A stretch of DNA of 62,420 nt, the filler included, from Globobulimina sp. (taxonomy: Eukaryota): the NCBI GenBank assembly GCA_003354225.1. It is 22 parts of 22 records of this genome, joined end to end, with 100 filler letters (N's around TTAATTAATTAA, not from the genome) between each part and the next. Parts side by side here need not be neighbours in the genome. Positions count along the whole stretch, not along the records: positions 17,059 to 19,800 come from PIVH01005111.1; 21 more parts are not named here. One strand, given 5' to 3'. The notes below the pieces were generated by a model. It ran no database searches. It saw only the letters and a list, made by a program, of their open reading frames with translations, and was not told where the DNA came from. Below are positions 1 to 62,420 of this stretch, piece by piece (position 1 is the stretch's first letter; every line of letters starts with the position of its first letter). The position numbers and the translations under genes were made by a program.

Positions 1-55
1 TATTGGATGTTATTATTAAGGACGCAAAAAAGTTCTTGCATAGAAACCATCCAAC

Positions 56-151
56 CACCGCCCGCAAAACCCGCGCAACCCCCACAAAACCCTCGCAAAA
101 CCCTGCAAACCCCCCACGCAAAACCCCCGTAACCCCCCGCAAAACCCCGCA
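56..151. repeat. Imperfect C-rich tandem repeat, ~10-12 bp unit (AAAACCCCGC-like)
   Basis: About 8-9 degenerate copies of A(2-4)-C(3-6)-GC/AC in otherwise AT-rich DNA downstream of the presenilin-like gene. Confidence 0.75.
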
Positions 152-354
152 AGTTATTTGTTTTTCTGTGAAAACCTTTCAAGTAAAGTATAATTTGTTT
201 TTATATTTGTACTTTACTCAAAAGCGTGTTTGTAAAATGATTGGTGATTTTGCAATGATTGAGTTGGTTGAGATTGAGACAACAATAACAATAACAATAA
301 CAAAAAAGAAAAAGGGAAAAAACAAAAACAAAAACATAAAAAAATGATATTGTG

Positions 355-2743
355 TTAAGGCACAAGCAAAGTCCAAACGTTCTGGTTCTGATAGTCTTTA
401 AATATTTGTTTGTAAAACACGATGGAAATAATGAGTAAGATGAAGGAGACCGGTAAGGGCCGGATTTGTTTGCTAAAAAACGGCATCACAAAGACAGAAA
501 TGACAAATCCAGAGAGCACCGTAATTAATAGCAAAACCACTTGCGTATAATTAATATTTGCGTCGTTTTCGTTGGAATCAATCAAACCTAACATCAGGCC
601 ATAAAACATAAACTCCGGCGCCCTGACTCGCAAACCGTAGACTTGATAAAATATCCGCGGCGTCGTATTTGGTAATTGGATCTGAGTCGGCACCAAAAAG
701 GGCGAGAACATTCTGCCGAAGGACGGCTTGAACATCGCAATGCAGTCCGCCGTAATCAATATCAATAATAAAAAAACAACGTACCACGAGATTGCCGAAG
801 TGATCATAATCGACATAATGCAATTTAGCACCACCAAAAACAAGCGATGCGCGCCCGGCGACACACTGAAATAAAATGTCATCACCCCAATTAAGCCGAA
901 ATTGTACACCAACACTGCGAACGTCACGATGTCCACAGAGAAGTTATAATTTTCGCACAAAATCACAAATAAAATGGCAAATCCAATCGATAAAATCAAA
1001 AAAATGTCCACCACCAAAAATAGCCGGAAAACCTGCTCGCATTTCCGCTGAAATCTGTAGGCGATGAAAGCGCCGGTTATCAAAACTACGAAGGCGCCCA
1101 ACGCATAAAATAAGTACATCGACGAAGAGGTAGACGCAGAGGGCGCGTCCGGTAAAGAAATGCCATTCTCGCTGTCCGCTGCCGCCGACCGATAATTGTT
1201 TACTCCCTGATAATTATATAAAGAAATCTCGCACAGAAAATACAGCGTACACAAAATCGACAACAATATCGGGAAAAAGATGGAATAAAACTGCGTCCAG
1301 GCACTCACAGTCAGAAATATGTAATCCACACCATCCAAACCGTCAAATAACACGCCGGGATCCGCCAAGATCTCTATATACGATTCGGGTCCTCGTTCTT
1401 CATCGGAATCGATATCCTCCTCCGGCTCCACCTCCATTTCTTCATTCTCATTCTCATTCTCATCGTCCTCCTCTTTGCGTTCATGGCCATCCATATTCTC
1501 ATTGTCATTCCCAACATTTCCATTTTCATTGTCTGCCGCTCTTTTTTTCCCAACATTTTTGCCATCGCAATACACCAAAATGGCCCGCGTCGCCTTTCGC
1601 GATTGCGCCAATTTCAGTGTCTCTGAGAGTTTGTCCATCATTCCATTGATTCGGACTTGATTATCAAACCAAAACCGATTGATGGACACATGCGAATAAT
1701 CAATGCCCTGTTTCTCCTCCGCTTCGTCTGCCATTTTCTTCTCTTCCTCCTCCGGATCCATTTCGCGATCCATATTATACGTCAACTGCGCCTTGATTTT
1801 GCCGTAAGATTTGAGCGTTTTTGGCAAGTTCCGCCGATCCGCTACGTTGAGTGTATACTGCACAACGTGATGGAAGTTGAAGTTCTTCAATCCATTTTTG
1901 TTCAAATTCACCCAAATGCACTTTTCCTGCAACTTTTTGCTGTCATAACAGGTGCGACAGATCAAGTTATTCGAACGCAACATGGAGTCGCTGCGAAAGA
2001 GCCGCTCGCACGATTGACATTTATCCAATAGGTCGTCGGCGAAGTCTTCGTTGCTGTGCGCCTCGCAGGAAAACAATACCTCGCACGGATAGTTGCCATG
2101 CTGTTCGTAGCACGTATTGCTGTACACAATTCTGCCAATGACGCGGCCCCAACACCCACCTTGAAAGCGGCCGAAATAACCACACTGCGCCACTTCCAAA
2201 TTGGGCGGCAACGTCTTATCCAATTCTGTCTGGAAGTAATTCCGCAACTTTTCCACCCTCAGCTTATTGAATGCAAACAGCGGATTCTCGTTGTTTTCGT
2301 CATCATCGTCCATGTTCATATTAATTGGGTAATTCTTCGGATAAAAACCATCGTCGTCGGCATCGTCGGGAATATGCTTTTCTTCCTCGAGGCTCTCTTT
2401 GTGGAAGGTGTCCATTTCCAGACTGCTTTTGCTGTTTATCCATTCGTGCTCCACTGCCAACTCGAAATCCATATCAATCCCATCCAGCGCACTTTGCTGC
2501 TTCTTGGCGCTACGTTTTTTGTTATATGTGGTCGCATCGTTAGAACCATCGTGGTCGAGATCATCCTGTTACATTTAAAATGAATTTACATCAAAAAACA
2601 TATAATATGTACACTACACACCTTTGAATCTTCATCAGTTCCACTTTCATTTTGCTCCTCGTCTTGTTTGTAATCATTTTGGTTTTGCTGCTGCTGAGCT
2701 TGGAGTTGCATTTCCTTCCGAACCATATACAATTTATATTCAT
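355..2743 (-). CDS. Divergent presenilin-like (GxGD-family) multi-pass membrane protein with a long Cys-rich/acidic N-terminal extension; 5' partial
   Basis: 705-aa ORF with about 9 C-terminal TM segments. LILITADCIAMF matches the TM6 YD site, GLRVRAPEFMFYGLMLG matches GVKLGLGDFIFYSVLVG, and IRPLPVS matches PALPIS. A phase-0 GT-AG intron at 2566-2621 joins an upstream exon that stays open to the contig end. Confidence 0.75.
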
Positions 2744-2843
2744 NNNNNNNNNNNNNNNNNNNNNNNNNNNNNNNNNNNNNNNNNNNNTTAATTAATTAAN
2801 NNNNNNNNNNNNNNNNNNNNNNNNNNNNNNNNNNNNNNNNNNN
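2744..2843. other. Artificial contig spacer, first of 21
   Basis: 44 N + TTAATTAATTAA (stops in all six frames) + 44 N. Identical 100-bp spacers start at 5587, 8430, 11273, 14116, 16959, 19801, 22643, 25485, 28327, 31169, 34011, 36853, 39695, 42537, 45378, 48219, 51060, 53901, 56741 and 59581. Confidence 0.99.
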
Positions 2844-3056
2844 TATGATAAAGTTATAACAAGAAAAGAAAAGCCATGAAAACTGCTTTCATAACAATCC
2901 AGTTGAAACAATAAAACACGCAAAATATAAAAAAAAATAAACAAAATATTAAAATTACTTAAACAAACAATCAGAATCAGATCCATCATACAATTGGAAC
3001 ACTTATATTTAATTCACGTGATTCAAAATCGTTTCTGCAGTCAAATTATGTTGACT

Positions 3057-5586
3057 CTATTTCCAAACCATTGTTTTATGACAATCAACATCATATTCAT
3101 CATCATTGTCTGCAGTATTAATAGTTGCAGATAAATAATATGAATGCCACGCAACATCCAATTCAACACTGCTTTTTGCATTCAATGTTCTCAATTCTTT
3201 TGAAGAGGCTTTGAATTTTGAAATTGCTGCAATAAATTTCTCATTATTTTTTTCCATTTCTGGCTCTTGATATCGTTGCGATGATGGATGAATTAACAAA
3301 GTATCATAATCAATAACATCTACATCTACATTCACATCCAAATCAATCTCATTTTCATTTTTATCCTGCTGCTTTTCATCAAATTCATACGACGAATAAT
3401 CCAATGCTTGCGCATACATTACAGAAACACATTCCATATCATGTCTGCCATTGGTTACATTTTGCATCAATAATTTATATATTTCAAAATAGGCGTCGTA
3501 ATGTATGGGTTTTTTGCCTTGTATTGGTTTGCGTATTTTTGCCTGAGGCTGCTGCGACAGATTTATTTTTGCTTTGTGAATTACACTATTTCGTTTGGGA
3601 CTTTTTGGTCCGTTATAATTGCTGAATGTTTTTGGAGACTTTGGCGACTGTGGAGATTGCGGAGAGTTTGGAGAGTTGGGAGATATTGGAAGCATGGAAG
3701 AAGTGAATGGGATAAAAATACCAGTTTTGGTGTATTTGGTTAAAATATTTTGCTGTACATTGCAAAAAATCTCAGTGATATCATGCGATTTATTAATAAA
3801 ATGATGAAATTTTGTTTTAATTTCATGAAAGGATGATAATAAATGATGGCACGACTCAATTAATTGCATAATCAATTTCGGTGTTAATTTATTCGTATTT
3901 ACAAAGATATTCCTACACCGATTTATAAATTGGTATTTTTCATCGTTTTCGATATTAATTTGAATCAAACATTGCAACGGATGTTTAATACAAATATCAC
4001 ATAAACATTTACATTTTTTCTGCCGCAATGTATCATTTAACTCATTGATATATGCTAATAATTTGAGATTTTCCTCCCTTACAATTTCTAAATCAGTTTG
4101 CGAATTAATTTTATCCGCAGATATTTTATGGTTTTCAGCTTTAATTTGCGACAAATCAGACTCATATTTGCTGACTGTCGATTTTAATTTCATTATTCCT
4201 TCATTTAACTGCGAAGTCAGTTCATTTATGTTGATATTTAATTGTTTATTTTGCTGATTAAATTCATCATTTTCGTTTTGTAATTTTACATTGGATTTCC
4301 TGATTTTATCTAATTTCTGATCCATTTTACGATGCGATTTCGTGCCCCATTCGAATTCTAAATTCCTGTAACTTGTTTTCTGTCGGTCGTAGCGCTCATG
4401 TTTCTTCATTTTGTTTTTTAACCGGTCCAAACTTAATTGGTTCTCATTATTTTCCCGTTTTAATTTGTTTAATTTGCGGTCTTTGTCGGTTTGGAGCTGA
4501 TAGGTGTCATCAATGATAGATTCTAAATGTTGGATCGACTCCGATAAGCCCGAATTTTCATTTTGTAGTGAATTGATGCGATTGCATAAACGGACGTTTT
4601 TTTTTAATTGTTTGTCTCTTTCAGATGTAACGGATAATAATTTAGTGCTTAATATCTTTATTTCTTCCTTAAAATCACTGCTTTCGCAATTGATTGCATA
4701 TAAATTACGTTTATATTCGTCCATTTCTTCTATTTTCTTATTTAATTTCTCATTCAATTCATACTTTTGATCCATTAATTTGTCATTCTCGCCATTGGTA
4801 CGTTTTAATTGTTCCTCAATCTCATTGATACGTTGGTTTTCCTTTGTTTTTATTTTTAATAATCGTAAATTTTCGTCTTTGGCTTCGGTTAATTCATCAC
4901 AGAAATTATTTATTTTATGTCGCAATTCCTTTAATTTCGCCTCATTTATTTGCTTCATTTCAGTAAACTCGTTATTTAATTCAAATAATTCGTTCTCGCG
5001 TTTTTGTAATTTACTGCTTAAAATCTCGGATTTGTCTTTATATTTTCTGAGATCCAGCAATAATTTTTCGTTTTCATCATTCTTAACAACAAATTGCTGA
5101 TTATTCTCGTGTTGGATTTTATATTTATTGTTTTCATTGGTTAATTGCTCGATATTTTGCAATAAAAATTCATTTTCTTTTTTCAAATTTGAACATTTTT
5201 CTTTCGAATTATGTGTCATCGATTTTTCCTTCAAATTCAATGTAATCCGTTCCTGCAAAATGTCATTATCCAATCGATCATGTTTGAACTGCATGGAACG
5301 TATTTCATTTTTATATTTCTCAATTTCGGCTTCCTTTATATTACAAATATTGACTTGTTCATTATAAGCCAATTCCAACTCATTTTTCTGTTTCATTAAA
5401 TTCTGATACTCTTTGTTGATGGCAGTGGTCTCTGACTCTTTTTTTTTACGCGATTCTATCAAAGATTGAGTTAATTCTTGTTGCTGGCTCGAAATCTCTC
5501 GCTTCAACTCATTATTCTTACATTTTCGCCGCTCCTTCTCTTGCTTTAATCCGTCACAATGTCTCCGCGAGACTTCCTTATTGCTC
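3057..5586 (-). CDS. Long coiled-coil protein, 5' partial
   Basis: 816-aa ORF, E/K/N/L heptad-rich, with an SPNSPQSPQSPKSPK repeat near the C-terminus. Confidence 0.8.
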
Positions 5587-5686
5587 NNNNNNNNNNNNNN
5601 NNNNNNNNNNNNNNNNNNNNNNNNNNNNNNTTAATTAATTAANNNNNNNNNNNNNNNNNNNNNNNNNNNNNNNNNNNNNNNNNNNN

Positions 5687-5818
5687 GATCAATTGTTTTT
5701 GTTGTAACAATGAATGAATGTAAGTGGAATATTTTGATTCCAATGCATTAAGCAGTTCCTCTCTTTCTTTCATTGCCTGTGTTAGTTGTTCTTTTAAAAA
5801 GCGTGCTGCCTCGACCAT
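5687..5818 (-). CDS. 5' fragment of a tandem paralog of the C2H2 zinc-finger gene, cut by the contig edge
   Basis: Translates MVEAARFLKEQLTQAMKEREELLNALESKYSTYIHSLLQQKQLI, colinear with the N-terminus of ORF 6066..6827. Confidence 0.85.
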
Positions 5819-6065
5819 GCTTCAAACTATAATTTTATACATTTTTGAAAAGCTTGCAAAATGGTATTAGTATTGGATCCTATTTCTGAAAATCCAGCAA
5901 AATCGTATATTATTGCAGTCGTAAATGCCAAAAATTGATTGGAATAGAAATCATCACAAACAAACATGCAATCACTGTTTATTCTGATTTTTTCATTTAC
6001 ATAAATCCTATTTTGCAATTATGGACTGAGTAACTTGAGACAAGTCATTTGTGTCAAAGCAGTCA

Positions 6066-6827
6066 TCAGTTTGAGGTTTTGAATTTACATTTTTTTTGAT
6101 GTTGGTTTCTAGTGCCAATTTGTTTATATCCTTGTTTACAATGTTCACATTTGAATGGCCTCTCTCCGCTATGTATCCTTTTGTGATTATCCAAAGTGGA
6201 CCTTTGTGTAAATGCTTTGCTACAAATATCACATTTATACGGCCTCTCTCCGGTATGTATTCTTTTATGACCAACCAAAGTCGTGCTTTGCTTGAATGAT
6301 TTATGACAAACATCACATTTAAATTTCCGGCCATTATGTACTCTTCGAATATGTGAGGATAAATAACGTTTTTCTTTGAATGATTTGTTGCATTTTTCAC
6401 ATTTAAATGATGGCAATGATGGTAATGACGGTACATCGCAGTCATGTTTCATTTGTTTCATATGTTTTTTAAGATTAATGCGTATGTTCGAAACGTTTTT
6501 ATCTTGATTTTGTTGAACCGGCGATAACAACGTTGTTGTATGCTTAGTGTGGTTATTTTGTGGAGTTATTGAATGGTTCATATTGTTTACGAATTGATTG
6601 ATATTTGTGATCATTATTTTGGTACTAAGACAATTATAAATTGAATCATTGATAGCGTTTGTAATGGCATCATATTTGTTTCTGATATTTGCTGCGATCA
6701 ATTGTTTTTGTCGTAATAATGAATGAATGTAAGTGGAATATGTTGATTCCAACTCATAAAGCAGTTCCTCTCTTTTTTCCATGGCCTGTATTTGTTGTGC
6801 TTGTAAAAAGTGTACTGCCTCTACCAT
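6066..6827 (-). CDS. C2H2 (Kruppel-type) zinc-finger protein with 4 fingers
   Basis: CxxC-x12-HxxxH/C repeats with HTGERPY and HSGERPF linkers. Confidence 0.93.
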   Translation of the reverse strand: MVEAVHFLQAQQIQAMEKREELLYELESTYSTYIHSLLRQKQLIAANIRNKYDAITNAINDSIYNCLSTKIMITNINQFVNNMNHSITPQNNHTKHTTTLLSPVQQNQDKNVSNIRINLKKHMKQMKHDCDVPSLPSLPSFKCEKCNKSFKEKRYLSSHIRRVHNGRKFKCDVCHKSFKQSTTLVGHKRIHTGERPYKCDICSKAFTQRSTLDNHKRIHSGERPFKCEHCKQGYKQIGTRNQHQKKCKFKTSN

Positions 6828-6997
6828 GCTTCAAACTATGTTTTTAGTATTAAAGAGTGCCTGCAATCTTCTTAACGATATATTCCAAAAGATACCGAGC
6901 TTATGGACGTTGCCAAGTGTTTAGAAGTGTAAACCTAAAAAGTCAACTGAATTGCAAAAAGTCAATAATTGAATAAAAATGTTTCTAGCTTACGGCA

Positions 6998-8429
6998 TCA
7001 TTCATAGACATAGTCTGCAAATTTTTGATGCCAGACGTAATCGACTGTAAATACCAGAAAATCATTTGAATTCCATAAAAATTCTAAATATGGATAATAC
7101 CCAATCCACTTATTTCGTGCAATTGATATGACACTATCTTGCCTGATCTGATAACAACGCAATAAAACATTTGTTTGTAAATATTCATCGATTATATTCT
7201 GTAACGAATAACTTCTTTTGACCCATATTATCAATGGTAATCCGATATAATTTATCTGTGTAATATTCTTCCGTTTTGTCTTCGCATTTAACCGGACTTT
7301 TTCAGTTTTATCATGTATTACAAATTTAATTTTAACTTTAATTCTGCCGGATATTTGTGATGGAAATGGCTTTTCTCGCATTAGAAATAAATCCAAACAG
7401 TCTATGTCTTTTCCAAATACATTTTCATGCAACAAATAACATTTTGTTTCTCCCATTTCAATAAATGGTTTGGCCAACACATATCGCATATTAATATTAA
7501 AGGCACGCTCAGACTTCGCATCTTGTCTCATATCGCAGTCGCAATCATCATTCTCATCACAACACAAATCCAATAAATGTTTGTAAGCAGCATACAAAAT
7601 ATGATCAGTTGATTCAGTTCCTTTCAATATTGTTTCAAACAAATTATTTAATAAATCCATAAAGGTTCCCTCAGATTTATATTTAATTGAAATTGTGACA
7701 CTGTGAGAGGAACCAAACGGTACTGGGCCTGTATTAGGTTCATAAACGGTGATCGATGTCAGTTTATCTGTTGGAGCAAAAGCTTCTGTGTCATATAATA
7801 CAACACAAGCACTCAGACGAACGGCACCAACATTATCACCAATTGGAATTTCATCGTTTCCTCTGAGCCGGGTGATGGTGCCGTTGATGTTCGTGACGTT
7901 GGCATTAATCATTAATTCAACATGTTTTGGTTGAATAATATTATCAAAAAATCTGCATATTTTTCGTTTCAACCATATTGCTGGCGACTTCCAATTTGTT
8001 TTTGTCTTAAACATCCAAGGCCCATAACCCTCCTCTCGCACATACCCGAATTTCTTGTTATAATCTGTTTGAAACACAGCTCTTTCATCTTCATCAAATC
8101 GTGTTTCGTAATAACTAACAAAACATGGCTTCAACACTGATGTTTCCTGGATAAAAACAATAATATCTCTCATATTTGAATGAAACTCATCTGCAAAATA
8201 TTCAAAATATTCTTCTTTCTCTACGAAAGGCCGCGCCAATTGCTTAACTTCAAAATCAGCACCAAGCATTGGAACAATATGGAGCTGAAAAGTGCACATA
8301 TTTTGATCAAGTTGGCAGGATCTCTCATAGCTCACAAGATCTCTCACATACTGCGGTGGGCTGGATGTTTGCTCCCAAATTGCTAATTTTTCATGATGCG
8401 TATCATATATATCCATTTTTCGAAGAATA
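6998..8429 (-). CDS. Hypothetical protein, possibly a USP7-like C-terminal region; probably 5' partial
   Basis: 472-aa ORF. YIGLPLIIWV weakly resembles the USP7 C-terminal FGIPFLLRI; the function call is weak. Confidence 0.45.
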
Positions 8430-8529
8430 NNNNNNNNNNNNNNNNNNNNNNNNNNNNNNNNNNNNNNNNNNNNTTAATTAATTAANNNNNNNNNNNNNNN
8501 NNNNNNNNNNNNNNNNNNNNNNNNNNNNN

Positions 8530-11272
8530 AAAACTATACATTTCAAGAGCTTACATCACCAAATTATAGCCTTAGATGACCAAATTATTGTTTTTTGTGT
8601 CTGTACATAGGAGCTATAGAGAAAGAGGATTCATTTTTGAATATCTTTCAGAAATATTGGCCGCAACGACTAAGTTTGCGTCCATTAAACACCACATTAT
8701 TATCACAACAATACCGCGAACAAATCATATCCTTCGCCAAATGTGTGGAATATGGCAATGATATCGTCGTCGCCTCGCATTCATTGTCAATACTAACCCA
8801 TTTAAATAAAACCCAGCAAGGCATTAACCTAAGATCGGTGTTTACCGATCAAATATACATTTTACAAAACTCATTCTCCACACAATTATATAACCCGCCA
8901 ACGGCGCGAACCACCACTGAGACCTTACCAGATATTCGGGTGTCAATCGTGCAATTTTTATTAAAAAGTCTAAAAGTATCTGGGCATAATTTGGGTTTGA
9001 TGTTATTGGCCTTCTCTGAACAATCTGCGTCCAGAGACCAGTTACAATCACAGGTGTCGTGTCTCAACGCCATGTTGAAAATATGTATCGAGCCCGAGTT
9101 TAGTATATGCATTTTGTGTGTTTTTTACCTGTACACTTTTCTATGATGTTTTTACCTGTGGTTCTGACCAAAAATGATGGACAATTTGGTAAAACTTTAA
9201 CTTTTCTGACAAAACATTTTGACTGAATTTACATTGATAGGATTGTGTTATATGTACGTTTTTGGTTTATTATATAACGATAATTTGTGTCTGTATATAT
9301 ATAGATTTTGTCTTCATTCATCAGCATTGGCGGAGAGTTGCTTTGAATTATTATTCCGATTATTATCAAATACAAGGATTGGTGAAAGATTTCTTGCTGC
9401 GGCAGACGCTGTTTGTTCATCATTTTTTGTGACGTTATTACGACAAAATATTGCCTGTACAGCGATATTGCCTACGGATCCAAATATTGATCAACGACAA
9501 ATACTGACTTGTTTTTTAAATCAACGCGCTTGGCTTTTACGTGCGATATCGTTTGAAGTTTAGTGATTCATTTTGTATATAACTGATATTGTAATGATGA
9601 CACTTTGCGATCAGAGATATTGTAATTATCAAATGTTGATATATTTCATTTTCTGACACCTCTACTGATGCATTGCATGTATTATATCCTATATTCTGTG
9701 ACATTTGTTTTGGTTTTGCAATGTTTGTATTGTAATGTTGTACAGTTTCATTTGGCATATTCCTTTGATAAAACTGGTATTTTTGATCCGCAGGATATTC
9801 AATATTTGGGATTGTTAAATGACCCAAATACAGAAACTACGGCATTTGCATTATGGAAAGTGTTCGAATTATTGGACGTTAACATTGGACCGAATAGTCC
9901 CATTAATAACGCCTCCACCATTTGGAGAATCAATTTGGAGCAATTTAAACAATATAACAATCAGCCAAATAATGGTACTTTTACCTGGAATATTCAGAAA
10001 ATGTATTTTGCATTGAATCGGGTATGTTGCCTTATACTTTACATTGTATTTTTATGATGATTCAGTTCGACGTTTTGAATGCAAATATAATGAAAACGGA
10101 AATACTTTATATAATATATATATTATACAGGCACCGGCAAGTCAGACCGTGTCGGATAAACAAAACCGATTAGAAGCCATATCAGCGGATGCATTAAATC
10201 ATAATATTCGCGTATCATTAATAACTGCATTAGATTTTTCATATTCAGCGTTGTCAGAACTGATAAGATGCATATTAGGCAATAAAATTATTGATTACAA
10301 CAATATCAATAACCAGTTATTATTAAAATTATTAGATAATATATTGGAGAGATTGTCCACCAGAATATATGGACCATTGTGGTCCAATGTGTCCAATACC
10401 ATATCCCAGGTGGCCTTGAATATTATGTTCTTTTTCAGACATTCATTAGGCGGAGATTTTCCAGTTCAAATCACCATCGTTGGCTGTCGAACTATTTTGG
10501 AAGGAATGGTGAATTCCATCTTAATGCAAAAAGATGTTCGCAATCCAAGAGCCAATTTGTATTCCTGTTTATCGAATTATTTACATTACGCAAAGTTTAA
10601 AGTCCCCAATGTTTTATCGGATGAAAACGAATCGAAAGCAATCAACTGAAATGAAAAAGTGACCACAGAAAAGGACAAATTAAACTGCAGCAATGTAGCG
10701 ATGTTACTATCGCGCAAAGACGAATTGCTTCACGTATGTAATCCTATTATTTTCTTGGCACTGTTCTGATGATTGTACGGTTCTGCTGTTGAGTGTGCAA
10801 ACTATTTTGCTGTTTGCATGAAAATAACAACCCGCCCACTACGATACAAATTAAATATATTTGCTGATTTGATTTTAATTTCAAATCTATGAATATATCC
10901 ATATCGTATGTGATAAAACTAATTATTTGTTTGCAATATAGGTTATTTTCAGTGATTCCGTGTCGAAGGATGCATATTTATCATCTGTGTCCAGTTTGGT
11001 TTTACAGGATTTATTATCTGAACACGACAATGTGTCATTGGAAGAGTTCAATGTGTCGCCACCGCGGATATGGTTATCAATGTTGTTGGAAAAGTCGCGT
11101 TTGTTATTCGTGTTACGTGCGACGTGTGATTTAGATGGACATATTGAGAGTGCATTAGCATCGCAAAGACATTGGTATTTTTTGTATCAATTTGAGTCTA
11201 TGATTGATATATTAATCGCAGCGTCGTTGTATGAGTCAGGAACCGTAGAATTGATTGATAATAACTGTATTT
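8530..11272 (+). CDS. NUP205: Nup205/Nup192-like nucleoporin, multi-exon internal fragment with an in-frame TGA
   Basis: Ordered motifs HNLGLMLLAF, SCLNAMLKI, LAESCFELLFRL, LNQRAWLLRAISFE and RANLYSCLSNYL match recalled Nup205 blocks. GT-AG introns at about 9103-9304, 9558-9746, 10022-10130 and 10734-10941. Confidence 0.75.
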
Positions 11273-12623
11273 NNNNNNNNNNNNNNNNNNNNNNNNNNNN
11301 NNNNNNNNNNNNNNNNTTAATTAATTAANNNNNNNNNNNNNNNNNNNNNNNNNNNNNNNNNNNNNNNNNNNNCGCCATATATATATATTTCAGGTTTATA
11401 TTGAAAATGATGAATGGTGACTGGTGAGGATGATGATTGTGTCATTGTGACGACACTTTAATATTCTATTTGTATTTTATAATTTTATGATTATTTTGCT
11501 TATGTTCACCATAATTTAGTGGATGTCAGATGGCGTTTTTCTCTTCGACTATTATATAAACCGTCGGTCGTTATATGCGATGTAAATACGATGCATAATA
11601 TCAAATACGCAATGGTTTTGAATATGGAATATAATGAAGCGCCATAATATTGAGTGATAATCACACTGTACGTCCATTGTTAAACTAATACCACTTAAAC
11701 ATTGAGGGGTGTTTGTGTCACATAAATGGTTTGTTGAAACATTGCGGTTCGGCTGTGATACATTTTTTTGTTTTTTGTAATATTTGTGATGCTCAAGCTT
11801 TTCCTATGCATACAGATGTAATGAAATTAACATAGCGTTGATATGGATTGTTGCAAGAAACTTTCTTCGTTGTTCAGCCATGATAAAACTTTTGATACCG
11901 ATGAAAATGTTCAGCCACTTCACTTCACGGTGCGATCATGAAAATAGCTCTTAATTTATATGATAGTACACTTGTCACCGTTTTAGAAAGACCAATATTA
12001 TGCACATTATATTTATTTATGTCATTGTCATCCGATAACAACATATCCGATGATTCAAAAACAGGAACGATATTACTGAATGCACCAACACCGCCCATTG
12101 CTATTATACGCGATAAGATTGCAGTTAGGGCAGTACGAATAAAATACTGTTAACAACGCCAGAGATCAGATCTAATAAAGCCTGCGATACAATATATAGA
12201 AACGAAGGTGTTACTAAACATTAAAAAAAGTCCACTCTGTTAACAACACTGACCATGTTGTTGCTAGATTTATTATTCCGATGGGCTCTGCAAAAATAAT
12301 GTTAACGCAAAAACTAAATATTTGATAATATTAATATAATATGATGTAACGCAAAAATAATACAAATAAAACAAAATAAAAAGAGAAAAAAATAATATAA
12401 GAAAAAACATAATGATCGATAAAACAATTTAATTAATAACAGGTCTTTGACTTTGATTTAGTGACATTGCCACCCCAATTGCCCCACTTATTTCGTCCAT
12501 TAATTCAGATTGATTAGTTAATAAAGAAAATAATTCCCTATTTCCCATGCAACAAATCAAAGGAAACATTATTCCAAAAACTTGAATACTTAATGAATGA
12601 CAACAGAATGGCAACAGTACTAT

Positions 12624-13964
12624 TTACATAAATGCCTCGAATTGATTGTCTGCAAAAATTGGGTTTTGCCATCCAGCCAATAACCTATCCACCCACGCGT
12701 TTACGGAGCAATATTCTTTGTAATCCGTGCTGGATAAACGCCGTAACTCCTTTAAAAAATCCAATATCTCCATGATCTGAATTTGCGCTTTTTTATTTTG
12801 TAATTTATACTGCTCTGAATTTGGTATTTCATATAATGACCATGTCTCCAATAATTTTGTGCGTAATAATGATATAACACCGACCAATGAACAAATTTTT
12901 TTCTCTCTCTCCAATGCTTCTCCACCTTCAGCCGCATATTTAGCCTCATCCAAAATCTCATTTTTATATTTATTTTCCGCAATTTTCACGCATTTTGCTT
13001 CAGAAATGTATTTTTTATTTTTCATTTTTTTTCCGAGCCGTTTTGCTTCGTTGCAATCGCCAATATTTGTCATGGCTGTGATGGCCAATCCTGTCTCATT
13101 GTAACTGATGTCGTACAAAGTTGTTGCGGTTGCGTTACACAACAAAGTGAAAGGATGGAGGTACAGTTCCAATATCTTTTGTTTTATTTGGGTCTCCGTA
13201 CCTTCGTATAATATTCGCATAATAGTCCCCAACACAGATTTTTCTTCTTTCAACTCGCTACAACGTCGAACTAAATGATTACACCATCGCTCGATATGTT
13301 TTATTTGTTTGTTTTGCGATTTAAGCTCGGCTTCCTTTAATTGGATGGATGCGGCAATTAAATTATTTAAATTATTTTCATTTTCATCCAAATTGCGGCC
13401 AATCCCAATTGATAGGGAATGTATACCTCCTTTATGACCGAAATGGTGATTATAAAGTCTCTGGATTTCTAAACCATATTTCGTAGCAAATTCATGCACC
13501 GCTCGTTTTGTATTTAACGCCAATGGCGCTTTTACATATAGCTGAGTTTGATAGCTTGGACAATTAAAAAAAACGGCAAACAATATATTATTACAATGGT
13601 TAGTTAGTTTGCATACGGCATACCTATCAGTAGCAATATCACAGCCGCATTCATTCTGTAATGTGCGTATTACAACGTCTGTCTGTATCTTATTCAATAT
13701 GGACAGGATATTTTCGCCACCGGCACCGCCATTAATAGTATGCATGATTCTCATTTTATTCTTGTTTCTTACCACAAAATATGTCTCATTTACGTCGCTA
13801 AATATGAATTTGGCAGCGCCCACAAATTGATCACCGAGAGGGGAATCATTCAATTGTTTCCATTTGTTAATATCAATTGGTTGAAGTGCGTGCAGTGGTT
13901 GTGATTTACCTCTATTTTCACAATTATATTCTGCGACTGCACACAAAATAACGTTGGAAATCAT
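12624..13964 (-). CDS. Hypothetical protein (446 aa) with a central coiled coil
   Basis: Long intronless ATG-TAA ORF in AT-rich DNA; no family recognised. Confidence 0.7.
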   Translation of the reverse strand: MISNVILCAVAEYNCENRGKSQPLHALQPIDINKWKQLNDSPLGDQFVGAAKFIFSDVNETYFVVRNKNKMRIMHTINGGAGGENILSILNKIQTDVVIRTLQNECGCDIATDRYAVCKLTNHCNNILFAVFFNCPSYQTQLYVKAPLALNTKRAVHEFATKYGLEIQRLYNHHFGHKGGIHSLSIGIGRNLDENENNLNNLIAASIQLKEAELKSQNKQIKHIERWCNHLVRRCSELKEEKSVLGTIMRILYEGTETQIKQKILELYLHPFTLLCNATATTLYDISYNETGLAITAMTNIGDCNEAKRLGKKMKNKKYISEAKCVKIAENKYKNEILDEAKYAAEGGEALEREKKICSLVGVISLLRTKLLETWSLYEIPNSEQYKLQNKKAQIQIMEILDFLKELRRLSSTDYKEYCSVNAWVDRLLAGWQNPIFADNQFEAFM

Positions 13965-14359
13965 GTTTGTTTCAAGGGAAGGTAATAGATCGATGTATCG
14001 GAAATACTGTCTTTCGTCGGGAAAGATAAATGGAAGTTAAATAGTTTTTGAAAAAAGTTAAATAGATAAAATACTGTCGAAGTTAAAAAGCACACACAAA
14101 ACTATGCACTTATTANNNNNNNNNNNNNNNNNNNNNNNNNNNNNNNNNNNNNNNNNNNNTTAATTAATTAANNNNNNNNNNNNNNNNNNNNNNNNNNNNN
14201 NNNNNNNNNNNNNNNTAGACGAAATTCTCTCGTAAAAATCATATTTAGGATCGCCAATCTAAAAGACAAGTGTAGACATTGGAGACATGAAATGTAACGG
14301 TCTCGAAAATCACTTAGTTGGGCATAGTCAATTGAAAATGTTTTATTATCTCTTATGTC

Positions 14360-15343
14360 ATGTCTTCATGGACCAGTTTAACAAAATGCCCTGCGAAGCA
14401 TTTCTCCAATTTCTTGCCATTAGACGATGACAATGTGATTACAGCACCTTCCAATTCAATGACGTTTCAGCATTCAGACGGAATATTGGTATATAACATG
14501 TTGGATGATAACTGGTTAACATATATTCCATATCCAAAGAATTTCGCTCTCACCGCAAGCTCCATCTGTTTGAATGAGCAGGAAAACAAATTAAATATAT
14601 TTGGATATCAGAAACAATTAACAAACATTGATATGGACACCAAAGAATTCACTTGCATCCAAACTAAAAGGTTCTGTGGTAGGTATTCGTCCATATTTTG
14701 TCTGAATGGGCGGTGTCATGTAATTTGTGGTGCGTGGAATACCCACCATTACGTATGGAATGATAACAAATTGATATTTGAATCAGTGTTTAAATTTCCT
14801 GGCCTACGGCAAGGAAATCAATGTCATGGATTTATAAGTATTAAATCTCGGAAACAGTTGTTGTTGTTTGGTGGATTGGATACAAGATCGATTTCGTTGG
14901 ATACAATCTGGTCATGCAAATATAGCAAATATACATATAAATGGACTAAATTAAAGCTCACATTGCCGCATAGAATGCACTCATTCGGCTATATATTGAG
15001 TAATAATGAACGCTACATCTTGATATTTGGAGGTAAAGTGCAAAGTTTATGGTTTTTAAAAGATATTTATATATTTGATTTGTTGCAAATGGTTATCAGC
15101 AAAAGCATTGTAACATGTCCTATAAAATCACAGTTTATTTGTTTTAAAGGGTACGAAACCAACGCAAAAGATATAGATCTGATCGTATTTGGTTTTGTAA
15201 GGAGATATTATGAGATTCAAAACATTCCAATTGATATTATTGAAGTGATTAAAGCATGGAATATATCATATTGTGTTCATTTGATTCAACGTGGTGTTGG
15301 AACACATTGGGAAATAAATTTCCATAGTATGTTGACGTATTGA
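14360..15343 (+). CDS. Kelch-repeat beta-propeller protein
   Basis: CHVICG, LLLFGG and YILIFGG blades with downstream W residues; C-terminal LIVFGFVRR..IPIDII motif. Confidence 0.85.
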   Translation: MSSWTSLTKCPAKHFSNFLPLDDDNVITAPSNSMTFQHSDGILVYNMLDDNWLTYIPYPKNFALTASSICLNEQENKLNIFGYQKQLTNIDMDTKEFTCIQTKRFCGRYSSIFCLNGRCHVICGAWNTHHYVWNDNKLIFESVFKFPGLRQGNQCHGFISIKSRKQLLLFGGLDTRSISLDTIWSCKYSKYTYKWTKLKLTLPHRMHSFGYILSNNERYILIFGGKVQSLWFLKDIYIFDLLQMVISKSIVTCPIKSQFICFKGYETNAKDIDLIVFGFVRRYYEIQNIPIDIIEVIKAWNISYCVHLIQRGVGTHWEINFHSMLTY

Positions 15344-15459
15344 TCCAAGTGTATTTATATTTATATAATCAAAATACACCAAGTTTCATGAATAAGAAAG
15401 ACATAGTCTATAAGTTATTACTAGACTGTCTAGACACAATTTTGTACCAAAGCTAATCT

Positions 15460-16958
15460 TTGTATACAAACCCAAATCCACAATCTATTAAATGTTGTTC
15501 ATGCGCAGCGATGATTAGTTTGCAAGAATTAGACATAAATTGCGATAAAATACCATTTTTCAGTGAGTGGTTTTGCAAACAATGTATTACAATGAAAGGA
15601 TGTAAGAATTCATTCAAATGCGATATTATTGATTGTAAAGCAAATAAAAAATGTTGGCAGAGATTCAGTACATTAACAAAACACATCGTCCATAATATTG
15701 ATGATGCCAACCATAAAAATTCAAAATACTTTGCAGCCTTTGACCAAAAATTATGTTCAACCCACGAATGTGTCAATATTTTAACCAAAAGCGATCCGAA
15801 CGATAAATGTCCGAAATGCACTAAACAAAATACATTGGCCATATTTAATAATTTAAACAATCCAATCCCTACGGATATGGATGATAAGAAAGTAAATTTA
15901 ATACACGAGGATGTAGCAACTGTGCAAAATCAAAACTCATTGACCCAAACACCCTCATTCAATAATATCTGGTTTAGTAAACTTAAATGGATTGAAAATA
16001 TCCCATTCCGTTTTTGCAAATTAATCTGCAAAACATTCACGACGTTAATATGGAATGTAACCAATAAAAACGACGTTGTTTCATGGCTTAGTTTGGCGTT
16101 ATTTGCACGCGTTGGATTAGCCAAATTTAAACGGGGCGGAAAGCATAATTATCGCCGCAATCATAACACAATAAAACAACGAATGAAACGAATCGCAAAT
16201 GGTGAGATTATTAATATGTTTAATGAGATGATTATTGATTTAAAAAACAGTCAAAATGCAGCAAATACCCAAAAAATTAACGGTGACTCCTATCGATGTC
16301 TCAACGGCAAAATATCCAAAAAAATGAAAAGCAAAATTAAAAAATTGATCGAACGCGGCCATACAAGGGACGCATTGAACGTAATTGAAAGTAATGGTAT
16401 TGCCGACCTCAATGACCCCGAAAAAATGAAATTATTAAAACAAAAATTTCCGACGGGGCAATACATTGAAAAACGCCCAATTTTGGAGAAACATCAAATA
16501 AAATCCATTGAATCTGAGCAAATTGACAAATTTATAAATAAATTAAATGACTGCGCAGCCCCCGGCATTATTGGCCTATCAAATAACCATATTATACAAT
16601 TATGGAAACAACGCAGTGGAACCGAATTAGACCGTGCCTTCAAAGCACTGTTTAAGTTAATCATTAACGGCAACATTAATACCTACGTCGCTCCATACAT
16701 TAACGGAGGACGGTTAGTGCCAGCAAATAAAATTAAAAACGGCATATGCTGTGACATCCGACCAATTATAATAAGCAATTCCATCGTAACATTATCCACA
16801 ATGATTGGTATTGACATTGCTTCGGACCAAATAAAATTAGCCATCGATCCAACTCAGATTTCTGAGGAACGTTCCGGTGCTGAAGCGATGATATTAAGTA
16901 TGGAAGCGGCGTGCAAATTTATTAAAATCAATCCGGAATACATAATTGTTCAGAAAGA
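15460..16958 (+). mobile_element. CRE/SLACS-like (R2-group) non-LTR retrotransposon ORF, 3' truncated by the contig end
   Basis: N-terminal Cys/His zinc fingers, then RGGK, G...A...ESNGIA, LKQKFP, RT domain 0 APGIIGL, domain 1-2 GRLVPANK..DIRPIIIS, and Q..GAEA. Confidence 0.8.
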
Positions 16959-17058
16959 NNNNNNNNNNNNNNNNNNNNNNNNNNNNNNNNNNNNNNNNNN
17001 NNTTAATTAATTAANNNNNNNNNNNNNNNNNNNNNNNNNNNNNNNNNNNNNNNNNNNN

Positions 17059-18247
17059 CTTTGAATGCAGCAACATATAAAAAATAAGATAATAACGGAA
17101 TGATTAAAATGCCGCACCAACAATATATAAATATAGCAAATGTGGTTCTATCTTCGACAATAAATGTTTGCCTCTCTTGATACGTTGGACACTGCCAACA
17201 ATTTCGAATGGAAACGTACGTAAAAAATGTAATAAATCCCATCACAATGAAATTCATCGAAATTCTGTAATACAGCAAATTCATCGTGATGCGTTCCGCC
17301 GACTTATTTGCTTTGGAAATGGTCATTGACACCAAACCAAACAAGTATTCATATCGCTTAGTTTTAATAGAGACAGTTAAAAAGATGATGGATTCCACGA
17401 TAACATATAAAAATAAGTACCATCCACCCAATGCCAACCACAAAAGGGCAGATACAAATATTCTGCAGGAAACGTCCAAAATGCGCCAGAAATAACGAGC
17501 CAAATACAACCAAGAGATGCACGAAAACGATTTAAAAGAAGCAATATCTTTTTTAAATTGCATGTTTTTGGCGCGGTCAATGGAAATCATACGGTCATCA
17601 GACACTATTTTGCCAATAATGCTGCTCAAACTAAATAATAATGAAAAAACCACGGTGGGCGAATTTCGAAATGAACCCGTTTTGATCAAATAGATGGTTT
17701 GGATTAGAGATTGCGGACTTGATTCGAAGATTGCTTCTAATGAAGTGATCCAACGTTGAGGAGAACACGGATTAGCTTTGTCGCACAAATAATTAATGTA
17801 TAATGTTCGAAACAGTTCAAAATCGAGAAACTGTAAAATAAATCTGCTCAACATTTTGGTTGCTTGGAATATAATAAATGCTGAAACGACGCGGTAGAAT
17901 AATAAGGTGAATACTGATAAGATGAATAAATAATTCATGTTTAAACCGCCACATTGTGAGGGTACTGTTGTTGCCGCTAACTGCCCAAATTGTATTACGA
18001 CTGAAATATCAGTAATTTGGTCCATTAAATGAGTTAAAACTGGTATGTAACATTTACGTCGTTTGTAGATATCGAATGTAAATAATTTCAATTTACGGAA
18101 ACATGATGAGTTTTGGAACGACTCGTCGAATTTATTCAGAAAACGATAAGAATAAACGCTTGTGCATATCAAAATTACTACGTAGATACATCCAAACACG
18201 ATTGTTCCTGAAATTCCAATGCTGTCAGAGGTTGAACACTCTGCCAT
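17059..18247 (-). CDS. XK-related multi-pass membrane protein, 3' partial
   Basis: DQITDISVV and LEAIFESSPQSLIQ match XK/Xkr signatures; many TM segments. Confidence 0.7.
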
Positions 18248-18457
18248 GATGAATTGGAATGGTGGTGAAAACTTTTTTGACAATCAAAACATCACATATT
18301 CGTATACAACATATTGTGAAACGTCAAATATCAGATTAATTGTTCAATTTCAAGTTTCATTGTGTATAAACTATAAAGTAAAATTAATTAAAGACACAAA
18401 ACAATAACGTATATTTGAGTTTGCATCACTAGAATGGGTGCACTTATATTAAAGCAC

Positions 18458-19800
18458 TCATTCTGTGATACATTTAACGTCATCATTAAACAACACACAT
18501 CCAATAATATCCGATGCATCCAAGCCACGGAAAAACGAATCTAAAGCAGTTTGTAATATATCCCATCGCTTTCCACTCATAGAACCACTTTTATCCAACG
18601 AGAACAACACTAAAAATTTCTGCCTTTCCGGTTGCAAAAATAATCGATTCTCACTCATAAGCACAGCATTCTCTCCATCTGAAACAGCCAAAACTCTCCT
18701 TTGCAGACCAACATTGATTTTAATTCTTTCAAATACATGATGTAAACCAACATCTTGACAATGATGTAACTCCGCTGCATCCCCCGCAATATCAGCAATA
18801 TTTTGTAATGCGGCTTTTTCTGAGACGCCCAAATCAATGCCAATAAAAAAGGTCTTCCCGTAAGCAGCGCCAAGTTTAGCTCCAATCAATTGAAACATAT
18901 CTTTGATTTCTTGTGGAGAGTGGCTTGATTTATTATCCATACCGTCGGTCAATACGATATGAATAAATCTATTAATATGTTATACAAAATAAAGTAATTA
19001 TAAATCAAATATCATATAAACTTAATCACACAAGTTGGATATATACAAAACTGATGTCCAATCACGTCGTACTTATTAAGAATCATTTTCAACGCAAACA
19101 TCTTTACCAAACCATAAATTACAGCATCTCTCAATGCTGTTTGTCCGGAAGGTGTCTGCTGTTTTAATGACCGTAAAACACTCGCTTTCTTGCTATCGGT
19201 TGCAATCCAAAAGCCACATTGTTCGACGAGTAGGTAAGACATCACACCGCCTACAATACGCTTCTGTTGATGTGTTAATCCAACCTCTGAGCCATGATTC
19301 GTGCGTGGCGGTGCTTGAACGACTACCACCGGTTTTGTTGGAGTGTTGGTTGAGGGTTTTGTTGTGGTTTCGCCATCATTGAGCGCAGACGCACAAATCG
19401 CAACACATGCGACGCAACACGGCATTCCAACGATAATGACAGAGATAATGAGTCCTGTGTGTTATGTGTGTTATGTGTTATGAGTAGAAACGTATTTTGC
19501 CAAATAACATTTACCTGTTTTTGTCCAATTCACAGCATTGTTAAAATCATCATTCATTGCACACGTGCTGCCACCAAATGTATTGTCTAAATTGATTAAA
19601 TAAGCACCAATATGCGCAAATAATATCAAGTATATCAATAATTCAACAATTAGGGAACATCCAAGCGTGCGAGACACAAATTCTTCACATTGATTATAGC
19701 AACACCCCAAAAGACACGCCCATATACAGGCAAATAGAGGGACTGATGATAATGCGGCAAATTCTCCTTCATTTGGTTGTATGATGCCGATATTTGTTGG
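18458..19800 (-). CDS. Membrane protein with a circularly permuted VWA domain; 3 exons, 5' partial
   Basis: Introns at 19455-19514 (phase 1, GTAAAT..CAG) and about 18971-19052 join the TM region to GQTALRDA, IVLTDG, FFIGID and a C-terminal LDKSGSM. Confidence 0.8.
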
Positions 19801-20350
19801 NNNNNNNNNNNNNNNNNNNNNNNNNNNNNNNNNNNNNNNNNNNNTTAATTAATTAANNNNNNNNNNNNNNNNNNNNNNNNNNNNNNNNNNNNNNNNNNNN
19901 CTCTTTAAGTAGTTCTTCATCTCCAAGCTGGATTTCACTAAGCTGACTAACCTTTACCTTGGCGAGGTCCACCATTTTTTGTAATTCCGTAAGAAATAAA
20001 TCTCCACCAATTTACTGTCTGTAATTAAAGTGACTGCAGTACTAACAATTGCAATGGCGACTGTTGCTATTAAAATAGCAATGATGATGCATCCAAATGC
20101 GGCGGATTATGTAAAATGCAGCATTTAATTCATAAAAATTGTACATAGATTGTATGGTTATCCACTATGTTGACTATAAATAATAAGAGTTCAATTATCT
20201 ATATAATGCTTATTTACTTATTGCACATATACCGAAATTAAATTGAATTGAATTGGTGCTAAAAACAGTGCTTTTGAATGATAATACATGTTTGCCTTTA
20301 GATACCTATCCATTATCCAACAAAAAAAAGGTACGTAGCCATAGCATACA

Positions 20351-22045
20351 TTATTTTTCCCAGCAAAAAGTCCCATTCCAGTCCATGAAGCCTTTAACAC
20401 GCTTTTTTTCATAGAATTCTTTGCCAAACGCAGATTGTTTAAAACGTTTCAAATGAAAATTGACGACACTCTGATATGCCTCTGAACAATTACTATTAAT
20501 ACGCTTCACAAATTTCATTCTTTTTTCCTTTCGTAATGGAAATTTTAATTTGTTTACATTGTCAGATAAATGAATACAAAGTATATCATGAAAAGCATCA
20601 TAAACTTTCTTCCTATTTTTGCGTCGATTATTTAACTTTGAGACATCATGAACGAAGGGATAATATACGATGGATGGATCAACAATATATTTGAAAAACA
20701 TTTCATACTTTCCCTCATTCGCTCTGATACACGAATGGCGCTCTAAAAAAGTGTTAAATAAATGGCAACCAATCTCATTAATATTTAAGTAAGAAACATA
20801 ACATTTAAATCGAAACATCGCATGCTTGCTATTACGGATATAATCAATGAGAGCAGTCGCAAAATCATTAGTTTGTATGGGCATAATATATAAATCAGTG
20901 TCCAGTGGTGATAATAATTGAGATTCGAACTGAAACGCATAGAAACAATGCGAGATTGCAGCAAATTGGAAATACCATTCATTGCCATTTATGTGCGGCA
21001 AATGCCATTCAATGTATGTTATGATATCTTGTTGAATGAAATCATTTAATCCATTTGCAAATAAATGCATATCATTGGCACTTCGCGCAAATAAATGGTC
21101 GTAAATATAAAAATGATCAAAACCGTGAAACCTATGAAATTGAATAAATTCACGAATTCTGAAAAGTGATTCATTGTTTTTGTCGCCAAAGGGATGGATT
21201 ACAACACAAGCACTCAATTCATGTTTGTATTTTATTTTTGTCTCCATTCTGCAAACTGGGATTGTCGAAAAATGCATTGTTAAAATGTATTCATTTATAT
21301 TTCGATTGTTATCCATGTCAATATCAAACAGTGTAACGCCGAGATTCAGATTTGAATTCGACGATAATTTGTGGGGAATATTACATTTTACAATGAAATA
21401 AAATTGATGCAACCGCGGTATCTCAGTTTTTTCCGATAAAGTTACAGTTCCATCATTTAATATGCATAGAAATTCCTTTTTATATAGTTTGAGAATTGCG
21501 GATTTAACGAGAGTTGAATCAGAATGATAGCCAGAAACGTAAATCCATACATTGTTATTGCGTAAAATTGCAAATGCTAAACACGTTAATGATTGATAGG
21601 AAATAAAATATTGTCTTATTTTTTGGGAATTATTTTCTTTTTCGAAGTTAAATAACTTTTTGTAATCGATATTATTAATGCCATTCAAAATTGGTTTGAA
21701 ATGTGATAATGCGGATATTGAGGAACACGTTTCTTGGTAGTTTGGATTATTCCAATTGATCATAGCAGAGAGTTGGGACAACAGTGATGTATTTGTGTAT
21801 AAGTACTGCCAATTTTCTTTGTTACCCTTTGATTTTGTAAGTTGACAGAGATTGTTATACCAAACATTCAATTTCGAGACTATTTGTGGATCCATTTTCC
21901 AATATATTGGCAGTGGCAAATGATAAAATGTGATCAAAGGATCGTTGTTAACCTCGAAATCATTCAAATACAAATTATACAATATAATACAACAACTCAT
22001 GCATATTATTATTATAAATGTCAATAAATATATCACTACTGACAT
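20351..22045 (-). CDS. Glycosyltransferase family 92 (DUF23)-like type II membrane protein
   Basis: N-terminal TM, LSACV, EFIQFHRFHGFDHFYIYD, Q.AAI.HC, a DxD motif (DTD) and KYIVDP. Confidence 0.8.
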   Translation of the reverse strand: MSVVIYLLTFIIIICMSCCIILYNLYLNDFEVNNDPLITFYHLPLPIYWKMDPQIVSKLNVWYNNLCQLTKSKGNKENWQYLYTNTSLLSQLSAMINWNNPNYQETCSSISALSHFKPILNGINNIDYKKLFNFEKENNSQKIRQYFISYQSLTCLAFAILRNNNVWIYVSGYHSDSTLVKSAILKLYKKEFLCILNDGTVTLSEKTEIPRLHQFYFIVKCNIPHKLSSNSNLNLGVTLFDIDMDNNRNINEYILTMHFSTIPVCRMETKIKYKHELSACVVIHPFGDKNNESLFRIREFIQFHRFHGFDHFYIYDHLFARSANDMHLFANGLNDFIQQDIITYIEWHLPHINGNEWYFQFAAISHCFYAFQFESQLLSPLDTDLYIMPIQTNDFATALIDYIRNSKHAMFRFKCYVSYLNINEIGCHLFNTFLERHSCIRANEGKYEMFFKYIVDPSIVYYPFVHDVSKLNNRRKNRKKVYDAFHDILCIHLSDNVNKLKFPLRKEKRMKFVKRINSNCSEAYQSVVNFHLKRFKQSAFGKEFYEKKRVKGFMDWNGTFCWEK

Positions 22046-22116
22046 TATTCGATATATGTTTTTAATCAAAAAGCGTTAGTGAAGTAGAAACATTTTATAC
22101 TTTAGAATATAAGATA

Positions 22117-22642
22117 ATGGGTGTAAATTGTTCCAAACCTTCATGTTGCTCCATTATTGACGTTACAACATTAAAATTCTCGCGACCCTTAAGAAATGTT
22201 GAAGAATCCACTGCAAAACAAACAGATGTCGATAAAACAAAAGAACAAATGGTATATGGTGGCTATCATCAGGAATTAGCAACAAAAGTATCGACACAAT
22301 CTGTTGCAATTGAATCCGTTATAAACAACTCTGGTTCGGAAATTGTGGCTAACGGACAAAAACATAATTTAGCAAAAACAATCCCAAAAACGCAATTAAT
22401 GGCAAAAATATATGGCAAACAAATAAATAAATCTGCTCACTCTAACTATGCAAATACAAAACAAAAAACATGGAATGATCCAGAACAAAGAGACCCATTA
22501 TTACCACATAGCACTGATAGCAGCGAGCATATTGATTCTCCATTGTATGAAACAAACGGAAATCACATTAATATTCAATATTATATTGACAAAGTATCTG
22601 CAGCATCAACTTCAACATCTGTATCATTTTCGGATTCTGTAG
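22117..22642 (+). CDS. Hypothetical protein with an N-terminal MG..C..CC acylation-like motif, 3' partial
   Basis: Starts MGVNCSKPSCC; the ORF is open to the contig end. Confidence 0.6.
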
Positions 22643-22742
22643 NNNNNNNNNNNNNNNNNNNNNNNNNNNNNNNNNNNNNNNNNNNNTTAATTAATTAANN
22701 NNNNNNNNNNNNNNNNNNNNNNNNNNNNNNNNNNNNNNNNNN

Positions 22743-23184
22743 AACATCCAAAAAGCATTTTGATTGGTTCTTGACCATCAACACAACGCGTTGGGATAAA
22801 GAATTTTTTCTTATTGTTATCATATTTGGTCCACATTGCATTCTGTTTCACGCCATAAACAGGACCGGTTTCTTTCGTATATTCGGTTGGAATGAGAGTT
22901 AATCGCAAATATATATCATTGTGATGTATTAGTGACCGCATACATGGCGTTAAACAGCAAAGGGTGTTTTGACTATGATTTGTTGTGAATTTTGCATAAT
23001 CTATTTGATGAACTGTTGTATCACTGGTATGAGAACCTACTGATAAATCATTTGTGTCCCATACTACTGACTGTCGGTACGTTGATTCTGATGTTTGACG
23101 AGGATCTTTAGGGGAGATTGACAATCGCAATGTATTGAACTGCTCGATTTCATTGTCATCATCAAGTGCTGACATCGATGTCAT
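22743..23184 (-). CDS. Hypothetical protein, 3' partial
   Basis: ATG-initiated ORF open to the contig edge. Confidence 0.55.
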
Positions 23185-23342
23185 TGTTGTTTGGGAATAT
23201 TAATAGATATTTTGTTCGGATATTTATAGATTGGTCCTGATATTTATAGATTGTTATAATTACTTTTGAAGTGTTGCGGTAGCTGCACACAATTTAGTTT
23301 CTTCAAAATAAATATTATGTATATATGCTTCAAAATAAACAG

Positions 23343-25484
23343 ATTGGCGTGATTCCAGTGACAGTGTGGAAGTGTTTGGTGAGGATGTGGTTTATCTTCA
23401 ACTTGACGTAGGATTTGCCACTAATTTGGATGCAAAAGAAGCATACTCCTTTCTCAGCATTTTAGACCATCCCAAAACAATACAGTTTCAATTATGTGTC
23501 ACGAAACAAATACAGTTAAATAGCACCAATGGTAATCTACCCAGATTATATAGGTTCGCTAGATTTGAATTCCATGCAGCAAAAGGAATTTATGCCACAA
23601 GAGCACCAAGTTCTGTTATAAATATATATTCACTAAGCTTATGTTGTTAGTTTTGGAATGTTGTACGACATTAATTAGCTCCCAAACCAACTGCATTACC
23701 AACTGAAGCAACTTACGAGCCAAAAAAAGTAATTTTATTAAGCATTGCTGTCAATGGCGTCACAGACGTTCATTCATTTTGGAACACTGCCATTACATTG
23801 CAAGATATCATCAAAAACGATTGCTTTGCAAAGGAATTATCACAGTCTACATTGAATCAAATTAATTTTGACAAGTTACAATTTAATACATTTACAATTA
23901 TATCAATGCAAAAGGATGAAATCCATCCAAATACACTTTACTTTATTCTCCAAATTGAATTAGAAAATGAGATTCACGCTGTCAATGTCTTAAACAATAT
24001 AATCTCACCACAAACCACATCATTATTTTTAATGAATAAAAACAATCTGAAAATAACAGATTCAACTCCAATATATCTGCCATTGACATTAAATAAACAA
24101 TCCAGCAATAAATGGGTCACATTGACATCGACGAATCAAACCAATTATTATGGAGTGAGGAACTATGACAACAGATTAAAGCATTTGGATGGATTAAGTT
24201 TATATTATGGAGAAGACGATTTTGTTGAATGTCACATTGATATACAAATACCAGATTTATCCCCATTATCTATCAAAACCTCAGAGTTTGGCATAGTGTC
24301 ATTCACAAAAACACCACGACAGTTTACAGATTATTTTGATGTGATTATATTTAAGAAATGTATTCAAAACATTGCCTTGAATGAACCAATAATTGCTCGA
24401 GATATTGGTGCAAAACAACCACAATATAAACAATCCACAATTTATAATTCGCTGAGAATGTCTAAGAAATGTACAACAATTCGCTGTATCGAGACTTTTT
24501 GGAATAAATATCCGTCGCTTTGGAAATGGAATAGAAATTTAAAGATTACATCATTGGATAACAAAGGAAATATTCTGAATATTATTTATAAACAACATCT
24601 GATTAAAAAATGTTATTTTGAACAACAAAGTAAATTGTACACACAACGCAATCTGAACATTGTTATTCCTTCTGGATTATTTCGAGGATATGAGATTTTG
24701 CAGAATGATGCAACCAAACATTATAAACACATTTATATTCACAGCACAAGCAATGTTTTCGAGGATGTATTTGTTCAGGTTTATGATTGTAAGATGGAGA
24801 ATAATTATCAATGCAATACATTAAACTATGTACGTTTTATGAAACACAACACTGAGTCAAAGCAAATTATATCCAATCGCTATCATATTGATTTTAATAT
24901 GGTGATGACGGAGAGTTAAGGCATTATTTTTGATGTTTTATTTGTCACAAAGTTATTAATTTGAACAGATCCGATCAAATTTGATAATTCGGGAATATTT
25001 ATAAATGGGAGCATTTTGGGAAATTCTTTTCCATCAAATATTAAAGATTTTGTTTGTAATTTACAAAATGAGCAAAATAAAATGGAAGAAATAAAAGAAA
25101 CTGCAGCTGATTCATATTCATTTTCAAAATTCGAGGCTGCATTGCCAGAATGGGGTTGTTTGGCCAACAAATCGAATGAATTCACTCCGTTGGTTGATGA
25201 AGAAAATGCTAAATTCCATTTGAAAAATGCTTGGACAATTCCGTACCCGCTGTATCATCATCGTATGTTTTTTATAAATGCTCTTGTTTTATTTCCAATG
25301 TATGTGATAGGATTTGAATAAATTACAATCAAACATACAGATTTAAGAGTTGCAGCACCAACCGAAGCAGTACCAGACTTTCGAGTGAATAAATGTTATT
25401 GGCAATGCGTATCAAACAACGGCTATAAACCATCTGTCCAACAGATACAAGACATACTCATTGCCTGTAATCAATATGGTGAAC
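23343..25484 (+). CDS. Multi-exon hypothetical protein
   Basis: Consecutive ORFs 23366, 23798 (373 aa) and 25016 are separated by short intron-like segments ending in TAG/CAG; exon boundaries are approximate. Confidence 0.55.
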
Positions 25485-25625
25485 NNNNNNNNNNNNNNNN
25501 NNNNNNNNNNNNNNNNNNNNNNNNNNNNTTAATTAATTAANNNNNNNNNNNNNNNNNNNNNNNNNNNNNNNNNNNNNNNNNNNNACAAATAATAAACTTG
25601 AAAATTTTGAACATGAAAGATTGAG

Positions 25626-26907
25626 GTGTATCCTAATCGAAAGTATTCGATTTGGTCACGATCCGGTAATCTTCGTTTTCGTATTTCTGATTTTGGATGT
25701 CTTGACATGGTTAGATTTAATCTATTAGAGTTTTCCTATTTGACCTTGATTTTGCTCATGATCAACTTTTCTGAGTCTGAACAAAAATGGAAAGTTAGAC
25801 GTGTTTCGCCAAAGATTGGTTATAATGGAGCTATTAATGAATATATGTCGATTCAAGCAAGTCATTTAAAATTAAAAGCAATATTACCGCAAATATTGAT
25901 GGATGACAATTGCAAGAAAAACAGCACTGTAAATGTGAATGCTTTGTTTGGTGTTAAAAAGCTGTTATTTATTAATATGTCGTTAGAATCAATGAAAGGT
26001 TATGAGAATATGAGCGCTGTTCGAGTTCGACGACAAATGTTTGATATTTTCGACGATCTCACAATTATTAAGAAATATTTATGTCGATCCAACAATTAAA
26101 TGTTTAGTGTTTCATTGCAATGGCAATGATGAATTATTTTGCCATTTAATTCAAAGTATTTTGACGGCCAAAAGCAAGCAATTGGAATCATTGCATTTGC
26201 AAACTATAAAATATGTGAATGTGAATGTGAATGTGCATGGTATCATGTTTGATGTGTTACCATTCCAATCGTTTGACAATTTGAGGGAACTTTGCATCGA
26301 ATCAAGCGATGAGACATCATATTTATTGCAAAGAATTGCTATTTCAATTGTTGGTTTTCAACGGTTGCACATTAATATTTGTGTAAAATCAAGTTTTTGT
26401 GGTAATAATGAACAGAGCAAAATGCATAAGAATGGAGTTGGAGCGCTGATAAAAGCAATATTTTCCCCATATAATCAAAATTCGTTCCAACTATTATCGT
26501 TTGACATTTTCTTTGAATTTGATGCATTGGATTTTCAGTCTGTTTATTTCAACTCAGTTGCTATGAAATTGGATAAATTACAAAAATTATATGAAATATT
26601 AAATAATTCCATTCTGTCACACCAACAGCAACAATATGTGGCGAATTCGAATAATTAAAATTTGACATACAATATCGATATCGATATCGAGATAGAACAT
26701 AATTATTTAACATTTTCGAAAAGAAAACAGTTAATCGATGTTGTAACAAGAAAATTAAACTATTTTCCGATGTTATTTTATGAATTATGCAAATTGTTAT
26801 TGTCAATGAGAAAGAATGTAATGCTTTTATTTAAATGTTCATTTTCATATAAATTAATTGGGAAAAAGATATGCATCCACAAATCAAATCAAATGGCAAA
26901 CAATTAA
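25626..26907 (+). pseudogene. Disrupted LRR-like hypothetical gene
   Basis: Three consecutive ORFs: a frameshift near 26041-26099 and an in-frame TAA at 26656-26658. LESLHL and NLRELCI are LRR-like motifs. Confidence 0.45.
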
Positions 26908-27212
26908 ACACAAGAATTATTAATACAAAACAATGATAATTAGTTAACAATTTCAAACACACTCACAAAGCATATCAGAAGCGATAAATGAAAACAGCAT
27001 CAGTTCCTAATTATATACATCATGTTGTTTGTTGTTGTTGTGAAGATATACAATCTGGTTATATGCAACAAAAAATGTGGCTATGCAAACAAAAAAATAA
27101 CCAATCAAATAACCATATTGCGTCGATGATGCCGCCCCCAATCCCATTATTTCAGTTTCATTTGTTTATGTGTTATAAAATTGCAACTAATAAAAAACAA
27201 TTAATTCGCTTA

Positions 27213-27815
27213 TTATGGTTTGAATGTTAATAATAATTCGTTGTTTTTACGATTTTTTACAAATCTCGTCATGATTGGAATGGCATTGGAGGTTCCAAAT
27301 AATATTAATTTTGAATTTTGTCTTTTACTCCATGAGATTAAATTGGTTAACACTTTTTGATTTCTTTTATGTATCAATAAATCTACGTTATCGATAATAA
27401 CAATATACAATTTCTGATTTTCCAATGATTTGCCACATACTACCTTTTTTAATCTATTTTTGCATGGACTGCGACTGCGTGGCGTTTTCGACATTATTTT
27501 ATGGTAAATCAACGAATATGCGGACGCCGCATCGCATTTATCCAAACAATTAGCGTTTATTTGTACAATATTGTCCAAATTATAATCTTTTTTGTTTGCT
27601 ACACACCAATCAAATATATGTTTGACAGTGGCGTGTAATCCAGATCCATCACAACCCGATGCGAATAAGATATTGCCGGTATTCATTCTAATTTGCTTAT
27701 CTATAAACGATACTATTTTCCTTTCGTGGCCATGCTCAAATGTATCATGATTACTTGTAATGTTTTGATCCATTCTCTCAATATCTATATTTATGTAATA
27801 TGAATTCATTACCAA
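27213..27815 (-). pseudogene. Degenerate Cdc6/Orc1-like AAA+ ATPase, truncated by stops
   Basis: LFASGCDGSGLH (Walker A without Lys), VQINA, IVIIDNVDLL (Walker B without Glu), LILFGTSN. LTFKP is followed by TAA TAA where F.PY is expected. Confidence 0.7.
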
Positions 27816-27966
27816 TCAAAATAAAAAAACAAAACAAAAAACAAACCATTTTTCTTTGACTGCTGAACCAATTCATTAATTTTATGTTGCAATTCTTTGT
27901 TTTGTTTGATTAGTTTCGATATCGATACTTCTCGTTCCATCTCAGCATCATATACTAAACCTCGTA

Positions 27967-28326
27967 TTACGCCGCTTGTTGCGTCTGTAAAATATGCAAA
28001 TTAAAGTGTTGCTGTTCCTGTGCGGACAGGATATCATTTTTCTGACTTTCCGCGTATTTATATTTTTGGCGCCAACCAATCATTGATTTGCATTGTACAA
28101 ATTTCTCACCAAATTGGAAAAGGACATTATTGGTCCATCGTATCGCTTGATGTGCTGATTTGGAGGTTTTGTATTCGATTTGCACCCATCTTTGTCCCCT
28201 TTTTTTTCTTGTTTTGCCGTGTACGATATTCTCAATCACTCCAAATCTTTTATACAATTTAATGATTTTAGCGGAAAGCTTCGGCAATCCGACGATTCTC
28301 AATGTTTTATTATCTTTCAATTTGAG
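27967..28326 (-). CDS. RRM-domain fragment, 5' partial
   Basis: TLRIVGLP (RNP2-like), KRFGVI, RWVQIEY..SA..AI (RNP1-like). Confidence 0.6.
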   Translation of the reverse strand, partial: LKLKDNKTLRIVGLPKLSAKIIKLYKRFGVIENIVHGKTRKKRGQRWVQIEYKTSKSAHQAIRWTNNVLFQFGEKFVQCKSMIGWRQKYKYAESQKNDILSAQEQQHFNLHILQTQQAA

Positions 28327-28749
28327 NNNNNNNNNNNNNNNNNNNNNNNNNNNNNNNNNNNNNNNNNNNNTTAATTAATTAANNNNNNNNNNNNNNNNNN
28401 NNNNNNNNNNNNNNNNNNNNNNNNNNACAAGTATTTTAAAAATTTGTTTGATGTCTTGTGACTTCTTTGCTTTTTGTTTCACTTCATCTGATCTGCAATA
28501 TGTATACATGCACTGAATGTACACACATCTATATTATACTACCATCGCGTGGTACCATAAGCTTTTGACATCTATTCTCAAGTCGAGTTTGTTTTGACAA
28601 TGATCATTGGATTTTTTTTCATCATTATTTTGACTTTATGTGTATCGCAGAAAAAAATAAACTTGACAAAATGCAATCCAATATAGACATGTTTTAGTTA
28701 CAAAAAAAATTTTTGGAAAAAGTTAAAATAGCCTGATTTTAGAGACATG

Positions 28750-29515
28750 TACATTGTTGTCCATGGTGGACAACATTAAAATGTCAAAATTGGATGGTTC
28801 CACGCGATGTCATCCTATAATCAAACAACAATGACGTAGCATCTATGGATGCTGTCACAAATATTGATTTCTTTTGGTATATATCAATTTCAATGACATC
28901 TCCAAAATGTCCCGCAAATGTGTTTAACTTTTGTTGTTTTACAGTGTCATATAATACGCAGGTACCGTCACCCGACGCTGTAATAATTCGATTATTATCA
29001 ATGAATTTAACGTCTGATACATAGCCTTCATGGCTAAATTCAATCGGTGGTTCCTTGCTGTCCGCAGCTGTCGTCAATTGCAAGTTCCGATGTGTTCCAA
29101 ACAGCGCATACATTGTAAGCACCGCCTGCCGATATTACAATGCTTGTCGGGGAATATGCACAACACATAACACCAAAAGAACGCAGCGGAATACAATGCA
29201 CTTTATATGAAGTCTCAGTGTTCCATATTAAGAGTTTTCCATTTTGAGCTGCGGATAGCAAAAGTTGAGGGTGGTTTGGACAAAAAGAAATGTCCACTAT
29301 TTTTGCAAAATCACCATATGTAACTGTTTAACTAATTTGAAATTTCGTTTTTGTAATAATTCATGTAAATTATTTTCTGTTTTCCTATGTTTTGCACAAT
29401 CTTTCAATGTGGAGTTGCTTGTGTTGGACTTTATATGCTTCAAATGATCTTTTAATCGGCCGATTTGTTGTAGACATTTCCTGTACGGGTCGACGTGAAT
29501 TGTTTTTACATACAT
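28750..29515 (-). pseudogene. Heterotrimeric G-protein beta subunit pseudogene
   Basis: SAAQNGKLLIWN..KVHCIPLRS.GVMCCAYSP and HEGYVS..KF.DNNRIITASGDGTC..GH.GDV are G-beta hallmarks. Frameshifts near 29317 and 29045-29095, and a TGA at 28784-28786. Confidence 0.85.
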
Positions 29516-29553
29516 GTTAAGCTCAAAAACTGCTTTAATACCATACATCACTG

Positions 29554-30597
29554 ATGTCAACCAACATTCGGATTGCCACGTTGAATGTAGATTGGTGGAC
29601 CAGGCCAACGTCATTGAAAGATCATCTTAAACTCATTGCAGAGTTAGAGATTGATTTGTTAGCCATCCAAGAGGGTCAATATGATACTGTTGACAAACTT
29701 GTTTCTGAATTAAATGACATTGAGCCGCAAAACTCCACATATAAATGGTCGCATTGTTCCAAACAATTATTGGGTATTTCCAATTCGATCATAACCAGAT
29801 ATCCAATAATTGCAAAGACAGATTGTGTTTGGAATTGGAATCATTTTGACTGCAAAGCTAGAAAAGAAGAACGATGCGCAGTGATGATCAAAATCTTGAT
29901 AAACAATAAAATAGTTTCTATAATGTGCACTCATTTGGATCATATTAATGAAGAAACACGATTATCACAAATGAGACATTTTATTGGTAATATCCTTATT
30001 GATGACAATGATGAAGAAAAAAAAGAAAAAATATATGCAGATATAATATGTGGTGATTTCAACAGTTTGTCACGGTCTGATTATACACAAACAGAATGGC
30101 AATCAATTGCTGATATTCGCAAAGAAAATTCATGGGAATTGCCAATGGGCACAGTTATGAATGACTTGTTACTGAATAATGGGTATTATGATAGCTTACC
30201 GTATGTATTGAAAAGGCAATTCTATGAATTGAATTACTTGAAAAAAATGGATAACTCAAACGACAAAACATCAAATAAAAATGTGATGAAATTTGAAGAA
30301 TTGTGTGCAAAGATTGACTTTATAAAATGGGTTAAATATGAACAATATAAAGATGAATTGGACTTTGATTTAAATAAAATGTGTTTTGAATATTATAAAA
30401 AGAATGGATGGCAATATACGTCTCGTTATTATACCCGAATTGATTATGTTTTGTTGTCAAAAGATTTAATATCAAATGTGGTTGATGTTGGATTTCACGA
30501 TACAATGAACTGTGTCCTAGATGATGAGCTAAAAGTGTATAAAAACAATTTAACGGATCATAATTTATATTGGTGTGACATTAGAATCGACAAATAA
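29554..30597 (+). CDS. Endonuclease/exonuclease/phosphatase (DNase I-like, EEP) family protein
   Basis: IATLNV, LAIQE, THLDH, ICGDFNS, RIDYV and TDH catalytic motifs are intact. Confidence 0.9.
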   Translation: MSTNIRIATLNVDWWTRPTSLKDHLKLIAELEIDLLAIQEGQYDTVDKLVSELNDIEPQNSTYKWSHCSKQLLGISNSIITRYPIIAKTDCVWNWNHFDCKARKEERCAVMIKILINNKIVSIMCTHLDHINEETRLSQMRHFIGNILIDDNDEEKKEKIYADIICGDFNSLSRSDYTQTEWQSIADIRKENSWELPMGTVMNDLLLNNGYYDSLPYVLKRQFYELNYLKKMDNSNDKTSNKNVMKFEELCAKIDFIKWVKYEQYKDELDFDLNKMCFEYYKKNGWQYTSRYYTRIDYVLLSKDLISNVVDVGFHDTMNCVLDDELKVYKNNLTDHNLYWCDIRIDK

Positions 30598-31598
30598 CAA
30601 TGCAAAAACAATCGTTTTCAGCAAAACATCTTCATTTTTAGATGTTTTTCAGCTTTTTTTGTTGTTTGTCACATAATCAGCATGGCAACCATTAACAGAA
30701 ACAATGCACGCTTTTTGCATAAACAGAGACCCAAATTAAAGGTATATACATACATAACATTGAATAATTGATCCAATTTGCAATGTCTAGAAAAGACTGA
30801 TGGATCATTTAACGTTAAGAGAGGATGGACTCAAAAAAATCCTTCAACAAGTTATGTACTTCTGTGACATTCAAACAATTCGTCCACGTCAACTCAAACT
30901 TTATTAGACTGTAAAGCATCTGAATGAATTAGGCTATCCATCGACAATTACCATACCAGACTATGATGAGTCCTTTGTGAATATGGATGAGATTAACAAA
31001 TTGATTGATAACTGGCGAGGTCTCCATATTTCCAGAGTCATTGCCGAAGGCGTATTTCATTCAAAATCGGTGAATTGGTTGGATCAAAATTCTCGAAAGG
31101 TTTCTGGGCCATATTTCTTTGCGTTGCATTTGAAGGAAATTAAATGTTATTTGCTGAATTATTGTAAANNNNNNNNNNNNNNNNNNNNNNNNNNNNNNNN
31201 NNNNNNNNNNNNTTAATTAATTAANNNNNNNNNNNNNNNNNNNNNNNNNNNNNNNNNNNNNNNNNNNNCTGAACCTAACCATATATGTTTTGTTGTTGAA
31301 TGTTGCCTATCCGTATTGTACTATAAATACAATCAACATTAAAACTTTTATGGAATTATTCATTTTTATTTTTTATTCTGAATTTTTCAACGTGGTGTGA
31401 CGAAAAGAGTGATTCAAATGTTCCTTGAAATGTTTTATCGATTCTCAATTTCCGTCTTGGAGGAGCCATTGAGTGCAAAAAAAACTGAAGTAACAGCGGA
31501 CATTTTAGGTCATTGCTTATTTATAAAAAACAACAAAAAAACAAATTAATTAAACACTTTTCTCTAATTACTAATTATTAATAAGTACCATATTATCA

Positions 31599-32754
31599 TC
31601 AATATGTCATATTGCAAATATATTGTACAACACCATTCGGTAAATACGGTACATTTTGATGATCTTTTGATGTGATAATACTTTCAATGACAGAAAGTAT
31701 ATTGACATGTAATAATTTCCTAATACAGCCAATAATTCTCTTATCCGCATGATATTTAAGGCAAACATCCAAAATGGTTCTATCTTTATAATCTGTTCTA
31801 TACAATACGCCGCGGCCACGATTCTCATTATCTCCACCCATATGATTCTCATCTTCATTCAATAACATCTTTGAGATTTGCCAATTATTTGTTCGCACCG
31901 CAATCATCGTTGCACATTGCTTCCAATTGTTTACCAAATTAATATTTGATATCACACCCAATGGATTTAAAAATTGTTTATCCAGCAATAACTTTACAAC
32001 CTCGATATGGTTTTTGCCGACTGCTTTCATCATAGGACTGTAACCTTTCATATCCATCAAATTTAAGTCACATTTCATATGCTTATACTCTAACAATAGT
32101 CTAATAATTTCCATGTCTCCTTTATCGCAGGCTATCCATATCGGTGTTTGACCGTTTCTCTTTAAACGTACATTGACATTACATATTTGTGAATGTAATG
32201 CATAATTTAATAATAATTTCACGCAGTATTTACGTGATTTTTTCACTGAAATATATATTAATGACTCACCTTCTTCATTCTCATTGCAATTGATATCATT
32301 TATTTGACCGCTTTGTAATAATAATTGAGCAATTCCACCGTAACCAAATGTACATGCTTTGTATGTATGTCATGAAGAAAAGAAAAAATATATTTTATAT
32401 AATATACAGTACCAGTATGAAGACATGATTTTTGGGTGGAATGATCATAACAATTTGGATCGGCTCCCATTGTCAACAATTTATCAACAAAGCGAGTACG
32501 CTTTTTATGGACGGCAAACATCAATGCGGTCCATTTCGATTTGCCAGTACCAATGGGTTGGTCGAGGGAATCGAGAGTACCAATTAATGTCTCAAATGCG
32601 GCTTCATCATTCTGATAAATGGCTGCAATTAATTGAAATTCTATTGTATTTCCTTCTGTGTGAATTATCACTTGATTTATTTTTGTTTTGTTGAATGAAG
32701 ATTATCTATTATACCGTCTTGTGTTTTGGCTGCAAAATATCTTCTTGTTCTCAT
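31599..32754 (-). CDS. Ankyrin-repeat protein, 3 exons
   Basis: WTALMFAV, SCLHTAC, GQTPIWIAC and GYSPMMKAV. An intron at 32357-32412 joins the two ORFs in frame; a short first exon starts at ATG 32754. Confidence 0.88.
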
Positions 32755-32897
32755 TTTTAACAAAATAACACTTCTTGTGACTCTTTGAAAAAGGGGAGAG
32801 TGACAAGTGTGTAGGATGCTTTATATGACTCAAGAGTTCAAGCTTGGACTTTGCGGTTTTTTTGTAAAACAAATTTCAATCCATATACGTAAATATA

Positions 32898-33725
32898 TTA
32901 ATCCCACACAAAATCATCGAGAATTGCTGGTTTTAGCGCTCTAAACGTTTCGTTTTGTATTTGTCGTTCAAATATATAATATTGACAAACGTGACATAAT
33001 CCACTTTGAATCCACTCATTAAACCTACACTCAATTCTGTCATCAATCCTCTCTGTCTGATGAAAGGTTAATGCTTTGTTCATCATTTTTAAATCACAAT
33101 ATCCAGAGCCATAACAATTCTTTGGTTCATGCTCTTTATTTGGATTTGAATAATCAAAACCAAAGCATTCTTTGCATTTCAATTTATGAATCATAACTTT
33201 CTTTGCATCAATAAATTTTTTAACCAATTCCATTCGATGTGAGATATCTTTTCTTTTTCCTATTGGTTTATTGCTATTTTTATCCAAGCCATTCAGCATA
33301 AACTTTAATATTTGCTCATCGCTCAATGCTGAATTCTCATGACTTAGGTGTAACATTTGACATTTCAGCAATTGTTTTTGACAGAATTTTTTTAATTTAT
33401 TATCATTTTGAATATCCTTTGAAATGGATGCTTTATAATATGCAATAATCGCACATTTGAAATTTGTCAACGATTTATAAGCTTCGGCTGTACGAAACCA
33501 AGCTTTATGCCATAACGGATTCAATCGAATGGCAGTTTTACCATCTTTTAATGCTTTTGGATATTCTCGCAGTTTAAGATAACATAGTGACCGATTTGAA
33601 TATAGTTTATCATCATTTCCATTTAATAAAATTGCCTCACAATATTTCTGCAATGCTTGTTTGGTGGAACCGTTTCTTAGCAATTCATTTCCTTGTTGTC
33701 TCAAGGTATTGTTAACAGACGCCAT
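32898..33725 (-). CDS. TPR-repeat (STI1-like) protein
   Basis: QGNELL..ALQKY.EAI, LYSNRSLCYLKL..AL.D...AI.LNP.W.KAWFR. Confidence 0.9.
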   Translation of the reverse strand: MASVNNTLRQQGNELLRNGSTKQALQKYCEAILLNGNDDKLYSNRSLCYLKLREYPKALKDGKTAIRLNPLWHKAWFRTAEAYKSLTNFKCAIIAYYKASISKDIQNDNKLKKFCQKQLLKCQMLHLSHENSALSDEQILKFMLNGLDKNSNKPIGKRKDISHRMELVKKFIDAKKVMIHKLKCKECFGFDYSNPNKEHEPKNCYGSGYCDLKMMNKALTFHQTERIDDRIECRFNEWIQSGLCHVCQYYIFERQIQNETFRALKPAILDDFVWD

Positions 33726-34703
33726 TGTTAGACTTATGTTAACGTTTTTGGACTGACATCAACTAGCCTAGCATCAACATTTTACACTCTAGTATTTACT
33801 GTAGAGCAACATTGCCAATGTCTGACCTTGCTGTACACAGTTCACTTCCTGCCCACCCTCCTCCCCATCAACACCAAGCACCATCATTTGAGGCATCAAG
33901 CGAGCATTCACGACATCCAGAATGGATCAACAAATGCCGTAAAATTTTAATAGTTAATTATTTTTTCTGTTTGCTTTGTTTCTATTTTTCTATTTTTCTA
34001 TTTTTTCGGTNNNNNNNNNNNNNNNNNNNNNNNNNNNNNNNNNNNNNNNNNNNNTTAATTAATTAANNNNNNNNNNNNNNNNNNNNNNNNNNNNNNNNNN
34101 NNNNNNNNNNTGCAACTATACATTGCAAATACAAAATAGATCTCGATCGATCAATACATTATATATTATCATTATATTTTGAATTGAATTGATCAAACCA
34201 GGTGTTTTTAAACACCACCAATTTAATAATATACTTTTGCTCTTTTATCCATAATACAGTATACTTCAATTATATCTTTTTAGTTTTTGACATTCAAGAT
34301 CGAGATTCCATTTGTGATTTGGTGATTTGTGAGCAATTATGAATATAAACGCAGAATGCACAACGTTTTCATTAGCTGGCATTTATTCACTCAAAACAAA
34401 TTAATTAAAATCACTTCTACTCTTTTATCCATTTGCATTGTAAAATGTGTTGTATACACGATCCAGATAATGACCAGATTCCAGCTAGATGCGAACAATA
34501 AATCTGACACTTTTAAGCTCTTTCTGTTTTTTTACGTACGGAACAGACATAAGAGATTGCATTTTATCGAGATACACAAAAGAAAGCGATGATTAATTGA
34601 ATCGAGATACACAAAATTAATATTTGGAACAAATTACACACAAAACACACACATAAAAAACAAAATTAATTCCTGTTTAATTATTTATTTTTCTTTCCCC
34701 AAA

Positions 34704-35765
34704 TCAGTCCGCGCCGCCCTCTGCTTTTTGTGCTGAAGCAGCAATGCTAAAACTGGTTGGTGCAAAGCCAGGAACTGTAGAACCTGCACTTTGTATGGTA
34801 GGCATTGATTTATTTTTGCTTTTTGTATTTGTGATATTATCGTTTTTACTCAATTGACGAATGGATAGATCTATGACATTAATATTATTCATCTGCGCAG
34901 CTATTGCAGCCTGCTCAGAATTGCATACATATGAACAGATTCGATGTGCCACAAATTCCCGATTTATCCCCATCATAAAAAAGCAGCACGAACTGTTGAT
35001 AAATGGGTCAATTAAACAAAAGCACCACATCCAGCCTCCAGTCATTGGGTTGAGCATAGCCAATGAGACGGCACTCGAGACGGTGCCAATAAATGTTAAG
35101 ATAACATTCCATTTCATCGAATTTGCAATGTCCCGATCGCGGATCTTTACTAATTTCAATATCTTACATAGCGGGATAACGAAGGCAAGCGTGGCTACCA
35201 CAGAATTGACCAAATCTACCGCAGCGGTTGCGATCACAAAGCGGGATTCCCAGGTTTTGAAAGTGCAAAATGACACATCTCCAGTCTTCAGATTAATATC
35301 TGTTTCGGCATCGGTCAAATCGTAATATTTCAATTTAAAAAGTAGTGTGGTGCAACTACAATAAATTAAAAAATAAATCAGTAGATAAGTCGGGATAACT
35401 TGATCGAATATGATTTGTTTCAATTTCGATGAGTTAAATTGATGAATCACTGTACTTTTAGCTCTCCGTAAAAACACGAAATATAATGAAGCCTTTGTTC
35501 CTCCTAAAAAAGCAAAACAAAAACCAGCACCAATGGTGGATTCGCACCAGAATGAATTTGGTAAAATGTGTAGAGAATAGCCGCTGAGCCCGCATAGAAA
35601 GCCGCTCATATAAGTCGAGAATAGAAAAAATAAGGCTTTTTTATCCATGAATTTTCTTTCACCTTTGATGGTGATAATTGTTTGTAAAATAAAATAAAAT
35701 AAACATCCCAATGGGAGTAATGCTAATAATGATGAATACGCGTAAAAAAAAGCAGTTAATGCCAT
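34704..35765 (-). CDS. Seven-TM (GPCR-like) membrane protein
   Basis: Seven hydrophobic segments, Cys in extracellular-loop positions, TM7 IDPFINS, polar C-terminal tail. Confidence 0.7.
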   Translation of the reverse strand: MALTAFFYAYSSLLALLPLGCLFYFILQTIITIKGERKFMDKKALFFLFSTYMSGFLCGLSGYSLHILPNSFWCESTIGAGFCFAFLGGTKASLYFVFLRRAKSTVIHQFNSSKLKQIIFDQVIPTYLLIYFLIYCSCTTLLFKLKYYDLTDAETDINLKTGDVSFCTFKTWESRFVIATAAVDLVNSVVATLAFVIPLCKILKLVKIRDRDIANSMKWNVILTFIGTVSSAVSLAMLNPMTGGWMWCFCLIDPFINSSCCFFMMGINREFVAHRICSYVCNSEQAAIAAQMNNINVIDLSIRQLSKNDNITNTKSKNKSMPTIQSAGSTVPGFAPTSFSIAASAQKAEGGAD

Positions 35766-35944
35766 ATAAGAAAGTGGAGGGTGATATGCACTCAATTGTA
35801 TGCAATGATTTCTTGCTTTTGGATGTTGCACACCAGAAATTTAATTGTTTTTATGAGTAAAGTTTTTGCTGAAATGTCATAACTTGGATATTCATTCCAC
35901 ACAAATAAGTTGCTTCTAAAGGAAACCATAAAAAGTATGGACTG

Positions 35945-36200
35945 CAGATTATGGATATTTGTGTTATTTCGAGGAATATTTGGTGCACTAACAAGTGTTT
36001 TTTATTTTGAAGCTATATATAGCAAAATTACCAATTGGCGATGCTATCGCATTGAATTTCAATGTATCCAATTCCAACTACATTTTTTAGTTTTTGTGTG
36101 TTTAAAGAAAAGATATCATATCTTATAAATATGTAATATCGTTGATATTATGCGTAGTGGGTACAATCTTAATTATTCATCCACAGTTTCTGTTTGGTGG
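35945..36200 (+). pseudogene. EamA/SLC35G-like transporter fragment, frameshifted
   Basis: LFRGIFG, LPIGDA, KEKIS and GTILIIHPQFLFG are recoverable only by switching frames. Confidence 0.6.
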
Positions 36201-36420
36201 ACATATTAAAAATATATTAAAAATATACTTATTATATAGATACAGCTGTGTATTTTTTCTCAAAGTGTGTTGAAAAATAACTGTTTGCATTATTAGTTTG
36301 ATATTCATAATTAATAAATTTACTTCCATCCTTCAATGTGAACCTCGTCAGATCCTCATTTCGTGGTCTTTTTATAACGAAGTCACTCCATCTAACACAC
36401 AAACTAAATAAGCAAACATC

Positions 36421-36852
36421 ATGTCAATCCCAACTGACATTGATGAGTTAAAACGACGCATGAAATTAATGGGTGTCTCAGATGAAGATCTTGACAAAGT
36501 TCAGGACGAAGTGGATGACGCAGGTTATGACATTGAATCCATCAAAGAAGACATATCCGATCGAGAACAATCTCTGTTGCTTGATTTTTTTCGCGAGGAA
36601 TGTGCCGGCGGTGAGAAAATATATGATGCTGTTAAAGCAATTATGGATGGCACTAAGATTGAAAATAAAATAACAACACAACAACAACAACAACAAAAAG
36701 CCACAGTGACTAAAACTGAGAAGTTTGATTTTCAAATATTTAAAACAAATACAACGCGATGTAATTGCAGTGAGGGCGAAGATGAAATCATCAAAAATTG
36801 CGATCATTTATTACGGATAGCATATGGCTTACGATATTACCAATTATTGTGT
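36421..36852 (+). CDS. Hypothetical protein, 3' partial
   Basis: ATG ORF open to the contig end; acidic helical N-terminus. Confidence 0.65.
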
Positions 36853-36952
36853 NNNNNNNNNNNNNNNNNNNNNNNNNNNNNNNNNNNNNNNNNNNNTTAA
36901 TTAATTAANNNNNNNNNNNNNNNNNNNNNNNNNNNNNNNNNNNNNNNNNNNN

Positions 36953-37474
36953 GCAGAGATTGTTGGTCCATTTTCAAGATCAAAAAAGCGATGGCCAATT
37001 GAGTTGGAATTGATTGAAAATGATAATGTTTGCATTAAAAAAGCATTGATAAAAAGTATAAATTTAGTGAGTTATAAAGAGAAAGTTGTTAATAATACAA
37101 AAACAAAAACAAATGCAAATGCAATGATGGCGGTGGATGAAGAGAAAGTGGCTGAAAACAAAGAGATTGAAAATAAAGAATTTGTGCAGAATCTGTTATG
37201 GAATGCAAATAATGATTTAAATAAAAGTGATATTGAATCAAATGAATTAAATAAAAATGAGAGTGAGTCATTGGAAGGGAAAATGAGTTCATTTCAGTCA
37301 CTGATTAATGAGATGCATCAGGTACGACATGCAGCAAAATCCGGGCAATTAAGTGATGATGAAAGGAGACAGAGAGCTGCCGACACTGCGATGAAATTAA
37401 TGTCTTATATGGGCTTAGAAAATCAAGATAATGAAAAGGAGTCAGAGGAAGAAAATATTCAAAATAATGATTAA
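36953..37474 (+). CDS. AAGAB: C-terminus of an alpha/gamma-adaptin-binding protein p34-like protein
   Basis: SFQSLINEMHQVR...LSDDERRQRAADTAMKL resembles the conserved p34 C-terminal helix pair. Confidence 0.6.
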   Translation, partial: AEIVGPFSRSKKRWPIELELIENDNVCIKKALIKSINLVSYKEKVVNNTKTKTNANAMMAVDEEKVAENKEIENKEFVQNLLWNANNDLNKSDIESNELNKNESESLEGKMSSFQSLINEMHQVRHAAKSGQLSDDERRQRAADTAMKLMSYMGLENQDNEKESEEENIQNND

Positions 37475-37526
37475 CATTTAGTCTCTTACTGAAGGTTTTC
37501 ACTTTAGATTAGATTAATTTAACATG

Positions 37527-38963
37527 TCAGTAATATCGAAAACTCAAAGAGTTATGATTCAAAGCGCTCTGCTGTGGCATCAATATCGGTCCGCAATAAG
37601 AACTATCGATTGTAGGAGTTCCATCCTCAGTATATTCCCCATCAATAATTATTTTTCCATCAGGCCGAGGCTGTCGATTGGCCGCCCGATTCCAACTATA
37701 ACTCCAATGCCATTGGCCGCCCCATAGGGGTTCCATGCTGTTACAGCCAACTGCAAAAATCATGCCATGATTTGTCAATTTCTCACATTTTATATAAATA
37801 GTACCACCGCCACCATATCCTGCCACAAGATTACCAGTTTCGCCATTCGCAGAAAGCAATGCATTTGCCCTTAAAAAAACGTTTCCAAAACATATAATAT
37901 TTATAACTCCGCCACCTTTGCCACCGTAACCGGCACCGTTACAATAACCTTTTGCACCAAATTTCAATGCACTACGATTCGAATTTAGTTTCCATATTTC
38001 ATCCCCAGTTAAATTAATTTTTGCATTCACAGAGATTTCAGCATTTTCATCCATTACAAAATCACCAAAACATTTTATACATATTAACTTCCCACCGGAT
38101 AAACGGCTCCCTTTTCCCAAATAAACTGAATCATATTCATAATAATCATCAAAATCCATACAATGTTCACGATATTTATAAACCTCATTTTCTTTCAAGT
38201 TTAAAGCACCATCCATTGCACCGACAAATGATATACATAAACAAAGCAAATCTGCGGCGAATCGAATATTATAAAAACATTTTCGAAAACAATGATCAAT
38301 AATTAATTCTAAATTATATGATGATAATCTTTCATTATATTCCTGTATTGGTACAATTTGTTTTGAGTCGACTTTAACAAAAAAATCAAAATTATCTGGA
38401 CATTGAAAATATTTTATTTTGTTGTTTGTATTGTTTCCAATCGGCTTATTTAATAATACTGCAACATATTGCCTGCCTGGGCTGACTTTTTTGTTTTTGA
38501 TTTGTTGGAGAATATATTTCGGTGCTTTATAAAATATTGATTTTATACTGGCCTTACATTTAATTGACTTGATCCATACTTGCTGATTAATATAAAACTT
38601 TCGTGAAAAGTGTTTGTTCTCAACACCTCTGAAACATTTTTTAATTTCATATGGCTCCACGAATATGATATTCATTGTTTGATTCGCATTTTCAATGTAT
38701 ACTACATTATCAACGCTACCATTTGTTAATTGATGTTTGGTATTTTCATTAACATTTTTTGATAGTTTTGGTGGGTTTTCTTTATTTTGTCGTGGCGATT
38801 GCTGCAATAATTTTTTCCTCATATTTGTTTTGTGTGAATGTAACTGAATACCAACCCATATTTTCTTTGATGATATCAATTCACCAATATATTTTATAGT
38901 CCCTTGTTGTTTATTAATCACAACACGATCCCCGACAATAAATATCTTATCTCTATGGAACAT
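37527..38963 (-). CDS. Protein with two degenerate CAP-Gly domains and a Gly-rich C-terminal domain
   Basis: VGDRV..GTIKYIG..WVGIQL..NGSV..FV, a second weaker copy, and GGKGGGVINI..LSANG..GGGGTIYI. Confidence 0.7.
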   Translation of the reverse strand: MFHRDKIFIVGDRVVINKQQGTIKYIGELISSKKIWVGIQLHSHKTNMRKKLLQQSPRQNKENPPKLSKNVNENTKHQLTNGSVDNVVYIENANQTMNIIFVEPYEIKKCFRGVENKHFSRKFYINQQVWIKSIKCKASIKSIFYKAPKYILQQIKNKKVSPGRQYVAVLLNKPIGNNTNNKIKYFQCPDNFDFFVKVDSKQIVPIQEYNERLSSYNLELIIDHCFRKCFYNIRFAADLLCLCISFVGAMDGALNLKENEVYKYREHCMDFDDYYEYDSVYLGKGSRLSGGKLICIKCFGDFVMDENAEISVNAKINLTGDEIWKLNSNRSALKFGAKGYCNGAGYGGKGGGVINIICFGNVFLRANALLSANGETGNLVAGYGGGGTIYIKCEKLTNHGMIFAVGCNSMEPLWGGQWHWSYSWNRAANRQPRPDGKIIIDGEYTEDGTPTIDSSYCGPILMPQQSALNHNSLSFRYY

Positions 38964-39130
38964 AATATAATGATGCTTGGTTAAGGTGAAGTTTTCATCT
39001 ATTTCTACATCAACAAGAAATGTTTTGCCTTAAGGAGTCCCTCACAGGGATGTTTGAGAAATCTGTGAGTCTGGAATCAGACCTCAGGCCTGATTGAATT
39101 TTACGCCACTACTAGGAGTGTGAGATGTTA

Positions 39131-39694
39131 TTAGTACAAGTCTGCTTCGCTATTATCAACACGATTGAATGTCTCAATCGATTTCTTCAACAACAAATCA
39201 ATATTTCCATTTTTCAATGCATCAGTCACAGCATTGTTTTTCAATTCACATTTTGTCCGATTATCTTTGATCATTTGATATGGCGTATACACATAATTCC
39301 TGATCTGATTACTAAAAGTGCTCTCACAAAACGTTGAATATTTATCTTTTTTCAATTTCTTAACATTTTCCTCCTGCAATCTTTTCAATTTAAACTTTAA
39401 ATATCGCAACGCTGCAATTTTCGCATTATATTGATTCCTCTCATCCTGTACAGTTACCATAGTCCCACTCGGTTTGTGTATACAGCGCACTGCGGAATCA
39501 GTGGTATTTCTATGCTGTCCGCCGGGCCCACTCCCACGAAATACGTCCCATTCTAAGTCCTTATCATTTATATCACCAACATCCAAATCATTATCATTTG
39601 TAAGTGTCATCGGTGTAACCTGTACACTGGCAAATGATGTCTGTCTTTTTTGTCCACCAGTTTGCCCATACGGTGATATTCTACTTCGTCGATG
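39131..39694 (-). CDS. prfB: RF2-type peptide chain release factor, likely organellar; 5' partial
   Basis: RISPY..RQTSFASV, GSGPGGQH.NTTDSAVR and QIRNYV.TPYQMIKD.RT. Confidence 0.85.
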   Translation of the reverse strand, partial: HRRSRISPYGQTGGQKRQTSFASVQVTPMTLTNDNDLDVGDINDKDLEWDVFRGSGPGGQHRNTTDSAVRCIHKPSGTMVTVQDERNQYNAKIAALRYLKFKLKRLQEENVKKLKKDKYSTFCESTFSNQIRNYVYTPYQMIKDNRTKCELKNNAVTDALKNGNIDLLLKKSIETFNRVDNSEADLY

Positions 39695-39897
39695 NNNNNN
39701 NNNNNNNNNNNNNNNNNNNNNNNNNNNNNNNNNNNNNNTTAATTAATTAANNNNNNNNNNNNNNNNNNNNNNNNNNNNNNNNNNNNNNNNNNNNACAAAA
39801 AAAAATTTAATTAAAATAAAATATATATATAGATTAAATTGATGGTGATTTAACCGATAAAAATGAAAATAATTTACTAAATATTAAACTGATTGTT

Positions 39898-42536
39898 TTA
39901 ATCACTTACTTCATCATATCCATATTTTAATATATGGTCTTTGTCAATTAATTTGATACATTCTTTATTTAAATATCGCTTAATAATATCATTTCTTGTT
40001 AACAATATAAAATCATACATTGCACGTATGATATCCACTCGATCTTCAATCTTTATCTTAAATGATGGGAATAGATATTGCTTGAGATATAGACTTGGGT
40101 TTTCCTGGTAATTGTCTATTATTTCAATGTGTTTCTCTGTGTCATTTATTAATCTGTTATGTCTTTGTAATATATTATCGACCATTTCAATCATTATTTT
40201 TCTTTCTGTTTGATAGAATTCAGCAGGGCATACAAATAAAATGTGTGCCATTGATTCATCAGTTTGCGTTTGTAAACAATCTTCATGTTGCGTACAAAAT
40301 GGTTCATTATGTATTTGATTTGCTTTGTAATGTAAATATAAATTCGTTGGAAGTTGATTGGTTATCATCATTAGTCGAAAATCATTTTCTTGTTCAGTTA
40401 ATAATGGGATGATTTTTGCGAATTTCTTTGGTTTCCACGGGACGTACCATTCCCAATAATGATGGCCCCATTCATTAATTTGCCCAATTTTATATTCTCT
40501 CCATGAATTTGCATCAATTTGATTTGCTAAATATTTAATTTCTGCCTTAACTGTATTATAAGCAATAAATTCATTTGGATTTAACCATTTGTTTTCTTGT
40601 TGCAGTTTATGTTCTTTTTTGACAAATCTTGCCATGCTCTTTGCAGCTTCATCGACTGCTCCATTCATATCTGAGTCTTCATGACTTCTCACCCAATAAA
40701 TGCATACATAATTTGTTGGGAAATTGTGTAATTTTATTAGTTGTAGTTGATTGTCGATCTTTTTATGGATATTTATTAATACATCATCAATCGGCTTATT
40801 TTCTTGAGAAATTATTTTAATACAGTTCTGACTGTCTGAGATAATGACAATTTTCTTCGCGTTTTCAATCCAGTTTTTATTTTGTATACAATTTATCCAT
40901 TCAAATGTTTTTAAAAATATATACAATTCCATTGCGTTGATTTGTGTACGTGTACTTAGCGGAAGTTTCATTTCTTGTACTAATTCATTATTGAAATATA
41001 TATAAAGAGCGCATCCACCATAGCCCGAAATATGTGAAGCGGGATCACTGTCATCTTCATACATTATACTTCCATCAATAACGCAGCACAGAGTACCCGG
41101 TTCTTGATATTCATCCTTCCACATTTCTGTAAATGGCATAATTTTTACACATTTGGGTAAGTCCGAAGGTATAAATGTGATTGCATTTTTTATTACAAAT
41201 TGTGAGTGATTATAAGTTATTGTATCCGTACATTGGATTTGTTTTGCTGCTGCATACCATTTCCATGGTAAACTGTGTTGAATTTGAATTGGTGCTAATT
41301 TCTGAATTTGTTTAATCTGTCTTTTATCATAATATTTCAGATTTGTTTTGTTGATCATTGTTAATTGTTTGATTAATTTTATTTTTTTGTGATGCAATGC
41401 GTTGGTTTCATGCGTTCTCATTAGTTTTGCAAAGGATTTTGCATTGATTCTGGCTTGGATAGATTCAAATGTATTAAAACCATTAAAGTTACATCGTTCC
41501 ATTGTGGATAACGTTTTTATTTTATTGCCTATAATTCGGACCATTGAATTGTATGCTTTCTGTAACAAATTTGTTTCTAAATTTAGATTTAAATAAACCT
41601 GTCCTGTGTAATTAATTAGTGATATTGCCATGCTATCGATAAAATATTTGATTACACCCATTGATAAATAATGTTTATTGTGTTTCATTAATTTATAGCA
41701 TTTATTTCGAACAATATGGAAACCACTGATTATTTTCTTTATATGTGGTGTGAATGTCCATTTATTGTCGTAAATTTCACCTAAAATCGTGATTTCATTT
41801 GATTTCTTATGTAATTGATTATTTATGCAATAATTTGTATTTCTAAATGCATCCATATGATCAACTAATTTGTTTTGTATTTGTTTACAATTTCGCGGAT
41901 ATTCAATTAATTCGTTTTCATCCATAATAATAATGATTTGATATTGTTTATCATCTTTTTTTTTATTTTCTATATACCATACTCCCAAATCCACGCTGAA
42001 TTGTAGTATTTTCTCAAACATTTTAGCGCCATACCACACATTAAATTGTTTGCGCCAATCTTCAATATGAAATGCTAATATTTTCCTGTCAACCAAATGA
42101 TGATTAAAATCATAGATTATTTCTTTATACGCTTCAAATTTGCATTTTATTGCTTGCAATTTTTGATAATATTTGTCTTCAAATGTAATTATGTGTGTTT
42201 TTGTTGTTTTGTTGGGATATTGTTGGTGTTTAAATATCTTTGAATGAAAATGATTGCTTGTTGGAATTGCTTGGATATTTTAATCAAAGTATTTGCGTAT
42301 AAATTATTTGTTTGCATATCAATAAATTTCATAATATTCATTTTTGAATGTTTGATATGTCTAAACGTGATTGCTTGCGCAGATTTTAATGTGTTTTCAT
42401 TTATTATTATTTTCGTATATATATTCAGGTCATCCATTAAGACTTTTGGCTGTATCTTTGCGACAACTTTATCGTTAATTTGTATCTTATATTGATTGGA
42501 TAAACGCAGTGTCAGAAGGTTTGTGTAAATGCACCA
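39898..42536 (-). mobile_element. Non-LTR retrotransposon pol fragment (RT C-half, RNase H, C-terminal zinc knuckle) with one frameshift
   Basis: WCIYTN..LMDD, ILGEIYDNKWTF.PHI, RNase H IDGS/AMEL/SDSQ/WVRSH..N.AVD.AAK, and C..C..ESMAHILFVCP. Frame change at about 42190-42280. Confidence 0.88.
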
Positions 42537-42795
42537 NNNNNNNNNNNNNNNNNNNNNNNNNNNNNNNNNNNNNNNNNNNNTTAATTAATTAANNNNNNNN
42601 NNNNNNNNNNNNNNNNNNNNNNNNNNNNNNNNNNNNCATTGCATTGTGTAACAATTAGATTCTATTTAAAAAACAAAACAACAAAGAAAACAATCAGGAT
42701 ATGCTCATTGAAAATCAGACACAAAACATGCATGAATAAAACAAAAAAAATGTGTAATATGTAATTGTGTGTGTAATAATTAAAAGATATAATAT

Positions 42796-43179
42796 TTATA
42801 TGCCACCACATGGATCGTCCGCAAATTGAAAATACATGGCACCGCCCATAAATCCATACAAAGTGAATGTAGCACCTAAACCGTATCCAAGTCCACCATC
42901 GGTATAATTTGAATCATTCCTCCAAAATACTAAAGGCATTGCAAATGCAGAGACTAATGATAAGGCCATTATAAAAGCTGCGAATTGTGGCCAAAAATCC
43001 TTATCTTCCATACTGTCTTTATCGATAAATATTGTCATTGTCGGTGTAAACACATAGGGTGCCAATAAAAATAAATTCCAATATACATTGTCTACTACAC
43101 ATCCCACAATTACTAGGGTTAAGGCTATGGTATATCCCATACCCAATAAGATAATCATCGCTGTATCTCTCCTCATCAC
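42796..43179 (-). CDS. VPS55: Vps55/LEPROT family small 4-TM protein
   Basis: TLVIVGC...YWNLF.L.PYVF.P and VSAFAMPLV; 127 aa. Confidence 0.85.
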   Translation of the reverse strand: MMRRDTAMIILLGMGYTIALTLVIVGCVVDNVYWNLFLLAPYVFTPTMTIFIDKDSMEDKDFWPQFAAFIMALSLVSAFAMPLVFWRNDSNYTDGGLGYGLGATFTLYGFMGGAMYFQFADDPCGGI

Positions 43180-43326
43180 TACTTATCTCTGTTTTTATTT
43201 AACTGGCGCTCAATTAATAATTTTATATTGAAAAGTTACCGTAACAATGGTTTTTTTTTGTAGTTCAAAGGTTTTTTCTCTTGTTTTTTTAATTAGCTCA
43301 ACCAGTCGACTTTTCAAACAATTTAA

Positions 43327-43953
43327 ATGCTATTTCTATTGTCTGCATTGTTGATATCTCAATCAAATGGAGTTTGTAATTATTTTTATAGGAAGATTTT
43401 GATGGCTCCTGTGCAGTTGAATACATGTTCTTATTCAAAAAAAGGGTTTTCATCCGGATACTATTGTCATGAAAATTATAATAATTCAGGAGAAACATAT
43501 GTTATGCATATAAAATTTGATGAAGCCGGTTGTCCTGATAATAGAGGTGAAATTGGAGATGAAATTATGTGTTCAAATGTTGATTGTAATTGTCATGGCA
43601 ATCCAGATCATTGCACTATTGCAAAAGTAAGAATTGAGCACTTCAAAAATGCATCGAATTATGAATTCGAATGCGATTCCACAGCAGATGAGAACTATTA
43701 TTATGTATGGGACATATGCATTTCACGAGGCAATCTCGGTGGACAATATTTTTATTGTGATGATAATGGTGTTTTTGATAAGTGGCATATAAATAATGAT
43801 TGTTCCGGTGATGTTGCATATAAACAAACAGCATCACCAACCATAAAAAAACATTGTCGACATTTAAGTTGTGAATCCTGCTCACTCAGAGTCAGACATG
43901 TCTTTGTTCTTTCTTTTGTCGTCTCATTTTTTCTGTATTTTGTGCTACAATGA
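43327..43953 (+). CDS. Secreted Cys-rich protein, probably GPI- or C-terminally anchored
   Basis: Signal peptide, many Cys residues, hydrophobic C-terminus. Confidence 0.75.
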   Translation: MLFLLSALLISQSNGVCNYFYRKILMAPVQLNTCSYSKKGFSSGYYCHENYNNSGETYVMHIKFDEAGCPDNRGEIGDEIMCSNVDCNCHGNPDHCTIAKVRIEHFKNASNYEFECDSTADENYYYVWDICISRGNLGGQYFYCDDNGVFDKWHINNDCSGDVAYKQTASPTIKKHCRHLSCESCSLRVRHVFVLSFVVSFFLYFVLQ

Positions 43954-44396
43954 TTTTGCATTGCAGTCACAATGGACTCTATTTAATTGCTACGCATATC
44001 TGTATAGCATAGCATTCAATTGATTATGGGTCAACCTATCAATATGATTATCCAGAAATTAATAGCTAATTATCAAAATCTAAGAGGAAACAAAGGCCTG
44101 CATTTTCATATAAATAATAACACCCAATCAATATCTAAAGTGTTGAACATAGAATTGAAACTTTTGAATTTGTTCCTGTTTCCAGGTCTAATTCAGAGAA
44201 AAATAATATTATTTACACAATATTTTGTGTTGAAATCGACGATGACAAAAAACAAAGCAAGCAGTTACGGCGGCGGCTGTATTTAAATGAAGAAAAACTA
44301 GCAGCTGCCATTAAATTGCGGCGCGGCGGCGTTTTGAAATTATAACATCACATCACATCACATCACACCACATCATTGATTGAGGAATCGCAGCCG

Positions 44397-45074
44397 ATGA
44401 ATTTATACAATTTGATTGTTTTGATTATACTCTCAGTATACGTTCACTGTGACTCACATTCCGACGATTTCCGTTTTGTATCTCGCAAAAACGAGGCATT
44501 GGATGAAAGAAATCATGTCTTATTCAATGAAAATAAGGATTTAAGAAATGAAGTCACCAAATTATCAAATGAAATGGACTCTGTTTACAGCATGAAACTC
44601 AGCTTAGATGATGATATTCGTCTGTTAAGAAAGGAGATTAAAGCTAAAGGAAAGCAATTAAAAGACTCAAAAACGAGAATGCAACAATCCATAACACATT
44701 CATTGCATGATGTGCGATCTCGGTATAATCAGAAAAATCATAATTTATCAATGTTAGTTGCATCGATGCAAAATGAAAAAAACAAATTCGAATCGCAACT
44801 AAATGCGTTAAACTCTGAAATAAAGCATTTAACGCAGGTTAACATGGACGAACAAAGACAGATTTGGTGGTTGGAACAAGAAATGAAAATGTATATGTTT
44901 GGATTCATTGGGATTCTAACCTCCATTTTAACACTCATAAATCTCATCGCACATTTTGTGTTCGGTTATAAATGTTGCGGTTATTGCCGCGGCCGCCACT
45001 GTGGTGGATATTGTGTGCCCTCTATCAGTCTCAGTCATAGCACTAAAATACCAGAGAATATACAGTTATTGTAG
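44397..45074 (+). CDS. Single-pass membrane protein with a coiled-coil ectodomain
   Basis: Signal peptide, heptad region, TM segment, Cys-rich tail. Confidence 0.7.
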   Translation: MNLYNLIVLIILSVYVHCDSHSDDFRFVSRKNEALDERNHVLFNENKDLRNEVTKLSNEMDSVYSMKLSLDDDIRLLRKEIKAKGKQLKDSKTRMQQSITHSLHDVRSRYNQKNHNLSMLVASMQNEKNKFESQLNALNSEIKHLTQVNMDEQRQIWWLEQEMKMYMFGFIGILTSILTLINLIAHFVFGYKCCGYCRGRHCGGYCVPSISLSHSTKIPENIQLL

Positions 45075-45478
45075 TTATTTGACCATTTTAATTTTAGATA
45101 AGACTTCTTGTTGAGTTTGGGAGCAACAAACAAAGCCAATAGAACAAAATAATTATTTTTCCATAGCATTCCAAAATAATTATATTTCCAAAATACACAC
45201 ACTTCAAATTGTTTCATAAATCTTACGTCCTGACTGAATTTCGACCCACCACAACTTTTTGAATGTTCTAAAGTATGCATAATGAAACAAGTTCCATAGG
45301 GTTTTTGCTTTTATATAGTTCATTTCATCAATGAACGATTTGATAATTAAAGAAAAAAAAACTTTTGTAATTCATCTNNNNNNNNNNNNNNNNNNNNNNN
45401 NNNNNNNNNNNNNNNNNNNNNTTAATTAATTAANNNNNNNNNNNNNNNNNNNNNNNNNNNNNNNNNNNNNNNNNNNNT

Positions 45479-45693
45479 CATGGTCTTCTCTTGTTGAATG
45501 CGGATGGCAATTTTACCTATACTCCTGAAACGGGTTTTGTGGGAATCGACACATTTGAGTACGCAGTCAACATTGACGGTGCATTAACCAATACAGCGAA
45601 TGTTTCATTGCAAATACGACCGGCTGAAGGCGATTTGATTATTTCGACATTGACTGACGAATTCGACAGCAACATGACAGCTGAAACAGGAAT
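45479..45693 (+). CDS. Bacterial-type Ig-like (Big_9/cadherin-like) repeat fragment
   Basis: HGLLLLNADGNFTYTPETGFVGIDTFEY..TANVSL matches the bacterial adhesin repeat consensus. Confidence 0.7.
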
Positions 45694-45739
45694 GTATATT
45701 ATATTCTTTGGCTGCTAGCTATTGATCGAACAGACATTA

Positions 45740-45770
<31 letters not shown>

Positions 45771-45771
45771 A
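45740..45771. repeat. (TAAA)n microsatellite
   Basis: Eight perfect copies. Confidence 0.9.
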
Positions 45772-45862
45772 CATGAATTATGATGAATATACAGCACGTC
45801 GATGGATTAAGAATCTGCGCGCCGTTTAAACCAGTTTCTTTCGCCTGGCAATTTCCATTGCA

Positions 45863-46363
45863 TTAAAATGAGAGTTTGCTGTGTGATGTATTGTCTTTTT
45901 TTTTCAACAGTTGCTTAATTGAATCAGGCAAAGAATCATCATTTTCATCCAATGATTGCAATTTTTGCAACAAATTAGTTGAATTCAACAATGATTTGAA
46001 TGTTGACCGTATTATTTGTACAGCCTCCTTGAGAGCTGTATCTTTTTCTGTTAGATATACAGATGACAATGACAACTTATTCAATTGTTTGCCTATTTTT
46101 GTGATTGCTTTTTGAGACTTATTGTCTGTAATAGCATTGTTAAACGCAAGATAAGATACAAATCCATGATAAAATCCTAGCTCTTGTCCTAATTTTGCGC
46201 CTTCTATTTTTCCAGTTTCATATCCTTTCTGATATGATCTTTGACTCACTGATTTTTTACCAATTTCCTTCCCTTCTTTGATAAATTCCTCTTCGATAAA
46301 TGATATTGAATTAAATGCTTCCAAAATATCAAAGTCTCCAGCATCGTCATCAGAAGAAGACAT
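45863..46363 (-). CDS. LTO1: LTO1/ORAOV1 (Yae1_N domain) protein
   Basis: EEEF.KEG..IG...YQKGYETG..EG.KLGQELGFYHGF Gly-repeat motif. Confidence 0.8.
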   Translation of the reverse strand: MSSSDDDAGDFDILEAFNSISFIEEEFIKEGKEIGKKSVSQRSYQKGYETGKIEGAKLGQELGFYHGFVSYLAFNNAITDNKSQKAITKIGKQLNKLSLSSVYLTEKDTALKEAVQIIRSTFKSLLNSTNLLQKLQSLDENDDSLPDSIKQLLKKKDNTSHSKLSF

Positions 46364-46582
46364 GATCAATACCAAAGTCTCAAAGTTTTTTTACTAGCTT
46401 ACATGTTTATATATATTTAGCACAAATAACTTATCACAAATAAATTGCAATTTAAATTAACACCACCAAACCACAAAAAACAAGCTTGAAAAAAAATAGA
46501 GAAATAAATAATAAAACTATGAAACAAAGCAAAACGCGGTCAATACACATCTAAAGTCCATACAACAATATGCAATATGCAA

Positions 46583-48218
46583 TCAACTAAATGGCAATGT
46601 TTGACTTGTAGTTTGTTGATAGTCTGAGTTGTTTTGTTTGCTATTATTTTTATTATAACGCGATTGTAAATTTCGAAATTGGTTTTCAAGCGAATTAAAT
46701 TTTGCTTTCAACTCTTTATATTTCGACTTTGCATAATCGCGTTGTTGTCTTAATCGGTCCGATTTGACTTGAAACTTTCCGATTTCCTGTTGACATTTTC
46801 GATTTTCTTCTTCTAAATTCACATTGCCATCATACAGCTCATTATTCTTCTGCGACAGCGACGTTTTCTCCGCTTGCAATGTCGATACTAATTCATCGTT
46901 GCCTTGCATCTGTTGCTTTAATTTTATTTTCTCATTCTCCACATTCTGGTATCTCTCCTGCAACGATTCAAATTGTAATTGTAATTGATGTATTTTCAAA
47001 GATAACTGCTTATGTTTCGATTCATTTTCGTTGTATTTCTTCTCAGCAATGTCTCGCTCTTCCCGTATAACACGAATTTGTCTCTGTAGATTTATTTTTT
47101 CTGCCAAATATTCATTATTGATCTGATTCGATTTGCCTTCGATGGATCGCCTTCGTTCCTCGCGCAAATTGTTATTTTCCTCCTCCATCTCTTGAATCTC
47201 TGTTCGAAGCCGCAGAATCTGCGCAGACAAGGAATTGTTTTGCTGTTCAATCAATTTAAACTTATCCAGCAACTCAGCAAATTCAATATTTTTATCCTCG
47301 ATCTCTTTCTTAAAACTTATCGCTTTGCCTTTATATTCGTGCCGTTCTTTCTCATTCTCATTCTTGCATTGCAACTGTTTATTTTCTAATTGCTTCAATT
47401 TCTTCCATTCTTCCTTCCGTCGCAAATAATGCAGCTGCGCCTTTTGCCGTAATTGCTGATGCTCTTCGCGCGACTCTTTCAACTGTTGATGCAAATCATC
47501 ATTTTGTTTAATTAGCATCTCGTGCTGCTCCTTGGCGATAATATTATTATTGTTAGTATCCAACGCCTGTAAGGCACGCAACTCCCGCATTTTCTTTGTG
47601 TTTTCGTCGAATTCGAATTGTAATTTATTCAATTCATCTTTTAAATATTCCATTTGAACGTTGTCTTTTTCTTCACGTTCTTCCGCATCGATCAATTCAT
47701 TTTGCAATTTGCTGCGGGCGCCGGATAACTTAGTCACTGCTTCATTCATTTTGCTAATCTTATCGTTGTATTGTTTCTTGTTTTGTTGTAAGCGATTTTC
47801 GTACTTTTTCCGTAAAAGCAGCAACTGCTCATTCAGGTCTTCGATATGTTTGTTGGAGTCCGAGGATTGCTGTGCCACCATCTCAAATTTGGTAGAATCT
47901 AAAAGTAACTGCAACTCCGTGATTTTGTTCTGATAATCGGAGAGATCGGCTTCTGATTTTAATTTATTTTTGTTGATTATCTCCCGTAATTCATCAATTT
48001 GAACGCTTTTTTGTTGATTCATTTGTTTAATTTCGTTCATTTCGTAATATAGCTTCTGTTGCTGAGAGGACAAATTATCATATTCCTGATTTAATTTCTC
48101 ATATTTTTTTTTCATACTTTTAAAATCAACAGTCATTGAATTATATTTATTTTTAAACTCGGAACATTTTTGATTATTATTTTGCAATAACTCAATTTGA
48201 TTCGCCTGCTTCATATTT
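46583..48218 (-). CDS. Long coiled-coil protein, probably 5' partial
   Basis: 543-aa heptad-rich ORF. Confidence 0.8.
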
Positions 48219-48363
48219 NNNNNNNNNNNNNNNNNNNNNNNNNNNNNNNNNNNNNNNNNNNNTTAATTAATTAANNNNNNNNNNNNNNNNNNNNNNNNNN
48301 NNNNNNNNNNNNNNNNNNCTAACTAAGTTTTTTTTATTTTGCCTAGAGCGTGACACTAAGATC

Positions 48364-50501
48364 ATGTCAAAACATGTAACACCAGAAGAACGACACCAAA
48401 TTGTAGTGGATTATATAAAAGAAGTAAAGAAAGACACAAAAGTGTTTCATTTACGATGGAGCGAAGGAGAATTACTGACGAAAAAAGTGTTAATCACAAC
48501 GCCAGCTTTCTGGTACATGAAATATGGGTGGAAGCGTAAGAAAATCGAAGATATGTTTTTCAAGGCACAGATTGAAGTCGATCTACTTTTAGAAAGATCT
48601 TTCGATGAAGTATTTGGTGGCGGTTATAAAGGACAACGATGGCAAGATACTGCCTTACGAGGCAAATTAGACAGTTTATGGGAGAGAATATACGGAACAC
48701 GCAAATGGAGGAAAAAAACCAAAAAGAAATCAAAACTAACATGGCAACAGAAACAGCAACAAATTAAATTGAAACAACAACAGCAACAAAACAATCCCAA
48801 TAACATTGAAGGTGCCGACGAACAGTTAACTTTCGACGAATTCCTACAAGCTTTAAAAATGAATAAAGTTACCATCACTCCACAATTAGCACAGAATATA
48901 TTCAATGAGATCGATACAAATAAGAATGGATTCATTACCAAACTTGAAATGGACGCTGCGTTGGCTAAATTGGACGAAATTGATTTTAGCGGCATTGCTA
49001 ATTTAGCAAATAACCCAGAAATGCTTAATTTGTTTATGATGAAGAAAGTGATGGATTGTTTATTGAGTGAGCAAGGTTTACAATTCGTAGAAACGGAATT
49101 TATCGCCGATTTGAAATCCAATGTGTTCTTTGATGATCCGGAATGTGTCGCATATCTCAATAAATTGGGTGTGTTCACATGTGTATATCTCCATAAATTG
49201 TAACAAAAATAATGACACTTTATAGGTGATCGCGATTTGAAATGGGAGGAGAGAGTGACTGCGATGATACAGATGAATGCCGGTCTGGTTTCAGGCAAAT
49301 TTGATGCGATAATGTTGAATGATGACCAAGTGCGACAATTATTATTTGGGATTGCCACCCAATTATTGGATGAAAACGAAAAGGTGCAATGCAAAGCGAT
49401 TGAAGTTGCGCCAAATATTTTAGATGAGTGTTTCCATAAAGTTGGAAATATTAATGTTGTGTATGAGCATTTACCTGCGATAATTGATAATTTTTTTAAG
49501 ATTTTAGATAATCCAAAATGTCGCATCAATCATCAAAATGTTAAATTTGGCATTGATGAACTTATCGATAATATTATTAATACGCAACACCCTGTGGCTG
49601 CCTTACAATTAGCAAAGATATTTGCGGGTAAATGTGATTTAGAAAATGTAAATAATGCACAAACACGCAATTTTGGCTTACAATGTTTAAGCAAAATTAT
49701 GTTTTCTTTGGAATCTCCATATTTATCGTTTGAGAAATCTCAAATTAAAGCACCCAAAGTTGATAATTCGAAATTGCCACAAAAAGGTATATAACAAATA
49801 CATTAAACGTGTGTCATGGTTTTGAGTCAAGTTTTTGAGTGAAAATTATCTAACTGTACAAAATGAAGGCTGTCCACACAAAACTTTCATACTTTTATTT
49901 TAACGTTTATCTGAATTAATATTTGTGTATATTTTGTTGGTTATAATCAGGTGATCCGGATCGGGAATGGTTAGATTGTGCGACCTCACACCAACCAGGC
50001 CCCAGTGTGAGATATATGAACCAGAATGCAGCGGGACAAGAGCAGAAAAAGCAATATATTTCCGGTGCAGAGAATGAATTAATACTCGGATATGGTAAAG
50101 GTCAATATCGAGCAGATGATGATGAGAAAAAAAACGTAGATAATTATGATCCAAATAAGAAATTAATGGATAAAACATCGGAAGAGATTGGTGCTGAATT
50201 TGTAGATGTAGTAAGCAACGGATTATCGGCGGCAATGATGGATCCAAATCGCAATAATAAGATTCATGCATTTAAAACCAATAATATTTTAAATCAATTA
50301 CAGCCTCAATTTAGTCGCAATTTAGAAAAAGAAAGCAAAAAAAGATATGATCAGTGGGAGTCTGGTGATATGAAAGCGTATCCAAAGCAACAACCAAAGC
50401 AATTACCGCAAATGAAAAAAATCGATCCAAAATTAGTAACTATGTCAACCAATACAAAAATAAAAATGAGTAATTTTAAACCATCGCTACCTGATATTTA
50501 A
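48364..50501 (+). CDS. EF-hand plus HEAT/TOG-like repeat protein, multi-exon
   Basis: EF loop DTNKNGFITKLE and the HEAT-like WEERV.AM..LLDENEKV; introns at about 49170-49224 and 49787-49950. Confidence 0.7.
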
Positions 50502-51214
50502 TTTGACAGTAATGACATAATCATTGTGTTCTTTTGTGTAATATACAGCAATACGACTATAACTTTTTTTACTACACTTAACGATTTCAAACTAAAAACA
50601 ACAAACAAAGTATTTTTGAACCATCAGTTTAGTTCGCTGGACTTAGAATACTACCTTTTGGAAACACCGCGTGTTTGAACAATTTTATAATCCTATGGAG
50701 ATTTACATGCAGTGCAAGGATAATGTATACAATTTCAAAAGAACAGTGTTTCAAACAGGTCCTATTCTAAATTATTATAATAATTCAATTGAAGAAACTT
50801 TGTCATAAATACTGACTGCTGCTCTGTATTTGCTTTTTTTTATATTGAAAGGAAAAATTGAAATCTGTTTGATGTCTTGTGACTTCTTTGCTTTTATTTC
50901 ATCCAAATCAATATTCATCGCAATTATAATTATAATTATCATTATATACATATTGTTGTTTTTGCAAAGTTTTTATTGCATTTTTTTTTAAAATGTGAAT
51001 ATATTTAACAATCGCATTCTTATTCTTATGATTTAGTGCTGGTTTGATTGATGATTTTANNNNNNNNNNNNNNNNNNNNNNNNNNNNNNNNNNNNNNNNN
51101 NNNTTAATTAATTAANNNNNNNNNNNNNNNNNNNNNNNNNNNNNNNNNNNNNNNNNNNNTTTTGTGTCGGAAAATAAACTTTGTTACTAAAAGCTCTAAG
51201 CAACAAACATTGGA

Positions 51215-52161
51215 CATGATTAGTGCGACACTGTTATATCTATTTACTATTTGCGTGTTTAGTGTACCAGAAAAGCATGCATTAACAAACGAATGTACAT
51301 ATAACAAATTATCAGCAGGCACATATCGTTGCATATTACCCGATGATCATATATCATTTTATGTGGACTGTATGGTTGATGGTACAATGTATATTAACCC
51401 GGGACAACAGTCTCTTTATCATTATCACAAGTTAGTACTACTATATATTTAATAGCGCAAAATCGCATAACTATTATATATAATAAAATAAATAAAATAA
51501 AATAAAATAAAACAGACAAACAGGGCTTGAAATGAAATTTGTATCACTTATATCATCAGATTATGAATCTGAGAGTGATGTTGATATTGAACATTTACCA
51601 CAACTTCAAGATTTAATAAACAATGATGGCGAGGATGAGGCAAAGGAAGAGGAAGAGGCAGAGAGTTTAGAATCTGAGGAATTAACAGAATCAGAGAAGA
51701 AAAGTGTGAATTTAAGTGCACAATATATTGTATATTGTGTCATAATTGCAATGGCATTGCTGTTTGTATTTGGAATAACTTTATTAATAATATATCGGTG
51801 GTGTCATTGCCGCAATAAACATAAAAATAAAACAACAAATAACAAAACAGCAAATAATAATAATAATGATAATGATAATGTTGATGAGACGCAGCCTTTC
51901 CTTGATATTCGATCAGAAAATACAATAAAAAAACAACAACATGATGGCATTGCAACGAGTATTGGGAATACATTATATTTCCAAAGGACTAAAAGGAGTC
52001 ATAATAGCAATACGAATAACGATATTTATCATGACATAATAAATGATGTGAATGAGAATGAAGATGGCGATGAGTTAATTGCACATTACGGGTCGACTGC
52101 CATTACAAATGATAATTATAAGCAAAAACATGGTTATGTTATAGCTAAATGTCCAAAGTAA
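51215..52161 (+). CDS. Type I membrane protein, 2 exons
   Basis: Signal peptide and small Cys domain; an intron at about 51382-51523 restores the frame into an acidic stalk, TM and Asn-rich tail. Confidence 0.65.
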
Positions 52162-52393
52162 ACCTAAACCATGCATTTCTCACTCAGCATTTAATATTTT
52201 TAAACTTTAAAGTAATTTAATGTTGACTCTTTATACATATTTTAATTTTAATGTTTGTAGCAGCAGTATTGTATGTTAATTCCTTTACTTTTTTTGAAAT
52301 ATTTTTGGTACATTATTCATTATTTGTTGTAAGTTGTACTTTTACAAAACCTTAAATTAAAAAAAAGTTTTTTTTCTAAGTGTAATTTTGTGA

Positions 52394-53404
52394 ATGGAAT
52401 ACTCAAACACTGCGGTCAAAATAAATATAGCATCCCCGAAATTTAGCATTACGCGTAACAAAAAACAGAAATTGACGTTCAAACGGAACAGCAAGAAAAA
52501 AAGAAACCGAACAGTCAGATCAAATACTATTCCAACACCAACACCAAAACCAAAATCGAAAAAAAAGAAAGAAAACAGCAGAAAAACAAAGAGATCGAAG
52601 AGTGAAGTAAATGCTATAAAAGACAATGAAGATGAAAAAAAGAATGACAATATTTCCATTTTACAAAGGACGTCAACATCGCAGATTGAATATTCCAATG
52701 TGATGGCAAAAGATGAAGAAAATTATAACTTAAATAAAAATAAAAAACAAACAAAAGAGAAAGTAAAAGAGATAAATATGTTATTAGATAGAATGGAGAA
52801 CGATTTACAATTTATATTTAGTTGTAATTTTTTGAATAAATCATTACAAGCAAATTGTAATAAGATTTATAATTTGTGCGCATCTTTACATTATGCATTG
52901 GTTGAATACAAATTATCGTTTCTCGCACCCGTTTGCAGGATAAAATTAATTGAATTGGATTCCATATTTATTTGCATAATTAAACAGTTTAAAAGATATC
53001 TAAAACATAAGCAAAAAATGAATAAATTAATTGTATTGATAGCAAACATCGAAGCACACTCTTCGATTATTTTATATTCTCTCGTCAGAGCAAGACAATT
53101 ATTTTTACAATTTCATGAAAATAAAAAATTATTAATATTTTGGATGAATTTGTTTCCTAAAAATGAGTTAGAATTTGTTGAATTATCTTGGCTTGGTTTT
53201 GTAAATAATATTCAAGGAAAGCAATGCAGCAAAAAATTTAAAAAATTTAAAAAATTCAAAGTGGAAAATATGCTGATTGTGTTAACTGATAATTATGCGG
53301 TGCTCACCATCCAAGAGTTCAAAAAAAGTGTATCTGAGCACAAATCTGTAGCTGGTTGGCTCAACGATATGTATGCCTTCATATATTATTCCTTATCATC
53401 ATAA
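52394..53404 (+). CDS. Hypothetical protein with a Lys-rich N-terminus and helical C-terminus
   Basis: 336-aa ATG-TAA ORF. Confidence 0.7.
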   Translation: MEYSNTAVKINIASPKFSITRNKKQKLTFKRNSKKKRNRTVRSNTIPTPTPKPKSKKKKENSRKTKRSKSEVNAIKDNEDEKKNDNISILQRTSTSQIEYSNVMAKDEENYNLNKNKKQTKEKVKEINMLLDRMENDLQFIFSCNFLNKSLQANCNKIYNLCASLHYALVEYKLSFLAPVCRIKLIELDSIFICIIKQFKRYLKHKQKMNKLIVLIANIEAHSSIILYSLVRARQLFLQFHENKKLLIFWMNLFPKNELEFVELSWLGFVNNIQGKQCSKKFKKFKKFKVENMLIVLTDNYAVLTIQEFKKSVSEHKSVAGWLNDMYAFIYYSLSS

Positions 53405-53665
53405 ATAAAATTATCAGGTTTTAAATGTTTAAGTATATAATACCGTATTAATATTTATTGTATTTATGTGTCTTTGTCGATATCCTTTTTCTTTTTTTCT
53501 TATTAATGTAATAAATTTGTATTATGTTTATTCTTTTTTTTGTGTGTATTTTTTAGTATTAATAATATATTTAATTTATACATGTGTACCAAAGCAAATA
53601 CATTTGCTGTCAGCGCTTAACCGTATACCGAGATAATGGTATTCGACTTTATTGTATACAGTAAC

Positions 53666-53814
53666 AAAGAGCATCCGGTTTTCAACGTCAGATTATTATT
53701 GTTTCTGAGAAACGAAGGGAAACCTATATAATTTTTGCCTTTGTCAGTCACCAGAAACGGTTTGCATCTACCTTACCCCAATAAAAATCTGAGGCTGAAA
53801 ACCGGATGCTCTTT
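53666..53814. mobile_element. MITE-like element with 36-bp terminal inverted repeats
   Basis: 53666-53701 matches the reverse complement of 53779-53814 at 33 of 36 positions, the outer 19 bp perfectly; the 77-bp interior is non-coding. Confidence 0.6.
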
Positions 53815-54132
53815 CCAAAAGGCGATATTCTAAACACATTCTATTCTAAAGTGCTGATATATTCTTTTTTTTTTGCCTATAAAAAACTGCGTGTTGAAAA
53901 NNNNNNNNNNNNNNNNNNNNNNNNNNNNNNNNNNNNNNNNNNNNTTAATTAATTAANNNNNNNNNNNNNNNNNNNNNNNNNNNNNNNNNNNNNNNNNNNN
54001 ATACTCATACTACTCGTTATTTTGTTTTGTGGCTGAACAATTTTCATTATGTAAGCACAAGAAACAATGTCGTTGAGTTGAAAATGTCAATGGAATAAAT
54101 TAAACTATTATTAAAGCACAAATTCTTTAATT

Positions 54133-56663
54133 TTAGTTATAATCTGTATGAATAACCGATATTTCTGCCAAGCTTAATGAAATGGCTGGTATCACTGAGT
54201 TTGGTATGGTCGCATCATAAACGGAATTAACATATTCATCATTATAAAATAATTCAATTTTCTGTGATTTAAAATCCACTCTCATCTTAAACCTATCACC
54301 GGCTTTAACATTCAATGTATATTTTCTCTTTGTTTTTATTGACGAAACTATTTTCTTTGTTGAATTTTTTCCGGATTCACATAATGTAAAATTGCTATCC
54401 CTCCGATTACCGCTGATAGATACAAAAAAGTAACGAACAATTTGTGGCCAGAAACTAGGTCCATGGTTTAAAAAATTATCCCAATTACTTAGCCTTTTTG
54501 GATGACCAATATATCCAAAATGAATACAAGCACCCGATGCCCATCTATTTAGCTTAAATTCCCATTCATACCAAGCACATAACTCACTCGATATAATTTG
54601 ATTTGACACACAACCGCTGGGCAACTATACAAATTTTGTTCCAATGGTTTTATTATCGATCCACCGCATATACTTTCCACGGCAAGCTTTGTTCCAACTA
54701 AACGTAGCTATTCCTGTGCAAAACAATTTGATTAACTCAACAACTGATGAAATCATTAGATTTTGTTTGTCAAATTGATGAATATATCCATATACAATCA
54801 ATTCAGTCTTTTTGTTGGTTGACCGATTTGTTGTGACCGCCATCGTATTAATTAAACCTGGTAACTTATCTCGAATCCATTTAATGTCATAACCTTTTGC
54901 TGTCGCGGTCATATTAACCAACAAATGAGGTATATATCCACACGGATCCATTTTTACAATATAATATGCTTTAGATTTATTGATTTTATTCTTCCACAAC
55001 GTCTTTTTGATTTTTTCCAACACAAAACCTGTCATACACAAATCCGCTCTCACTCTCTGTTCCCTCTCTGGTACATATCCGTCCACTGTACGATCATCAT
55101 TGTATCCAATAACTGCCACAATATATTTACTTTTGTTTTTGTGCTTATATGTTTTGTATTTTTTTCTGAATTGAAAGTAACAAAAATCTCTGTTCAATAC
55201 CACCTTATCTGCAAAATTTGGTGCTTTATATTCACTGTAAACTAAACATCGATTATTGCCGTATCTCTTCACTGCTTTACAACTGAGACAAAGTTTATCA
55301 TAATCACGTTTTGCGTTAAATATTCCATCTTTTTGTGCATCTACAAACTCATAAAATTGATCAGCAGAAACAGTGGTTTTTACCGATGAACGGACAGTAA
55401 CAACTCCCGTGTTTTTTTTTCCTTTTTGTCCAGTATGCGCCCATTCGACCTCAATTCCTTTCTGTTTCGAGTGGATTTTTGTCCATTTAATGCCATCATC
55501 TTCTCCCAATGCTAAACTTATCAATTCCCTCGAAATTTGTTCATCTTTTTCCAACATTATTGAATGTTTGTTATTCATTTCAATTTTGTTTAAAAATAGT
55601 TGAGCTGCAGTGATGAATATATTTCTCACATTCGCTCCATTCATGGCACTACATTCTAATGCCCAAAAATTAAATTGTTTCCAACCAGGATCATTCATGA
55701 TATTAAGCGTTTTGTTCTCTTCATATTTCGGATCCACATAACCTTCGTCTGATTTACAGCCAACTAACATAATCACAACATCTTTAACATTAATAATTTC
55801 TTCTCTTAGTTTTAAACAATAATCATATGATTTAGGTTTATTTTTATCATAACAAAGTACAATCGTATCAGCTTTTTGTTGAATAAAATTAGTTTCAACG
55901 ATTTTCATATCAATAGAAACACTGCAATCAGTGCCATTGTCTATAATTTGGTGGTGATGAACCACATATTCCTGGTTGTCATTGGATGGACTCGAATGAG
56001 CTCGATTTTGCGTATATCTCTCAATTAAACTGGTTTTCCCAACACGTTTATCGCCGGCAACCAATATAGTCATTGTGTGTGCAGTTTTATTTGTTACATC
56101 AAAATAATTCTCATATTTACATTCTACATCTTTTGGTGGTGCATGTTTGTCCTTGTCATTGTTGATTAATCGCATCAATTTCCTAAATTTCATTTTTTGT
56201 GCAATATCCAAATTCATTGATGTACAAAGTGCATTAATAACGCCACGATCATATTGAATATCATTTTGCAGCGTATCCAAATCATAATGGTTCTGTTTTA
56301 ATATTCCTTCTAATTCATTATAGAGCTTTTGTAATGCTGGTTGTAGGCATTGCAAACTAATAAAAGATTGGTTCTTTATATTATATGATTGTATTGTTCT
56401 ATTCTCATCTGTTAACATTGTGCCTTTAAATACCAATTGATAATTTGTGGCTTTATTTGCTTTGTGATAAATTTCATTTTTGACCTGTTTGATTGTCGAT
56501 GTACATTCTACGTGCAATATGATTGTGCTTTTATTGTTTCTTGTGATATATCTGTGTAAAAATATTTAATGAATAAACGGTAATTACACGAGTATAATAT
56601 TTCAACATACAATCGATAGATCTCAACACGCGGATCACGATCAAACGTATAAAAGTAATGCAT
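54133..56663 (-). CDS. Ubiquitin-like + Ras-like GTPase + START + SPRY/B30.2-like fusion protein with an in-frame TAG at 54625-54627
   Basis: Ubl: TIKQVK..QLVFKG.ML...RTIQSYNI. GTPase: GDKRVGKTS, VGCKSD, ECSA. START: NRDFCY, VRA..TGFVL, MDPCGYIP..LVN. SPRY-like: YEWEFKL..IHFG..GDRFKM.VDF..F.YND..PAISL. A putative first exon starts at ATG 56663. Confidence 0.8.
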
Positions 56664-56841
56664 TGTAAAAATTAAACGTAATTAAACTTTGTTGTGAAAA
56701 AAGCAGAAGAAACTTCAGTTGTGATCATAGCAGTGACACANNNNNNNNNNNNNNNNNNNNNNNNNNNNNNNNNNNNNNNNNNNNTTAATTAATTAANNNN
56801 NNNNNNNNNNNNNNNNNNNNNNNNNNNNNNNNNNNNNNNNG

Positions 56842-57279
56842 GATGTTGCCAATAATGATGGAATTAGTTACCAAGGATTTGCAAAAGCGTATTATGAAAA
56901 AATAGTGGTGAGAAGGTTTGATATGATATTGCATGATACAATGAATGGAGCGCTCATTCTTATCGATGTTCCGTGGCATATGGAAGGGCCATTGGGTGAA
57001 CAAGAAAATATTAATTTCGTTGATAACAGATATATTTATGAAGGATGGAATTATGATATCAAAAAATATGATAACAATGGTAATAATTTTGTGAATAATA
57101 ATAAGGACATTACAATTGATGCGATGATTGGAGCTTTGGTGGTGTTGCTAATTGCATTAATTATAAATATTTCGATATTAGTGATGCAAATAGCAAATGA
57201 TAAACGACGCAAAATAAATAGAACTTATGTAAATAAAGCTATTGACAGTGAAGATGACGAATTAGTTGAATTTATTTAA
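56842..57279 (+). CDS. C-terminal fragment of a single-pass membrane protein
   Basis: Open from the contig edge; TM AMIGALVVLLIALIINISILV followed by basic residues. Confidence 0.6.
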   Translation, partial: DVANNDGISYQGFAKAYYEKIVVRRFDMILHDTMNGALILIDVPWHMEGPLGEQENINFVDNRYIYEGWNYDIKKYDNNGNNFVNNNKDITIDAMIGALVVLLIALIINISILVMQIANDKRRKINRTYVNKAIDSEDDELVEFI

Positions 57280-57472
57280 CCGCCAGAAAAACTTTTGTAC
57301 ATAATTAATATTTTTTTTTTTTGGATGGTATGTACAGTGTATACATAATTTTACTTTATTATGCCATAATTGTTGGTACAATATAGATTGGAGAATGAGA
57401 TTTTTTTTATAAACAACAACACAAAAACAATCAAATAAAAGTCCAAAACGAAAACACAAAAATTTAAGAAAC

Positions 57473-59355
57473 TCAATATCGATAATCTTGTAAATTTGGC
57501 ATATCATCGTATTTGACAGATTTGATGGTCACTTGGTCCATGCAATGACATAAAGTGAAAGCAGGTTGCACATAGCCAGGAAATTCGAAATATAACGGAT
57601 CCAAAACAATATCATTGATCCTAAATGACAATGTACGCGACATTGAGTCAATTCTCATACTCACACGAACATTCCTTAACGGCGGCGGTCCACTGAATCT
57701 ATCCTCGTCTGATTATCATTTATTTTGTATCTCACTGAGTGAGTGCGAGGATGGCAAACAATAAACATACCGTTTTCATCCTGTTGTATCTGCTCCGGTG
57801 TCTGTTGAATGTCGTACATTTTCTGTGCACTATTCTTGTAATTCTCCTTCATATTTTGTCTCAAATACTCACTCCGTTTCATATCGCCCACATCATTGCT
57901 ATTCAACCAAGCTTTGCCATACCTCACCGACAATGAAATGGAATGCGGATCGCTGCCAATAAAGTGATAAAACGACACATCTTTCTCGTACTCATTATCA
58001 CAAATGATACCAAAATAGACGTCATACTTCGCGAAATCTATCACATATTCACAAGTCACTGCATTATCGCTGTACTTACACCACACATTGGAAGAGATTG
58101 TCACATAGCAATCAGACTTTATATACGAACTATTCGCAGCCAAGTTATAATTACAAATCTTAAATTGATGCGTGACGGATTTGTAGTTGTTATGCCAGCA
58201 AATCTCACCCAAATGTCCAGACTGTCGAATGTTGTTTGCAAAGGCCGCGAAATTGCATATTAAGGACAGGAGTGTATCCTGGCGGTCATACTGCGCAATG
58301 CCATAGATTCGCAACCAATGTCGCACCATTTTCTTGCAGATAAACTCATATTTGATGTTGGGAATCCATGCACTCCATAGAACGTAGTCAATGGTGTACC
58401 TTTTCTTGGCGTCCTTGGTCAATAAACCGTTGATGATATCAAATAAGTCGTCGCTGATTTGCATCCACTGTTCGCTCAATTTGCCATTCGACATTTGTTC
58501 ATACAACAAACTGAATTTGTTATCCGATGAATGCAGGATATTGTCCTGAATCTCGTCATCATCCTCGCCGATAAAAGGCTGTGCTCCGCCATTCAATATC
58601 ATGTAAATCAATATACCCAAAAACCAGGCATCGCATTGCCGATCGTACCGCAAATCCATCAATATTTCGGGCGCAGGGAATTGCCCATCGGCGCTGCGGA
58701 CATAATGGGTCAAAAAGCCACTGCCTTGCTCCATAATAGCCAATTTTTCGTCCGATTGCAGTGCTTTGGTGGCCCCAAAATCGATTAACATGACACGGGT
58801 AATGCGGGGCGGCGAGTCTTTGTAGGAAATGAAGATGTTATTTGGACGCAAGTCTTTATGCACCACACCAAAAGCATGCGTGAATTGCATGGTGCGGCAC
58901 AGTTCGTAAATTATGGATTTGCATAAAGTTTCGTTGTGCTTTATGAGGGAAAACTGGCTGGGAATGGGCTTCAAATTAATGGCCGGTTTCTCGTATACAA
59001 TATAGGAATAGTTCTGGCTCACTGTTTGGTAATGGATACGAGGTAAGTTGTTATGTTCTAAAGTGGCTAACTGGTCTAATAAATATTTTAGTGTCAATGC
59101 GATACATTTCTCGTTTTTGATTGATTTCATTAACATTTCGTCGCCAGTTTCACTGTCTTTTTCTTCGACTAAGTAGGTGGCGAACTTGGAGATGGAGGAC
59201 TCGTAACGCAGCTCGGTTGCACGAAATAAGCTTGGCATCGATAACACTGCCGAGGCTTTTCTACTGTGTTTGCCTCGAGTGTTGCTGTTGTTTGCTTCTT
59301 CTTCTTCTTCTTGGCTTGACGACATGCCTTGTTTTCTAGCTTTTGCTGTTAACAT
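57473..59355 (-). CDS. CAMK-like Ser/Thr kinase with a C-terminal SPRY-like domain
   Basis: [24 protein letters not shown] and PF. A phase-1 intron at 57709-57770 joins the last exon in frame. Confidence 0.85.
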
Positions 59356-59680
59356 CAAAAAAAACTTTTACTCAAGAAAGGCTACGGCGAAGAGTGTGAT
59401 TGGTGGTCGTTAAGCGTGATATTGTTTGAATGTTGGGTTATGCTCCCTTTTATGCGGATACGCCAATGAATACAATCAATTAACGCATCGTGAATTGTCA
59501 AAAAACGTTGAGAGTGGCCAAGGACTAAGGAGGCCAATTTGAGCAAATCTGTCTGAAGAAAGGGATGCATTTATCGTTTANNNNNNNNNNNNNNNNNNNN
59601 NNNNNNNNNNNNNNNNNNNNNNNNTTAATTAATTAANNNNNNNNNNNNNNNNNNNNNNNNNNNNNNNNNNNNNNNNNNNN

Positions 59681-62035
59681 TGACACAAATTGGAATAGCA
59701 TCGTCAGTATCAAGAGTCAAAGCAATTTTATATTTGCCACTATATTCAAATTTCAACACACATCCAAATTCAATAAAATCTTTATTCCAAACCTGTTTAT
59801 TTTTGGTTTCACATTTTAGTTTCCTACCAACTTGTGATTTAATTATATTATCTCTAATATTTCCCTGCTGTTTTGGATGAGTTAGAACCAAATCCATAAC
59901 TTCAATAATTTGAGCAGTAAACCACTGAGACATTTTCTTGAGAATTTCATTCAAACCGCCCCAGTCCGCATAAGGTTTCTCAATCAACAAATAATTATTG
60001 CCCACAATCAAGACACTCAACACCAAGGCTCCACTATTTTTATTCCCTTTATATCCATACTTAGTATCAATGGATGCTTGCCCTCCATTCTCCGCATCAA
60101 TGGGCTGCGGATTCCCTGCCAAATGCTCATATTTCCACTGGTTGGCATCAACAACATAGGCAGATATTGCATAGACATTATCCTTTGGATTGAACCCCGT
60201 CATACAATAAGAATGCACCGCGTCCGTACACAAGGGTTTACATTTCGACTTTTTGCCATTGGCGGCAGGCAAACCAGGCTCATACGGCGCGTCTTGTAAC
60301 AAATGCAACATTTCCAACACCGGCTTAGCTATAACCAAATCCAGCTCTTTTTCCAAGTCCTCCACTGTTTTCTTAACATCATTGAGTACATCCAACACAG
60401 CGTCCAAATAGAAATAAGCTATGATTTCCGCATAGATTCTATGTCCAACCGGTCCCGGATGCCATGTCACATAAAAATGCTCATCACTCCACTTCTGAGG
60501 CTCCTTTTTCTTCATCGGATTCATGCCGAGAAACGGAGCAAATTCCACTATGCCGGCACCATAATTGCTGTACGTCTCAATTAAGTCTTTGTAGCCCGCA
60601 TATATTCCGGATTTAGTATCGAATTCCAATGGTTTTTCGCCGTTTGTCCCGGCAATAACCGCATGCCATACTGGTCGGTTTGGCATATTCATGTTATACG
60701 TGCCACCATATACACTCAGACTGCTCCTGATATGGTCTTCCATGGTATGTTTGCGTGAATCGTCACTGCCGGCATCGTTCATAGTGGATTCCCAAAACAC
60801 CACATCGATTTTCTCCGCATTTCCGCCGGTGATTGCCGGGATACACCAAGCCATCTGATTGGTGCCTATGGCACCGCCGATTGCGCCATTCGACACTGTG
60901 AAGGCGGCGCCTTTGTAACCGATGCGTTTCCATAACGGTCGCATTATGGACTGTAACTGCATGGGATACGAACTCATGAATAAGTTGTCGTGTCCTGCAG
61001 TGTTGGAGGAACCTTATATAAATTATACAAAATACAAATTGCTATGCATTACACTGTGAAAACTGACCTGTGAACACAACGTGAAAAGTATCGCCTAATA
61101 ACAGACTGCGCGCCAACTTTAAGCCCAAACGGATTTTACTATCGTCCATTTTGCTGTGTTTCTGCACACTGTTTGTCAATATCCGTTGATCTGGAAACTC
61201 GCCTTCGATGTCACTCTTCATACTCTCAATTTCGCCAATAATTTGTTCAATATTCATCGCAATGTTGGTAGATCTGTACACATCAAATGGATCCGCATAG
61301 GTCGGGTCAATCCGACCATGTCCGTTGTAATGATATTTTAATTTCGGATTGGATTTGATTTCGTTTTTTCGTGTTTGTGATTTTGATGTCGCATCGCCGC
61401 AATCCAACTTATTACAATATCGAATCTGCTCTTCATTCAATGCACAAACACCACGAAATAACCCACTTTCAAACAATTCATCATTTTCGTTCGAAGCATC
61501 ACTTTTTATTTGCAAATTAGCCAATAAATCCTCATCACATTTGCCAATTTTCTTCTTTCTCACTCCAATGCCGCAGCTTCCATCCCATCTCGATGGATTT
61601 CGCCACGTCGGCTCTTGAACAAAACAGTCATCATCGCCGCCACTGTCGCTCCACCCCACAATCTCTGGATTTTCATATTCGATTTTTGTGGTAATGTCAA
61701 AGCCGTTGCCAGTCACACTGCCATCAGTAATTACATTGAAACACAGCTCGAATGATGGAATATCTTTTTCTTTCCACTCGTTCAAATAATCAAAGTCCAC
61801 TCTGTAAACCACTGTTTCTTGCACAATATTCCCGGTAAATACCTGTCCTTTAAACTGCGAATTGACATAAACGCGCACAAAATCATAACCAGATTCCATG
61901 TCGAATTTGTTAATCGAGGCTGTTATTTTGAAGCTATAATCTTTCCAAAATGCTTGGTTTGTCACCAATTTGTCCGCGTTGGCAAACTCAAAGATATAAC
62001 AATGCCAATCGTTCATATTCGAAACATATTCATGC
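59681..62035 (-). CDS. CUB-like + TSP1-like + SGNH hydrolase-like protein, partial at both ends
   Basis: CUB: FDMESGYDFVRVY..TDGSVTGNGF. TSP1-like: SCGIGVR..CN..DC. SGNH blocks: FTG|SSNTAGHD across the intron at about 61013-61067, NGAIGG, WESTMND and WHPGPVGH. Confidence 0.75.
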
Positions 62036-62080
62036 TGCAAAGGAAATTCTTACCCGTTGCATTTCCCCTGCAGCATTTTG

Positions 62081-62087
62081 AAGGAGG
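62081..62087 (+). promoter_or_regulatory. Shine-Dalgarno sequence
   Basis: AAGGAGG lies 7 nt upstream of the ATG at 62095. Confidence 0.85.
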
Positions 62088-62094
62088 CAATTAA

Positions 62095-62420
62095 ATGATA
62101 CAGCAAGACATGACTGCCACAATCAGGCAGGATTTTGGCAAAGGAGCGTCGCACCGCGTGCGACAGGATGGTCTTACACCGGCAATTCTATATGGCGGCT
62201 CTGATAAATCAGTTGCCCTGTCCCTGGATGAAAAGTCACTTACCAGGGCACTTTTGCAGCTGCAGGGGAAAAATGCGGTGGTAAGTCTCCATATTGAAGG
62301 AGAAAAAAGCAAGAAGGTCCACCATGTTCTGGTCAAGGAGATCCAGAAGAACCCGGTCTCCGATACCCTGATACATGTGGATTTTTTTGAAATCTCCCTT
62401 GATAAGGAAATCACACTGGC
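62095..62420 (+). CDS. rplY: Bacterial 50S ribosomal protein L25/Ctc, 3' partial (absent from the ORF track because it has no stop)
   Basis: Translates MIQQDMTATIRQDFGKGASHRVRQDGLTPAILYG...VLVKEIQKNPVSDTLIHVDFFEI, the classic L25 pattern; higher GC and a Shine-Dalgarno site. Confidence 0.93.
   Translation, partial: MIQQDMTATIRQDFGKGASHRVRQDGLTPAILYGGSDKSVALSLDEKSLTRALLQLQGKNAVVSLHIEGEKSKKVHHVLVKEIQKNPVSDTLIHVDFFEISLDKEITL

Follow-up and report, generated by a model that had tools for sequence, protein, structure and literature searches.

Locus and gene structure

The window under study, a stretch of 62,420 nucleotides of DNA from Globobulimina sp., is made up of 22 contigs, each about 2.74 kb long and separated from the next by an N44-TTAATTAATTAA-N44 spacer. 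The gene described here lies on the minus strand of one of them, a contig of 2742 bp (17059-19800), and, because the stretch is made of separate contigs joined together, the DNA beyond 17058 or 19801 is not its neighbour. After splicing, its coding sequence is 1200 nt long, with zero internal stops and GT..AG introns, and encodes a partial product of 399 residues terminated by a TGA codon (18460-18458). The 5' end of the gene is lost at the contig end, and about 50-60 codons are missing there, as judged from the relatives P0150 and P0002. This contig also carries a second gene, which begins about 210 bp further downstream. The parts of the VWA gene are listed in Table 1.

Table 1. Parts of the VWA gene, with positions along the window.
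Feature	Position	Strand	Content or basis
Exon 1, partial at 5' end	19515-19800	minus	Cut by contig end 19800
Hydrophobic helix, product residues 16-34	19755-19699	minus	Exon 1
Hydrophobic helix, product residues 46-64	19665-19609	minus	Exon 1
Intron 1, 60 nt, GTAAAT...ACACAG, phase 1	19455-19514	minus	Splice sites and skip in contigs
Exon 2	19052-19454	minus	Third hydrophobic helix, Pro/Thr-rich linker, N-terminal helix, SGQT, start of alpha3
Third (last) hydrophobic helix, residues 97-115	19452-19396	minus	Exon 2
MIDAS Thr motif SGQT (SGQT198)	19149-19138	minus	Exon 2
Intron 2, 83 nt, GTTTTG...TAATAG, phase 2	18969-19051	minus	Splice sites and skip in contigs
Exon 3, including stop	18458-18968	minus	beta4/TDG, alpha4-beta5-alpha5-beta6-alpha6, linker of ~27 residues, moved piece
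TDG motif (TDG237), beta4	18949-18941	minus	Exon 3
Moved piece: beta1, alpha1, beta2, beta3	18461-18616	minus	First third of a normal VWA, now C-terminal
DKSGS motif (DKSGS355), beta1	18595-18581	minus	Moved piece
Probable 3' untranslated region	18338-18457	minus	RNA-like contigs extend into it from the coding sequence with no joint

Besides its two hydrophobic helices, exon 1 codes for a Cys-containing loop, and the part of the product that it encodes can be aligned with the N-terminal regions of P0150, P0001 and P0002, which comprise several helices. Over residues 11-399, the product aligns with residues 54-445 of the 446 of P0150, with 42% identity (E 1e-99), and residues 108-278 of P0150 cover 19623-19048 in tblastn. 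Exon 3 aligns with residues 277-445 of P0150, 308-477 of the 486 of P0001 and 145-311 of the 315 of P0004, the identity over this last exon reaching 54% with P0004 and 51% with P0150. The end of the gene coincides with the ends of its relatives.

Splicing and end of the gene

Transcript evidence comes from the contigs of three RNA-like runs (X6, X7 and X8), compared to those of a DNA-like run (X1); that X6-X8 are RNA is a guess, supported only by their spliced joints, which are absent from X1. The 83-nt skip of intron 2 (18968 to 19052) is found in all three RNA-like runs and not in the single DNA-like one, of which one contig has a variant of this intron. The 60-nt intron 1 is skipped in two of the three RNA-like runs (X6 and X8), and record 6 of X1 crosses it unspliced. 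These spliced contigs bear out the existence of the two introns proposed in a preliminary description of this DNA, but the exon borders differ from those given there. The two coding segments, whose co-splicing had been set in that description as a test, are indeed found together on single contigs (X6 record 11 and X7 record 17). It had also been feared that the gene might continue past 18458 by way of an intron; this is contradicted by two RNA-like contigs, X7 record 16 (18338-18556) and X8 record 24 (18348-18556), which run unspliced and without any joint through the stop codon. Small insertions and deletions varying from strain to strain are found below 18458 only. The VWA gene is spliced, expressed and terminates at the stop codon 18460-18458.

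Order of the motifs and putative metal site

In the 399-residue product, the three hydrophobic helices are followed by a linker, then by the GxT and TDG motifs and, 118 residues after the latter, by DxSxS, the product ending about 40 residues further on. No DxSxS was found in this product between the hydrophobic helices and GxT. The preliminary description had claimed such a permuted order, with all MIDAS residues present and without DxSxS between the membrane region and the Thr motif, and these points hold for the spliced product, in which all the motifs stand at the places proposed. The canonical order (beta1/DxSxS-alpha1-beta2-beta3, then the Thr, about 70 residues after DxSxS, then TDG) is found neither in the product nor in 74 of its 149 relatives.

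The MIDAS residues are shared with canonical VWA and integrin I-type domains (PF00092; ITIH1, 6fpy; ITIH4, 9c4f chain I), and they are conserved: all 59 aligned family members have the Asp and both Ser of DxSxS as well as the Asp of TDG, and the MIDAS Thr is kept in 51 of 59, six other rows being gapped in that column. The putative MIDAS may bind a divalent cation, and the C-terminal beta1-alpha1-beta2 piece would supply three of the five metal ligands. In the last-exon ORF, residues 124-170 match positions 2-51 of the 174 of the Pfam VWA profile (E 1.7e-5, 25.6 bits for a cut-off of 23.8). This match and the recurrence of the permuted order in the 74 relatives show that the arrangement of the motifs is not fortuitous.

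A permuted family and its normal-order relatives

With a threshold of E<=1e-3, 149 database matches were obtained, which are the relatives considered here; 78 of them have an E of 1e-10 or better. The motif order is permuted in 74 of them, normal in 18, and 57 are fragments or undecided; in 40 of the 74 permuted relatives, DxSxS is followed by 70 residues or fewer. Named members of the permuted family all belong to foraminifera, namely Rosalina, Nonionella and Bolivina, and transcriptome-derived relatives from three genera of foraminifera terminate no more than about 14 residues away from the point where the product ends. Pfam VWA (PF00092) is matched by 55 of 60 family members, and no second VWA match was found after the moved piece in the six long-tailed members scanned.

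The normal-order relatives are found in protists: P0082, P0086, P0143 (chrysophyte Chromulina nebulosa), P0111, P0115 and P0148. They keep DxSxS at their N-terminus, unlike the permuted family, with which they share family-specific motifs around TDG.D..S and the pre-linker helix. They are seemingly cytosolic, given WWE-like and FYVE-like fused motifs, read by eye. The taxon range was not widened among the 10 matches listed for a search with residues 75-315 of P0004, nor among the 12 listed for a search with the family alignment. As for prokaryotes, the permuted order was found at none of 80 loci (the best 80 of 110 relatives, drawn from 600 pattern matches), of which two, from Heimdallarchaeota, are in normal order and 77 have the middle block only. 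In the protein atlas, P0017 returned only ordinary bacterial VWA clusters, at 0.88-0.90.

Evidence for a circular permutation

Normal-order relatives align with the permuted family in two pieces whose order is swapped. Residues 77-257 of P0004 match residues 56-237 of P0082 (E 1e-25) and its residues 248-313 match residues 4-69 of the same protein (E 9e-10), the identity to normal-order relatives being 29-32% over both pieces. The swap is also visible on the DNA of the gene itself, where residues 125-215 of P0082 match 18970-18692 and its residues 8-67 match 18652-18473, and again on the spliced product. Of 13 normal-order domains, 12 are matched by the family HMM in two separate pieces that have changed places; when these domains are doubled in tandem, 7 of 13 give one continuous match, as for doubled P0082, in which HMM positions 22-250 are covered in one match of 133 bits.

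Profiles of known VWA domains are swapped in the same way. In ITIH1 (6fpy; sequence match with E 3.1e-10), profile positions 214-263 fall on residues 281-330 of the chain and positions 56-101 on residues 354-396, this second stretch being weak when taken alone (4.8 bits). In P0001, positions 34-155 of Pfam VWA are matched at residues 235-371, and positions 2-53 of VWA_2 at residues 430-477. A true circular permutation was the first reading of the preliminary description; it is sustained by the two swapped pieces, by the Pfam and PDB profiles and by two single-chain AlphaFold models (see below). The product of the gene is thus very probably a multi-pass membrane protein with a genuine, circularly permuted VWA domain as its C-terminal half.

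The linker that joins alpha6 to beta1 shares homology with the extensions found at both ends of normal-order relatives, N- and C-terminal, as expected if two tandem copies had simply been fused. In a tree of the shared block, the 57 permuted rows all group together (SH-aLRT 94), and a single normal-order row, on a long branch, joins them; the 14 other normal-order rows, out of 15, lie outside this group. Forcing the permuted rows into one clade yields a tree whose log-likelihood is 14.8 better than that of the free-search tree (AU p 0.71). The permuted family could therefore have a single origin, in a tandem duplication of a normal-order gene; copy 1 would then have lost its first third and copy 2 its last two thirds, giving the permuted VWA.

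Another arrangement was considered and rejected, in which a complete first domain, with a degenerate beta1/DxSxS located after the last membrane helix, would be followed by a truncated second domain. The matching stretch of P0150 (167-191) has a pLDDT under 50, and the short members P0017, P0010 and P0015 begin only about 40 residues before GxT.

Predicted fold and alternative readings

The AlphaFold models are those of the relatives P0004 and P0150, not of the 399-residue product. In both, the order of the elements is the same: an extra helix, a short strand, alpha2, alpha3 (with the MIDAS Thr), beta4 (TDG), alpha4, beta5, alpha5, beta6 and alpha6, then a linker of about 27-30 residues and, at the chain end, beta1 (DxSxS), alpha1, beta2 and beta3. 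When compared to a canonical VWA domain, beta1-alpha1-beta2-beta3 thus comes after alpha6 and not at the domain start, and the N-terminal helix and the linker are additions. The P0004 model has a pLDDT of 80.5 and a pTM of 0.74; the means of its 10-residue blocks are at least 88 from about residue 81 to 230 and at least 87 from 261 to the end. The C-terminal beta1-alpha1-beta2-beta3 has a pLDDT above 90 in the two single-chain models, with 95-98 in P0004, and both models show low confidence in the linker (P0004 238-258, P0150 376-388).

In VIA-align, the relative's model is superposed on ITIH4 (9c4f chain I; Z 9.5, rmsd 2.6 Å over 136 residues, model 89-234 on chain 322-459), ITIH1 (Z 9.4) and 4fx5 (Z 9.0), with an rmsd of 2.5-2.6 Å over 127-136 residues for the three structures (2.6 Å over 135-136 residues for the two ITIH). 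It also aligns with Rpn10 (model 91-231 on chain 63-192 of 192). All the VWA matches inspected (ITIH1/4, 4fx5, Rpn10, LapA and BchD) span only about residues 88-235 of the model, that is the later part of a VWA domain. Single-domain chains of Rossmann-like type cover residues 139/145-315 of the model, which fits a compact domain comprising both beta4-beta6 and the C-terminal piece. The models thus predict a three-layer alpha/beta fold of the VWA type (PF00092 / PF13519) with a six-stranded sheet. From the confidence values and the aligned ranges, we infer where beta1 sits in the sheet and how the metal site is arranged: the C-terminal piece would fold back into the middle of the sheet of its own chain, and one metal site would combine residues about 160 chain positions apart.

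In the second reading of the preliminary description, the permuted order belongs to a split domain that is completed in trans: the C-terminal beta1-alpha1-beta2 of one chain would enter the incomplete domain of its neighbour, and dimers or polymers that depend on metal would form head to tail at the membrane. The length of the linker and its low confidence in both models would make such a strand exchange sterically possible, and the family is typically membrane-tethered, which would favour assembly in trans. We nevertheless hold this reading to be unlikely, as the C-terminal piece is modelled within a single chain with the high confidence given above. Moreover, the N- and C-ends of a normal VWA domain are close together, so that the domain can be closed in one chain without a long reach, and the homology of the linker to the extensions of normal-order relatives fits a simple tandem fusion. 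Completion in trans is not needed to explain the permuted order. A two-copy complex prediction with residues 70-315 of P0004 (score 0.00, without alignment and controls) speaks neither for nor against it. That the domain is a two-part module, whose C-terminal piece leaves its own chain and completes the domain of a neighbour, so that membrane-tethered copies assemble head to tail in an Mg2+-dependent manner at the cytosolic side of membranes in foraminifera, likewise has only a small chance of being correct.

A domain of another Rossmann-like type, similar to PDB 3rag or CARF and bearing MIDAS-like motifs by convergence, is very improbable. Its appeal lies in the structural searches: 3rag is both the best Foldseek match (3rag_A, E 9e-5, TM 0.32/0.41) and the top VIA-align row (Z 10.7), CARF-type chains align over residues 145-315 of the model, and Foldseek against the PDB returned no VWA structure. 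However, the superposition on 3rag has an rmsd of 5.9 Å, this structure is absent among 30 PDB sequence matches, and a permuted VWA, if aligned along the order of its chain, should look like other three-layer alpha/beta domains, which is also how we read the result of Foldseek. The significant similarity of both halves to VWA domains (P0082, ITIH1) and the presence of Pfam VWA in most family members further argue against a non-VWA origin.

Finally, two truncated tandem VWA domains, due to an unseen intron continuation, a pseudogene or an assembly artefact, might be suspected given the short contig, the joined stretch that contains it and a 1-nt deletion at 18473 in one DNA-like contig, but this reading is largely refuted and has next to no probability left, as RNA-like contigs cross the stop unspliced, the next gene begins shortly downstream, relatives of three genera end near the same point, the reading frame is intact and the long-tailed members scanned lack a second VWA match.

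Membrane anchor and possible function

The product had been described as membrane-anchored, in agreement with its three hydrophobic 19-mers and with its collinearity with four-helix relatives. In the P0150 model, four long helices precede the domain (pLDDT 50-74), and P0002 matches Claudin_2 with E 2.6e-6 and 27.8 bits, below the Pfam cut-off of 29.1. For the anchor only, these two relatives may be reminiscent of the Claudin / PMP-22 / EMP group (PF13903), whereas the visible part of the gene, whose 5' end is lost, has three hydrophobic helices, and its cut first exon gave no Pfam match.

Anchor signals of several kinds occur among the 74 permuted members: an initial MG in 7, a terminal CaaX-like or CC motif in 19, a hydrophobic tail at the C-terminus in 15 and hydrophobic helices at the N-terminus in 4; 30 are without anchor signal according to crude rules. 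Domains fused in the permuted family are MBT, SAM, ZZ, CCCH and PLAC8. Because the family carries lipid anchors and such fused domains, the VWA domain probably faces the cytosol rather than serving extracellular adhesion. It would be held at the membrane by a claudin-like four-helix anchor here, and by myristoyl, prenyl or tail anchors in relatives. Its putative Mg2+ site would dock an acidic residue of a partner protein and draw this partner to the membrane, and Mg-dependent protein docking at the membrane is the function that we infer.

Relation to known systems

The domain thus differs from those of ITIH proteins in being probably cytosolic and not secreted, and the VIT domain of the ITIH VIT-vWA cassette was matched neither in the ORFs of the gene nor in 15 relatives. 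A parallel is the cpRAS domain of CPRas proteins, a circularly permuted RAS-like GTPase of protists with the order G3-G4-G5-G1-G2, N-terminal of a VWA domain (Elias and Novotny, 2008; PMC2430557). Like the permuted VWA, cpRAS is a natural permutation of a three-layer alpha/beta domain of nucleotide- or metal-binding type, in which the strand and helix that bear the first motif now stand at the end; the passages of this paper on VWA describe the domain adjoining the GTPase with no mention of a permutation, the GTPase being the permuted part (PMC2430557). No GTPase family of Pfam was found in the ORFs of the gene or in 15 relatives, which sets them apart from CPRas.

A literature search combining circular permutation, VWA/MIDAS and foraminifera, with subscription journals outside its coverage, brought up no title or abstract on a permuted VWA domain among those listed, and the permuted family has apparently not yet been described.

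VWA domains, which occur in integrins, complement, the proteasome and TFIIH, rank among the protein-docking modules in widest use, and textbook descriptions, to our knowledge, give one chain order only. A natural, conserved and expressed permuted VWA with normal-order relatives is a clean example of how duplication and truncation may bring about a permutation. In integrin I domains, the C-terminal helix transmits the switch between open and closed states; the corresponding helix is internal in the permuted family, which could show to what extent the regulation of VWA domains requires a C-terminal helix that is free. The permuted family is currently mis-described, as annotation pipelines see only a VWA fragment of 50 residues.

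Gene Structure and Transcripts

On the piece 17059-19800, which carries the VWA gene, the motifs listed by the preliminary description fall within three minus-strand open stretches. The splice junction was chosen by listing the in-frame donor-acceptor pairs, one of which restores the sequence of the relatives around the strand preceding TDG. The spliced CDS (1200 nt, 399 residues and a stop) contains no internal stop, and its 5' end is missing, being cut at 19800. The permuted order of motifs announced by the preliminary description is confirmed, with exon borders corrected and this loss of the 5' end recognized.

Features of the VWA gene, its product and its surroundings (product features in residues)
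Feature	Position	Strand	Remarks
Spacers	2744-2843, 5587-5686 and onward		N44-TTAATTAATTAA-N44, roughly one per 2.84 kb
Open frame	15457-16956	+	other contig; 500 residues, running into spacer
Next gene downstream	17059-18247	-	intron-less ORF, multi-helix membrane protein; runs off contig end
VWA gene, exon 3	18968-18458	-	gene model, includes stop
VWA gene, intron 2	19051-18969	-	83 nt
VWA gene, exon 2	19454-19052	-	gene model
VWA gene, intron 1	19514-19455	-	60 nt
VWA gene, exon 1	19800-19515	-	5' end lost at contig end
Long ORF	20354-22075	-	other contig; matches glycosyltransferase family 92 (PF01697, E 2.5e-12)
Hydrophobic 19-mers	16-34, 46-64, 97-115		followed by a Pro/Thr-rich stretch
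SGQT	198
TDG	237
DKSGS	355
Chain end	399

Public contigs from four sequencing runs, one DNA-like (X1) and three RNA-like (X6, X7 and X8, whose RNA nature is a guess of the tool), were aligned to the gene contig. The 83-nt intron is absent from contigs of all three RNA-like runs, with a shorter flank of 36-255 letters, and the 60-nt intron from contigs of two of the three (X6 and X8), the contigs of X1 being instead unspliced. Both introns are thus seen spliced, and the segments on either side of the 83-nt intron are joined in the RNA-like contigs. The stop codon is crossed without any joint by record 16 of X7 (18338-18556) and record 24 of X8 (18348-18556), with about 100 letters on each side, which argues against a gene continuing past 18458 through an intron. 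Both outcomes that the preliminary description set as refuting it thus turn out in its favour. All insertions and deletions listed near the stop for the RNA-like runs fall below 18458, the listing of single-letter differences covering 40 of 140 rows. From 18346 down to 18255 the summed depth drops steeply, and it is much lower over the following gene, which begins at 18247.

In the DNA-like run X1, 32 other letters replace most of intron 2 in one contig (18980-19067), and a single-base deletion is seen in one contig at 18473, five codons ahead of the stop. These variants may be allelic, paralogous or assembly errors.

Evidence for Circular Permutation of the VWA Domain

P0082, a normal-order relative with DxSxS at residue 27, aligns to the relative P0004 as two pieces in swapped order, P0004 77-257 corresponding to P0082 56-237 (E 1e-25) and P0004 248-313 to P0082 4-69 (E 9e-10). 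The swap is also found on the window DNA, where P0082 125-215 maps to 18970-18692 and P0082 8-67 to 18652-18473, and on the spliced product, whose residues 158-322 and 331-395 match P0082 53-215 and 2-67, respectively. When an HMM built from 12 permuted members was run against 13 normal-order domains, two matches in swapped order were obtained in 12 of them and the large block alone in the remaining one. In the classical permutation test, where each normal-order domain is doubled in tandem and searched with the family HMM, a single continuous match runs over the junction in 7 of the 13, the other 6 being split at the linker; doubled P0082 gives one match spanning HMM 22-250 (133 bits).

Known VWA profiles and structures behave likewise. 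The family profile matches the chain of ITIH1 (6fpy) at 281-330 with its positions 214-263 (E 3.1e-10 for the chain) and, weakly (4.8 bits), at 354-396 with its positions 56-101. In the relative P0001, Pfam VWA positions 34-155 are found at residues 235-371, ahead of VWA_2 positions 2-53 at 430-477. In the window product, Pfam detects the last piece only, residues 124-170 of the last-exon ORF matching positions 2-51 of the 174 of the VWA profile (E 1.7e-5, 25.6 bits, cut-off 23.8).

Taken together, the swapped alignments to normal-order relatives, the doubling test and the Pfam and ITIH1 profiles make a true circular permutation highly probable, in keeping with the first of the two readings of the preliminary description, the other being a domain completed in trans. 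As to how it arose, residues 56-69 of P0082 are matched twice in the BLAST alignment with P0004, as would be expected from a tandem duplication followed by trimming; this double match is only suggestive, because the overlap in the HMM is just about 3 residues. The linker of the permuted form aligns to the extensions that P0082 has at its two ends, which duplication and trimming would likewise predict.

A Family of Permuted Proteins

Searching 1.84 billion cluster representatives with the last-exon ORF (phmmer) gave 149 relatives at E<=1e-3, 78 at 1e-10 and 9 at 1e-30. Most of the 149 cover query residues 4-172 in a single stretch. The window product aligns from 11 to 399 with residues 54-445 of the 446 of the relative P0150 (42% identity, E 1e-99), and also along the length of P0002 and P0001. 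The named sources among the members are Rosalina sp., Nonionella stella and Bolivina argentea, the remainder being environmental or transcriptome records, and the closest named relatives agree with a foraminiferal genome.

By a simple motif rule (TDG, then DxSxS 95-140 residues on), 74 of the 149 are permuted and 18 in normal order, 57 being fragments or undecided. Many relatives stop a few residues past the match (315 residues matched to 311, 352 to 351, 310 to 310), and 40 of the 74 permuted members have at most 70 residues after DxSxS. In those with longer tails, the tail consists of other domains or low-complexity sequence, and in the six long-tailed members scanned with Pfam no second VWA match follows the moved piece. 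An upstream DxSxS also occurs in two of the 74, within a serine run in P0014 and at residue 12, about 175 residues ahead of TDG, in P0075.

For each of four permuted members (P0012, P0151, P0152 and P0168), the longest contig on record in ENA is 10,578 nt, a hint that these paralogues may be arrayed in tandem.

Predicted Fold and Metal Site

Fold models were made for P0004 (pLDDT 80.5, pTM 0.74) and P0150 (pLDDT 76.7) with family alignments. The means of 10-residue blocks of the P0004 model are at least 88 over about 81-230 and at least 87 from 261 to the end. Both models show the same order, namely helix, short strand, alpha2, alpha3, beta4, alpha4, beta5, alpha5, beta6 and alpha6, then a low-confidence linker followed by strand, helix, strand and strand.

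When a model was compared with 48,161 chains by VIA-align, VWA domains ranked high (ITIH4 at Z 9.5, with an rmsd of 2.6 A over 136 residues; ITIH1, Z 9.4; 4fx5, Z 9.0), with Rpn10, TFIIH p44, integrin I domains and VWF A1/A3 lower down. In the VWA rows inspected (ITIH1/4, 4fx5, Rpn10, LapA, BchD), the aligned part of the model is just about 88-235 and corresponds to the later part of VWA (Rpn10 63-192 of 192, LapA 64-193 of 194, BchD 58-189). Single-domain Rossmann-like chains, such as 3rag (Z 10.7, rmsd 5.9) and the CARF domains of Can2, Card1 and Csx1, align over model residues 139 or 145 to 315. These last alignments would fit a single compact domain made up of beta4-beta6 together with the C-terminal piece. 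Foldseek against the PDB listed no VWA domain, which counts against a simple reading; we attribute this to its alignment following chain order.

We infer the geometry of the metal site from the confidence values and aligned ranges of the models. Of the 59 rows of one alignment, all have the Asp of TDG as well as the Asp and the two Ser of DxSxS, and 51 have the MIDAS Thr, 6 rows being gapped at its column; in a 60-row alignment, the MIDAS residues are present in 57-59 rows. Such co-conservation of residues about 160 positions apart fits a single working metal site.

Origin of the Permuted Family

A tree of the 130-residue block common to both forms (133 columns) took in 57 permuted rows, including that of the window, and 15 normal-order ones; the others among the 92 classified proteins were left out as their block is incomplete. 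The permuted group, defined by the motif rule ahead of tree building, holds together all 57 permuted rows (SH-aLRT 94); it also takes in the normal-order P0102, whose branch length of 2.99 is flagged unreliable. The best tree that keeps the permuted rows in a single clade exceeds the free-search tree by 14.8 units of log-likelihood (AU p 0.71), so that a single origin is not rejected and is the simplest reading of these sequences. One normal-order relative is a chrysophyte protein.

Permuted order was found in none of the 80 prokaryotic loci kept from 110 relatives. Two of these 80, on Heimdallarchaeota MAG contigs (L015 and L022), carry both family pieces in normal order at 29-40% identity, and are the only ones where the DxSxS piece is also matched.

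Membrane Association and Proposed Function

Among the 74 permuted members, a Met-Gly start is found in 7, a CaaX-like or double-Cys end in 19, a hydrophobic segment after the domain in 15 and hydrophobic helices before it in 4, while 30, many of them fragments, have none of these signals. Prenyl and myristoyl anchors, like tail anchors, lie on the cytosolic side of membranes. The relative P0154 has Met-Gly-Cys-Cys ahead of its first helix, and the P0150 model has four helices, so both chain ends would be cytosolic. These features together point to a cytosolic, membrane-tethered domain. Domains fused to family members include MBT repeats, SAM, ZZ, CCCH fingers, PLAC8 and TMEM151, with UBA-like N-termini, judged by eye, in two members.

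Other VWA domains capture an acidic residue of their partner via a Mg2+ ion. The permuted VWA could be a docking domain tethered to the cytosolic side of the membrane, whose Mg2+ ion would capture an acidic residue of a partner protein, a proposal we hold to be about evenly balanced between right and wrong.

Relation to Known Systems

The domain is of VWA descent and has retained the metal site while failing the defining chain order, and is a permuted variant rather than a new fold: its MIDAS residues are like those of the VWA superfamily, but their order in the chain differs. No description of a permuted VWA was found in open-access papers and bioRxiv. The nearest analogy in print is cpRAS, a permuted GTPase beside a VWA domain (PMC2430557); there the GTPase is permuted, whereas in the window product it is the VWA, and the account of the VWA domain given there mentions no permutation. 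The permuted VWA bears on both protein evolution and VWA mechanism.

Neighbouring Genes

The window, of 62,420 bases, contains 42 runs of 44 N, paired around TTAATTAATTAA, which delimit 22 pieces of about 2.74 kb (2740-2743 bp). As the pieces are joined by spacers, adjacency across a spacer carries no meaning, and DNA outside 17059 and 19800, the limits of its piece, is not adjacent to the VWA gene. G+C is about 0.26-0.43 across the window, and short GT..AG introns occur. For the 500-residue open frame on the other contig, Pfam gave no family at E<=0.001. A Pfam scan of the downstream membrane-protein ORF also gave no match; in language-model features its nearest clusters are XK-related (Xkr, a lipid-scramblase family; score 0.91, 210 of 256 features common), and it is covered by RNA-like contigs at a depth below that of the VWA gene.
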